From Eledone cirrhosa (taxonomy: Eukaryota): a stretch of DNA of 64,000 nucleotides. The notes beneath the pieces were generated by a model that had not been told where the DNA came from, did no database searches, and saw only the letters and a list, made by a program, of their open reading frames with translations. The stretch is taken from positions 168,640,001 to 168,704,000 of the forward strand of contig OZ024741.1 in the NCBI GenBank assembly GCA_964016885.1, given 5' to 3'. Every line of letters begins with the position of its first letter. Within the stretch, counting starts at the first letter, position 1. The translations under genes and the position numbers were made by a program. Below, piece after piece: positions 1 to 64,000 of the stretch.

Positions 1-219
1 TAGCTTGTAAAATATTGGGATATAAAGGCAGACCTATCTAATTAAGAATGTGTTTTAATGAGAATTTTTTGGATTATAGTTTTATAAAAGGAAAACAGAA
101 AGAGCTCTAGAAAAAGAGAAAATATATAAAAGACCATAAGGTAGATTGAGTTCTTATTCTGATGAACTGTAAAATTTAATAATGGTTATTTCATCATGTG
201 TGTATATGAATATACACAC

Positions 220-886
220 ACATTGTATGATGCTTGTATACGAATAGCAAAGGTAGTGAGACCTGGGCATTGTGTGCAGAGGATCTGTGCAGATTGGAAA
301 GAAACGAAGCATAAAAGCCCTGATGGATGTGTAATACACAGCTGTATAAAAAAGTGTAGAGCAATCAAAATTGATGGAAGCTACAGAGTAGGTAGATCCA
401 GAAAGACCCGGGACGAGATGATATAAGCTGACCTTGCACACTTGAACCTTTCTAAGACAATGACAGGATTGGGATCTTTGGCGCTATGCAGTAAAACAGA
501 AGATCCGCCTTGTTGGCAGCTCTTAATCTAATATACACGCTACAACCCCACACCCCACACACCTCCATTCCACTTCCACCCACACCACTCTTACTCTGTA
601 AAGTTATGTTGGTACCACAAAACATCCAGCCCACACTGTAAAGTGATCTTGTAGGTGTCACTACAAAATGCACACTGTAAAGTGGTTCTGCAGGAGACAC
701 GGCAAAAAGCACCCAGCATACACTGTAAATGTGGTTGGCATTAGGAAGGGCATCCAGCTGTAGAAAACCAGCCAGAAACAGTTCTATATGAATGAGACAT
801 GGTCACATAAACAAACTTGTCTCAACTGGGACAAACTCATTTAACCCATGCTAACATGGAAGATAGACATTTGATGATGATGATTA
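220..886 (+). mobile_element. RTE-clade LINE 3' fragment (C-terminus, repeat-containing 3' UTR, (GAT)n tail)
   Basis: LYDACIR...IKKCRAIKIDGSYRVGRSRKTRDEMI matches the RTE copy at 22660-23710; cacactgtaaagtg UTR repeats; ends in gatgatgat. Confidence 0.8.
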
Positions 887-889
887 TAT

Positions 890-995
890 ATAATAGTAAT
901 AATTATGAAATAATTGTGTACAGTGCTCAGGTGCACTACAACTCATCAAAGGTGCATGTATAGTATATAGAATAATGTACAAATGCCAGGAAAGT
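890..995 (-). mobile_element. CR1-like LINE 3' tail fragment
   Basis: Reverse complement of the 3' UTR and (ATT)n tail of the CR1 copy at about 30900-31008 (gtgtacagtgctcaggtgcactacaactcatcaaaggtgcatg). Confidence 0.8.
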
Positions 996-1285
996 TTAAG
1001 GATTGTAATGTTAGGCTATTGTTGGTTCACCAAAGTGAGCATTCGATGCATTGTCTCTAGTATGTACTTTGGGGTTGTACTAAGCAGAGTGTAATATTAA
1101 TCATAAGTATGGACAAGGTGTCAAATTTTCATAAGTTTATTCAGGTGTGACACACATATCACGATTGAACCCAGAATCACATGGTTTCAAAACAAATTCC
1201 TTATCCCTCCTCAGCAATGCCTGCATTGACATCTCTCGCTCTCTCTCCCTCTCTCTCTCATACACACACACCATATATATATATA

Positions 1286-1430
1286 CATATTTATTTATTT
1301 ATTATAGAAATGACTTCTACAGTACAAAAACTGTTTCATTCGTAAGAAATCGTCAGACTTTCCTGATGATTTTTTATGAATGAAACAGTTCTAGTGGTAT
1401 GGAAGTCATTTCTATAATAAAATAAATATG
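1286..1430. repeat. Imperfect palindrome of about 70-bp arms, each arm carrying a hammerhead-like core
   Basis: Arms are reverse complements around actttc; plus strand CTGATGA(1363)...GAAA(1382); minus strand CTGACGA-tttcttacgaat-GAAA. Confidence 0.75.
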
Positions 1431-2069
1431 CTCCTATACGCTACTAACAAAATGAGTATCATTTTTAACTGTAGTCATCTCCCAAAATACATCAGGAATT
1501 CACCTATATATACATATATATCCACACACATGCACACACACACACATACACACACACACACATATATATATGTATATATATGTGTGTGTATGTGTATATA
1601 TATATATATATATTGCCAAATGTTATAAATCATAATTGTTTCATATATGTAATTGTGGAACATGTTTTGGCGTCTTATGTATGTGTTATTTGGTTATCTC
1701 TACATAATCCTCAGAAGAGATAAATAAAAAAAACATTACTTAGGTCCGTCACACTTTAACTGTGCCTGCCACTTTTAAAATACAATGTTGTTATCAGGAG
1801 AAAACATCAATTTAATATTTCCATGATTTTTTTTAATCAATGTTTTATCACATAATATTTTTTTCCTTTCTCTTCACAAACATATTTAACTCTATGAAAG
1901 CATATGGCCTAGTAGTTAGGGTGTTGAATTTTATACATATATATATGTTTGTATACATGAGAGCGGAGTCATACTGATTACATGAAAAGAGGCAGCTACA
2001 AATGCAATATATGATATGGTAGTGCTGGTGACATGACAGGAGACACCCAGTCCACTCTGTTAGGTGGTG

Positions 2070-2960
2070 ATTTTAGCTACTTGTTTGCAATCATATTATT
2101 TTGGTCATTACCCAAAATTTATAACCATAGGTTAAGGCAGGTATGAATAACAAATTGAAGAAATCACTCCTGATGAGTTAAGTAGTACCATGTCATGGGC
2201 AAATTCCAGCCAACAGCCTACAGCCACCAGTTTCAACACCAATTCCAGCCTGGCTGCATCTATAACCCTTGTTTATGAAGATTATGAACAGGAGAGATGA
2301 CAATATTCACCCTTGTCAGAGTCTGACACTCACATTGAATGGTTTGGACTTAACATCATTTATGCAAATACAAATAATAAGGCATTTATACAGGGACTTC
2401 AAGGAAACAAGAAGCTGTCTGTTGATCATATACTCCAGCAGAACCTTCCAAAAGTCTCATAGAACATTAGTCATATAAATTTTTGAGGTCTATGAAACAT
2501 GCATATGGCCCTTGACAATACTTTCCCATGGAGTGAAAAATTGATGAAAATGACACTGTTTCTTCAACTAACGTTGATACAACAATGCTCCTACATCTCT
2601 TTGACAGATAGCATAGATTTTACTAGGGAAGCTTAACAAGGGGGACCCTCTATAATTGAAGCAATCACGCTTGTCTACCATTTTTTAAATTTGGACAACT
2701 ACTCCCAATTACGATTACGTTGGCACCTTTCCAGAGATCCAGGCCACCTGGCACACACAGGTCAGCCAGAGGATACCTTCTCTATTTAAGGCTTTTCACA
2801 TCTCATTTCATTATGCATGAAATTAAAATTTTTTTTTTTTTTAGGCCTTGCCACATTTGTGCTCTTTAATTGCTCTGGTTATCTCAGCCTCTGAGAGGTT
2901 ATTTAACACCCCTAGATGTACCTCATGTATATTGTGTTCTTCTGCCAAGAATTGCAATCA
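2070..2960 (-). mobile_element. Decayed RTE (Expander-like) reverse transcriptase fragment
   Basis: Minus-strand KSKPFNVSVRL*QG*ILSSLLFIIF motif (RT QG..LSP region) with stop codons. Confidence 0.65.
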
Positions 2961-2982
2961 ACAGATCAATTTCTTTCCTTTT

Positions 2983-3173
2983 TTAACCCTTTCATCAATA
3001 TATTTCTAATGAAATAAACATTATCTCAATTTATTAATAACGAATTTCGAAGGGTTTACTAAAATGACTATCTCATTACTAAAATAATAACTTAATGAGA
3101 ACTCTTAACTATGGGTACTTTTGTTTCATACAACCAGAACTAGTTTTGGTTGAGTAAGTATTAAAAGTGTTAA
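2983..3173. mobile_element. piggyBac-like MITE (TTAA-flanked)
   Basis: ttaa-ccctttcat ... gtattaaaagtg-ttaa termini; related internal sequence recurs near 26850-27440, 28930-29345 and 38530-38775. Confidence 0.5.
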
Positions 3174-3379
3174 GTAGGTGATACATTTTTGAAGGACTCA
3201 ACACTTCACTGTAAACCGTATAACACTAGGCTGAATTTTGATAACCCTAGTTTCAAAAAACTATGAAATTTTATAACTTGTTCCTTGGTTTTCAGTTTCA
3301 AACACCATCACAAGGAACATATATCCATGAATAAATTAAAATATGGAAAACAAATAAAACATTATTATATGAAGTGAGA

Positions 3380-3672
3380 AGGAATGTAGCTTACTGGTTA
3401 GTGAGTTAGACACATGACTGAGTTCCTGAGTTTGATTCTTAGTGGCATATTGTGTCCTTGAGGAAGACATTTTATTTCATATTGCTCCAGCTAGCAAAAA
3501 TGGGTTGTGCTTGTAATTCAAAAGGCAAGCTCTATCACACAGTGTGTCACACTGAATCTCCCTGAAAACTATGTTAAAGTTAGCCATGTTTGTGGAATAC
3601 CACTTGCATGTTAATTTCATGAGTCCTGTTGTTGAATATCTGGAATGCTTGTCATCAAAAGCGATGGAGGCC
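3380..3672 (+). mobile_element. tRNA-derived SINE with V-domain-like core
   Basis: Degenerate A/B-box head followed by gtgtccttgaggaagacattttatttcatattgctccag; related copies near 31316, 32898 and 37455. Confidence 0.65.
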
Positions 3673-3684
3673 CTACATATATCA

Positions 3685-4756
3685 TCTATATATATAAAAC
3701 TGTGGTTGTCTGTCTGTCTATCGATATTTGGCACACATCTCCTCTTAGAATCTCTCACGGAATTGCACCGAAATTGATATACTTGTACATTGAGCCCTAG
3801 CGAAGACATCGGAAAAAAAAATTTCAAATTGACCCACCCTATGTGACGAAATCTCTATATATAAAACTGTGGTTGTCTGTCTGTCTATCGATTTTTGGCA
3901 CACATCTCCTCTTAGAATCTCTCACGGAATTGCACCGAAATTGATATACTTGTACATTGAGCCCTAGCGAAGACATCGGAAAAAAAAATTTCAAATTGAC
4001 CCACCCTATGTGACGAAATCGAATATAATGTATCGATTTTTGAGCGTAAGTTATCAGTTATTTCCCTTTGTTCTGTTTACATTGAGCGTCTTACGTAAAA
4101 AATTACGCTGGCTTTCTCAGCGTTTAAAATATTGACCTGCAAAATTCATCAGTTCGAACACTAAGCTTCCGTTTTGCTTCATTTCCATTTAAAAGCATTT
4201 TAAGACAATATTTTTACTTGAAAACAAGTCTATTTAAAGACTACGTAAAACAAGCAAATATTTCGTCGTTAGGCGTGCAGACAGACAGTCGTGCAGACAG
4301 ACAGTCGTGCAGAGAGGTGATATAGGCGTGCAGACAGACAGTCGTGCAGAGAGGTGATATAGGTGTGCAGACAGACAGTCGTGCAGAGAGGTGATATAGG
4401 CGTGCAGACAGACAGTCGTGCAGAGAGGTGATATAGGCGTGCAGACAGACATAACTGATAATTTGGTTACGCTAATGTTTTTCTCTGCGTTGCAGTGTTT
4501 ACATTTTCGATCTTTGTTAATAAATAACCAGTGCAGTTTCTATCCCCAGCATCCTCTTTTGTTATAACATTCGGGTTATCGTTATGTTTTCTTAACTTCA
4601 TAAGGCATATTGTTGGTTGAGGGAATATTAATCAAAAACACCACATGCAAGTCTGCACAGTAGACACTACAGTTTTTAAGCCAAGAAAGAAACTTAACAT
4701 TGTAACTTTAACACAGCTACTGAGCGACCCCGAGCAACGCCGGGCTTTACTGCTAG
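3685..4756 (+). mobile_element. Non-autonomous Helitron with a duplicated 167-bp 5' end
   Basis: A|TC start (tctatatatataaaa); 3' hairpin cccgagcaacgccggg then CTAG|T at 4753-4757; 5' 167 bp present twice (3685-4020). Confidence 0.85.
4270..4450. repeat. 37-bp minisatellite inside the Helitron
   Basis: About 4 copies of aggcgtgcagacagacagtcgtgcagagaggtgatat. Confidence 0.9.
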
Positions 4757-4759
4757 TTA

Positions 4760-4780
4760 TCTATAAAAGGCAGATTGTTG

Positions 4781-4858
<78 letters not shown>

Positions 4859-5143
4859 ATGTTCCATGTTTATACATTTGCACAATTTCAAACCAATTCG
4901 ATTTAAAGTCTGTATGAATGTTGTAAATTGTTTAACATAGGTCAACGACTATTTATCTTTTTCCAACTCACCCACAATTACTGAAATAATCGATAAGACT
5001 AAATACATGACGCTTTACCCCTTTAATACAATCTGAATTCCTCTCTCTACTCCCCTTAAAATTTGATAAAACTACATACATGCTGCAACTTTCTCTTATA
5101 TACGCTTAAACTCGGAAGAAAGAAATGAAAGAGAGAGAAGAGA

Positions 5144-5181
<38 letters not shown>

Positions 5182-5963
5182 ACGTTTGTTTTTGAGTGTG
5201 GAACGGTCAAACATTTATTTACTTCAATGACAACGAAGAGAACTTATTACATTTCATACGAAACAACAATTATTCAAAAGCAACAGATAAATTTATTCAA
5301 CAAAAAAAAAATACCGATAAATCTTTTTTAAAACATCTCTCAACGAACGTGGAAGAAAGAAGTATCAGTTTATTTACTATACACAATAATATCCTCTATG
5401 AGGTCACTAAACCTGCTAGAAACAGCAGTTAACTCTCCCCCATATCACACCCCTCCCTACTGTCTTAAATTTAGAAAACACATATCCTCTATGAGGTCAC
5501 TAAACCTGCTAGAAACAGCAGCTAACTCTCCCCCATATCACACCCCTCCCTACTGTCTTAAATTTAGAAAACACATATCCTCTATGAGGTCACTAAACCT
5601 GCTAGAAACAGCAGCTAACTCTCCCCCATATCACCCCCCTCCCTACTGTCTTAAATTTAGAAAACACACATTAGACAACCATGCAGAACAACTCCATCAC
5701 AGCTCTGTTGTTCGGCTGGCATTGTCTACGCGCGTGTTGTGCAAGTTCTGTGAAACAATAAATTTCAACACTTCTTTACACAGAGATAATATCCATAGGC
5801 GAAACTACAATTGTCACTGCTGGCGCAGCTCCTGCTTCGGCAGTCCAGGTCTGCAATTCATTCACCCAGTGCCTGGCAGACAAAAAGTGCTGCCATAAAA
5901 TGGGTGGTGCAACCTAACTTTGATAACTTACTGACCCCGAGCAACGCCGGGCTTTAATGCTAG
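4760..5963 (+). mobile_element. Second non-autonomous Helitron, adjacent to the first
   Basis: A|TC start with (GT)n near the 5' end; 3' gaccccgagcaacgccgggctttaatgCTAG|T, nearly identical to the end at 4726-4757. Confidence 0.75.
5389..5668. repeat. 93-bp tandem repeat, 3 copies
   Basis: atgaggtcactaaacc at 5398, 5491 and 5584. Confidence 0.95.
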
Positions 5964-6431
5964 TACACTATACGACTGTGATGATGTTGTTGAAGACGAG
6001 AATAGTGGAGATGACAATAAAGATGATGATGATAATACCAACAATGATGACGAAGATGATGATGATGGCATTGTTTATGGTAATGGTGGTGTTGGTGATG
6101 ATGATGCTTATACCAATGATTATGATGATGATGAAATGATGATGACACTGAACATGGTGGTAACACTTATTTTGTTGATAACAGTAACAGTCATGATGGA
6201 TGCTACAACATTAATTACCATTAGAATATGAATAAGAATGCCTGTCAGTTGTGTTAAGTTTGTGTTGTTGTTGCTGTTAGTGAACATAAATCTAAGAGAG
6301 AAAAATAGCCTAAGGGGGAGAAGAATGGGTGAAATATCTCATTAGTTCCATATTAGTTGACCAAATATATTAGCAAGAAGAAGCAAATCAGAAAACAAGA
6401 CAAACAAATGAAGACAAAAAAATTATGTAAA

Positions 6432-6477
<46 letters not shown>

Positions 6478-6512
6478 TATATATAAATACATATAGATAT
6501 ACATATATATAT

Positions 6513-6557
<45 letters not shown>

Positions 6558-6639
6558 TGGGTGTTTTAGTTTGCTTGAAGCATTGTGAATAATGTATAAA
6601 GTAATGTGTTATTCGAAGGCTGCACAATGAAAATCAGAT

Positions 6640-7560
6640 GGTAAATTTTGAAAAATTGAAGGCAATTAGCCCACTCAAGCCATTGCATTCACTATGTGAA
6701 TATCATTCAAAAAAGCAGCCCAGGGACAACAGCCAATGCATGCTATCAAACTTCCCAATTCATGACACTGGTATGTGCCATTGGGCATATATTATATACC
6801 ACATTCGATATAACAAATGCAGGGAATTTATATAAGTATTACTGTTAGACTGCTTCATGTCCACATTAGAGAACACCTCAACACACGCACATTCACCTTC
6901 AAGAAACACAAATGCAAAAACATCCACAAAAACATAATTACTATTGAAGCCAGTGATAGGAATATCAGAAACTTTAGAATCAAAGAAGAAATACTAATAG
7001 CAATGCTTAACCCACAAATAGCACACAATTTTTAACATAAAAGGGCACACACTTAACTTTTGACAAAAAATCTCCCATGCACATCGCCTAGTCAAGAATA
7101 GTCACTTAAACTGACATTACAATTAGACATTTAATATTTGACATAAACATGCATGCACTCACAGCTTGAACACTTAACTCAATCCAAAATATATAACATA
7201 TCGAAATGATTTTAACTTGGCATACAGCATTTCCCATTGAAAAATATGAAATAAAAACATATACAAAAGTGCACAACATTTGACAGAAATACACATGCCG
7301 ACACAACATATGATAGTCCATATATGATATCATCCTCCCACTTCTTCTGGCAGCTATAAACAGAGCATCATTACAAACAAACAAAGTTAGATTTTGAGTC
7401 TATAACAACAAAAGCACACGGCTCCAAACTAGTTTCTTATTGTAATCTTCTGATGACAGTCCTGAAATATTAGGGCAGATAAATAAAATTACAGGTAACA
7501 CTTTGTTGCCTTTAATTTTTCAAATTTTACCACACACATCACATTGATGTACACTACTTT
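6640..7560 (+). mobile_element. Penelope-like element 3' remnant (GIY-YIG endonuclease plus pLTR with decayed hammerhead)
   Basis: YHIRYNKCREF/ISITVRLLHVHIREHL...RNFRIKEEILIAMLNPQI resembles PLE GIY-YIG; tgtaat-CTGATGA(7450)...attaca downstream; flanked by (TA)n. Confidence 0.7.
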
Positions 7561-7638
<78 letters not shown>

Positions 7639-7646
<8 letters not shown>

Positions 7647-8105
7647 TGCAAACTAGAGTTAAGAGTATTGCAATCGCTTGTCAGATTCAGATATGTGACG
7701 CTCGGATATGGCTTTTCAGGCCTGTTAGAGACTTGCACTCCTTCACACAATGACAACAATTGTGGATCTCCCTGGCCTCAGGTTGCCCGTGAACCTTCAC
7801 AATGCCGTGGAAATCATAGTTCATTGATTCTCTCTGAACATGGTTGCAACTAAGACTCCTGAGACTATATTTGTTCAAGCAAATCTTTCCACACTCAAGG
7901 CATACCAATTCAATGGAGACACCAATAGTTTTGAGAGATATACACATCCCATTTGTTCTTCTCATGCTCTATGTATCTGTCCTCAAAATTATGGACCCCA
8001 TCATTCACCATTCCATGCAAAGTTTCTCTTTCAAGAGCTTTTATCTCCCAAACAGCCATCATCAAACCATTGTCTTTTGAGGTGGTCACCATACAAAAGT
8101 TAGAG
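7639..8105 (-). mobile_element. RTE-like LINE 3' end with C2H2-type C-terminal motifs
   Basis: CLECGKICLNKYSLRS and CHCVKECKSLTGLKSHIRASH; ends gcagccatcat into (TA)n; cut by the assembly gap. Confidence 0.65.
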
Positions 8106-8305
8106 NNNNNNNNNNNNNNNNNNNNNNNNNNNNNNNNNNNNNNNNNNNNNNNNNNNNNNNNNNNNNNNNNNNNNNNNNNNNNNNNNNNNNNNNNNNNNNN
8201 NNNNNNNNNNNNNNNNNNNNNNNNNNNNNNNNNNNNNNNNNNNNNNNNNNNNNNNNNNNNNNNNNNNNNNNNNNNNNNNNNNNNNNNNNNNNNNNNNNNN
8301 NNNNN
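8106..8305. other. Assembly gap (200 N)
   Basis: Run of exactly 200 N. Confidence 1.
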
Positions 8306-8480
8306 TCATATGTAATGATTATAGGGACAGATATTGTCATTGCATATTTATGATGGGTGTGATGGTGGTGGATGCAGTGATAGTGGTGGTGATAACATGT
8401 TTACCTGCCAAATCTAACGGTCTGTTTATCTATTTAATTTTGGTAGTTTTCTTTCTTGAAATTGTATTCTATGGAATATA

Positions 8481-8583
<103 letters not shown>

Positions 8584-8840
8584 TGTGTGTGTGTGTGGAC
8601 AAGGTTACGACAAAAAATGACCCAGTCCACACTGTAAAGTAGTCATGTAGGTGTCACAACAAAAGCACCCAATACTCACTGTAAATGAGGTTGGCGTTAG
8701 GAAGGGCAATGCTAGGTCACCCGACCTAGCATTGCCCACAACAAGACAACTCATCTAACCCATGCTAGCATGGAAGAATGGATGTAAAATGGTGATATGA
8801 TGATGGTGAAAAGAGAGAAAGAGTGATTAAATATATATAA

Positions 8841-9711
8841 TCTAAACTATAATAAAGGAAGGTCTGCGGGACTGCGTACGGTTTATTATTTTTTTTATCC
8901 CGTTAGTAAAATAAGTTGGATTACTTTGAATAAATAATTGTTTCTACTTTAGGCACAAGGCCAGCAATTATCCAGTGCATTACTGGTACTTTATTTTATC
9001 GACCCCGTAAGGATGAAAGGCAAAGTCAACAAGTAGATAAATTATGTAATATTAATTCATTACTTTGAATAAATAATTGTTTCTACTTTAGGCACAAGGC
9101 CAGCAATTACCCAGTGCATTACTGGTACTTTATTTTATCGACCCCGTAAGGATGAAAGGCAAAGTTAACCTCGGCGGGATTTGAACTCAGATCATAAAGG
9201 GACGTAACTATGCTGGAAAGCATGGCGTCCGACCCTCTACCGATACTGCCAATCCACATGAATTAATATTACATAATTTATCTACTAAATTTCGTAAACA
9301 AAAATAATTTCGTAAAAATAAATAATTTAAAATTGACTTCTTTCCAAAGTTGCACTTCCGGTATATCGTTGCCACCACCACCACCACTTCAACTACCATA
9401 TATATAGAAAGAGAGAGTTTGTGATGCCAACACTTCCGGTGGCGTTCACTTAAATAAACATACTAATTTTTTGTCAATAATTTTCTCCTAATGCAGTTTA
9501 TATATAATATCGTCTTTTTTTAATGTATCATGGATTACGTTACTGATTACATAAGACAGTGTAACAACGTCTTCGTTCAATTTTTCTTTATATAGTCAAT
9601 TACGATTTTATTTGATGTATCATATATACATGTATATATACTTGCGTATAATATCAATATACACACTACACATGCTAGCAGAAAACCACCCGGGGGTGGT
9701 TTCTCTGCTAG
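8841..9711 (+). mobile_element. Non-autonomous Helitron-like element carrying a SINE insertion
   Basis: A|TC start (tctaaactataataaagg); terminal hairpin aaaccacc-cggg-ggtggttt then CTAG|T at 9708-9712. Confidence 0.6.
8935..9255 (-). mobile_element. MetaSINE-like tRNA SINE plus a partial duplicate of its 3' half
   Basis: Minus-strand B-box gagttcaaatccc, then gcctttcatccttacggggtcgataaaataaagtaccag (Meta-domain-like). Confidence 0.8.
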
Positions 9712-9888
9712 TATATATAATGTATATATATAATATATATATATAATATATATATATATATATGTGAATATAGACATAGAATATTCGAAAATATTCTGTA
9801 TGTTTATAATAAACATTTTGAAGACCTAATCGCTATAGAATAGAATACGTCACGTATTACAATTAGATTCTCGATAAAAGCAAGGGAA

Positions 9889-9931
9889 GTAATCTACGCG
9901 TTTCATTCTTGTTAGAAATCTTCAGGACTAC
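9889..9931 (-). ncRNA. Type-I minimal hammerhead ribozyme, copy 1
   Basis: GUAGUC-CUGAAGA-UUUCUAACAAGAAU-GAAA-CGCG-UA-GAUUAC: helix I 6 bp, intact core, helix II UUCU/AGAA, palindromic helix III, GUA cleavage triplet. Confidence 0.9.
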
Positions 9932-10198
9932 ATATCCAGTGCTTTTATCGAGAATGACACAGCTAGAGACTTATAGAATACTTAGCTGTGTACAGGAACT
10001 GGTTTGAAAGAGCGGTTGCCGGTCCGGCAGAAATTAGAAATTGGAATAAATGCTCTGAAATAGCGATATATATGTGAATATAGACATAGAATATTCGAAA
10101 ATATTCTGTATGTTTATAATAAACATTTTGAAGACCTAATCGCTATAGAATAGAATACGTCACGTATTACAATTAGATTCTCGATAAAAGCAAGGGAA

Positions 10199-10241
10199 GT
10201 AATCTACGCGTTTCATTCTTGTTAGAAATCTTCAGGACTAC
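10199..10241 (-). ncRNA. Type-I minimal hammerhead ribozyme, copy 2
   Basis: Identical to 9889-9931, offset by 310. Confidence 0.9.
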
Positions 10242-10508
10242 ATATCCAGTGCTTTTATCGAGAATGACACAGCTAGAGACTTATAGAATACTTAGCTGTG
10301 TACAGGAACTGGTTTGAAAGAGCGGTTGCCGGTCCGGCAGAAATTAGAAATTGGAATAAATGCTCTGAAATAGCGATATATATGTGAATATAGACATAGA
10401 ATATTCGAAAATATTCTGTATGTTTATAATAAACATTTTGAAGACCTAATCGCTATAGAATAGAATACGTCACGTATTACAATTAGATTCTCGATAAAAG
10501 CAAGGGAA

Positions 10509-10551
10509 GTAATCTACGCGTTTCATTCTTGTTAGAAATCTTCAGGACTAC
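10509..10551 (-). ncRNA. Type-I minimal hammerhead ribozyme, copy 3
   Basis: Identical to 9889-9931, offset by 620. Confidence 0.9.
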
Positions 10552-10818
10552 ATATCCAGTGCTTTTATCGAGAATGACACAGCTAGAGACTTATAGAATA
10601 CTTAGCTGTGTACAGGAACTGGTTTGAAAGAGCGGTTGCCGGTCCGGCAGAAATTAGAAATTGGAATAAATGCTCTGAAATAGCGATATATATGTGAATA
10701 TAGACATAGAATATTCGAAAATATTCTGTATGTTTATAATAAACATTTTGAAGACCTAATCGCTATAGAATAGAATACGTCACGTATTACAATTAGATTC
10801 TCGATAAAAGCAAGGGAA

Positions 10819-10861
10819 GTAATCTACGCGTTTCATTCTTGTTAGAAATCTTCAGGACTAC
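10819..10861 (-). ncRNA. Type-I minimal hammerhead ribozyme, copy 4
   Basis: Identical to 9889-9931, offset by 930. Confidence 0.9.
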
Positions 10862-11165
10862 ATATCCAGTGCTTTTATCGAGAATGACACAGCTAGAGAC
10901 TTATAGAATACTTAGCTGTGTACAGGAACTGGTTTGAAAGAGCGGTTGCCGGTCCGGCAGAAATTAGAAATTGGAATAAATGCTCTGAAATAGCGATATA
11001 TATGTGAATATAGACATAGAATATTCGAAAATATTCTGTATGTTTATAATAAACATTTTGAAGACCTAATCGCTATAGAATAGAATACGTCACGTATTAC
11101 AATTAGATTCGCTATTTCAGAGCATTTATTCCAATATATATATATATATATTTCAGAGCATTTAT

Positions 11166-11215
<50 letters not shown>

Positions 11216-11351
11216 AAAGTCAGGCCCCAACGGCTAGGGTCTGACCACTCGACCACTCTACTATCCACTCTACTACCCTAAGTATCGAGTACTGTGGTTT
11301 ATTATGGTCCACTTGGTATCTTACCACATCTTCTTTGTTATATATATATAT

Positions 11352-11667
11352 ATAATATAAACAAACGAAAAATCAGTGATGCATCTAGACTCAGTTTATT
11401 GCGTGTTACAATTGTTTCCCTGGCAGATAGCTCGAGGCATGATCATTGTGTGGATCTGCAGGTTCTTCGGACACATGCAATGCTTTCGGAGCAAATTTTC
11501 TTACTGGGGTTTTAGCTTCAAAAAACATCTTCCACTCTTGTCGTGCCATTGGCTGTTGTTTTTCTATGTCATCATAAATTCTGGTCACTATTGGCTGCCA
11601 CACTGGTCATCAGCTATTCTCCGTCCGACACACTTCAATGGAGTCATGTTGGGTTTGGTATCTCAAA
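11352..11667 (-). mobile_element. PLE pLTR-like repeat with a U4C hammerhead-like motif (11398-11481)
   Basis: Minus strand GUGU-CCGAAGA-ACCUGCAGAU...AUCUGCCAGG-GAAA-CAAUUG-UA-ACAC; inverted paralogue at 14335-14661. Confidence 0.7.
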
Positions 11668-11889
11668 ATTTATTTATTGTTTTTATATAATGGTATATGC
11701 GTAGACCTGTGCGTATGTATATGTATGTGTGTGTGTGTATATAGATATATATACGAGTGTGTGTATATGTATATGTATGAGTATATATATGTGTATATGT
11801 GTGTATATATATATATACATATGTGTAGTTGTGTGTGTATATACATATATATATATAGGTGTGTATGTGTGTGTATATGTGTTTGTGTA

Positions 11890-11920
<31 letters not shown>

Positions 11921-12202
11921 ACATGTCACGGGAATGTGTATGGATGGATTATATATTCATTTTATTGTATATTTCTTTTATTATATATCTATTACGGGGT
12001 CGATAAAATAAAGTACCAGTAATGTACTGGGTAATTGCTGGCCTTGTGCCTAAAGTAGAAACAATTATATATCTATTTTATTGTATATTATATTCTTATT
12101 TTATTGTATATTGTATATTTACTGTTTTTATATATGTATATGTGTAAGCATATGTGTGTGTGTAAGTACATATACATATGTGCAGGTGTGTGCATATGCG
12201 TG

Positions 12203-12249
<47 letters not shown>

Positions 12250-12518
12250 ATATGCATGTAGAGTTTTATATGTGTGTGTGAATGTATATGTAGATATGTA
12301 TGTATATGTGTATATATATATATATATGTGTATGTATATATATGCGTAAGTATGTGTGTGCGTATGTGTGTGTCTATATGTATGTATGTGTATGTGTGGG
12401 TACATATGTGTGTATGTGTGTATATATATATATATGTATGTATATATATATATATATGCGTAAGTATGTGTGTGTGTCTATATGTATGTATGTATGGGTA
12501 CATATGTGTGTATATGTG

Positions 12519-12557
<39 letters not shown>

Positions 12558-12851
12558 GTGTGTGTGTGTATGTGTGTATATATGTGTGTGTATATATACA
12601 CATATATATATATATGGTACGTGAATGTGTATGGATGCATGTATATGATTATAATATTTATATCCGTGCATGTGTAATACTAGTTACTTCTTTTAAGGTA
12701 TATGTTAAATGCATATTTAGTAAATTGTAGGTTTTTTTATAGATCCGTATGTATGTGTGCATGTACGTTTATATGTGAGTGGGTATGTGTGCGTGGGTAC
12801 AGATGTGTATGTGTGTATGTATATATATATATGCATGTGTATATATATGTG

Positions 12852-12918
<67 letters not shown>

Positions 12919-13236
12919 CGCGAAGGGTTAGTTTCGGTTATTTGTTGGAGATTTCTTCATAGAAGCCTTATTCTTATAGCCTGGTCTATTCGATTTTTTA
13001 TATAGTTAATTATGCTAATTGGGAGAGGAAATGGTATATATTTTATCTGGTGATTCTATAGACATGTTTTATGATTATATATATATATATATTATATATA
13101 TATATATATTATATATATATATATATATTTATATATATAAGGGTTAAAATACTGGAGCGTGTTGGAGTTAAACACCCTCTTCGTATTATAGAAATGAATA
13201 TATATATATATATATTAACAATTTAAATAGAACTTT

Positions 13237-13323
<87 letters not shown>

Positions 13324-14334
13324 ATGTGGGTGTATATATATATATATGTGTGTGTGTGTGTATATATATACATATACATATATAAACTTATTTTTTTACC
13401 TTTTTATTTATTTTTTTATTCTTTTACTTTTCTATTTTTTCTATTTGCTTATTTATTTATGTATTTATTTATATATCTTTATATATGTGTATGTATGCTT
13501 GCATGTATGTGTATGGACATATGTGTAAGGTTACATGGTTTATATTTGTGCAAGTATTAACAGGATGCATCCTACCATGGATGACCTTTTGTGCAGATTT
13601 ATATGACTGTGAGTATATCACATTGGAGTAAGGACAGGGATATATACATGCGTGGGTGTATCTTCTTTGTGGATGTAAGTGTACACGGAGGTAGTGGGGC
13701 GAATATTTGTTGGAATGTATGAGCCAGTGAATGTGCCTGTCTGTGTGTGTGTGTATGTGTCTATGGGGGTGGGGGTGTATGTGTGTGTAGGTACACCCAC
13801 ATAGGACAGGGTTTGGTTGTATGTTTATGTGCGTGTACATATACATATGTGTAGATATATATATACATGTCTGTGTGTGTGTGTATGTGTGTTGGTGTCT
13901 TTTGAAGTGTGTCCGTCCTTGTTGCCTAACAATAAGGACAAGGCGTCTATAGGTGTGTGTGTCTATGTATATGTCTATGCGTGTTTGTGTATATGTGCAG
14001 AAGTACGCGAACGCTGATATGTGTCCTTGTATGCGTGTACGTGTGTGTCTGCGCGTGTGCGTGCGTGTGATACCGGATGTATGAGGCTATATAGGCAGGC
14101 GTCACTGGACGTGTATTGGTGTGTATAAGAGTGTGGGTGTGCTTGGGTATGTGTAGGAGAGGGAATGTGTGTGTGTGTGTGTATATATATATATGGGTGT
14201 GTGTGTCTACACATGTGTGCGTACATATGTGTATGCATATAGGTGTATGTGTCTGCGTGTGTGTGTATGTGTATGTGTATTTGTATGTGCGTGTGTATCT
14301 GTGGGTATGTACTCGCGAGTGTGAGCGGACGTGT

Positions 14335-14661
14335 GAGATACCAAACCCAGCATGACTCCATTGAAGAGTAGCTGATGACCAGTGTGGAAGCAAATATTGA
14401 CCAGAATTTATGATGACGTAGAAAAACAACAGCCAATAGCAAGACAAGAGTGGAAGATGTTTTTTGAAGGTGTTTTTTGAAGCTAAAACCCCAGCGAGAA
14501 AATTTGCTCCGAAAGCATTGCATGTGTCCGAAGAACCTGCAGCTGTAGAATCAGGCAGATCCACACAATGAGCATGCCTCGAGCTATCAGCCGGCGAAAC
14601 ATTTGTAACACGCAATAAACTGAGTCTAGATGCATCACTGATTTTTCGTTTGTTTATATTA
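14335..14661 (+). mobile_element. Second, inverted copy of the pLTR-like repeat, with hammerhead-like motif at 14524-14611
   Basis: gtgt-CCGAAGA...GAAA-catttg-TA-acac; reverse complement of 11352-11667 with indels. Confidence 0.7.
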
Positions 14662-14743
14662 TTTACACTGTGCTCTGTAAGAACATTGAGTGCTCAACTG
14701 GCATACCGCCTATGGAAGCACCATAACTACCATTAAACACATG

Positions 14744-14782
<39 letters not shown>

Positions 14783-14785
<3 letters not shown>

Positions 14786-15399
14786 AGGTCACCAGTTGGT
14801 GCTACTGGTAACATGTATCCCAGTACAACCTGTCTCATGGTCGGGTCGTTGGCGACTAAACTGGCAACCCCACCAAGGTTTCTTGGTGAGGAGGGTGACT
14901 TTGGACATCCTGCAGGACTAAAAACAAAACCTGTCAAAGGGCAAAGGAGCTCGTAAGAGTCAATGGCCATCCAAAATCACCGGGAGAGATGATCCCTTAG
15001 CCTTTGTCAAGGCAGAATTCTAGGAGAAGGAAAACTCTGATATAACACCTGCAACCCTGATGGTATCCAATGATGTTGACTTGTTCTTCTTTTTGGTAAA
15101 TATCATCTTGGTTAAGAGAGTGGGATTGACTTTGTGCAGTGCCTTTGCTCACTATAAAAGCTTCATGGCACAGGCATTGCTTTATATCTGGAGATCTCTC
15201 TGCACTTGTCCTCACATGGTACCATGGGCCCAGCACTAAGCACTATGTGTCAGTAATTGTCACAAGTGTAGTGTTTGTACCAGAGTTGTCAAGTCGCTGG
15301 CTGGACTAAAAAGTCACACTCGTTCAGCGCATCGGTAGGGGTTCTCCTACATGGATATAAAGTAGTGGCCGTACTCGAAAACGAGTTGGCAGCCACCAT
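14783..15399 (+). mobile_element. Short non-autonomous RTE-derived element (structured 5' module plus LINE 3' end)
   Basis: 5' module shared with 54447-54582 and about 40140-40332 (minus); 3' end gcagccaccat resembles the LINE end at 7639; (TA)n flanks. Confidence 0.6.
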
Positions 15400-15992
15400 A
15401 TATATATATATATATATTGTGTGTGTATGTGTATGTGTATTTCATTTTTGCTCTTTTTGTAAGGTTCTTTGTGTAAAATTGTGTGTTGAAACAAATATGT
15501 TTTTATACTTGTTTAATGGGGAGGGCAGTGGTGGTGATGACATGTTTACCTATGGTATCGATGGTTGTGATAACCTTTTTAGCTGCCAGATCATACACCC
15601 ATTAATAAAAAAAATAGACATGATGGAGTTAAAAACCAAGATCAGAACAAAGAGAAGGTGCAAATGAGTAAGAATAGTAATTGAGAAGGCCACAGAATGT
15701 GTGATGAAAGGTCTTTAACAATTAAACAAACTGATGAATGGATTAATTAATTACCTAATTAATACTGGAGTGAAACTCGACTGGTGTATGTGTTTCTTTT
15801 GGCAGCATGACCCTTCCAAATTATAACATTATATATATATATATTGTTGGAGATGATAAGGGGCTTATATGTGGATGTTACACTGTAACACCGCAAGGGT
15901 AAGCCAGTTCAAGCAATCCAAAAGCACTTCATGTCAATAGTTTATCCCAGCTAAAAGTTGGTGATTAGGTGTGATGGAGTATTCATTTATTA

Positions 15993-16164
15993 ATTAAAAG
16001 TAGTTAAGACAGGGTTACTTTATTTCTGCCACATGCTTATGCATAGCTGCACCTGATGATTGTATGAGCATCTGATGAAGTCACATGCATAACCATGTTT
16101 CAGAAATATATATCATGAAATAAAGCAATTATGGTGAAGTAATCACGTCTTTAAAACTTTTAAT
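15993..16164. repeat. Decayed inverted repeat containing a hammerhead-like motif (16069-16117, plus strand)
   Basis: attaaaagt...acttttaat and tatttctg..acatg.ttatgcat arms; CAT-CTGATGA-agtcacatgcataaccatgtttca-GAAA-tatata-TC-ATG. Confidence 0.5.
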
Positions 16165-16231
16165 AAGTATATATATTTGTACATGCTGGTGCAGTCTTGG
16201 TTACACACTCTATTTATACAGGTCTAACTTT

Positions 16232-16266
<35 letters not shown>

Positions 16267-18484
16267 TGCATGCGCAACCATGTCATGCCATCTGTTGGCA
16301 CACTACAGAACTAGTTCAGAAACCTTTTTGGTACCAGCTCATATATATATATATATATATATATACATACATACATTATATACATGCTTTCCGTTGTGGC
16401 TCTACCATCTTAAAGTAGCTAATAATATGCTGTTTTACAACCGTAGCTGATAATACATAACCATTATGTAACAATAGCTAATAATTGTTTCTACTTTTGG
16501 CACAAGGCCAGCAATTATCCAGTACATTACTGGTACTTTATAAATAGCTAATATACAACCACAACTAATAATATTTAACTTTTATGTAACCATAGCTAAC
16601 ATTTATGAAATAGGATTGCACAGTGTGTACATGGGGTCTGTAAGCTGTGGAGAAGGCATCTTGTATAGTAGAGCAATTACTCTGAATGAAGATGATTAAA
16701 GATTTGTGTACTTATATAGCCCAGTTTTTAATTCTAAAGTAAAATCTAAGAAGTTTATAATTTTATTATTTCTATCAATAGTACAGCTTATTTTTTTAAT
16801 CTATGTAAATTTTTCTTCATTTTCTCTAGGTCAGAATACATAAGTATCATCTCTATATACTACCACTCTATTAAATTAGGAAATTCATCATACAATTTAA
16901 ATAATTAATACAAATCAACAAGATCCGTGACTTTAACAGAATTATTTCATCTGGTGTTAATGTCGCAGATTAATCATCTTAGGGCTATAACTAATTTAAT
17001 AGTGTCCCTAATATGATATATACATTGTCAGCAAATGAATAAATATTTAACCAAAATGCAGGCTATTGTAATGAAGCCTTAGTTATGTCAGGTTATAAGA
17101 TAAAATAATATATTTTAATGATAACACTAAAAACTAAAGAACTTGGGTATGTAATACTGTTAGGGTAAAGAGCAGAAATAATATTGTAGTAAGCTAGATA
17201 ATAATGCATGGACTAATAGTAATAGTCAATTCTCAGAAACTCACATAACATATAATGGATCTCATAGAGTAAGGGGCCTTTGGAGGTCCCTTTTAAGTGA
17301 TTTAAATAATCACACCAACACTAAACAAATGATAATGTTGAATAAATAAACATTGATGTCCCTTGTCATGACATGGTGAGAGTATATTAAAATTCATAGA
17401 AAAATGAGAAAACTAAATGCTAGAATAGCTGTTAAAACAGCCAAATGCCGTCAAAGACAGCAGTGGGCAAAATACCTCAAAACAGAGACCAGCAGTCAGC
17501 AGAAAGTCAATCTACATGGTGGGCGACGGGCAGATGAAACATAGAAAACATTGAGAGAGGAGCAGGACAAGGAAAATAATATTTTAAACCTTATAAATGA
17601 TACTTTTGAGTATAATATTCTCCTTGATGATAGTAGTAGAAGTCTACCATAAATTAATGAGAAAATAGATGAAATACATAAAAGCTATTTTTGTTATATT
17701 ATGCATAAGAATTTCCCGTGTGACTATAGATACAATAAGTTTCTTATTAAAAATACAATTAAACTTTCATTTTCTACTACACCCTAAGTTAGCTGACTGT
17801 ATAGCTATTAGCTACCCAGGAAAATGAAAGAATATACAGATAAGTCCAATATCAATAGAAGCAATTATAAATAATCCATTAGCTAATTTAGATAAATAAA
17901 ACTAAAACAGTAAATGATGAATCTAATGATAATATTGATTCTAACTCTTCCATTAACAAGTGACCAGGATAAGGAACCTCTAATATCCACAAATATATAA
18001 ATGTACTCTTATCACTGTAAATAACAGAAACTATTATATAGATGCCACTTCTAATTCATTTAAGAAAACGGTATTATTGACAAAATAAGAAAAGCACTAC
18101 ATCATTTGTACAGTTTATTTGGGATTTACGTTGTTCCAGTATTCAATATAGCCGTTAGTTGTCAATTATTAATACAGCCAAACCTTACAAAGAAAATCGG
18201 TCTGAATGTAATCTGTGCTTTACTGAGGTTCTATAATAACTATGAATAATTCTAAACTGTTTAATGAGAAGAACAAAGTTCTTTTTTCCTATACACATAA
18301 ATTTCCTTTTATTTTCGCTAGAATGGTCTATGATCCTACATATGTATCATAAATATTTTTCTATTAAGGGGATTTATGATCACATCTTGAAATGATCTAG
18401 TCTTCATTTTCAAAATTTTAGGTCTAAACTCTATGAAAATGGTCTCCTTAACTTACTTGGGGCTTAAACTTCGACATATAATAA

Positions 18485-18860
18485 ATCATCATCATCATCA
18501 TCATCATTTTACATCCGCTTGTCCCTGCTTGCAAGGGTTGGACGGATCCTATTCAGCACAGCATCTCTCCACTTGTCACGGTCCTTTGTCATCACCTCGG
18601 TGAGTTTCAGCGATCTGAGATCTGCTCTCACCACCTCCGCCCATGTGTTTCGTGGTCTACCTCTACTGCGTCTTCCTTCTACTGGGATTTCTTGGCACTT
18701 CTTTACCCAACAGTCATCGTCCATGCTCATCACATGTCCATACCATCTCAGCCTTCTCTCCTGCACACCACAACTTATCCCTCTTATACCCAGTTTCTTT
18801 CTCAACTAGTCCATGCTTGGTCGTTCATGCACATTGACATTGCACATCCAACGGAGCACA
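18485..18860 (-). mobile_element. RTE LINE 3' end, short-tail family
   Basis: ORF 18509-18805 RKKLGIRGISCGVQERRLRWYGHVM...GRPRNTWAEVV; (GAT)n tail. Confidence 0.9.
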
Positions 18861-19227
18861 CTTTATGAATTTTTAGATCCTTTATTTTAATGTAATAATA
18901 TATTGAAGGCTACAATTCTCTAATTAATTACCTATTTACAGATAGCAAACATTTGATATATCCTTAATTTCTTATTTCTAATTTCATCTGAATTTTCATT
19001 AAAGTAGATAGCTGTTTAATATCTTATTATTCTTTAAGAAAATAATCAATATTTATTATCTTTTTATTTATATTCTTTTACTCTTTTATCGTATATTTTA
19101 AAATTCTATTCATATATGTTTTTCTTGTTTTTCTTTTCTTTTATATTTTTTATATTACTCTTATCATATCTTGCGACCCTAAATGTGATTATATGTAATG
19201 TCTGCTATATCTTCTTACCTGATCGTT

Positions 19228-20990
19228 TATCATCATCATCCTGTAATGCTGATTGCAGGAATCACCATGACTTTCCCTTTCCATCAGTATTAGTTATCTA
19301 TCCTCATTGCAGATCCTCCAGATTTGGAATGCCCATGCTTTGTTTCTCATAACAACACATTGCTGACAACTCTTTCCTTTGCTTTCCAGCAGTATTCTGT
19401 GACTCTGGTTTGTCTCTCTCAGATGGCATATAAGAGTGCAGGTAGATGACCGTAAAGTTGCTTTTTTGTAGGATATGTTTATGCATTTGATCAAATTTCT
19501 TCTTGAGTTGCTTAGTGGGTGTCTATGCAGTACAACCATACAGCAGGATTAACTTCACTGTTGCTTGGAAAATTTCGTGCTTCTTTGTTTGAGAAGCTTC
19601 AGTTTTCAAATTGTAGTTACTTTAACCAAGGCATCGCAAGCTTTGCTGATATGTGTGTTTACAACACTTTCAGTAAGACCTTGCTTTGAAATCTTGTTTC
19701 TGATCAACTTCTCTCAAGGTTTACTGGCTAGTAAATTTATACCCTCATCCTGATTGTAACACATGTATTCTAACATGTTCACATTCACATAAAATCTGAT
19801 ACCTTGGGCTGCTCTTGCCAAACTATGGAGCAGAGATTCTGCTTCATGTGCTGTATATGATATCATTGCAAGAGCATCTGTATAATTAGCATTAATAATT
19901 GTCTCAGCCAGGTAGCATCTGATTCACCTCATGGTTTCAGAGTGTAGCCATTCTCTTTCCTTTTGTCAACTAACATTCAAATCCTGACAAATTATGAATA
20001 GGTAAGGGGCTGGTATACCACTCTGTAAAACGCCAGCTTCCTTGTGTGCACTGACAACATTTTTATATTCATCATCAAGTGTACTCATCTCTTAGATATT
20101 TTCAGGGCTTCAAACCTGTTTTATAAAGTGAGGGCATTCACATTGCAGATGTCTGCGTTTGCAAGTAAAGACCAGGCATAGCACTTTGATCTAGTTGCTT
20201 GTTTTTTTTTATTCTTTGCTGACTAAATCTAATCATAGCTGAGATAATTCTGTGCTCAGAAGAAATGTTGAATAGGTAGTTTGAGTTCTGGAGCTGTTGG
20301 AATATGTGATAATTCATAACTTCTCTTTCACTTTTGATATCTCGTGTTTAGGCATATAAGTCCATTTTCTGCAAATCATACATTCAAATAATATTCACCA
20401 TTCCTATTTGTTTGCATCATTCTGACCAGTATGATCATTCATATCCCCGCCAATCATCAAAACATTGTTTGGCAACTTGGTGTACAAGAGATAACTCGTG
20501 ATAGAAAGTGACATCTGTTTTAGAAAATGAATGTAGCAGGAAAGTACTGTTATATGAGGAATGCAATTACAAGTTGCTAAAGAGAAGCATTACTACACCT
20601 TCTATGATAGAGTTGTTGGAGCTTTTCCATGCAGATGTCTATGTAAAAGTCAATCCATTTCCAACATCGAAATATTTAAGCCCCAGTTCACCATCATATG
20701 TCACAGTTCGGTTTAACAGCAAATACGGTAAGCTCAGGTAGTTGGTTGATAGGATTGAAGGCACGGACACTGAAGGTTGGTATGGTAGTGTATGTTTTGC
20801 ATTTATGTTAGCTGATTTTCTGAATGCTGTGGCCAAAGTCAGTACCTCAGCAGAACACACCACTGGTTAGGCTGAGTGTCTGACTTGAATTTATGTCATG
20901 TTGATATCTTGTTGGATATGTTCTCATCTGCGCAGTTAACCTCAGTGACACCATTTCCCTATCTGCCACCTGGGGATCCATCCAGTTGGA
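19228..20990 (-). mobile_element. Heavily decayed RTE-like LINE
   Basis: Minus-strand ISKACDAL and similar RT C-terminal remnants; gatgatgat tail near 19230. Confidence 0.5.
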
Positions 20991-21019
20991 ATTATCTCTC
21001 CTCCATAACTATTCTAAAA

Positions 21020-21337
21020 CCGTGTCTTTAAATCTTTGAAATAATGTCTTTTGAAGTAATGTTTCTTCAAATATACTTTACTCCAGCTTTTTCAACCCAA
21101 CAGTGAAATAACATTTGTTTAGATAAATTTATTTAAATCAGGTATTGAAATAACTTTTATTCAAATTTACTTTACTCTATTTTCAAAACAACATTGTATA
21201 TTATATACTGTATAACACTATGCCCTGTAGTGAAATAAGGTTTCTTTGAAATAATATATCTTTAATCCTGGAAGACGCTTCAGCTGGTATTGAAATAATG
21301 TTTCTTTAAATATCTTTTTTCTTTTAACCCATAACTC

Positions 21338-21422
<85 letters not shown>

Positions 21423-21960
21423 ATGATAAAAAGGAAGTGTGATAGAGATATATAGGGAAAAAATCGATCTCAGTACTTGACTGATATATTTTTATCGATT
21501 TGAACTTAGAGCGCAGACAGCCATAATGCACACCACAAAGCATTCTATCCAACGTTCTAACAACTCTGCCAATTTGCTGTCTCCTCTTCAATTTGCTTTA
21601 TTTTCAAAACAGCATTATATAATGTTATGTCATATAGTGAAATAACGTTTCTATGAATTGTTTCAATCTGAATTAATGTCTTTAACTCTTGGAAAATGGT
21701 ACATCCGGTATCAAAATAACGTTTCTTCAAATTTATTTTACTCTATTATCAAAACAGCAGTGTATAAAACAAAGATTTACAGTGAAATAATGTTTCTTTA
21801 AATCCTTTCTATCTCTTTGAAATAATGGGCCTTTAAAACCTGGAAAACTTTACAAACAATATTAAAATGACGTTTCTTTAGTTTTACTTTACTCTATTTT
21901 CAACGCATCATTAAGTAACGCTATGTCCTGCAGTGAAATAACGTTTCTTAAAATTAAGAA
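21020..21960. repeat. Degenerate AT-rich tandem repeat interrupted by (AG)n and a SINE
   Basis: Recurrent gaaataa(c/t)gtttctt and ttactctattttcaa motifs. Confidence 0.6.
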
Positions 21961-22283
21961 ATTAAAGTTAAAGTTACATTTTAGGAATCAAGGAATTAAA
22001 AATTGATGATTAAAAATTAGAGATTAAAATTAAATGTTTAAAAATTTAATTAATGAATAAGGATAACATGTTGGTGCATTAATATAAGTATTTGAGTCAT
22101 AATCAGTGTGTTTGTAATGTGAAGAAAAGAGTTGCACAGTACCAACACCAACAGGAATGACCCTATAGTCACTGCAGGTCCTGAGACCTATCAACCCTTC
22201 TGGGTATAATTTCATATCCATGATTAACCTTGCAGATTATCCAATTCTATCCACTGGTGAACCACTAAACTTAAATGAATAAT

Positions 22284-22467
22284 TGTTTCTACTTTAGGCA
22301 CAAGGCCAGCAACTACCCAGTACATTACTGGTACTTTATTTTATCGACCCCGTAAGGATGAAAGGCAAAGTTAACCTCGGCGGGATTTGAACTCAGACTG
22401 TAAAGGGACGTAACTATACTAGAAAGCATGGCGTCCAACCCTCTACCGATACTGCCAATTCACCGCC
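22284..22467 (-). mobile_element. Full-length MetaSINE-like tRNA SINE with target-site duplication
   Basis: A/B-box head and Meta-like core; TSD cttaaatgaataat at 22270-22283 and 22468-22481. Confidence 0.9.
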
Positions 22468-22659
22468 CTTAAATGAATAATGCTCCTTATACAGACGAGC
22501 ACTTTATGATGTAACAGAGAACAGAGGGCCTGATACCAATGTGGGACTACTGCCACCAGGGGACTAATACCACCCCAGTATGATAGTAACGGCTTAAATA
22601 TATATATACACATGTTCATGCACACAGGCATACGTTTATATGAATATTTATTTTGTTGA

Positions 22660-23710
22660 TAGATCTATGCATGCGTACAGGATTAATTTTGCACACCACA
22701 CATAACTAAGAATGTAGGCTTCACATGTAGCAGCTGTGCTGTGACAGCAAGCAGCAAACAGCCACATGAAACAAGTACCATCAAACTCTGGTAGGGCTCT
22801 GTAGAAACAGTAGACAGCTTCTGCTACCTAGGTGACCGAATTAGCAGCGGAGGTGGGTGTTTGGAAAGTACAATAACTAGGGTAAGAACGGGATGGAAGA
22901 AGTTCAGGGAGCTACTGCCACTGCTAGCTGCAAAAGGCTTTTCCCTCAAAATGAAAGGCAGACTGTATGATGCATGTATACGAACAGCAATGTTACATGG
23001 TAGTGAGACCTGGGCGCTGTCTCTGTGGAAGACTTGCGTAGATTAGAAAGAAACGAAGCCTGCATGCTCCGATGGATGGGTAATAGTAATATACGCGAAT
23101 GGCAAAGCATAAATAAATTGAGAGAGAGACTGAGTATAAGAGGAATCAAATGCTGTGTGCAGGAGAGGTGGTTGCATTGGTATGGACATGTGATGTGTAT
23201 TACAGCTGCATAAAAAGGTGCAGAGCACTAGAAGTCGATGGAAACCGCGGAGTGGGGAGAGCCCAGAAGACCTGGGAATAGGTGATAAAAGCCGACCGTA
23301 CCCAATTACACCTCTCAAAGGCGATGACACACGACCGTGACTTCTGGCATCATGCAGTAATACAGAAGACCCACACCCCCCACGGGTACAAGCCAAAGCT
23401 GAAGCATATAGACAATATGCCCCCACACCCTCCCACTGCAAAGTGGTCGTGGAGGTGCCATGGTAAAAAAGCACCCAGCCCACACTGTAAAGTGGACGTG
23501 TAGGCACCACGGAAAAAAGCACCCAGCACTCACTGTAAATGAGGTTGGTGTTAGGAAGGGCATCCAGCTGTAGAAATCAAGCCTGAATCAGTTCCCGTAT
23601 GAGCAAGTCATGGTCAGCCTACCGGACACTGCCCACAACAGGACAACCCGTCTAACCCATGCTAGCGTGGAAGAACGGACGTAAAACGATGATGATGATG
23701 ATGATGATGA
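22660..23710 (+). mobile_element. RTE LINE 3' portion, long-3'-UTR family
   Basis: RVRTGWKKFRELLPLL...GRLYDACIRTAMLHGSETW and EDLRRLERNEACMLRWM; about 48-bp UTR repeats; (GAT)n tail. Confidence 0.9.
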
Positions 23711-23774
23711 CACTGGTTCAACAAAGAATTGAACAGAATTCTATTAGCAGGTATATCTATTTTTGATTTTTTCA

Positions 23775-24170
23775 GAATTAAATCATCTGAAGAGAAATCC
23801 ATTATGTTAACGATGACCATATGAATCAATTGAAGGGCTATCCACTATTCTTTTGGACTTTGAAACTGCAGTGAGGATAAAATTAGTGATACATCTCAGA
23901 GAACAGAAGGCATGCACAATTATGGAAATCAGCTGCCCAGCAGATGTTAATATAGTGTGCTAAAGATTAGTAACATTAATGCTGACGTATTAAAGAATCT
24001 GCAGATACTTCACCCTGACTATACATTTAGATTTGTACCTACGGTCATTGGGGCTCTGGGATATGTTAATAACTGCTTGAGTACAAATATTGAGGAAGTT
24101 GTAAGTACAGTTCATTAATGGAACTGTAAGAATATGTAAAAAAATTTCAAAAATTAAGCATGCAGTAACT
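23775..24170 (+). mobile_element. R4/Dong-like LINE restriction-like endonuclease remnant
   Basis: CTIMEISCPADVNI...KNLQILHPDYTFRFVPTVIGALGYV, typical REL C-terminus, with stops. Confidence 0.7.
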
Positions 24171-24537
24171 GCATATACACATGTATAGATACAGAAACAT
24201 ATGCACATGTACACAAATAACACAAAACATACACATCCACACATGCAATAAGACCCATATCTGCACACATATACACACAAACACATAGAGAATGTCCATA
24301 GCTTAGTAGAGTGTGTGTACGGGACATGGCTTTTACTGTTTCTTAGTAACTACAACTTATTCTATTTATTCACAGTCTTTAGTTTGGTTTATTTATTCTG
24401 AAATACATTCTCTTATTCTCATCTTCTGATATCATGGTATTCTATACTTTTGCTTAATCTTAACTAATTGCCTCCATGACATAATAGAAATGAACTAGTT
24501 ATATATGCACATACATATTATATATATATATAATATG

Positions 24538-24592
<55 letters not shown>

Positions 24593-24949
24593 ATATATAT
24601 ATATATATATGTATATATGTATATATATACATACACACATACATTGTAACAATTATATGTGCAGCCAGCAGACAAATTCTTGAATGACTTCAAAAGAAAT
24701 AAGGAAAATAAACCTACTTCCTAATTTGACAGGAAAATCGAATTACTGTAAGTAATAACTAAGACTGTACATGACTAACAATTGAAATCTCAGAAAATTT
24801 GGTACATGTATGAATTTTTATCATTATTTTTTATGTTTTATTTTTGTTTATTTTTGTTGTTGGGTTTACTTTAAGTAAAGCTACTTAAGATTATTGCTTA
24901 TGTAATGTCAATTTAAACAATCGGCAGCATGGAAGAGCTCTCAGCTTTA

Positions 24950-26225
<1,276 letters not shown>

Positions 26226-26849
26226 ACTTTGGCTCTGTCTTTTTCTTTTATTTTCAATACTTTACTTTCGTAGTTGTCTGTCCTTCCATGCTTTTTTTTT
26301 TTTTGTAGTCAGTCATTGCAGTTCCAATATGTGGTCTTCTTCTTTCATGTTTTGTCATTATTTACTTAGTTTTTCTCTATCTTTCTCTATCTTTGATTCA
26401 TTCTTCATGTTTTGTTTCATTGTTCTGCCACTGACATCATCCTTGTAGTTATCACTGCTATCATTGTCATCACAATCATCATCCTTTTTCCAGTGGTTAT
26501 CTTTTTTTCATTGTTTCTTTGATTAATTCTTTCTTGTTCTAACCCACCCCTACCCACATCCATCCAACCAGCCCTCTACCTGACCATCCCACCCATCAAA
26601 ACTCCATTAAGATAATTTAGAGTATTTGAATGTTCTATATCTAGGTAATCATTTTCTTAAATGGTTTGATTTTCATCTTTGACTTAGGAGATTGATATCT
26701 ATTTACGATTTGTCAATAATTTACACTTATTGGTCAACATTAAATTTGTAACCAGTGCATGGCATCGGACACATTGGCAGCTGTTTGTGTGGAGGGGGGT
26801 AATATGATTTACATTGTTTATTCAGAGAGAGATGCATTACTTAACAGAT

Positions 26850-27440
26850 TTAACCTTTTCATCACCATATTTCAAATCATCTTGAAAACAATAAAGAATT
26901 TGGAGTGATTTAGTAATATAACTTTCTCATTATCTGTTTAGTTTAAGGTACATACAAAAAATTATGATGGAAGGTTTTTTTATATAAATATGAAGAATTT
27001 GGAGTGATTTAGTAATATAACTTTCTTATTATCTGTTTAGTTTAAGGTACATACAAAAAATTATGATGGAAGATTTTTTTATATAAATATGAAGAATTTG
27101 GAGTGATTTAGTAATATAACTTTCTCATTATCTGTTTAGTTTAAGGTACATACAAAAAAGTATGATGGAAGATTTTTTATATAAATATAAACATTTCATC
27201 TCTTCAATACCATATTTCTAATGTAAGACACTGCCAATGATTTTAAATCATCTTCAAAATAATAAAAGGTTTGGAGGGATTTACTAATATAACTAAATTA
27301 CATAAATTTATTAATATAACTAATATTACATAAATTTATGATGGAAGGATCTTAAATAAATATAAACTCTTTAAGAGGAACAGCTTAATATCATAGAACC
27401 ATGAGGTAGGGATTGAGGCAGTTTGGTAATGGAAAAACTA
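26850..27440. mobile_element. MITE-family copy with an internal 99-bp triplication
   Basis: aagaatttggagtg at 26894, 26993 and 27092; starts ttaacctttt like the element at 2983. Confidence 0.6.
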
Positions 27441-27795
27441 CATATATCAGGACATTTACCATGAAATATAAACCAATCACATCTTCAGCATAAAATAAAC
27501 CCACAGAAAGTGAAAGAGAAAGAGGGGACACATGTCCTCACATACTCACACGTACATACACATACACACACGTACACACACACACACACACACACACGCG
27601 CACACACATATATTTGCTATTAGGGAAAGTGGATATTAAACCCGACTTTGAAAAGGATAATGATGATATTGTTGGAATATATATGTATGTATATATATAT
27701 TCATATACAAATATGTGTATGTACAAATATGTATATGTGTGTATGCATATAATGCAAGTCTATAACGCAAGTCTATGACTCCGTTAATATTTGGA

Positions 27796-27842
<47 letters not shown>

Positions 27843-27979
27843 ATGTATGTATGTATATATATATGTATGTATCTATGTGTATATATATATGTATATACAT
27901 ATATAAATACACATAAATACATATATAAATATATATATATACATATATATATATTCATACACATATATATATATACATA

Positions 27980-28371
27980 AGACCCACCTTGCCTATGTAC
28001 AAAGCGAAACCTACAGTCAGTAGGCACCTTTTAACCAAATATACACCCCAATCTACTACCCCTACCCTATCCTCCCACTCCCACCAACAGCACGGGAAAA
28101 TGAGATCGAGTTTGTGTAGGTGTCACGACAAAAAACACACACAGTCCACGCTGTAATGTGGCCGTGTATGTAACACGGTAAAAAGTTCCCAGTTCCACAC
28201 TGTAAATGTGGTTGATGTTAGGAAGGGCATCCAGCCATAGAAAACCTGCCAGATAGTCCTATATGAGCAAGACACGGTCACCCGACCAGCCTTGCCTCAA
28301 GTGGGACAACTCCCGTCTAACCCATGCTAGCGTGGAAAACGGATTTTAAACAAAGATGATGATGATGATGA

Positions 28372-28372
<1 letters not shown>
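27980..28372 (+). mobile_element. RTE 3' UTR and tail fragment
   Basis: ccacactgtaaatgtgg repeats, ttaggaagggcatccagc, aacccatgctagcgtggaa, (GAT)n. Confidence 0.75.
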
Positions 28373-28403
<31 letters not shown>

Positions 28404-29946
28404 CATGTATTATATATTATTTTCCTTTCTTCATGTCATATGGAAACTCTTGGGAAAACTGTTTTGTAATTGAATATAAATGGATAGACCAATATTGGTC
28501 ATAAATCAATGCCATTAGTATTTTTCTTATCCTTATTCTTATAATAAAGAAATCATTCTTTAATTGGAATACTGTCAAAAGTTGGTCTTTGTGATGGGAA
28601 AGAATTAGAACCTGAAATGTAGTTAAGATTTGTTATGAATACATGATAGTGAGATAGTAGGAATATAAGATAATTCTGAATTTATTAAACATTTAATAAG
28701 CTTGACAATTGTTATTGCTGTCATTATGAAGATAGACATTTCTGCTTTAAATGTGAAAGGTGAAAGAAAAGTTAAAAAGAAATATGCCTTCAACAATTAG
28801 CCTGCAGACATGTTTGTGAGGTTAAATAGATTGAACATGCAGGCATGGCAGTGTGGTTAAGAGGTTTAATTTACAACTATGTGGTTCTGGATTTAGTCCC
28901 ATATTTGTATGTCTCTAGGCTAGTTATAACTTCTGTGACCATATTTTTAATGCAAGATTTTGCTTGTTTTTCAAATAATTCTTCAAATAATCAAGAATTT
29001 GGAAGGATTTAATAATATAACTTTTTCATTATTAAGTTGATGTCTAGAACATAAGGTTCTCACATAAAATTGTGATGGAAGATTTTTACATAAGTATCCC
29101 AGTCTTTCAAATAATTACACCATATCGCTGAATGTCGTAAAAGTTGACTGAAAGGGCTGGCATCAGAAATGGTCTCTAACTCTAAAATATTAACTCAAAA
29201 CATCTGATGAGACCTATACTAGCATGAAAAAGTAGATGTAAAAAAATGTGATGGTGATAAGGATGATGATGATAAACACTCTAAAATAAATAGATATGTA
29301 TCATAAAACCAGGAACAGGTTCAGGCAGTTTGGATTCAGAAATAAAAATAGGATAGGCTTCATTTGACCAAAGTTTTGGTGTATTTTACTCAAACTCCAT
29401 CGTGTTATTCTTAGTTATTGTAGGGATTGATTTATTTGGAATGTGAAAACTACAGCAGTTTTAGATCAATACACTATATGGGCTTATATTGATAGAGTTA
29501 TTGCTTTGATTTCTGACCTAAAGGCAATGTCACACATGTTGATAGAAGAAGCTACATATTGACTCGTAGTAACTCAATTAGTACTTATTTTATTGACCCC
29601 CGATGTGTGAAAGGGCAAAGGTCAACTTCAATATTATTCAAACTCAGCAACTGAATAACTTAATGCATTTTTCTGATGCTCTACCGGTTCTGTTATTCTG
29701 TCATCCCCTGTTTCTTGGATGTTGTTGTCTGGTGCTTTAACAATTCTGTCATCTCATGATTCTTGCAACAGTTATAATTTTGAACAATGTTTTAATAATT
29801 CATCAATATCCCTAACATTTCATAAGTTGGTGAAATATGCATTCATCCAGCCCTTCTTTTCCATATATTTCTAGGCACACTTAGACATTGGGTGGCTTAC
29901 CATGGTGGCTTATCATTTGCTGTTTCTTGAATCTGATGTATTGAAA

Positions 29947-31193
29947 CAAGACTTCTCAAAGGAGTCCACATATACCCCTAGGAGTGAATAAAATATTGGC
30001 AGAGGTGAATAAATGCTTATGGGTTCACAGGGAGTTAATTAAATAGTTTGCTTTTATCATTCTTATTAGAATAGTAGAAAGAAATTGCTGAATCATGTAG
30101 TTAACAGATATCATACACCTAGCAGAACGCCTGATTGGATGTGATGGGCACTAATGATATGTAATTCAACCTAATATTTGTCATATCTGTGTCAACCAAA
30201 CCCAGCATCCACATACTTCCTCCACAACCCTAATATCAAGAAGTCTTCTTGTGAACGTGACCTGGGCATTACTGTCAGCAGCAATTTGTGTTGGACAAAG
30301 CACGTCTCTAAAATTGTCAAGAAGGCTGAGGGTGTCTTAGCATCACTCAGCAAGACCTTTGTCAGCTGCTCTCCAGCTATCTATTTAAAGCTGTAAATAG
30401 CTATGGTGCAACCACACTTAGAATTTGCATCACCAGTCTGGAACCCCTATCTTGCTCAGAACATTGACTGCCTGGAAACTGTTGAGAGACGTGCAACTAA
30501 GCAAATACCCTCCATCAGGCATCTACCATACTCTGAGCACCTGGCTTCCCTGGGCATGGATACATTGAAACTCCGACATCTGGCAACTGACTTGGTAAAC
30601 ACCCACAAAATTATTAACTATCTTGCCAACAACAACCCTGAGCACCTTTTTGAATTCCATGTGTCTAACACACTTGGGCATGCCTACAAAGTTAGAAAAC
30701 AGCACAGCCCCATGACTTTCGGAAAAAATTGTTCATGCTCAGAGTTCCTGAAGCATGGAACAAACTACCTGCATCAGTTGTTAGCTGCTGAGACACTGCA
30801 TTCTTTAAAACCTCCATGCTTCCTGACATTCGCCAACACTACATCTGATATCCCCCCTCCATACACACGCACACATGTATATCATGACTCATACACTGTT
30901 CACTTTCCTGACATTTGTACATTATTCTATGTACTATACATGCACCTTTGATGAGTTGTAGTGCACCTGAACACTGTACACAATAATTTCATTATTATTA
31001 TTATTATATCCTTCGCATTAAATATAATTCATTTATAATTTACTGATTCTTTTGTCATGTAAGATGTATTAAACACTGGTGAATTAGTTATGGTGTCAAA
31101 TTTTATATTCAATTAATTTGTTTGGGACAGGATGAATGAAAATTATATCTTTTTACAGGGGATTTTAACAAGTAAAAGGTTTGAGAAGCACTG
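29947..31193. mobile_element. hAT/Charlie-like MITE interrupted by a CR1 insertion
   Basis: Imperfect TIRs caagacttctcaaa / tttgagaagcactg; TSD not convincing. Confidence 0.45.
30170..31008 (+). mobile_element. 5'-truncated CR1-like LINE
   Basis: ERDLGITVSSNL...MVQPHLEFASPVWNPY...LETVERRATKQIP; (ATT)n tail. Confidence 0.9.
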
Positions 31194-31689
31194 AACTAAA
31201 ACCTTCCAATTTTTTTGTCTTAAATTCAGGGATTACGTATTAACATTTCTTTGTTTTTAAGTTCTTTCTTAAAAGCAAGCTTCACACTTTATGTAACTTT
31301 CAACACTATATTATATGGAAGCATCTGAGTGGTTAAGGAGTTCACACCACATCAGGAGACATTGGGTTCAATCCCACTTTGCAATTGATTTTGCCATAGT
31401 GTCAAGTCAACTGAAACCTTGTGGGGGAAATTGGGTAAACAGAAACTGTGTGGAAGTCAGTAGGATGAATTGTACCTGTAATTCAAAAGGTCAATTTTTC
31501 ACATAGTGTGACATGTTAATTCAACTTGGTAATTATGTTAATGGTCCATGTGTCTATGGAATACTCATCCACTTACACTTTAATACAAGATGAACTGTAC
31601 TTGTAATTAAAAGGTCCAGGATGCATAACTCTGAAATGAATGTTGAAATGAAATCAAAAGAGAGACACATCAACATTTATTCTAGGTAA

Positions 31690-32290
31690 CAAATTAATGG
31701 ATAGATGAAACAAAAGAAAAGGGTCCTCTTTGAACATGACTGGCTGACTCTGAGTTTGTTTCTCTGAGGCACAAACCAGGGCACAGTGTTTTGTGAACTA
31801 GCAGTCATCTATGCATGTCAGTCTGTAAAATCTATATTCTTTACTAGCCTACCTTGATCTTGCTACATCTCTTGTGTACTCATAGTTTGCATTTGTAACA
31901 GAAGATGGAATTTCTATCCCCCACTTTCCTACACACTGAGCAGGGACATTTCCCAGAAAAGATCAGGATCTTGTTTTCCTTACTACTTACTAGAACTCTG
32001 GTCTTTGCCAAGTTGATTTTAAGACCTTTTGATTCCAGGTCAGGAATTTTTTCTCAAGTTCTGCATTAGATTCAGTTATGATGGTTAGATTGTCAGCATA
32101 CAGGAGTTTCCAAGAGCATCCTGTTTTAAACTCTTCTCCTAAAGCATGGAGTGTAATAATAAACAGGAGATGGCTAAGGACAGAGCCTTAAAGCGCCCCA
32201 ATTTGCATGCTAAACCCCTTACTATAGCCATTACTAGTGGCCTCATGGCCTTTACCTCAGTCTGTACAGTGCTCAAATACATTCATAAGG
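31690..32290 (-). mobile_element. Decayed RTE RT fragment
   Basis: Minus-strand EEFKTGCSWKLLYADNL (YADD motif). Confidence 0.65.
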
Positions 32291-32897
32291 CACCTATTGT
32301 CATCTGTCATAATGTCCATTTTCCGTAGAATAAAAGGTGTTAAAAGGTATTTAAATACTGCATAACATAATTTTTAAAATATATTTAGAATATCTAAATA
32401 CAGGAAGTAATAAAGAAAATAATAAAAAAATGTATTCTATGAAAATTATAAAACATTTACAGAACTTCAGTAAATACAGTGTCTTTAGCATCGATAGATT
32501 TATAAGCTACCTCCAAGAATCATCTCATAACCTTAACTACTAAGTCATATACATTCACTCTGAAGTAAGAGTCATAAAATGATAAGCATATAATTCCCAA
32601 CAGAGGAAGATATACATGGAGAGAGATATATTATCAGATGAGTAATTTGGCTGGTAAAAGAGAATCAGTGAATTTATTACCGTAATGAGCGATGTATGTT
32701 TGTAACATTTATTTTCACGCATGCATGCCGAGATATTACAGATATCACAGGTCATTGACTTTTATGAAATTTAACGCAAAGTCATAATTCATTTTAATAT
32801 CCAAAATCTCATGTGACTTTAATAATATATATATATATTGACTGGCATACAATCTGTTATTGCTATTTCAGAAAAATAACAGTCTAGTTGTAATGTT

Positions 32898-33190
32898 AAG
32901 GTACATTGCTTAGTGGTTAGGTTATTTAGCTCATGATCGTAAGGTAATGAGTTCAATTTCAGGTGGTGTGATGTGTCCTGAGCATTATTTTATGTTGTTC
33001 CAGTCTAATTCAGTTGTATTTGTAATTCGAAGGACCAGCTTTGTCACACACTGAAACATGAGAAATCTTCCTGAAGACTATGTTAAAGGTACATGTTTCT
33101 ATGAATGCTTAGCCACTTGCCTGTTAATTTTATGAGCAGGCTGTTTCATTTTTATGGAACAACCAACATTGAAACTGATGGATTCCAACA
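32898..33190 (+). mobile_element. V-domain-like tRNA SINE
   Basis: ttgcttagtggttagg A-box and gagttcaatt B-box; body similar to 3380-3672. Confidence 0.65.
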
Positions 33191-33696
33191 GATACATACT
33201 TTAACACACAGCTGAAATAACTCCGACACACACAATTGTAATAGCCCCAACACACACTTCAACACACAGTTGTTGAAATATTCACATTCACAAACTATCT
33301 AATTTTCTCACCATACCTGACTATTTTTTCTATACCTTTACAGATTGTCATTTACCATAGCATTGGGTTGGCCAAAGCCTTATGAGTGAAATTGAGTAGA
33401 TGGGGGGAGAATATAGCAATTTCAGTGGTTGATATAAAAAAAGGTTTGAGCTAAATATTGAAATCATTGGTGATTCAACTTTACTTTGGCAGTGTATTTT
33501 AATACATACCAATGTTAGAAATTGTGTAGTGATGTGGAATTCAGCTTTGAAGGAAGTTTTTAAGAAACATCCCCCCAGCCCAATATGTATTTCCTTTGTT
33601 TCTTGTAGACCTGTGATCGAAAGAGATATCAAGTGTTATATGTGTGTATGTATTTAGAATATATTTTTTGTGTTGGTGCCACGATAAACTTCATTA

Positions 33697-36453
33697 CCAT
33701 CATCATCATCATCAATTTTATGTTCGCTTTTCTAAGTTTGCATGGGTTGGATTGGTCCTTCTCAGCACAGCATCTCTCACTTGTTGCATTCCTTTGTCAT
33801 CTCCTCTGCCAGTCTTAACGATTTCAAGTCTGCTCTCATAACCTCTGCCCAGGTCTTTCCTGGTGGTCTGTTATTGCAACTTCCTTTCACTAGGATTTCA
33901 TGGCATTTCTTCAACCATCGATCATTGTCCATGTGCATCACATGTCCACACCAATGCTGTCTTCTCTCCTGCACACCATCTCGGATTCTCCTTAAGCTCA
34001 ACTTCTCTCTTAGCTCATCCAATCTCTGCTTTTCTCACACATTTACATTCCACATCCACAAAAACATGGTTGCTTCATTTCTCTCCAGTCTACAGACCAT
34101 GTTTCACTAACATGCAGCATCATGCACTGCACACAGGTGTCATACAGCCTTCCTTTTGTTGTCCACTGTGAGAGCAGTTCTCTAAACTTCCTCCATCCTT
34201 ATTCTAGATATTATACACTTGGTGCAACCTTTTCTGCTGCTAATTAGGTTACCTAGATGACAGAAGATATCAACCACATCTATGGATCCATCCTGTGACT
34301 GGAAAAGGTTTATATCCTTAGCAGTCTTCCTCTCGATTTCTCCTGTGCATCTTCTACAAGCAAAGTTCTCCCTTCCCGTTAGTCTACTTGTTAGCTCACT
34401 ACATCCTTTGTATACCCAAGATTTACATTGTGTTCATTGTATGGCATTTATGCCTACTCCTTTTCTGCATATTGAGCATGTCCACTTCCCTGAGAGAGTC
34501 TGGGTCCTGTCTTCTGTCCTACTCACTAAGCACTTTAGTTTTGGCTAAGTTTACTCTCAGGCCTTTTGATTCCATATTCAGTTTCCATAATTGGAATTTA
34601 TTTTCTAGCTCTAAAGAAGTTCCCATGGGCAGCCTGTTATCAGCACCTCTGTTATGGCCTGAAGATCTATGGTGAACAGCAGTAGGCTAAGAACTGAACC
34701 TTGATGAATTCCTACCTGTACCTTGAATTCCTCGCTAAACTCATTTCCTACTTTCACTTTACTGACAGCTCCTCTGTACATAGCGTGCACTGTTCTCACA
34801 AGCCATTCTTCTACACTTAATTTCCTTAAGGACCGCCAGATAATAGAATGAGGTACTTTCTCTATCAAAGGCCTTCTCTAAATCAACAAAAGCTAAATAT
34901 AGTGGTTTATTTTTGGCTAGGCACTTCTCTTGTAGTTCCCACTCTAAGACGAGGGCATCTCTAGTACTTTTCCCAGGGATGAAACCAAACTGCATCTCAT
35001 CTATTTTGACTCTTTCCCTAATTAGCTGCACTATAACTCTTTCTGTCACTTTCATAACTTCGTCCATTAGTTTTATTCTGCAATAGTTGCTCCTTTGCTC
35101 TCCAACATGCATTAATTGATTTACTGTATGGGTTACTATTTTGACTTCTACCTCTCCTGATGCTTTTAGTATCTCAGCAACTATTTCTGATGGTTCTGCA
35201 GCTTTACCATTTTTTATCTCCTTTATTGCGTATTTGACCCTAAAACTATCAACCTCAATAACTGGTCCTTCCTTTGGATAAATTGGGGTTAGTTTCTCTT
35301 CCTCTCATTTATTCTCTACATTCATCGATCTCTCATAGTAACATTTCCAGGCCTCCTTCTTTTGGACATCAGTGGTGTTATGTGCACCAATGTCGTTTCG
35401 AACATACTTTTCCCTAACAACATCTCGATTCACACCGACACACTGCCTTGCTATATGGAACACTTCATGCCTCTGATCCTCATATCCCAAGACATTGGCA
35501 AATCTTCTTTCTTTGGCCTCTCTCCAAACTGTGTACACCTATCACCTAACTTCTGTATTAGCTACTTGGTACCAGTTTCTGCTACCCCCATCTTTTCAGT
35601 CTTTCCATGCCTATCTCTTGACTTTAATGGCTGCATCTATTGTGTTGTTCCACCACCAGGTTACCCTTTCTTTGGCTGGTGCTTTACTCCAGCTGCAAGT
35701 CTCACCAGTAGTTCACAAAAAGGTTGTTGCGTAAGAATTTCCAGTTGTCCTCTACATTATATATATCAAGCACATTATCCCTCTCATCAAGTGCATCCTG
35801 TAAAACCTTTCTAAACCTATATTTACCTGAGAGGGCCATACCCTTCATCTCCATATTTTACTGCATGTCTTGTTCTGTCTTTTGTTTATTTTGATGTCAC
35901 TAATAACTAACTTGTGCTGGGAAGTGCATTCTTCTCCAGTGAAGACCTTAGTATTTATTACAGTCCACTTGTCTGTTGTCTAACGATTAAGTAATCAAAT
36001 TAGCTTGTGTCTTCACCTGATTGATGTGAAATGAGGTGGTTGGCTGGTTTCCTGAAATTCATGTTGCAGATGGTTAGTTCATTTGCATCACAGAATTCCA
36101 GGAGTCTCAGCCCACTTCATTCCTTGAGCCTTAACCATAGCCGCCATGAACTTCACTGAATCCACCTTGGTACTGTCCCACATGTCCAGTAAAGTCACCT
36201 ACCACAATGATGAGGTCTCTTTCATCAATACCTGAATTTGTCTGCAAAACTTCCTCATAGAACCTGTCCTTTTGTTCTTTACCCAGTCCTGCCTGCAGAG
36301 CATAGGTAGATGTGATTGTCACAAGACTATTTCTTACAGTTAATCAAAGCTTGATGATTCTGTCACTTAATCTAACTACCTCTATCACCTTATAAATTAA
36401 TTTCTCAGTTAGTAGGATGCCTACACCTCCTACCACATTATCATTTCCTAACC
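33697..36453 (-). pseudogene. Long decayed RTE LINE (APE endonuclease plus RT)
   Basis: STYALQAG..IIVVGDFTGHVG (APE); MQFGFIPGKST..LYLAFVDLEKAFDR and VGIHQGSVLSLLLF (RT); many frameshifts; (GAT)n tail. Confidence 0.92.
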
Positions 36454-37454
36454 AGTTGAGGTTCTTGACCATTGGTGATAGGAAGGGCATACAGTCATAG
36501 AAAACTTGTGTCAAAAACATAACAACCCCCTTTTGGTGCCATGATTAAATGCACCCAGGACTCTCTGTAAACTGTAAACATGTATATAAACAAAAAGCAG
36601 GCCACTGGCTCACCTGAAAGGTATTGGGAAAATGGACATTAAATGATGATGATGATGATATCTCATACATAATAATCACTCTTCTTTTTCTTGTAAAAAC
36701 ATCAAGGATTTATTATGCATAGAAAAGATAAATGTAATTTACACAATAAATGATTAACAAGTTTCACTCAGCTGCAATACCTTTAGATCTTCTAGCAGGA
36801 GGCTATCACAGTATCCAGTAGAACAAATGCCATAAGCTGGCAAGGACAGTCAGCATTATAGAGTTTGTTAAATGGATTGTTAGCTGTCATTATGAATTAA
36901 TTTGAATTAGTTTATCTATGGCACCAAATGCTGCTATCAAATGAAAACTCTAGCTAACAAATAGTGTAAAAGTTATTGAGAAATATCATACATAGATAAC
37001 CACATTTGGACAGTTTTTGCTGTTGCGTTTAAGCCATTATTAAGTTAAGTTCTACATTAGAATGTTTTCGCAAAGATTGTTCAGGAAAATAATTTGAAAT
37101 TTCACAGTTGCATGAACAAGTAACTTTATAAATAGTTTGACACTGAATAACAGCAAAAGATAACGGAAAAGTAAAAAGAGAGAGAAAGAGATGAAAAAGA
37201 AAAGGTTAATGTAGTAATGTAAATAACCAGAAAAGAGAATAAAGAGTAGGTATAGTGTGTGTGTGTGTGCGTGTGTGTATGTGTGCACGCATGTGTGTGT
37301 GTGTGCATGAATGTGTGCATGCTGTACCTCCATTGGTTCCAGTGTTAAGTGTTCTGAGATGGAGGGTATGGCCCTCTCAGGTAAATATAGGTTTAGAAAG
37401 GTCTTACAGGATGCACTTGATGAGAGGGATAATGTGCTTGATATATATAATGTA

Positions 37455-37840
37455 GAGGACAAAACATCTTGCTCATAGAATTAACATGCAGGTGACTGAG
37501 CATTCGACAGCAACATGTATCTTAATGTAGTTCTTGGGAACTTAATGTAGTTCTCAATGCTGGCCCTTTGAATTACAAATACCAGTGGCATATTTACAGG
37601 CCCCAAATTAATTTTTTGCTATGATAAATTATACACAAGAACCCCAATTGTATTAACAGCCAGAGGCCCCATAGAGTTTTAATCTTCCCCTGACAGGTAC
37701 AACTCATTTTTGTCAGTTGAGTAGACTGGAGTGACATGAACTAAAGTGTCTTCCCGAAAAAATTATGTGTCACTGAGAATCAGACTCATGGCCTTACATT
37801 CTGAGTCAAACACCTTAACCGCTGAGACACACATCTTCCT
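37455..37840 (-). mobile_element. V-domain-like tRNA SINE
   Basis: Reverse complement of the 3380 / 32898 family. Confidence 0.55.
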
Positions 37841-39793
37841 TTCATGGATGTAAATAATCAGAAAGATAGATAGTATCCCCTAGTAGAAAACAAATTATAT
37901 TTTCTGTATTTGTATGTATAATACATAAGTAGGTTTACTAGTGTTTATATGATTATTAGTTAATGTATCTCAATGTGTTTTGATTTACCCCTTACAGTTC
38001 CACCTGGTTCAGTTGCCACAGTATTTATAACTTGCCATGCCATGGTCCCTTAACCTCTGATGTAAACATAGGATATTTAATCCATGCAGAGCCCATCCCT
38101 CTCCAGCTCTCTAGGTTTGAACATAGCCAATTTCTTAGAGAGAGCGAGAATTAACTCCAGTATTGGACTGGTACTTTATTTATCACTAGCAAAAGGATGA
38201 AAGGCAAAGTTGACCACAACAAGAATTGAACTCAGAACACAGGGAGCTGGAACAAATAGTACAAAGCATTCTATCCAAATTTCTAATGACTCTGCCAATT
38301 TGCTGTCTACACAATGTGATTTCAGAAAAAAATGGCTGCTAATCCTGGTATGTTCAGCCACTACAGAATGTCGGCCCAAATATGAAATCTGCAGAGTAAG
38401 GCTCAATATGATATTAGATGTACTGTCTCTGATATTTCAATATGAACTAGGTTCAACTTTACTTTTGACCATTTGGGATTCAATAAACTATGGTCCAGTA
38501 TTACACTGAAAGACGGATGACGGAAAAAATCTTTAAACCATTTGGTACGATATTTCAAATGAATGATACTGCTTATAATTTTGAATTCATTTTGAAAATA
38601 ATGAAGAATTTGGCAATATACTCATTATTAAGCTGGTATTTGGAGCATAACTTAAAAAGTTTTTAGATAAAATCACAATGGAAGATTTTTAGATAACCAT
38701 TAGAACTTCAAAACAAACAGTTTTGTTTTGTAGAACCACAGACAGTTTCAAGTAGTTTGGTTTCAAATGTATTAAGATGTTTTCCTATGTTCACTTTAAT
38801 TTCTCTAAAGAGATACTAAATGGTCTCATTGTCTTCCATTGTTTCTATATTAATCTTTTAATCATGTGTCTAAAACAAATATATTTGTTCAGTAGTCCAT
38901 AGTTGAGTAACTATCAGCATCATATAAGTATCAGTCTTGAGAATACCACATACTACACAGTCCAGGAAGAAAACAAATGAACTTATGATCATGAGTTTAA
39001 CACCTTATCCACTAGGCTATGATACAGCATGTGAAATTAACTTTGAAAACTATCAGAATTTGTCAGTTGAATAATTATAGCTGGCACTGACAAATTTACC
39101 ATTATTCCAATAATCTTCTGCAACCTTCTGCAAAGGACGTGAACAACATACCTTTATTACCATCATTTGTGTCTGATAATGAGGTGAAAAAGGTCTTTAA
39201 GCATTAATTGTCTTATGGATTTAGGAACACTGTTCTAAGTGAAACACAAAGCAAATATAAAGAATACATAATTAAACTTGACATCAGTCAATGTTTGAAA
39301 GAAGAGCCGTTCCCTCTCAACACAATTATATCATCATCATCATCATATGTTTGCTTTCTACACTAGCATAAGTATGACAAGCCATCAAGGTCCAAGACTA
39401 GACTTGTCCAAGAACAACGTCTTACTCATCCATTCCATATTTGGCATGGTTTCTTTGATTAGATACTCTTACGAATGTCAGCCACTTTACAGAGTGTACT
39501 GGGTGCAATTTACTATGGTACTAGCATTAGAGAGGTTTTCATATACTCATCAGAACTGAAAAGTCCTCTATACTCTGTTTTGTCTCCATTTAATTGCCAG
39601 TGTTGTTATTTAGCCCTAGGTCAGACCCTATTGAGCAGGCATATAATCAGAGGCATTCCAGTTATGGTTATCCCATCTTTTGCCTTTTTCAAATATTAGT
39701 GATTGCGTTATTCAATGTTTCCTTCATACATACATACACACATACATACATACACACATACATACATACGTACATAAATACATACATAATTAC

Positions 39794-40332
39794 ATGATGG
39801 CTGCAACTCAATTTTGAGTAATGCCATCGCTTGATACTTAAGCATGAGCATCACAGACGTGGCTTTTTCATCCTGCTAGGAACTTGACTATGGCCAGTAA
39901 TACCATGCATCGCATATAATGTCACATATCAAGCGATGCCTGTGATTGAAGCTTTTTTAAGTGAGGAAAGGCTTTGCATGGGGCCAACCCACCCTCTGAA
40001 CATTGAAAGCATTTGCCCAAAAAGTAGAACTGGTCTACATCATTGGATGCAAACAAAGTCACAAGTTTTATATCAGAGTGACTTTACCCTAGAGAGATGT
40101 CTTAATAAAGATTAAAAGTCTCTCGCTCCAGAATAGAAAAAAAATTGTTGAATAGCCATTGACACTCCTGAGGTCCTCTGCCCTTTGACGAGTTTTGTTT
40201 TACATCCCATGTCCCAAATCACCCTACTCACCAAGCTAGCTTGGGGGGTTGCCAGTTTAGTCGCTGACGTTCAGACCATGCACAGGTCGTACTGGATTAC
40301 ATGTTATCAGTAGCACTAAAGAGCAACCTGTC
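39794..40332 (-). mobile_element. Second copy of the short RTE-derived element
   Basis: Minus strand gacaggttg..gtgctactgataacatg..gcgactaaactggcaacccc through gcagccatcat. Confidence 0.65.
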
Positions 40333-40715
40333 ATACATACATTCATACAAATACACACAAACACAAACACACACGCATACATACTTGCATACATACCTAT
40401 ACAATCACATACATATATGCATACACACATATGTACATAATGCATGTTTATGTGGTATATATTGCTATGTATTTATATTTGTTAATAACATTATATTTAT
40501 CTGTTTAATGTAATATATTGTTACTGTGATTTCATTAGTACTAATTAGTCCAATAACATTAGTTGAATTATATTTAATATTGAACACATTTGGCTCATAT
40601 GTTGTATCCTGCTTTGCCAATTCTACTGTTAACACTCCTATCACTATTAATTACTCTGCCCAGGTAGAAGAAATTGACCACATCTTTCACAAGCTGCTAT
40701 TTGATGAAAATGGGA

Positions 40716-42680
40716 TATTGTGATATCTATCTACATCACTAAATCTGGATATCATCAAATATCTCTACTAAAATGGGAAGGATATGTTGTATTGTGATAT
40801 CTATCTACATCACCAAATCTGGACATCATCAAGTATCTCTATTAAAATGGGAAGGATATGTTGTATTGTGATATCTATCTACATCACCTAATCTAGAAAT
40901 CATCAAATATCTCTACTAAAATGGGAAGGATATGTTGTATTGTGATATCTATCTACATCACCAAATCTGGATATCATCAAATAGCTCTACTAAAATGGGA
41001 AGGATATGTTGTATTGTGATATCTATCTACATCACCAAATCTGGATATCATCAAATATCTCTACTAAAATGGGAAGGATATGTTGTATTGTGATATCTAT
41101 CTACATCACCAAATCTGGACATCATCAAGTATCTCTATTAAAATGGGAAGGATATGTTGTATTGTGATATCCATCTACATCACCAAATCTGGATATCATC
41201 AAATATCTCTACTAAAATGGGAAGGATATGTTGTATTGTGATATCTATCTACATCACTAAATCTGGACATCATCAAATATCTTTACTAAAATGGGAAGGA
41301 TATGTTGTATTGTGATATCTATCTACATCACCAAATCTGGATATCATCAAATATCTCTACTAAAATGGGAAGGATATGTTGTATTGTGATATCTATCTAC
41401 ATCACCAAATCTGGACATCATCAAGTATCTCTATTAAAATGGGAAGGATATGTTGTATTGTGATATCTATCTACATCACCAAATCTGGATATCATCAAAT
41501 ATCTCTACTAAAATGGGAAGGATATGTTGTATTGTGATATCTATCTACATCACCAAATCTGGATATCATCAAATATCTCTACTAAAATGGGAAGGATATG
41601 TTGTATTGTGATATCTAACTACATCACCAAATCTGGATATCATCAAATATCTCTACTAAAATGGGAAGGATATGTTGTATTGTGATATCTATCTACATCA
41701 CCAAATCTGGACATCATCAAGTATCTCTATTAAAATGGGAAGGATATGTTGTATTGTGATATCTATCTACATCACCAAATCTAGACATCATCAAATATCT
41801 CTACTAAAATGGGAAGGATATGTTGTATTGTGATATCTATCTACATCACCAAATCTGGATATCATCAAATATCTCTACTAAAATGGGAAGGATATGTTGT
41901 ATTGTGATATCTATCTACATCACTAAATCTGGATATCATCAAATATCTCTACTAAAATGGGAAGGATATGTTCTATTGTGATATCTATCTACATCACTAA
42001 ATCTGGACATCATCAAATATCTCTACTAAATTAGGAAGGATAATGTATTGTGATATCTATCTACATCACCAAATCTGGATATTATCAAATATCTCTACTA
42101 AAATGGGAAGGATGTGTTGTATTGTGATATCTATCTACATCACCAAATCTGGACATCATCAAGTATCTCTATTAAAATGGGAAGGATATGTTGTATTGTG
42201 ATATCTATCTACATCACCAAATCTAGATATCATCAAATATCTCTACTAAAATGGGAAGGATATGTTGTATTGTGATATCTATCTACATCACCAAATCTGG
42301 ATATCATCAAATATCTCTACTAAAATGGGAAGGATATGTTGTATTGTGATATCTATCTACATCACTAAATCTGGATATCATCAAATATCTCTACTAAAAT
42401 CGGAAGGATATGTTGTATTGTGATATCTATCTACATCACCAAATCTGGATATCATCAAATATCTCTACTAAAATGGGAAGGATATGTTGTATTGTGATAT
42501 CTATCTACATCACCAAATCTAGATATCATCAAATATCTCTACTAAAATGGGAAGGATATGTTGTATTGTGATATCTATCTACATCACCTAATCTGGACAT
42601 CATCAAGTATCTCTATTAAAATGGGAAGGATATGTTGTATTGTGATATCTATCTACATCACCAAATCTGGATATCAAATA
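40716..42680. repeat. 74-bp tandem satellite, about 26.5 copies
   Basis: Unit tattgtgatatctatctacatcaccaaatctggatatcatcaaatatctctactaaaatgggaaggatatgttg; no unique spacers. Confidence 0.97.
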
Positions 42681-43490
42681 TCTGTATATATATAAAATTA
42701 AGTATGTGTGTGTGTCTGTGTGTCTGTGTATTACCTATAGGGGCCTACATCTTACGACCGATTTTCATGAAACTTTACAGGCTCATAGATTAGTCATCGG
42801 GGAGTGTTTTCTATATATCAGCGTATCGTTCTTTTATTCCGGGGTCATTCTGCAGATAAAAGTCGATAGGGGGTCACCTTTTTTTAGGTATCATAAAATA
42901 AGATTTTGGGCTCTAGCTCCCACATTTTGCCACCAATTTCGTTCAAATTTTATAGTAAAATAAAATTTATCATTGCACATCCTGTAATGGCTTTATATTT
43001 TGCATTTGTTGTTGAGGGTCGGCGTGGGAGCCGCGTAAATATTCAAAAATACCACTTTTAGACTCAAATTTCCACTCTTTCGGCTCTAGCTCCCATATTA
43101 ATCAATCTACTTTGTTCAAATTTTACACTATGCTAGATCTGATTATGTCACGTTTTAAAGTGGCTTTACATTTTGGAATTCTTGTTCAGGAACGGTGTGG
43201 TAGCCGTTTAAATATTCAAAAATACCACCTTTTCGCTCAAATTTCCGCCCTTTCGGCTCTAGCTCCCACATTTTTCAACCGATTTCGTTCAAATTCGAAA
43301 CTCCTTCCCCCAGCATGCCCCTTCGTCAGTCACCCACGTTTCTCAATGATAGAGGTCATCACCACCATCCCCCGCAAGGCGTGTGTGTGGCCATAGATGA
43401 GTCATCGAGAAGCAGTCGCTAAGATCAACACCTTTTCATCAAAGCAGATATTATTTTACTTACCCAGGCAACGCTGGGTACTGCTGCTAT
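42681..43490 (+). mobile_element. Non-autonomous Helitron
   Basis: A|TC start (tctgtatatatataaaa); 3' hairpin acccaggcaacgctgggt followed by CTAT (decayed CTAG). Confidence 0.75.
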
Positions 43491-44126
43491 TCAGCAATAA
43501 AATGAAAATCAAGGATAGTGCAATATTTTTTACCAATAGTTCTCTATGGCAGTGAAACATGGAAGATAACCACAAAGGTGACAAAGAAGCTGAACACTTC
43601 CCACCAATGTTCGTCATCATCATCATCATCATCATCACTACTTAAAGTCTAGACCTGTACTGAGGCTAGACTGGTCAGGTGAATACATATTACTCATATG
43701 CTCCATTTATGGCTTGGTTTCTATGGCTAGATACCCTTCCAAATACTAACCACTTTACAGCAAGTATTAGGAGTATTTTACCATGAGCCTTACATGTGGA
43801 CACAATCACAAATGAAGAAATTCATTTGCAATGCAAGTACTTGCCACAGCAAAACAACATAACACTTTGTTGGTTTTGCTTGGTAGGTCACATTAGGCCA
43901 TGCACTAATTAGCTAGTATTATTGGTGTTGATGGTGTTTGTTGTTCCTATAGATTCTTTTATTCTTTTACTAATTTCACTCATTTGACTGTGAATATTTA
44001 ATCAATCACACCTACCCTACTGATCTATATTTTCAAGACTAGGATTCATTTTATGGATCTTTATTTGTTGAACTACTAAGTCATGGGATATAAACACATA
44101 CATAGATACAAACAAAGAAAGGAATG

Positions 44127-44203
<77 letters not shown>

Positions 44204-45039
44204 ACACACCCTTATATATATACAACAGGCTTCCAAAGCTTCTGTCTACCAAATTTCACTCATAAGGCATTGGTAATCCTTGGGTTATAGTAGAAGATAC
44301 TTGTCCAATATGCCAGGTAGTGAGACTGGACCCCAAACCATGTATTTGTGAAGAAAATTATTTAACCACCCAGGCATGCCTGCGCCTATAATTTCTTCTT
44401 AGTTTTATAATTGCTGTTGTATTTGTATACAACAGCAATTCATTAAATTCAAATAAATGATTATTGTATAATCAAATGCTGAGTATTATTAGAAACAGAT
44501 GGATATAATACAAAGCTATTTGACAGAGTGAGCTATTAATATTTAAATAGGACAGATCTGGATAAAATAAATGCAGGCAGCATATAGAATGAATATAATA
44601 AGGTTAAAAGGTTATTTCCCAAAAGTTTCAGTCTAGTGTTATTATATAATATGAACAAAGGTGTTAATATGAGATTGTATCCATTAAATATGGAAGTTAT
44701 ATCATAGATGTAAAGTGATCATAATGCGGAATAATAGTGAGAATTAGTGTAACGAACTGAAAAGCAGTAATTATATATGAATCAATGCACACAAAATTAA
44801 AATTGAAATAAATGAAGGAGTGGATGTAGGACTGAGGAATTGATGATATCAACAACTAAGTGTGGTTAAGTAGTTTATTATGCAACACTGTTTCAGCTTT
44901 AATCTCAGTATGCAGTATGCTGGGTAAGTATTAATCATAATAATAATACATATCATGCTATTATGGCACATGTAGATCAATAGCATCTACTGTATCTATG
45001 CTACAATATCAATAAACATCATAAATATTTCAATAAACT

Positions 45040-45890
45040 TCTTATCCCACAGAAAGGGTTGTTGGGGCAGTGGGGCAGAGACTTCAGACATGCCTTCCAT
45101 GTGATATCTCAATTCGAGTTGTAGTGACTAAATGTGAAGTGACTCCCTGATTTTCAAGTTTTGCATCCTACCAGGTACTCCAAAACCCCTTCAGAAGAAC
45201 TCCATTTCAGCTATTTGTATTCGGGAAAGTATTTTTTCAGTCATTATCCAAGATTCATTACCATAAGTAAGAGTTGGCACAAACACAGAATTGAAGATCT
45301 GGGGAAAAAAACCTCACTGTCCAGCTAGCTTAGACTCAACAATATCTCTGTATGTCTTTGCCAGACACTTAGCATAGACTTAACTGAGGAGGCTTAGAAA
45401 GAAGATTCCTTTATAATTAGAGCAATCTCTCATCTCCTTGTTTGAAAATTGGGATTATCACTCCTGATTCCCATTGCTTTTGTGCCTTTCCAGAGATCTA
45501 GAGAACCTGACATTTAGAAAATCTGCAAAGTATTTTCTCTACCACTTGAAGATGTACTTCTTTTCAGAGAGAAGAATCTCAGACAAGTTCCTGAGAGCAG
45601 ACATAGATGAGGACTTCTTATTAAGAAGGTGGCGAATGATCTGCCAGAATACTTTATTTGCTGATGGGAAGTCAGATTCCAGCTTAACCCCCAAATCCTC
45701 CTTGGACACCTTTACTGCCTCTGCTGTGGCTTTTCATGCCTGCTTTTACTATAAGTGTAAGAAGGCTGTTTTATTTCCAAGCCTAGTTTTGTAAGCTTCT
45801 TTATTTGCTCAGATAACATCTTTAACCTCCTTATTTAAGCAAGGAATCTCATATCACTCAGCACCACACCAAGACACTTTTTCCTGCATG
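45040..45890 (-). mobile_element. Decayed Expander-like RTE with internal deletions
   Basis: Minus-strand FNSVFVPTLTYGNESWIMTEK. Confidence 0.65.
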
Positions 45891-46508
45891 GTGACTAATG
45901 TGAATGTGACCACATAAACTGCAGCATCGTCAGATTCAATAAAAGCAATCACACAGCACTATTCTTCTCATGGGGTAACAAGGGACACATTCAGGCCTTT
46001 GATAAAGGGACCTGTTTGAAAAATATACTGCAGTCTCTATCTATTGCTGGAGATTAGCCTGTGATCTGTCGTGGGAAGTGTGGAATGAACACAAAAATGT
46101 TGCCTATCCTAAGACTACAATATGGTTTGGTAGCAACACCTAATTACTGAAATAAAAAAAAATAGTTAATTAAATATATCAAGTATCACTCAAGTATCAA
46201 ATATAAAATTATGTGCAAAATTGCCAGATTTAAAATATACTTCATGAAAAATTAATCAAATTTTACTTAAATGTGTGATCCATTTAATGATTATCTATGA
46301 CACTGTTAAAAATTTCATGAAACACAGTTTCATATATACCTATATAGCTAATACTTGATAATAATATTTCATGCTAATAATTCAAACACACCAAATTATA
46401 TTATGTTTCTTCTTTTATCTTTTAATATCTTTATATTTTCAATCTGTTTTATTACTAATATTGACACTCTTCTTTATATATATATATATATATATATATA
46501 CAAAGTGT

Positions 46509-46560
<52 letters not shown>

Positions 46561-46561
<1 letters not shown>

Positions 46562-47016
46562 TCTGCCAAACGCTTTTTCCAGGCATAGTGACTTATTTTT
46601 GGCTAAGAACTTCTCTTGTAGGTGTCTCACTAAAAAGAGGGCATCTCATCTAATTTGACTGTTTGTCAAATTAATTGTGCTATGACTCTTTCCATCACCT
46701 TCATAACTTGGTCCATTAGTTTTATTCCTCTATAGTTGCTCCTCTCTAGTGCATTACTTTTGCCCTTGTAGTCATTTCTGATTGTTCTGCTATGCCAGTC
46801 ATTGGGTATGACACCATCCTGTATTACCTGATTGATTATGCAGATTAGTATTTTGACTTCTACTTCTCCCAATGCTTCCAGCATCTCAGCAGTTAACACT
46901 GATGGTCCTGTAGCTTTACCATTTTTCATCCCTTTGATTGCTTTTTTAACCCTATAACTATCAACTTCCATAGCTGGCCCTTCTGTTGGGTGGGTTGGGG
47001 TAGTTTCTCTTCCTCA
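46561..47016 (-). mobile_element. RTE RT N-terminal fragment
   Basis: ORF 46666-46971 MKNGKATGPS..YKGKSNALERSNYRGIKLMDQVMKVMERV. Confidence 0.85.
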
Positions 47017-47199
47017 CATTCTGGAGGGTATAGTCAAATTTGGGCCCTAAACCTTGGGTAGCGCCTTTGTTCCTCAGAAGCTGAGGTTATAAGCAGTTAA
47101 AGAGCTCAAATGTGACAAGGCCCAAGATGTTAAAAGCCTTAAATAGAAAATGTATTCTCTTTCTCTCTCTCTCTCATATATATATATCATATATATGTA

Positions 47200-47790
47200 T
47201 ATGAAACACAAACTTAAATTAAAATTGCTACGATAACAAAAGAATCTTACCTTAGCAAATTTAATAATCCCAAATACTTTCGGGTTTAGAAATCCATTAT
47301 CAAAGGAGTATCCTATGAGAGACTTAGAAGATCAATCAGAGTTGACTTGTTTGAAAAGCAGATTCAAGTTAAATGAAATGAAAATACATTAACATTTCAA
47401 ACGTGTGCATTGTGAAATGTCTGGAGGAAAATGTTTGATATATGTATGTGTGTGCATGAATGTAAGTGTGCTTAGTGGGATGTTTGTATTTATATGTATG
47501 AATATAAGTTTATGTAGGGAAAGGTGTGTGCGAATATGTATATAATAAAAAGGGATAAATATGTGTGTGCGTGAGTTTAAGTGTGTTTGCCTAGGGAGGA
47601 CAGATTTAATTTGAAAGAAAGAATGAAATGGGCCACTGGAATGCTGGAATACAGGCTTTTAAATTAGCTATTCTGGTGCACTTCTTTCCAATCGATTATT
47701 GATCCTAGGTTTTAATTGCTTGATTAAGGGGGCTTCCTTAATTCTCAGCATGCCAATACTGCATTCGGTAGCTAAGATTGGGTGGTACAA
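47200..47790 (-). mobile_element. Inverted PLE 3' end (GIY-YIG tip plus pLTR)
   Basis: Minus-strand ILATECSIGMLRIKEAPLIKQL near 47700-47780; hammerhead-like motif at 47264-47311. Confidence 0.6.
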
Positions 47791-48374
47791 TTACATAACG
47801 AGAAACAGCAGGCTGCCCAACTTCTACCATCTGATCAAAACCCATAAAGAAGGACCCTACATGAAAATTAAACCCATTGTCTCCAGTTTTTGAAGAACCC
47901 TCTTATAAAATCTCTTGGCTTCTGTCCAAGATTTTAAAGCCCCTGTTAACAACCTTCCCAGGCCACATCTACAGCTCAGATAATGTCATCCAGCGACTCA
48001 ACCAACTAGAGCTTGACACCCTCAAATCCATCAGGTGCGCCTTCAGCCTAGATGTAATATCCCTCTACACGTCAGTACCTTTACTCCTGGCAGTGGACAG
48101 ACTCACTGAATGAGTCGGTTTCAGTGACCTGGATTGTTTCGGCCTTACCACCACCGACATCTAACAGCTCCTATCCAACATTGTAAACAATGCCTTTTTC
48201 AACTTCCTGGAACAAACCTACCGACAGACTTCTGGACTACCCATGGGATCCAGTCTTGTGTTTACTGGCCATTTCGTATATGAACAGATTTGAACACCAA
48301 GTACTCAGCTCTTGCGACACCTGCGCTTTCTTCACTAGATATGTGGATGATATACTAATCCTCACATCCACCAA

Positions 48375-48378
<4 letters not shown>
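47790..48378 (+). pseudogene. Penelope-like reverse transcriptase fragment
   Basis: LPNFYHLIKTHK..IKPIVS, FSLDVISLYTSVP, YRQTSGLPMGS and RYVDDIL motifs across frames. Confidence 0.9.
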
Positions 48379-48408
<30 letters not shown>

Positions 48409-49224
48409 TCATTCTCATATCCACCAAGGAGGTATATATATATATATATATCTCCTTGATGGATGTGAGAATGGAGTTTCACCTGTTTCTCACAATGTCA
48501 TTGATGACCCTGTGAGAAGAAGACAAACTCCAGGTTTCCAAGATTCACTATTTAGCCTCAATGAAATAAATATCTAAACTCTACTTCGGTACTAAGTACT
48601 CTTTTCTCTCAGCTGTCAACTACAAATGGATATACATAATACACACACACACACCCACATACATACATACATACATTTAAGAACTACTGAGACTGTATGT
48701 ATATTAGCTATCTCACTGTATTATCTAATTATTCATTTGTTACATGAAATGGTGATTTCCCTTCAATTATGTTAGATTTACAATTTGATTTGCTAAAAGC
48801 AATCAAAAGTTTTACAATTCTTTTAAAAGTGAAGCAAAAATGAAATCTTGATACATTGCCAAAACCAAAAACACTATCTTGAGTAAAACACACACAAACA
48901 TGCACACACAAGTTACAACCAGTAGCTCACACTAGATAATGGTTTTTAATTTAGGCACATCATCATCATCATCATCTTATGTCCGCTAGCAATTTTTTGG
49001 GAGAGGTAAGTCAATTAAATTTGCTCCAGAACTGGATTGGTTTTTATTTATTAGACCCCAGAAAGATCTAATGCAAAGTTGACCTAGATAGGATTGAACT
49101 CAGTATGTAAAAATCCTGAAAAAACACCACAAAGTATTTTGTCTTGATGCCCTCACAATTCTTCCAATCCAGCCCCCTACTCAGCCAACATAAAAGAAAT
49201 AGCTATCTTAAACTGTAACAACTA

Positions 49225-49440
49225 CAATAGCAAGTTTATCATCTGCTACAGTTAATAGGGATTTATATACACTGGAAGTTATGTCAGCTCTATAAAATAT
49301 TAACAGAAATTGGGTGGTACATGCATACACCAGAAAATGTGCCAGAGATTGACAAAGCAGCCATACTCTGGGATATTCGTACACACAGAAACAGGAGGTA
49401 AAAGTCATCAGACTAAATATAGTTCTCAAAGACCACAAAG
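49225..49440 (+). mobile_element. R4/Dong-like REL LINE remnant
   Basis: WYMHTPENVPEIDKAAILWDIRTH...IRLNIVLKDHK, resembling ILWD..I.TD....NRPDIV. Confidence 0.6.
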
Positions 49441-49939
49441 TTAATGAAATATAATGTAAACTGTATTTTTATCTTTCTTTTTCTTAGTTTACTCTATTCT
49501 AGTTTTCAATCCTCTATTTCAAATTTGTATTGTACTGGCTTCTACAAATCTCACTAAATATATCACAATGCTTCATATAAACTATACAAAGCAACATGAC
49601 AGTCTATTTCTTTTCTTTTAAATAAAAGGTCCTAACCTCAAAATATCATGAAATATAAAGTAAAAGTGTAAACAGTTGTTTTGTTATGTTTTTCTTACTT
49701 TAACTTTACTTTAGTTTTCGCTCATGTATTTCTTTGTAATTTGCATTGTGCCAGATATTCTTTGCTTTACTCTACTCTAGCTTTCAATCTTGTATTTCTA
49801 ACTCACATTGCAATGGCATTCCTTGCTATTTTTGTTCCTTTGATTTAAAATATTTATTCCTTTCTTTATCAAATTTTTTTTTAGTATATTTTTATTTGAG
49901 GTATTGGCATTTGATTATATTAATGAATTGAAAGAATAA

Positions 49940-51790
49940 TAATAGTTACTAATTTAGGTACAATACCAGCAATTTGAAGGACAGGAAGACTTGATTATAT
50001 CAATCCCAGTACTTAACTGGTAATATATTTTTTTTGTCCCCCAAAACAAAGAAGGCGAGATTTGAACTCAGAACAAAGAACATTGGTTTCTAATTTAGGT
50101 GGTTGACAATTTTAGGTGACAGAAACATTGAATAAATTTACTGATACATTATTTTTTTCGGCATGAGAAGCATAAAGGGCAAATTTGACATTGAGAGGAT
50201 TTGAATTCAGAATGTAAAGAGCTCAAACAAATAACACCAATCTATTTCCCTAAAGAAAATGGGAAAAAAACAGTAGGTATAACTGTAATTGTAATAATAG
50301 TCATGGTAACAATAGAAAACAACCCAGACAAAACCCTGGATTATTCTATCAACTCATAGGCAATGAAAGCACCCTCCCCCTGTTTCTTTCCTCCTGCTTA
50401 GAAAAGATTAGTCAGAGACGGCCGAATTACCCTTGTCAGTTTTACCACTCACTCATCTTTCATAAAATACACTAGAAGGCAACAACTTCCTCCTTAACCT
50501 CACATTCTTCTTCAAGTGATACTTAATGAGGGCTTGGCTGGAAAGGTAGTTCCTGTCCTCAAGTCTATATTACATGTCTAACATACAGCTTCCTTCATAG
50601 CTAGCAGGCAGAGGAAGATTTTCTGCACCTTCCTTCAAATTTCACTATAGCAGTTGTTTGACACAAGTCCATATGTCTGCAATGCATAGACAAGTCCAGC
50701 TATTGGCACTTTCATGTTTGTAGAGCTTGTTTGGAGCTGTTAGTGCCCTTCTAATTCATTGACATGACAAGAATTTCGGAAATTATCCGTAACCACAAAC
50801 CTGAAAGTACTCTAGAAGAGATTGTTAGGACTGTTCTTGTCAACAGCCAGAGCCACTCACAGTTCATCATCACTCAGAGGTCATCATCGCTCACAGGTCA
50901 TCATCGCGCACAGGTCATCATTACACACAGGCCATCATCGCTCATACCTTCAACAGCCCCTCTATAGAAAGCAAATGTTGTTTTCTGGCCACCTATCCCA
51001 TGATAGTAACCACAACAATAATAGTTTCTCATTTTGGCACAAGGCCAACAATTTTGAAGAGAAGGGGAAGTTGATTATATCAACCCCTGACTGGTACTTT
51101 ATTTTGTCAAGTCTAGAAGGAGGAAAGGCAAATTGACTTCAGTGGGATTTGAACTCAGAATGTTAAGAACCTAACAAATACTGCAAAGCAGATTTCTGAC
51201 ACTCTAACAACTCATGAAATTCACCTACTATAGGCACAAGGACAACAATTTGGAGGAGATAAAATCAATTAAATTGATCGCAGTGTGTTACTGGTACTGT
51301 ATTTTATTGACTCCATAAGAATGAAAGGTAAATCTAACCTTGGGGGGATTTGAACTCAGAACATGAAGAGCCATAACTGTCTCCTGCAAAGCATTTCCAA
51401 TGCTCTGACTATACTGCTAATTCATCGCCCTAAATCTCCCCATAATAATAATAATAACTCTTTCTTATATTGGCACAAGGCCAGCAATTTTTGTGGGGAA
51501 AGTAGTGAATTATATTGACCACAGTGCCTGATGGGTATTTTATTTTATCGACCCTCAAAAATAACATAAAGCACTAGAGTCAATATAATCAACTCCCCAG
51601 CAACCCCCCAAAAAATTGTTGGCCTTGTGCTTAAATCAGAAACCATTATTATTATTACTTTGCCATTCTGAGTTCAAATCCCGCCAAGATTAACTTTGCC
51701 TTTCATCCTTACAGGGTCGATAAAATAAAGTACCAGTAATGCACTGGGTAATTGCTGGCCTTGTGCCTAACGTAGAAACCATTATTATTA
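49940..51790. mobile_element. Cluster of MetaSINE-like copies of different ages in both orientations
   Basis: Repeated ggcacaaggcc..ctggtactttatttt..gatttgaactcag segments at about 49945, 50085, 51030, 51230 and 51470 (minus) and 51570, 51665 (plus). Confidence 0.75.
50340..50770 (-). mobile_element. Tx1/L1-like LINE C-terminal remnant
   Basis: Minus-strand SQALIKYHLKKNVRLRRKLL, similar to the plus-strand remnant at 52306. Confidence 0.4.
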
Positions 51791-52125
51791 TTACTTTGAC
51801 ACGCAGTGTAGATGGAAAATTGACTGGAGTATTTAGTAAACCGTCAAGTCACAATAAGAACTTCAGACAGATAATACTTTCCTTAAAATGTGTGCAGTTC
51901 CTAGTAAGGCTGATTTTTGTATGACACCAATATTGCATGGTATTTCTAACCATTTTAAGAAGTTTTAGAGTTTCAATGGCATTGACCCTAATGTCCAGAT
52001 CACAACTGGTATCATTTTTACATTAGCCTCTTGCATTACAAACAGTCTTGCCATCTCCACTTTCAAGTTTGAGTACTTGGTGAATTTTTTCAACCTATTT
52101 ACTCACATTATTCCTCTTCAGCATA

Positions 52126-52286
52126 TTTGTGCATTACTGGTACTTTATTTTATCTACCCCGTAAGGATGAAAGGCAAAGTCAAATCCCGCCGAGGTTGAC
52201 TTTGCCTTTCATCCTTACGAGGTCGATAAAATAAAGTACCAGTAATGCACTGGGTAATTGCTGGCCTTGTGCCTAAAGTAGAAGCA
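52126..52286 (+). mobile_element. 5'-truncated MetaSINE-like copy with fold-back 5' end and 19-bp TSD
   Basis: TSD attattcctcttcagcata at 52107-52125 and 52287-52305; 55-bp arms at 52129-52183 and 52196-52250. Confidence 0.85.
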
Positions 52287-52305
52287 ATTATTCCTCTTCA
52301 GCATA

Positions 52306-52600
52306 GCCCTGATTACGTTTTTCAGGTTTCACTTGAAGAGGAAAATCAGGGTAGAGAGGGAAGTACTGTCTTCCAACCATTTTGTTGAAAGGTGGGTGAG
52401 AGTGGCAAACATGGTCCGTGTGAATGGGCTTACCTTGAGCATACACCTGTAGATTGGAGGAGAAACTGGGAGAGGGCACTTTGCCCTAGCAGACAGGGTG
52501 ACCGTGGCTTCTGTGGGATTTATTCATGGGTGACCCTTGGAGGAATTTGTTATGTTTGTTTATAAATCTTTATTTTACACAAAACAAAATCTGTAGTGTC
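52306..52600 (+). mobile_element. Tx1/L1-like LINE 3' remnant
   Basis: ALITFFRFHLKRKIRVEREVLSS..WVRVANMVRVNG. Confidence 0.45.
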
Positions 52601-53274
52601 CTTAATATTTCCTTAATATGAGCCCAGTGTGGCTAATAAAGATATCATTGTTGTTGTTGCTGTTGTTATTATTGTAATAATAATAATAAATAATAATAAA
52701 AGAGCATGGAAGTGTATTGGATGTGGTGAGTCTTAGGTTGTGGGTGTAATTGATTCCAAAATGTTCTAATTATCAAGTGAACCATATTAACAAAATAAAA
52801 AGTTCATTTAAAGATTATTTTAGTGAAGCATTCAGTGGTGGAATGGTAATGGTTGGGAGATTGCTAATGGATGGATGAAATGGCTGATCTCTAGAGTAAT
52901 TGACACTAACATGGCAGTAGCAACTACTACTACTACTACTACTACTACTACCACTGCTGCTGCTGCTACTACTACTGCAATTACTACTACTACTTCTATT
53001 TTTACTACTACTAATGCTGCTGATGCTACTATTACCACCACTACTAATACTATAGTAACAACATTGATAATGACAACAATAACAAAACAGTAACAACAAC
53101 AGAAAGAATGACAGCAACAAAGACAAGAAGAACAGCAATGACAACAATGACACCACCAACAATAATCTTATTGTAGTAGTAGCAGTTATAGTTGCGAATG
53201 CGGGGGTAATTGGTAGAGTCATTAGAACAACAGATTGAATGCTTTGTGGAGTTTGTTTCAGTTCTTTGCACTCA

Positions 53275-53880
53275 TCATTATCATCTTCATCATTCTCACC
53301 ATATAATGTCTATTTTTCCATGCTAGCATGAGTTAGACAAGTTGTCCCAATTGTGAGACAAGCCAGATCATATGATTATGTCTTGTTCATACAGAACTGT
53401 TTCTGGCTTGGTTTCTATGGCTGGATGCCCTTCCTAATGCCAACCACATTTACAGTGAGGGCTGGACGCTTTTTGTTGAGACACCAACATGACTACATTG
53501 CAGTGTGGGCTGGGCTCTTTTTATCGTGACACCAACATGACCCCTTTGTAGTGTGGACTGTGCACTTTTTGTCATGACACTAAAATGACCATTTTACAGT
53601 GTGGACTGGGGACTTTTTGTCACGCCACTAACATGACCACTTTACAGTGTGGGCTGAGCACTTTTGTCACATCACCAAAATGAACACTTTGCAGTGTGAA
53701 CTGGGGGCTGGAGTGAGGGAGGTGCATGTATGTAGGGTTGAGATTGGAGAGATAGGTCTAAGGTGGCGCACTAAGCTGGTGAAGTATGTGGTGTTATGAC
53801 ATGGGTGAAGGTGGAGTTTTAGGGTGTAGTTAAAGGGTAGAGTGTTAGGATGAGGGAGGGGCTGGTGCATACTAGAGACC
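53275..53880 (-). mobile_element. RTE 3' UTR and tail with about 6 internal 48-bp repeats
   Basis: cagtgtgg(g/a)ctg repeats at about 53453-53700; ggatgcccttcctaa; (CAT)n at the left end. Confidence 0.75.
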
Positions 53881-54090
53881 ACTAGATATGTTCAAATCCT
53901 GCCATGTTCAATTCTTCCTTTCCATCTTTTTGAGCTGGATAAATAAAGTACCAGCTGAGTACTGGTCCATTCTTCCTCTTTATCACTTTCTTTCTCTATT
54001 TGTTTTTTTTTCTCACTTTCTTTGTAAGAACTTGGTTGTTTTCATAGTTGGAAAGGAGATAGGCTCTGTGTAGTTGATAATGCTCAAGAC

Positions 54091-54157
<67 letters not shown>

Positions 54158-54446
54158 GCACACACACATATGAATACATAGATGCACATATATACATACA
54201 CATAGATACACAAGCATACACACACAGACAAACATGGACAAGTACACTTGCTCGAAGAATCAAGAAACCCAAGAGACAAAAGCAGGCATTTGCTAGTACA
54301 TTGACCTTCCTATGTAGAATCCCCTCATGGGACCAATAATGAAATTTGATGCTACAACTTACTAAGTTGTGTAAATATTCTGTTTATGTCCAAACAAACT
54401 TTTCTTAGCATGAAGTTAAGAATTTACTGTCTGTATGTATGTATGA

Positions 54447-54582
54447 GTGCTACTGGTAGCATGAACCCAGTACCTGTCGCATGGTCAGGTTGTCGGCGAC
54501 TAAACCGGCAACCCCACCAAGTTTACTTGGTGAGGAGGGTGATTTTGGACACTCTGCTGGACAAAAAACAAAACCTGACAGG
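54447..54582 (+). mobile_element. Isolated structured 5' module of the RTE-derived family
   Basis: Matches 14799-14937. Confidence 0.7.
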
Positions 54583-56330
54583 TTTTTGGTGATTTAAGGT
54601 TCTGTAAAATCCAGTATTTTTCACTTATGCAGAGTGTGTATCTTCTTGTTCCTTTTGCATATTCTTTAGATTGGTTCAAAATTGACCAATCCAATTTATA
54701 TTGGATACCTTGGTCTTTCAAATCCCATATTCTGCTAGCCAGAGCTGATGTGAATCTTTTTTCTGGATGTCGGAAAGATGCGACATGTGAGTAATAACGC
54801 ATTTTGAATTTGTCTTGTGTCATACCCACATATCGTTCGCTGGTGGCTGGTTGGTTGTTGCTGATGGTTGTCACTTTAGCCGCATATACAATGGCTTTGG
54901 TGTTGCATTTACCTTGTAATGGGCATTCACTTTTGACTCTACAGGAGCAATTTTGATGTTCTCTGGGTGATTTCTTATTGATGATATAAGATTTAATAGG
55001 GGGACCGCAGGAGTAGCTAATTTTGACACAGTTTCTATTGAAGATCTTATAGTATCTATGTGTTCTAGGGAAATGTTTATCTAAGAGCTCTATGAATTTT
55101 TTGCCTACATTAGTTTTAACTGCTAGAGAGTAGCGGGGGTGTGAACCAGATTATTTTTCTTTTCCTATTATTATGTTTAAAAGAGTTAGTATTATTGGGT
55201 ATGTACTTAATCGGTTCGCTAAATCTGCTATTTTGAAGGGCTTTATTATAGTAGGGGATGCCTTATTGAAAATAGCTTCTGAGGAAGAGAGGGTGGAGAT
55301 CCTACAGCTAATATTAGGGATAAGGTTTTTAAAAACTATAGGAGGATGGCAAGAGCCTTTATTTATATATTTTAAATTTTCATTAGGTTTATGGTATGGT
55401 TTATAAGAAGCAGTAGGCAAATCTAGGTTTATATCTAGAAAATTAACAATAGTAATTTTAAGATTAAAACTAGCGAAGGTTTTTATTAAGTCTTTCCTCA
55501 ATCTATCTAAGTTATGGCCTATGGTCGTATGGGAAAGTATTAGACCATCGTCGCGATAAAGCCCAAAAATATGGTTAGGGAATTTTTCTTTAAGTGTGTG
55601 TAGGAGGAATAGGCCGACTAAATCACAAACATCAGCACTGTCAAAAGAGCCCATTGAGACATCGAATGGGTTCTCTGGGTTAGATATTTTTACCCAAGTG
55701 TCATTATCAGTAAAGAGTAGAGTATTTCTAGCATGCAAGATGACATTCTCTTCAATATCAGAAATATTAGTAAACTTTCTAGCGAAATTTAAGGCTTTCG
55801 CTAAAAGAGTCTGAGTGATAGACGGGTAGAAATCTACAATGTCAAATTGGGTGAATCTAGAACTATTTTTATCTTTAATATTATTAAACCAATGTATTAC
55901 GGAAGAGCTATTTATCCATTGGAGTAATTCAGACTTACTTCTAATCTGTGTGTTTATATTATTTAATTTTTTTTTGCTGGCAAGACCGATATCAGTCTTA
56001 GCAGGGTTGATTAATAAAGTCAGCTTTGTGATCTTTAAGGGTGATATATGTATTACGTTTAGCAAGTTTTTCTGTCCTATTATCTATTTTAAAAGAACTA
56101 GCTAATTCTTTAGCTTCCTTATTTATATTATTATACGTGTTTATATTAGCTATTTGGTATTTAGAAGTGATGTTATCTATTAAGAGTTGGTCATGTAAAT
56201 TATTATTAACTTCGTATAAGTTTTTAGTTTTGTCGGAGAAAATGAACTTATTTTTAGAAGATTTGAATATTGAAATATCATTAGATAGTTTAGATTGAAG
56301 GGTTAGAGTACTTACGAAAATTGATATTGT
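54583..56330 (-). pseudogene. Penelope-like element (RT, Cys-rich linker, GIY-YIG), frameshifted
   Basis: FDIVDFYPSI, MGSFDSADVCDLVG, GLYRDDGL, VNFLDINL; linker CSCRVKSECPLQGKC; IVY..YVGMT..FKMRY..H..EKYWIL. Confidence 0.92.
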
Positions 56331-56672
56331 TGATTATATATATATATATATATATATATACAATATGTTGAAAAGGTAATACACCAGAGAGAGATATACA
56401 GTGCGTTATCAATAATACAGGGAAAAAAACCACCAGTGTATGGAATCTATAACCTATGAAAGGCAGACTATAGACACGATAATTAAAAATATAAATTAAA
56501 GCGTAAATAAATACCTCTATAACTATATAACACACGTACAAATCCAAAGATATGTTTCACCAATAATTTGTTGAAAGAAATGGGTTAGTCTCGGTTCATC
56601 CACGAACCAAAGTATCGTCTTCCTGTCTTCCTCCGGTTGCAAAGTTTTTTGAAATATCCACTTCTGCGTTTA

Positions 56673-56746
56673 CAGATTGACTTTGTTAGTTTCAGAAGAT
56701 CCCGTTAAGGGTGAAAGCAGCTATTCTTTGCTTAAACTTTAATCTG
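56673..56746 (+). ncRNA. Type-I hammerhead-like motif with U4A core
   Basis: CAGAUUGA-cuuuguu-AGUUU-CAGAAGA-UCCCGUUAAGGGU-GAAA-GCA-gcuauucuu-UGC-UU-AAACU-UUAAUCUG: all three helices pair. Confidence 0.7.
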
Positions 56747-58286
56747 TTATTTTAATAAATATTTGCTCTACGGTTCTTATATATTTGATATATATTTATC
56801 CTTATCGAGCCCTCTTTGGATTTTAGTCTTGAAATTTATTATTATTACTATATATATATATATATATTCTATAAATTCCATAATGTCTTTTGTTATGATG
56901 TAATTAGCCACATAATACACATTTCAGAATTGGATAGACACAAAAGACATTGAGTGTTTTCTCCTAATTCCACCATTTCTCATTGTGGAGACACATGCAG
57001 AATCCCAGCTAACATTTAGTAAACATTCAATAACATATTCTCTTTAGAAGCTGCTGGACACTTTTTTCCATCTATAACGGTTTTTTACCCAATTCTCTAA
57101 GCTGTGTTCACAGCTATTTTCCTGCATTGAAGATTATTAACATTTTCTAAAATAAAAGTAATAATAATAATTGTTATTAGATTTTCTAAAATAAAAGTAA
57201 TAATAATAATAATTATTATTATCATAATATTATTAAATGGAGTATTAAAACTGGTTTATCAAATGGTTAGAAGCTCTGAGGTTCACGTAGAGCTGTTATA
57301 TATATGCATGGTCAAACTGACGTTTGTTTCAGTTGATCTAAACTTTGTCCCGGTGTCATAGAACTGCAGTCCAAAAACCCTCAAAATTTTGAATTTTAAA
57401 ATTAAAAAAAAAATTTTTTTTTAATAAATTTTTTAAATATTTTTATAACTTGACCTTCAGGAGTTGGTTCAAGGTCGGAATCATCAGAGTTTATTCTTGC
57501 ATATCGATATTTCACATAGGTTCTTAACTCATATCAATCACAACAATGACAACAATAATGAGAGACAGCAAGAATATTAAAATAAGTACGAAATTTCGAG
57601 AAATCTCCAACAGCTATAGATTTTCTTGTGAAGAAACACGTAGAGGATTCCTTAAAAATCTTTTTCAAACAAACCTTTTCGAGACACTAGCTTCAATAGT
57701 CAGTTTACAGCCACCACACTCTAAGTATTCTTAAACTGACTCTTGTTACTGTCTTTCTTTTGTTCTTGAGAATAACTAGCATCGAGAGCATTTGTGGGAC
57801 TGCTCATACTAACATAAAAGCTCTTTTTGCAGGCAGTCCCCGAATCAAATTTTCAATTTTCTATTTTCTTTTACCTGTCTTCCATTATTTGTTTGGGTTC
57901 AATATAATTCTGTTAAGTAATTCTGTGAATAACGCCTGATGTGATTGCCCTGTCCTGCATCCTATTCGGATGATGAAGATGGGACATCGAAATATGTATT
58001 GTGATTTTGCAGAATTAATATTCTAAAGCAAATTTTGCAGCCTGGTCTCCTGTTAGTGTTTAATATATATGTATATATATGTTAAACCTTTCTGTATCTA
58101 TTGTAGTTATATTATATGTATAGCTAGTGCCTTCGGACGGTTTTCTTGGTGTTATACTTTATAACTGTTGTTTACTCCGGACCTAATGTTTGTTTTTAAC
58201 TTTTGATCCATTGAGTGCTTTGTGATTACCTCAAAGAAAACAAATAGTACTTGCTGTACAACAGCTAAACTTTGATTTACAACTAT

Positions 58287-58322
<36 letters not shown>

Positions 58323-58344
58323 AGTGTGTGTGTGTGTGCGTGTC

Positions 58345-58499
<155 letters not shown>

Positions 58500-58679
58500 G
58501 TATATAATCTCTCAGAGAAAGAGATAAGAACAAGGTAGAAAATAAGGAAGAACAAAGCAGTTAAATGGATAAATGTAAAAATATGATAGAAAAAACAGAG
58601 AGAAAGAAAAGAGTAAACACAACAGGATAAATAGAACCACATGTTACACTTTATCTTCGGATTAACTTCTTAGGGTTTC

Positions 58680-58752
<73 letters not shown>

Positions 58753-58818
58753 TATATGTATATACATACATATGGTTTTATAAATATAGTTTCCATCTGT
58801 TAATATATTGTATATATG

Positions 58819-58849
<31 letters not shown>

Positions 58850-58928
58850 ATATATATATATGTATATATATATATTTATACATATATATATATATTTATA
58901 CATATATATATATTTATACATATATGTG

Positions 58929-58971
<43 letters not shown>

Positions 58972-59487
58972 AATCATATATATATATATATATATATATA
59001 TAGTCAGAGAGACAGATAAGAGCAAGGTATAAAATAAGAAGAGAGTGTCATATAAAGTTATAAATGTAGGAATATGACAGAAAAGAGTAAATATAGATAG
59101 AAAAATATATTATGCTTTATCTCTGATTAACTTGTCTAGGTTTCTGTTGTTGTTTGTTCAAAGTTTTACTTAATTGTTTCTTTGTTTTTTTTAAGATCTA
59201 ATGCTAGTATTTTTACATTTACATGTGTAAGGCCCATACTTTTGTATGAATAGTTAGGTGTTTATTTTAGTTTACTTTTTTATTATGAACTACTCAACCA
59301 TTAAGTATTTGTGACTTCTAATACAACTAGGTCGACTAATGTACTTTTCTGGAATCATGATTTAACATTTGACTCTTTTAAACCTCCTAAATTGACACTA
59401 TGGTCAGTGACACAAAAAATATTTTATTTAAAGTGTTTATATTTATCTTAAAACTCTTCCATATATATATATATATATATATATATA

Positions 59488-59724
59488 CATGGAGGATGAC
59501 TGATGGGTAAAGAAGTGCCAAGAAATGCCAGTAGAAGGAAGACGCAGTAGCGGAACACCACAAAAAACATGGGCGGAGGTGATGAGAGCGGACCTCAGAC
59601 CGCTGAAGCTCACGGAGGAGATGACAAAGGACCGTGACAAGTGGAAAGATGCTGTGCTGAATAGGACCCATCCCACCCTTGCAAGCAGGGAAAGGCGGAC
59701 GGAAAATGATGATGATGATGATAT
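59488..59724 (+). mobile_element. RTE 3' end, same family as 18485-18860
   Basis: PVEGRRSSGTPQKTWAEVMRADL..TKDRDKWKDAV; (GAT)n tail. Confidence 0.9.
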
Positions 59725-60169
59725 ATAGTTATACTTTAGGAGGGTCATGCTGCCAATAACAAAAAAAAAAAAAAAGAATACATCACCTATTGGTTTTCAA
59801 TTCAAATTATTACAAATTTCCGTTTGGTTGGTTTAATAAATGGATGGTTATTTATTTATTGTCAAAACTCTTTCATCACACATTCTGTGACCTCCTCAGT
59901 GAGTAATTTGTTATTTTGTGTCTCTCCATTTTTCTGTCCTACACCATCCTCTTTTTGTGTGTTATGTGCTGTGTACTTGGTTTGCGCATGCATTATATCC
60001 GGGTGTCGGTGTGTTTTTATTTATCTATTTATATGTTTATTTACTTGTCATTAGTTGGTTGCTTGTTTTATTTGTGCATGGTTTGTTTTATTAGTTTGGT
60101 TCCTGTGTGTCTCTGTATGTCTTTATCTTGTCCTTAGCAAGTAATTAAGGACAAGATAAAGACATACAT

Positions 60170-60825
60170 CTAGCCCGTTCTTATCCTTGCTATCACACTT
60201 TTAGTGCATCCTCATCCACTACTAATCTGATTGCCTAGGTAGCAAAAGCTGTCCACAACTTCTAGAGAGCTCCTTTTGCTGCCAAGGGAATCTATTTCAT
60301 GTGCATTCTTTGTGCTTACTTCTCCTACGAATCTGCCACAAATAATGTCTATCTTTTCTGTTAGCCTACCTGCAATCTCACTACATCTCTTGTGCATCCA
60401 GCGATCACCATCCATACACATCACATGTCTGTACCAAAGCAATCTTCTCTCTTGCACACCACTTCGGATTCCTCTTAAACCCAGTTTTTACCACAGTTCA
60501 TCCAGGCTCTGCCTTTCTCTCACATTTACATTGCACATCCAATGAAGCATGCTTCATTTCTCTCCAGCCTACACATATCCTCTGCAGTCGCTGCTCATGT
60601 TTTGCTACCATGCAGCATTTCACTTTGCAAAGAGGCATCATATAGCCATCCCTTTGTACATAGGAAGAAACCTTTTATTGTCAACCGAGGGAGTAACTTC
60701 CTAAACTTCTTTCTTATTAGTTTTCGTTTTATCCCACTACATCTCTTGTGTACCCAAAATTTACATTGCGAAAGTCATATAAAGTTTATACATCCTCTTT
60801 TACATATTGAGAAGGCCCGCTTAGC
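60170..60825 (-). mobile_element. Rearranged RTE C-terminal fragments
   Basis: QERRLLWYRHVM fused to WMHKRCSEIAGRL..VVDSFCYLG. Confidence 0.8.
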
Positions 60826-60965
60826 TGGAGGAATAAGAGTTTTTCTGATCTAGCTGTTGAAATGGCTGGAGCTCAGCTGTTGGGGTCCGGAATTTTTCAT
60901 ATATATATATATGTAGACACAAATATATATGTACACACACACATGTATATATATATATATATATA

Positions 60966-61105
60966 TATTAAAATAACAGATTAAAGTTTAAGCAAAGAAT
61001 CACTGCTTTCACCCTTAACTGGATCTTCTGAAAAGCGTTTCAGAAGATCCCGTTAAGGTTGAAAGCAGCGATTCTTTGCTTAAACTTTAATCTGTTATTT
61101 TAATA
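60966..61105. repeat. 68-bp-arm palindrome built from the U4A hammerhead element
   Basis: Arms are reverse complements around agcg (61034-61037); 61038-61200 matches 56690-56850. Confidence 0.9.
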
Positions 61106-61193
61106 AATTTTTGCTCTACGGTTCTTATATATTTGATGTATATTTATCCTTATCGAGCCATCTTTGGATTTTAGTCTTCAAATTTATTATTAT

Positions 61194-61234
<41 letters not shown>

Positions 61235-61241
61235 GAGAGAG

Positions 61242-61276
<35 letters not shown>

Positions 61277-61785
61277 TAGATATATATATTTATGTATATA
61301 TATATATAGATACCATACATAATATATAGATATATTTATTGTCAATATTTATAAAATTTTATGAATACTTACATATATATATATATTTATATATATATAT
61401 ATATTATGTATGGTATCAGTATATATGAAATATATGTATAGATTATTATAGAAAACACATATGGCACCTGGGGTCTGATGGTATCCGTTGCCACCATACC
61501 AGTAATTGGTGGAAGTTGATTATTGTTATGCAAGGAGTGTTTTGGTGTGATTTTGAAAAGCATGATTGGTTTATACTTTGTCTTTTGCAGTGCATGTCTC
61601 ATGAATGTTATTGGGTTTATGTCTATGAATTGCATTTGCTTGAGTTTTTGGATAGCATTGGACTGGTGTAGTTTGTTTGCATTCAATTTAATATAAATCA
61701 TTTATAATTATATCTAGCAGTGAAAACGGATGTTAATTGATGATGTTTATTTATATATGTATTTCATATATATTCACATAAATAA

Positions 61786-61864
<79 letters not shown>

Positions 61865-61890
61865 GATAGATACACACACACACACATACA

Positions 61891-62227
61891 CATCATCATC
61901 ATCATTTTACATCCGCTTTTCCCTGCTTGCAAGGGTGGGACGGGAACTGATTCTGGCTTGATTTCTACAGCTGGATGCTCTTCCTAACACCAACCTCATT
62001 TACAGTGAGTGCTGGGTGCTTTTTTGCCATGGCACTTCCACGACCACTTTGCAGTGGAATGATAGGGACCCCAGTCCTTATCATCTCATTTCTACAGCTG
62101 AATAAACTGGAGCAATGTGAAATAAAGTGTCTTGCTCAAGGAAACAACACATCACCCGGTCTGAGAATTGAACTCACAACCTATCGATTGCAAGGCCAAT
62201 GCTCTAACCACTAAGCCATGTGCTTCC
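61891..62227 (-). mobile_element. tRNA / V-like SINE with an RTE-derived tail
   Basis: Minus-strand tggcttagtggttagag A-box, gagttcaattc B-box, V-like core, RTE UTR repeats, (GAT)n. Confidence 0.85.
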
Positions 62228-62279
62228 ATATATATACATATAAATATATATGTGTATATATCTATATATCTATATATAT

Positions 62280-62746
<467 letters not shown>

Positions 62747-64000
62747 GATATTAATAAATGGAAACTATATTTATAAAACCATATTTATTTCATTATACAT
62801 ATTTCAGGGATACCACATTAAATTATGGTATGCCTTCATCAGACAAAATACAATATATAACAGTTTTACAAATAGGTTTGACGTACCCTTTAAAATACAA
62901 CCATTACTTTTGGAGGCTGTCCGGATAGTGATTTGTTTATATAATAAGTCATAGAAAAAGACGGAGAGAAAGAAAGAGAAAAGAACAAAGACAGAGAGAG
63001 AGAAAGAAAAGAGAAAGAAAACCTGGAGAAATATCGGAGAGAGAAATGTATGGAGAAAAGAAAGACATAGATAGAGATAGGAGGAAATAAAAAAAAGAAA
63101 GAAAAGGAAGGAATAAGAAAAACAAAGGAAAGCAACAGAGAGATATCAAGTCATCATACAGAAAAAGAAACTCAAGAGAGAGAAATACTATATAGAGAGA
63201 GGGGGACAGTGACAACTTTACGTCATGTCATATTAAGTTAAGTTAACAATTTATATGAAATGAATAATAAAAATATAAATATAAGTACCAATATTCATGA
63301 ATGGGACATAGATATATAATATGAGAAATTAAACATTGTTCAATAATGACTATATGTTTAGTTTAGAAACTTGAGATCAATATACCAAAATCTGAGTTCA
63401 AAATGTACCCTTGCTATAGAGATTAGTATTTTATGCAAAGACATACAAATATATATGTATATATACATACATATAGATACGCACGTCCTGAAAATATAAA
63501 TTATGTTTACTCAAGCCAACAATATAACCATACAAAACGTAAATGATTTCTCTTAATCACTGCTATACACTCATTGTGTTATAAAAATTTCATAGTATAT
63601 ATATACAAATATATACGATTAACAATCATGTCCTCATATATACGATTACCATTCATGTGTTTAATATTATGGCAATCTGCAAGATACCTCTCAACCACAT
63701 AGATATATACACATACATATATACGCATACATATGTATAAATAAATATTTGCGTGCGTCCTCATGCATCACTCATGTATATATACAGACACATATACAAA
63801 CACAAAAAATCTATAACACTTTCTATGCATGTTAATACACACATATGCATTTGTATAGAGATAATCCAATATCAATAAATTACCAAAGGATTATAATTTG
63901 TAAATATAACCACAACAATACAAATTTAAAATACCAAAGGAATATATTTTGGAAATGCAACTATATAGTCAAAAGAAATCTAGAAATATCAAAGCATCAA

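Follow-up and report, generated by a model that had tools for sequence, protein, structure and literature searches.

Retrozymes and Penelope-like elements

Animal non-LTR retrozymes have been described as non-coding tandem units of 150-450 bp, in dimers to multimers, that carry type-I hammerhead ribozymes, have a GC content below 50% and no PBS or PPT, show target-site duplications of more than 4 bp where these are visible, cleave themselves in vitro and accumulate as monomeric linear and circular RNAs (Cervera & de la Peña 2020, PMC7229834). Penelope-like elements (PLEs) have been proposed as their mobiliser and RNA circles as the template (PMC7229834, PMC7761336, PMC4209133), and a 2026 preprint on vertebrates (Li, Clavereau & Pollet, 10.64898/2026.07.22.740005) reports retrozyme-PLE co-occurrence and a pLTR phylogeny, with no mollusc in the sampling it describes; in this literature both steps of the life cycle are hypothetical. 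PLE insertions have a recognisable signature, consisting of an inverted 5'-truncated copy plus a one-sided tail of 30-40 bp (Craig 2021, PMC8557442; likewise Arkhipova 2013, PMC3846280). In vitro, an anole PLE uses two internal initiation sites and extends both target strands (Frangieh 2024, PMC11167929), which explains both the inverted copy and the one-sided tail.

We examined a window of 64,000 nucleotides (by which we mean throughout the whole stretch of DNA analysed) on C2 of the 3.0-Gb assembly of Eledone cirrhosa. The window holds an array of 310-bp units that, at the level of sequence, meets the definition of a non-LTR retrozyme given in PMC7229834, and we are highly confident in classifying it as one. 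It resembles the described animal non-LTR retrozymes in its tandem units, the hammerhead in each, low GC, dispersal through the genome and coexistence with PLEs, and its weak palindromic helix III is like that of the dimer-requiring amphibian motifs (PMC7761336). Compared with what PMC7229834 and the 2026 preprint describe, two-armed insertions, one-sided tails and per-insertion haplotypes are seen only here; helix II is closed by U·U, and expression has been shown for the published elements, whereas the present material is DNA.

The insertions share with those of endonuclease-bearing (EN+) PLEs the inverted 5'-truncated copy, the one-sided tail between two initiation sites, the AT-rich or (TA)n target and initiation downstream of the hammerhead (PMC8557442, PMC3846280, PMC11167929), but they lack an RT-EN ORF, both arms are multi-unit concatemers, and no matching autonomous pLTR was found. 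Where an autonomous EN+ PLE has an RT and GIY-YIG ORF between its pLTRs, the window array has none. Hydra-clade PLEs likewise target (TA)n (Craig 2021, PMC8557442), although the retrozyme, unlike them, encodes nothing. The non-autonomous Chlamys elements, such as MRC1, are also non-coding PLE passengers with multicopy head-to-tail insertions, but they are green-algal, resemble their autonomous partner at the 3' end, and belong to a clade reported to lack hammerheads (Craig 2021).

The best explanation, to which we assign a probability of about 0.68, is that the array belongs to a non-autonomous family of non-LTR retrozymes that is still spreading and is moved in trans by a PLE with an endonuclease, probably one of the Hydra clade, which targets (TA)n. 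In a family so young and so large the footprint of both hypothetical steps can be seen in genomic DNA, and what appears to be new here is unusually direct genomic evidence on PLE mobilisation and a circular template. We found no published description of the 310-nt family or of two-armed, tailed retrozyme insertions, although supplements, Repbase or Dfam could hold the family; a term search of the main text of the Octopus vulgaris repeat annotation (PMC13282606) found no mention of hammerhead, ribozyme or retrozyme.

Structure of the array

Perfect 310-bp periodicity runs from 9756 to 11110 and amounts to 4.37 units, with the RNA sense on the minus strand. The four full units counted from 9761 have 0 differences and the partial fifth agrees with them up to 11110, as a first-pass annotation made from the letters alone had claimed. 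That annotation also saw no ORF in the units, and indeed no stop-free stretch in any of the six frames exceeds 59 codons, indicating a non-coding array. GC is 0.33 in the 2-kb bin 10001-12000, which covers most of it. The array ends are not LTR-type but lie in (TA)n, as do those of related insertions; the left target microsatellite occupies 9712..9755 and the right one 11172..11211.

The extent originally proposed, 9761..11110, describes a real array but is too short on both sides, since the periodicity starts at 9756 and the insertion continues beyond 11110 with an inverted 27-nt arm (11109..11135, plus strand) and a 23-nt repeat of that arm (11149..11171, plus strand). The long arm (9756..11110, minus strand) has its outer end at a point that we call site A, an AUAUAU motif at monomer positions 130-139, while the inverted second arm consists of tail only and has its outer end at a second point, site B. 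The two arms are joined through a 2-nt microhomology at 11109-11110. A copy of the tail segment between the two putative priming sites (monomer 139-165) is present inside each unit, for example at 10040..10066 (minus strand), and this segment is kept in older retrozyme families. Just downstream of site B, and within the segment common to older families, lies a hairpin (10018..10030, minus strand) that is a candidate enzyme-recognition element.

The insertion in the window is best explained as an event in which synthesis from B came to an end at site A, 27 nt on. The second copy of the B-primed start, which follows 13 nt of (TA)n, may be either abortive re-priming or a local 36-bp duplication. 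Stubs like window 11136-11171 are also present in the left flank of locus L055, where (TA)n again lies between repeats of the B-primed start, and such short repeats suggest abortive priming and re-priming.

Hammerheads and predicted folding

A 43-nt hammerhead motif occurs four times on the minus strand, at 9889..9931, 10199..10241, 10509..10551 and 10819..10861, and locates all four of the cuts predicted in the first-pass annotation (9895/9894, 10205/10204, 10515/10514 and 10825/10824, respectively). The core, helices I and II and a palindromic helix III are present in four of four full units; shuffling the unit 20,000 times produced a core plus 5-bp helix I on six occasions. The earlier description of a complete core with helices I and II stands as far as the presence of these parts is concerned, but helix II, of 4 bp, is closed by U·U, the canonical G10.1-C11.1 pair being absent in the window. 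Elsewhere the closing pair is A-U (in 287U>A haplotypes) or G-C (in a 319-nt relative). A hammerhead check of the minus strand against Rfam, which had been suggested as confirmation, gave no match at either threshold.

Helix I (6 bp) is prolonged first by a 3-bp stem and then by a stem of 16 bp (z -5.8), present once per unit on the minus strand; in the predicted fold of 10177..10265, this longer stem pairs 10250-10265 with 10177-10192. In a released monomer it would keep the two ends close to each other. The cut-to-cut monomer of 310 nt (9895..10204, and also 10205-10514 and 10515-10824, minus strand) is predicted to form a circle, with a circular fold of -67.8 kcal/mol in which helix I closes the junction. 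For helix III, which consists of the palindrome ACGCGU, two hammerheads have to pair with each other. When a two-hammerhead transcript (10193-10560, minus strand) was folded without constraints, minimum-energy and centroid predictions alike gave the double hammerhead, with a helix III of 6 bp (z -3.9, 0/100 shuffles). The arrangement in this predicted fold is the same as that described for dimer-active hammerheads in PMC4209133. Each hammerhead is thus, if the fold is right, probably active only as a dimer, and a monomer circle with one hammerhead could not form helix III.

Variation among haplotypes was also considered. Helix I variants are wobble/Watson-Crick exchanges, and the change at position 287 restores an A-U pair. 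Older families have different but fully paired helices and other palindromes. None of the six free core sites varied among the haplotypes, although only about 0.5 changes would be expected, and the invariance of the 3' core is built into the extraction. For comparison, eight of nine Xenopus retrozyme dimers did not cleave in the work described in 10.64898/2026.07.22.740005.

Size and age of the family

A search with the unit gave 169 candidate sites, of which 39 were scored, these first 39 loci having been pre-selected for identity to the window unit. In this identity-selected set, 142 of 173 monomers are identical to the window's and there are 38 differences in total (0.07%), in keeping with the claim of a young retrozyme family. 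Arms of up to 13-19 units occur at other loci. The arrays proved to be dispersed genome-wide, as had been anticipated: the assembly has 813 exact copies of the window's hammerhead, 125 exact hammerhead copies of a 312-nt sister, and 997 exact junctions of site B with (TA)n, with controls at 0. We took as an unselected set the first 20 B-end junctions on C1 without an exact hammerhead. All 20 are close retrozyme haplotypes (18 arrays, one two-armed stump and one beside an N gap), so that the family comprises about 1,000 insertions or more. That the 997 B-ends might instead be the 3' ends of PLEs is ruled out for these first 20.

Two related repeats, considered as possible pLTRs, were rejected as such, both being older ORF-less retrozyme families. 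The relative of about 319 nt (1,557 candidates) shows the U3-A8 variant of the core (PMC4209133 mentions this covariation), and the relative of about 315 nt (1,826 candidates) has the canonical core; in both, the A/B segment is about 78% alike to that of the window unit, while the hammerheads differ and have palindromes of their own. The older 319-nt family was seen at L094 and L119-L148, with the rare U3-A8 core, a palindromic helix III loop of 10 nt and again A/B ends, and the still older family of about 315 nt at L149-L178, with the canonical core and another palindrome. From one wave to the next the A/B segment is retained while the hammerhead is replaced.

At least five further hammerhead families with a palindromic helix III are found at L010/L035, L037, L077, L093, L099, L108, L116, L123, L127 and L131, and two of them also close helix II with U·U. 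At L046:4890-5226 one unit is a mosaic that combines features of the 310-nt subfamily with those of the 312-nt one.

Six public sequencing runs hold the unit, none of them listed as RNA. In three of these (X2, X3 and X6), carrying three different organism labels, it appears as one closed 340-nt contig with one or two differences. A fourth run has 673 heterogeneous unit contigs of very high summed depth. Tandem DNA would give these pictures as well as RNA. A motif scan of metagenomes gave 0 matches.

Anatomy of the insertions

Two sets of loci were used to study the anatomy. Set 1 consists of the 39 loci minus one with an end in an N gap (38 loci), and set 2 of a further 40 picked for their hammerhead pattern. 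Loci with two inverted arms whose outer ends lie in (TA)n make up 33 of 38 in set 1 and 33 of 40 in set 2. One A end and one B end were found at 32 of 33 and 31 of 33 of these two-armed loci, or 63 of 66, while the remaining three have one odd end; there are no A/A or B/B pairs among the 66. The outer ends fall at monomer positions 128-140 (A) and 158-173 (B), with 128-139 and 161-172 in set 1, most commonly at 130/139 and 165, placing site B 26-35 nt downstream of site A. A TA run of at least 6 nt abuts 60 of 71 outer ends of related insertions. The inner junctions, on the other hand, are at scattered phases. Six of 33 have inserts of 1-9 nt, and 24 of the 27 insert-free junctions overlap by at least 1 nt, compared with 47% simulated. 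Direct repeats of 7-11 bp were seen by eye at L039, L032 and L054 among 10 loci; elsewhere, including the window, they would be masked by (TA)n.

On the sequence comparison, the two-arm A/B anatomy is the PLE signature of inverted copy plus tail, and we consider it very probable that the insertions were made by a PLE. The strict rule of one A and one B end, together with haplotypes shared between the arms, indicates that both target strands were extended, from different fixed sites and on the same template sequence. This bears on the PLE mechanism.

Haplotypes and the template

Of 71 arms, 67 extend beyond the first cut. Counting the inner ends that lie no more than about 5 nt from the cut gives 0 of 66 and 1 of 64, where about two would be expected by chance in each case, so that copying did not run to the end of a cleaved linear RNA. 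Among the 20 unselected loci (17 with full units), the mean number of differences per unit pair is 0.31 within a locus and 3.98 between loci. There are 14 haplotypes among these 17 loci, and 21 among 55 multi-unit loci.

The clearest case is 114T>G, found in 19 of 19 units in both arms (11+8) of L180 and matched nowhere else in the assembly, a genome-wide search for a donor having found none. Variants fixed in both arms are also present at L200, L203, L204, L206, L219, L228, L231, L233 and L238. The variant 174T>A is fixed at two loci, with single-unit carriers on two other backgrounds, and 85A>C has four exact matches at L200, three at a 312-spaced locus and one on C14. Several changes recur: 20A>G on four backgrounds, 174T>A and 85A>C on three, and 211T>A on two. 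A single monomer read repeatedly by both polymerases would account most simply for the per-insertion haplotypes. The suggestion in the first-pass annotation that reverse transcription had gone round an RNA circle is thus favoured by one haplotype per insertion in both arms and by arm ends that ignore the cut, and we consider a circular RNA template likely.

Nine arrays (L186, L200, L193, L194, L201, L218, L044, L045 and L047) have variants in some of their units only, with counts of 2/3 at L186, 2/4 for 204C>T at L200, 3/6 at L193, 2/6 at L194, 3/11 at L201 and 2/3 at L218. A monomer circle alone does not explain these arrays, and later mutation with block duplication, dimeric circles or linear templates are needed.

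Candidate mobilisers

We inspected 92 flanks of PLE ORF ends for an autonomous PLE that shares sequence with the unit and found none in this set, which samples a minority of the PLE families of the genome; the sole matches are neighbouring retrozyme insertions. The comparison of the unit with PLE pLTRs that had been suggested therefore gave no homology in these flanks. All of the PLE ORFs examined are Hydra-like by the motifs of PMC8557442, an assignment that rests on motifs, as Pfam and PDB sequence searches did not recognise these ORFs.

An intact Hydra-type PLE with pLTRs that are 99% identical is found at L057:2687-7933 (G000 C2:98.34 Mb). Its ORF is an intact frame of 821 codons with RW-x, DKT, YRDD, CxCx5C, CxxC and CxH motifs, and no CCHH by pattern. 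The pLTR has a hammerhead with a UGCGCA palindrome, and the element ends lie at +43-46 and +134-136 from the cut. The family has at least 150 copies that are 98-100% identical at the N-terminus and is young, 52 of the top 150 N-termini being identical and many frames full-length. Five of five two-armed copies follow the rule of one end each. As a source of the unit, this family was rejected, its pLTR having a hammerhead but being unrelated in sequence, with a tail of about 90 nt. The most abundant Hydra-type family (67,813 candidates) was rejected on the same grounds, with no similarity to the unit and a tail of about 90 nt.

Proposed mechanism and alternatives

In the mechanism that we propose, a tandem array would be transcribed on the hammerhead strand, and adjacent hammerheads would pair through ACGCGU into the predicted double hammerhead, freeing a 310-nt monomer. 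Helix I and the 16-bp stem could then hold the ends for ligation, as in the model of Cervera & de la Peña, and the resulting circle, having one hammerhead and hence no helix III, would be stable. A PLE protein would cut both strands of (TA)n and start cDNAs at A and B; the pattern of ends is observed, while the enzyme is a supposition. Both polymerases would travel round the same RNA a variable number of times, as may be supposed from the single haplotype of each insertion, and the two cDNA ends would join, mostly through the 1-3-nt microhomology seen at the junctions, to give the two-armed inverted array with its one-sided tail. Against this mechanism stand the partial-unit variants, the U·U closure, the failure of eight of nine Xenopus dimers to cleave, the dispensability of the hammerhead for insertion by the anole PLE in vitro, the absence of a match to the unit in the PLE flanks inspected, and the tails of about 90 nt in both characterised Hydra families.

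In one alternative the PLE machinery and two-site priming are retained, but what is copied is a linear multi-unit transcript that comes from a homogeneous donor array and has not been cleaved; the hammerhead would be slow or dispensable and circles would be by-products. Hammerhead mutants left insertion by the anole PLE in vitro unaffected (PMC11167929), the U·U closure may slow cleavage, uncleaved RNA would likewise leave no arm ends at the cut, and 174T>A is fixed at two loci, one of which is possibly the donor of the other. At L186 and L200, moreover, a variant is in the first full unit of both arms and not the second, as expected of a linear or dimeric template. We nonetheless regard a linear template as unlikely. 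The variant 114T>G, present in 11+8 units at one locus, is found at no other, and linear copying offers no way of passing through a single monomer and then multiplying it again, as 21 haplotypes at 55 multi-unit loci require. One could go further in the other direction and suppose that the circles are a viroid-like population, mutating and recombining at the RNA level through RNA-to-RNA copying or template switching, such that the roughly 1,000 arrays would be snapshots of single molecules, in each case a circle copied by two PLE polymerases. The private variant in 19 units without a donor, the changes that recur across backgrounds and the 310/312 mosaic at L046 are compatible with this idea, but mutation at the DNA level in thousands of donor units, together with hotspots, explains them more simply, and we think a viroid-like population quite doubtful.

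Minisatellite-like local amplification by unequal crossover, following insertion of a monomer or pLTR fragment, is favoured in the discussion of 10.64898/2026.07.22.740005, and block duplications within arms (with 6-unit spacing at L047, 3-unit at L044 and 2-unit at L045) show that something of the kind occurs, as does L220, a higher-order amplification of whole insertions. It explains such secondary changes and not the arrays themselves: both inverted arms are multi-unit with common private variants, inner ends show microhomology and no common phase, 19 of the 20 unselected B-end sites exceed one unit length, and single-unit divergence is about 0.07%, leaving local amplification highly improbable as their origin. 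It is also conceivable that a coding PLE has this unit as its pLTR and that the arrays are what remains of it after 5' truncation, a possibility that the first-pass annotation had named among those that would overturn its reading. The insertion signature is PLE-type, many Xenopus retrozyme families match PLE pLTRs (10.64898/2026.07.22.740005), and about 100 of roughly 1,000 sites were read here; yet the units stand head-to-tail without an ORF, 0 of 20 unselected B-end sites enter coding or other sequence within about 1.4 kb, and three older relatives are likewise ORF-less tandem units, so that we find this hard to credit. An assembly artefact, with one unit expanded by the assembler, has the least to recommend it and is given almost no weight: the units are perfectly identical and unit numbers at single loci come from the assembly alone, but hundreds of loci have distinct junctions and locus-specific haplotypes, and the head-to-tail join is present in contigs of four of four public runs from four studies, one of which may be the source sample.

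With the circle-templated, PLE-mobilised reading as the working model, the family provides a substrate of 310 nt with defined priming sites, a candidate enzyme family that is active, and some 1,000 recent insertions as a resource.

Other repeats in the window and at related loci

The amplification at L220 (G000 C14:25.22 Mb) is a higher-order tandem array of whole insertions of a 308-nt subfamily together with flank. In the window, a short GC-rich inverted repeat (about 9675-9708) lies immediately to the left of the (TA)n target, and two copies of a repeat that is frequent in the flanks of many loci, and which we take to be SINE-like, occupy 9000-9260. Directly to the right of the array, 11212-11340 is a remnant of another (TA)n-bounded, apparently two-armed element, and similar sequence adjoins L041, L060, L082, L141, L166 and L171. 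Farther along, a broken Hydra-type PLE ORF in several frames (54503-56303, minus strand) is 37-42% identical to the L084 ORF, and the 3' end of the commonest Hydra-type family, with a degenerate hammerhead-like motif and a tail of about 90 nt, is found at about 56600-56870. The window also contains a 74-bp tandem repeat at 40716-42676, with 26.5 copies and 95% matches.

What the first reader, a model, noticed from the sequence alone, without database searches (positions are those of the whole stretch)
9889..10861. Palindromic helix III: the ribozyme may be active only in tandem
Seen: between GAA and the cleavage nucleotide lies only ACGCGU, a perfect palindrome too short to give a stable intramolecular helix III. 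There is also a U-U mismatch at the base of helix II. Established: hammerheads with vestigial helix III (newt satellite 2, ASBVd plus strand, PLE minimal hammerheads) cleave as double hammerheads. Inference: neighbouring units pair through ACGCGU, so multimers cut efficiently while released monomers or circles stay stable. This would be a copy-number-dependent switch.
Basis: partly seen in the sequence, partly recalled or inferred. Interest (0 to 1): 0.7.

Follow-up and report, generated by a model that had tools for sequence, protein, structure and literature searches.

The report
Hammerhead retrozyme with palindromic pairing stem
This is one copy of a young, abundant jumping repeat whose 310-base unit carries a self-cutting RNA motif with a six-base palindrome; neighbouring units likely pair through it to cut better than a single unit, a device already described in salamanders, and its insertions bear the marks of Penelope-type transposons, which likely copied a small RNA circle.

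Summary
Observation confirmed: four identical minus-strand type I hammerheads with helix III ACGCGU and U·U under helix II, in a 310-nt unit. It is a non-LTR retrozyme, at least 15,288 motifs genome-wide. The dimer idea is published (PMC4209133 states it; axolotl dimers tested, PMC7229834), so it is not new. New support here: 12,950 of 13,017 motifs keep CGCG, the three array-wide exceptions still self-pair, and related families use other palindromes (ACUAGU, ACAGAGCUCUGU). Against 'only in tandem': the ribozyme is extended, not minimal; the modelled double fold is only 2-7 times likelier than a single one; U·U is polymorphic. No RNA data. Best reading: dimer-enhanced, not dimer-only. Insertions show a Penelope footprint: 106 of 108 resolved two-armed insertions end at two different fixed sites in (TA)n, and arms share private variants, pointing to rolling reverse transcription of a lasting monomer circle. 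The scan had noted that footprint on other copies of this family; I measured it independently.

The parts
9756..11110 (-). Retrozyme array, long arm: 4.37 identical 310-nt units, 5'-truncated at monomer nt 25, 3' end at site A (monomer nt about 132-139; monomer numbered from the base after the cut)
9889..9931 (-). Type I hammerhead 1 (helix I GUAGUC/GAUUAC, core CUGAAGA and GAA, helix II, ACGCGU, A17); predicted cut 3' of 9895
10199..10241 (-). Type I hammerhead 2; predicted cut 3' of 10205
10509..10551 (-). Type I hammerhead 3; predicted cut 3' of 10515
10819..10861 (-). Type I hammerhead 4; predicted cut 3' of 10825
9896..9901 (-). Palindromic helix III ACGCGU (also 10206-10211, 10516-10521, 10826-10831)
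   Evidence: conserved in 12,950 of 13,017 motifs
9905..9918 (-). Helix II (U·U, U-A, U-A, C-G) with 6-nt loop UAACAA; 5' strand UUUC is predicted to mispair with GAAA of the core; repeated in each unit
9867..9955 (-). Extended hammerhead: distal 16-bp helix I (9940-9955 with 9867-9882) and internal loop 1; repeated in each unit
9895..10204 (-). Predicted released monomer, cut to cut (310 nt; also 10205-10514 and 10515-10824); predicted circle -67.8 kcal/mol against -46.5 +/- 4.2 for 60 shuffles
11109..11135 (+). Short inverted arm, monomer nt 139-165, ending at site B (the 'tail'); a second copy of nt 143-165 at 11149-11171
9712..9763 (.). (TA)n target microsatellite at the site A end
11170..11211 (.). 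(TA)n target microsatellite at the site B end

Best explanation
The four motifs are type I hammerhead sequences in a young non-LTR retrozyme, and they likely cut poorly as single units and better when two neighbouring units pair through ACGCGU into a double hammerhead, so the effect is likely graded, not on/off. Shown: the motif, its conservation, the family size and the insertion anatomy. Predicted by folding: in a tandem transcript the palindromes of units n and n+1 can form a 6-bp helix III while helix I strands swap, so both sites are cut and exactly one 310-nt monomer is released already in its own fold, ends close together. Inferred from relatives: a host RtcB-type ligase closes it into a circle. 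In the circle helix I stays paired but helix III has one pair and, with U10.1, helix II mostly mispairs with GAAA, so the circle likely re-cuts slowly. Inferred from the insertions: a Penelope-type RT/endonuclease nicks both strands of (TA)n, primes at two fixed sites about 30 nt apart and runs round the circle, giving two inverted multi-unit arms that can be transcribed again.
For: Motif and covarying extended helix I. Palindrome kept in 12,950 of 13,017 motifs; 39 of the 67 exceptions lie in three whole arrays, all C>U changes that keep self-pairing by G·U, and no pair-breaking change fills an array. Related 466-470-nt family: same loop 2, helix III ACUAGU in 95 of 100 listed motifs (9,804 matches, control 18): the two central bases differ yet stay self-complementary, and they cannot pair within one hammerhead. 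Sister 320-nt family: ACAGAGCUCUGU in about 53 of 100 listed (hand count). Double fold 7.7 kcal/mol below two closed singles, inner part equal to the monomer's own fold. Single-hammerhead fold rare in the circle, P about 6e-6. Axolotl Amex1 (1 bp plus palindromic tetraloop) and Amex2 (U·U under helix II) cleave 6% and 22% as monomers and much better as dimers (PMC7229834). Insertions: 106 of 108 resolved two-armed cases are A+B, none A+A or B+B; 219 of 223 end flanks AT-rich; arm haplotypes agree in 51 of 56 against 0.14 expected per pair, two of the five misses being alignment artefacts.
Against: No cleavage or expression data. In the ensemble model the double fold is itself rare (P about 1e-5) and only 2.3 times (window type), 7 times (A10.1 type) or 1.1 times (466-nt family) likelier than a single fold; the model has no tertiary or Mg2+ terms. 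A 25-bp local helix I forms first in transcription (p 0.997), so strand swapping may be slow. Selection on the palindrome within the family is weak statistically: 2.7-3.7 array-wide pair-breaking changes expected, 0 seen, P 0.02-0.07; Fisher P 0.23 against single-unit changes. ACGUGU loses almost all of the modelled dimer gain (-1.0 kcal/mol) yet fills two arrays. Homology of the 466-nt family is weak (75% over 32 nt, E 0.14). L213 switches haplotype in both arms and L187 in one, so some templates are not single monomers. No autonomous partner was found.
Confidence: 0.6

Rival explanations
1. Strict switch: single units and circles are essentially inactive and all cleavage goes through the double hammerhead.
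For: One-pair helix III plus U·U combines both weaknesses of the axolotl motifs; single fold costs 7.4 kcal/mol; templates appear to survive up to about 25 rounds of copying; tertiary stabilisation would count twice in a double hammerhead (inference).
Against: Axolotl monomers still cleave 6-22% per hour; newt monomers cleave when helix I has its internally looped extension (review PMC6155905), which this motif has; modelled preference only 2-7-fold.
Confidence: 0.17
2. Monomer-active ribozyme: loop 1-loop 2 contacts hold the single hammerhead together, the palindrome is inherited shape without present function, and circles are protected by the UUUC:GAAA misfold or by bound protein.
For: Full extended type I anatomy with invariant last A of loop 2 across families; coral and mussel retrozymes cleave as monomers at about 0.8 and 0.1 per min; misfold p about 0.8 with U10.1; the sister family has a 4-bp helix III able to form in cis; PMC7229834 itself invokes an unknown block in circles.
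Against: Different self-complementary centres in related families; no array-wide pair-breaking change; the A10.1 subfamily lacks the misfold (native helix II 0.9) yet spread to 20 of 95 arrays.
Confidence: 0.19
3. The motif is inactive or irrelevant; the arrays are DNA satellites grown by unequal exchange or DNA rolling circle.
For: No direct activity data; some variants recur in non-periodic units, showing local duplication after insertion; eight of nine Xenopus retrozyme dimers showed no cleavage in vitro (preprint).
Against: Fixed A/B ends, random 5' ends, inverted arms and (TA)n targets fit Penelope-type priming; no array-wide change in the core among 95 arrays while 8 of 13 recurrent variant sites sit at tolerant hammerhead positions.
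Confidence: 0.04

Closest known systems
Axolotl and newt non-LTR retrozymes: HHR_Amex1, HHR_Amex2, newt satellite 2 (PMC7229834, parts 1-4 of 6 read, supplement unreadable; newt originals not held, seen only through review passages of PMC6155905)
   Same: Type I hammerhead in about 330-nt tandem units; Amex1 has one pair capped by a palindromic tetraloop with tertiary loops, Amex2 has U·U under helix II; dimers cleave much better.
   Different: Both weak features in one motif; an invertebrate-looking host, where the paper reports mostly monomer-active motifs; U·U polymorphic; two-armed insertions with fixed ends are not described there.
Penelope-like element hammerheads (PMC4209133, parts 1-2 of 4 read; PMC6765202 passages; Lunse et al. 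2017 not held)
   Same: Short palindromic helix III, dimer cleavage, and the stated idea that multimers cut while monomeric circles do not.
   Different: This motif is canonical and extended (6-bp helix I plus internal loop and 16-bp helix, 6-nt loop 2), not minimal; no ORF.
Penelope-like element insertion footprint (PMC8557442 passages; PMC11167929 passages) and retrozymes as non-autonomous PLE derivatives (preprint 10.64898/2026.07.22.740005, parts 1-3 of 5 read)
   Same: Inverted 5'-truncated copy, a 30-40-bp tail at one end, (TA)n targets, two internal RT start sites flanking the tail, both strands nicked and extended; multi-copy head-to-tail non-autonomous PLEs (MRC1).
   Different: Non-coding template; strict one-A-one-B pairing per insertion (the in vitro study saw no strand difference in start site); arms of up to about 25 units sharing private variants. 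The preprint rests on co-occurrence and phylogeny, not on insertion ends.

Membership tests
Type I hammerhead ribozyme | Core CUGANGA, GAAA and NUH in order, with helix I open | tested here: met
   GUA triplet
Type I hammerhead ribozyme | Helices I and II supported by covariation | tested here: met
   8 compensatory pairs of 16 in distal helix I; helix II GYAC/GURC in the sister family; base pair 10.1-11.1 is U·U or A-U, not G-C
Type I hammerhead ribozyme | Match to Rfam Hammerhead_1 | tested here: not met
   no hit at gathering score or at E<=10; the model finds another family in this genome
Type I hammerhead ribozyme | Loop 1-loop 2 tertiary contact | tested here: inconclusive
   internal loop 1 and a 6-nt loop 2 with invariant last A are present; the contact geometry is recalled, not computed
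Type I hammerhead ribozyme | Self-cleavage at the predicted site | not testable with these tools
   needs in vitro assay
Metazoan non-LTR retrozyme | 150-450-nt non-coding tandem units, each with a type I hammerhead, low GC, dispersed | tested here: met
   310 nt, 34% GC, at least 15,288 motifs, 1,024 exact site-B junctions
Metazoan non-LTR retrozyme | Highly self-paired predicted circle | tested here: met
   -67.8 against -46.5 +/- 4.2 kcal/mol in 60 shuffles
Metazoan non-LTR retrozyme | Expressed as linear and circular RNA | not testable with these tools
Double (dimeric) hammerhead | Helix III too short in cis and self-complementary | tested here: met
   A15.1-U16.1 probability about 1e-5 in the circle; duplex -7.5 kcal/mol
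Double (dimeric) hammerhead | Palindrome conserved or covarying | tested here: met
   within-family selection test weak
Double (dimeric) hammerhead | Dimer strongly preferred over the single fold | tested here: inconclusive
   7.7 kcal/mol at minimum energy for two cores but 2-7-fold in the ensemble
PLE minimal hammerhead | Short helix I, long helix II, no tertiary loops, inside a pLTR beside an RT-EN ORF | tested here: not met
   extended helix I, 4-bp helix II, no ORF attached in 132 insertions
Non-autonomous Penelope-mobilised element | Inverted 5'-truncated arm, two fixed 3' ends 30-40 nt apart, microsatellite target | tested here: met
   106 of 108 A+B, ends at about nt 126-139 and 163-172; 219 of 223 flanks AT-rich
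Non-autonomous Penelope-mobilised element | 3'-end similarity to an autonomous PLE in the genome | tested here: inconclusive
   one abundant (TA)n-targeting PLE family tested (20 loci), only TA-repeat similarity seen in the part of the output shown; other families not tested

The most novel reading that the evidence does not exclude
The retrozyme is a self-measuring RNA replicon: the double hammerhead cuts only multimers and excises exact monomers, the monomer circle is off, and one Penelope RT dimer then loads on that single circle at two offset start sites and spools it in both directions from a double nick, so ribozyme dimerisation and twin rolling-circle priming form one cycle. This would answer both open points of the 2020 retrozyme paper (what keeps circles intact, and which enzyme moves them) in one testable family with natural alleles (U10.1 or A10.1; CGCG, UGCG, CGUG; CUAG).
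Probability: 0.2. Interest if true: 0.7.

Novelty: new member of a known kind. Interest (0 to 1): 0.42.

Why it matters
The dimer switch as such is textbook for newt, axolotl and Penelope hammerheads, so the finding adds a member, not a principle. Its value is as a test system. PMC7229834 leaves open what stops retrozyme circles from cutting themselves and which retroelement moves them. This family offers thousands of near-identical young insertions, natural alleles that separate two candidate brakes (palindrome against the U10.1 misfold), relatives with different palindrome centres for a natural swap-and-rescue test, and an insertion footprint that points to Penelope enzymes rolling on one circle. 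In four paper searches I found no description of that footprint for a retrozyme; the library lacks most subscription papers.

Tried and rejected
Rfam scan: no hammerhead hit for this motif. Expression: no RNA holder listed, which says nothing either way. Closed 340-nt contigs in runs X2, X3, X6 looked like circles; rejected as evidence, because a tandem repeat assembles the same way and these runs also hold a PLE stretch at low depth. Autonomous partner: the PLE joined to a sister unit in L259 belongs to a large family with its own ends and no clear similarity (output of 69 was cut); no ORF is attached to any of 132 family insertions. Multimeric circle templates: among 104 arms of 4 or more units only L123 has a strictly periodic variant, and its other arm lacks it; this fits monomer templates but does not tell dimer-only from efficient monomer cleavage. 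'All helix changes keep pairing' was discounted as proof of selection: most are A>G (10 of 29 array-wide types against 19 of 143 sporadic, P 0.012), which A-to-I editing of paired RNA would also give. In-silico palindrome changes in unconstrained folding were uninformative, as the double fold is not populated even for the natural sequence. The first distal-helix comparison was out of register and was redone. Not checked: whether the C151 and C5 ACGUGU arrays are independent; helix III in 2,171 of the 2,271 motifs; length variants of helix III and changes at A15.1 or U16.1, which the patterns exclude. Newt papers and Lunse et al. not held; the supplement of PMC7229834 could not be read and may list cephalopod retrozymes.

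Full report
1. What is in the sequence. The window holds a 310-bp tandem array at 9756-11110, 4.37 identical units. On the minus strand each unit has a type I hammerhead, GUAGUC CUGAAGA UUUC-UAACAA-GAAU GAA ACGCGU A GAUUAC, at 9889-9931, 10199-10241, 10509-10551 and 10819-10861. Rfam does not detect it. The host is an unnamed 3.0-Gb genome; my impression that it is a cephalopod was not tested.

2. The family. A pattern with helix III left free matches 13,017 places (reversed control 0); a loop 2 variant adds 2,271, so at least 15,288. There are 1,024 exact junctions of one fixed end with (AT)n. Unit-level divergence inside arrays is 184 changes in 269,146 bases, so the family is very young. 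The predicted monomer circle folds at -67.8 kcal/mol against -46.5 +/- 4.2 for 60 shuffles. This meets the sequence definition of a metazoan non-LTR retrozyme (PMC7229834); expression could not be tested.

3. Is the palindrome selected? Within the family 12,950 of 13,017 motifs have CGCG; the 67 others (29+4+27+7) split into 39 motifs in three whole arrays (AUGCGU in 19 units of both arms on C11; ACGUGU in 6 units on C5 and 14 on C151) and 28 single units (13 pair-keeping, 15 pair-breaking). All whole-array changes are C>U and keep self-pairing by G·U. With the array-wide rate from 95 sampled arrays (23 rare events in 25,825 site-arrays) and 1,400-1,950 arrays, 2.7-3.7 pair-breaking whole-array changes were expected and none seen, P 0.02-0.07: suggestive only. 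Across families the signal is stronger. A 466-470-nt family (9,804 pattern matches, control 18) has the same loop 2 and ACUAGU in 95 of 100 listed motifs; the two central bases change from GC to UA and can pair only between two copies. Its homology to this family is weak (75% over 32 nt at the site A region, E 0.14). A clearly homologous 320-nt sister family (1,321 matches; core UUGAUAA, the U3-A8 variant described in PMC4209133; 8 compensatory pairs of 16 in distal helix I) has ACAGAGCUCUGU in about 53 of 100 listed (hand count), and about 20 more keep the central AGCU with a broken fourth pair: the loop stays palindromic although a 4-bp stem can form in cis. A further family has ACAUUGU (29 of 30 loci read in the sense shown), also self-complementary around one U·U.

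4. Does folding predict a switch? The double hammerhead is nested, and its inner part is the released monomer's own fold. At minimum energy it is 7.7 kcal/mol better than two single hammerheads with A15.1-U16.1 closed, but 5.7 above the inactive minimum. In ensemble terms a single core costs 7.4 and the double 6.9 kcal/mol, a ratio of 2.3; 7 for the A10.1 allele, 126 for the sister, 1.1 for the 466-nt family. The model lacks tertiary and Mg2+ terms, which would count twice in the double form (inference), so it neither shows nor excludes a strong switch. It does reveal a second brake: with U10.1 the 5' strand of helix II pairs with GAAA of the core (p about 0.8, native helix II 0.15-0.18); with A10.1 native helix II is 0.9. 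A10.1 is fixed in 20 of 95 arrays and seen in runs X1 and X2, so U·U is not required for spread.

5. What is known. PMC7229834 tested axolotl motifs: one pair plus palindromic tetraloop, 6% monomer cleavage in an hour; U·U under helix II, 22%; dimers much more efficient; coral and mussel monomers 0.8 and 0.1 per min. A review reports that newt monomers cleave given an internally looped helix I (PMC6155905 passages). In a preprint one of nine Xenopus dimers cleaved. A search on double hammerheads and monomeric circles gave nothing closer (listing only).

6. How the arrays got there. The window's long arm ends at monomer nt about 139 in (TA)n, and an inverted 27-nt arm ends at nt 165. Of 52 loci (37 of them chosen for identity to the window type, the window included), 38 are two-armed with one end at site A (126-139) and one at site B (163-172), 1 is B plus another site, 10 are one-armed, 3 unresolved. 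Of 80 loci picked by a B junction, 68 are A+B, 1 is a four-piece case, 6 show one arm (2 of them run off the fetched stretch), 5 unresolved. No A+A or B+B was seen; A+A could not appear in the second set. 5' ends do not depart clearly from uniform (KS P 0.09). These are the published Penelope marks: inverted 5'-truncated copy, 30-40-bp tail, (TA)n target (PMC8557442), and two internal RT starts flanking the tail with both strands extended (PMC11167929). Both arms share one haplotype in 51 of 56 testable insertions, against 0.14 per random pair; of the five misses two are alignment artefacts, one differs at one site, and two show a haplotype switch along the arms. Private variants fill whole arrays (A88T in L219, a 2-nt deletion in L177, AUGCGU on C11 with no other array-wide source among the pattern's matches), which needs a one-unit bottleneck followed by multiplication, most simply rolling reverse transcription on a monomer circle. 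No autonomous partner was identified.

7. Verdict. Real, well-supported hammerhead retrozyme; dimer-enhanced cleavage likely (0.6), strictly dimer-only 0.17, monomer-active 0.19. The mechanism proposed in the finding is known, so this is a new member of a known kind. Its worth lies in the cross-family covariation of the palindrome, a second predicted brake, and an insertion footprint that makes two open questions about retrozymes testable. Interest 0.42.

Noticed in passing
window 62788-62848, minus strand: A second, single hammerhead-like motif (CUGAUGA, long helix II, GAA, self-complementary AUAUGUAU, A) about 50 nt upstream of a (TA)n run; a similar motif lies in L300. Looks like a PLE-type minimal hammerhead.
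   Followed up: partly
L252-L281; G000, 1,321 matches: Older 320-nt sister retrozyme with the U3-A8 core variant (UUGAUAA), 12-nt palindromic helix III and the same A/B ends; mostly short two-armed insertions.
   Followed up: yes
L302-L334; G000, 9,804 matches: 466-470-nt retrozyme family with ACUAGU; in the monomer the palindrome is predicted to pair with the CUG of the core. L332 is a mosaic array with ACUCGU in 4 of 15 units.
   Followed up: partly
L031-L060: Hammerhead family found by RF00163 (ACAUUGU helix III), not tandem in these loci, ending in (TA)n at two fixed sites about 100 nt apart.
   Followed up: partly
L282-L301: Abundant PLE (16,389 candidates, 95-97% identity, open frames up to 1,089 aa) with a cysteine cluster before a C-terminal GIY-YIG domain (Neptune-like by recall), inserted in (TA)n with several fixed 3' ends; one copy is joined to a sister retrozyme unit in L259.
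   Followed up: partly
L213, L187: Both arms of L213 switch haplotype after the second unit; L187 switches in one arm: template switching or a multimeric template.
   Followed up: partly
array-wide variants: Excess of A>G on the sense strand among array-wide changes (10 of 29 types), mostly in helices: possible A-to-I editing of the RNA template.
   Followed up: partly
window 9676-9711: GC-rich hairpin followed by CTAG and the (TA)n run next to the array; resembles a Helitron-type 3' end (recalled).
   Followed up: no
window 40716-42676: 74-bp tandem repeat, 26.5 copies, 95% matches; no hammerhead by the scan.
   Followed up: no
window 34759-35304, minus strand: Reverse transcriptase fragment (RVT_1, E 4.6e-07).
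   Followed up: no
window 8900-9270 and 11986-12060: Copies of a tRNA-like SINE, partly duplicated at 8900-9170; the same element interrupts the PLE 3' region in L290.
   Followed up: no
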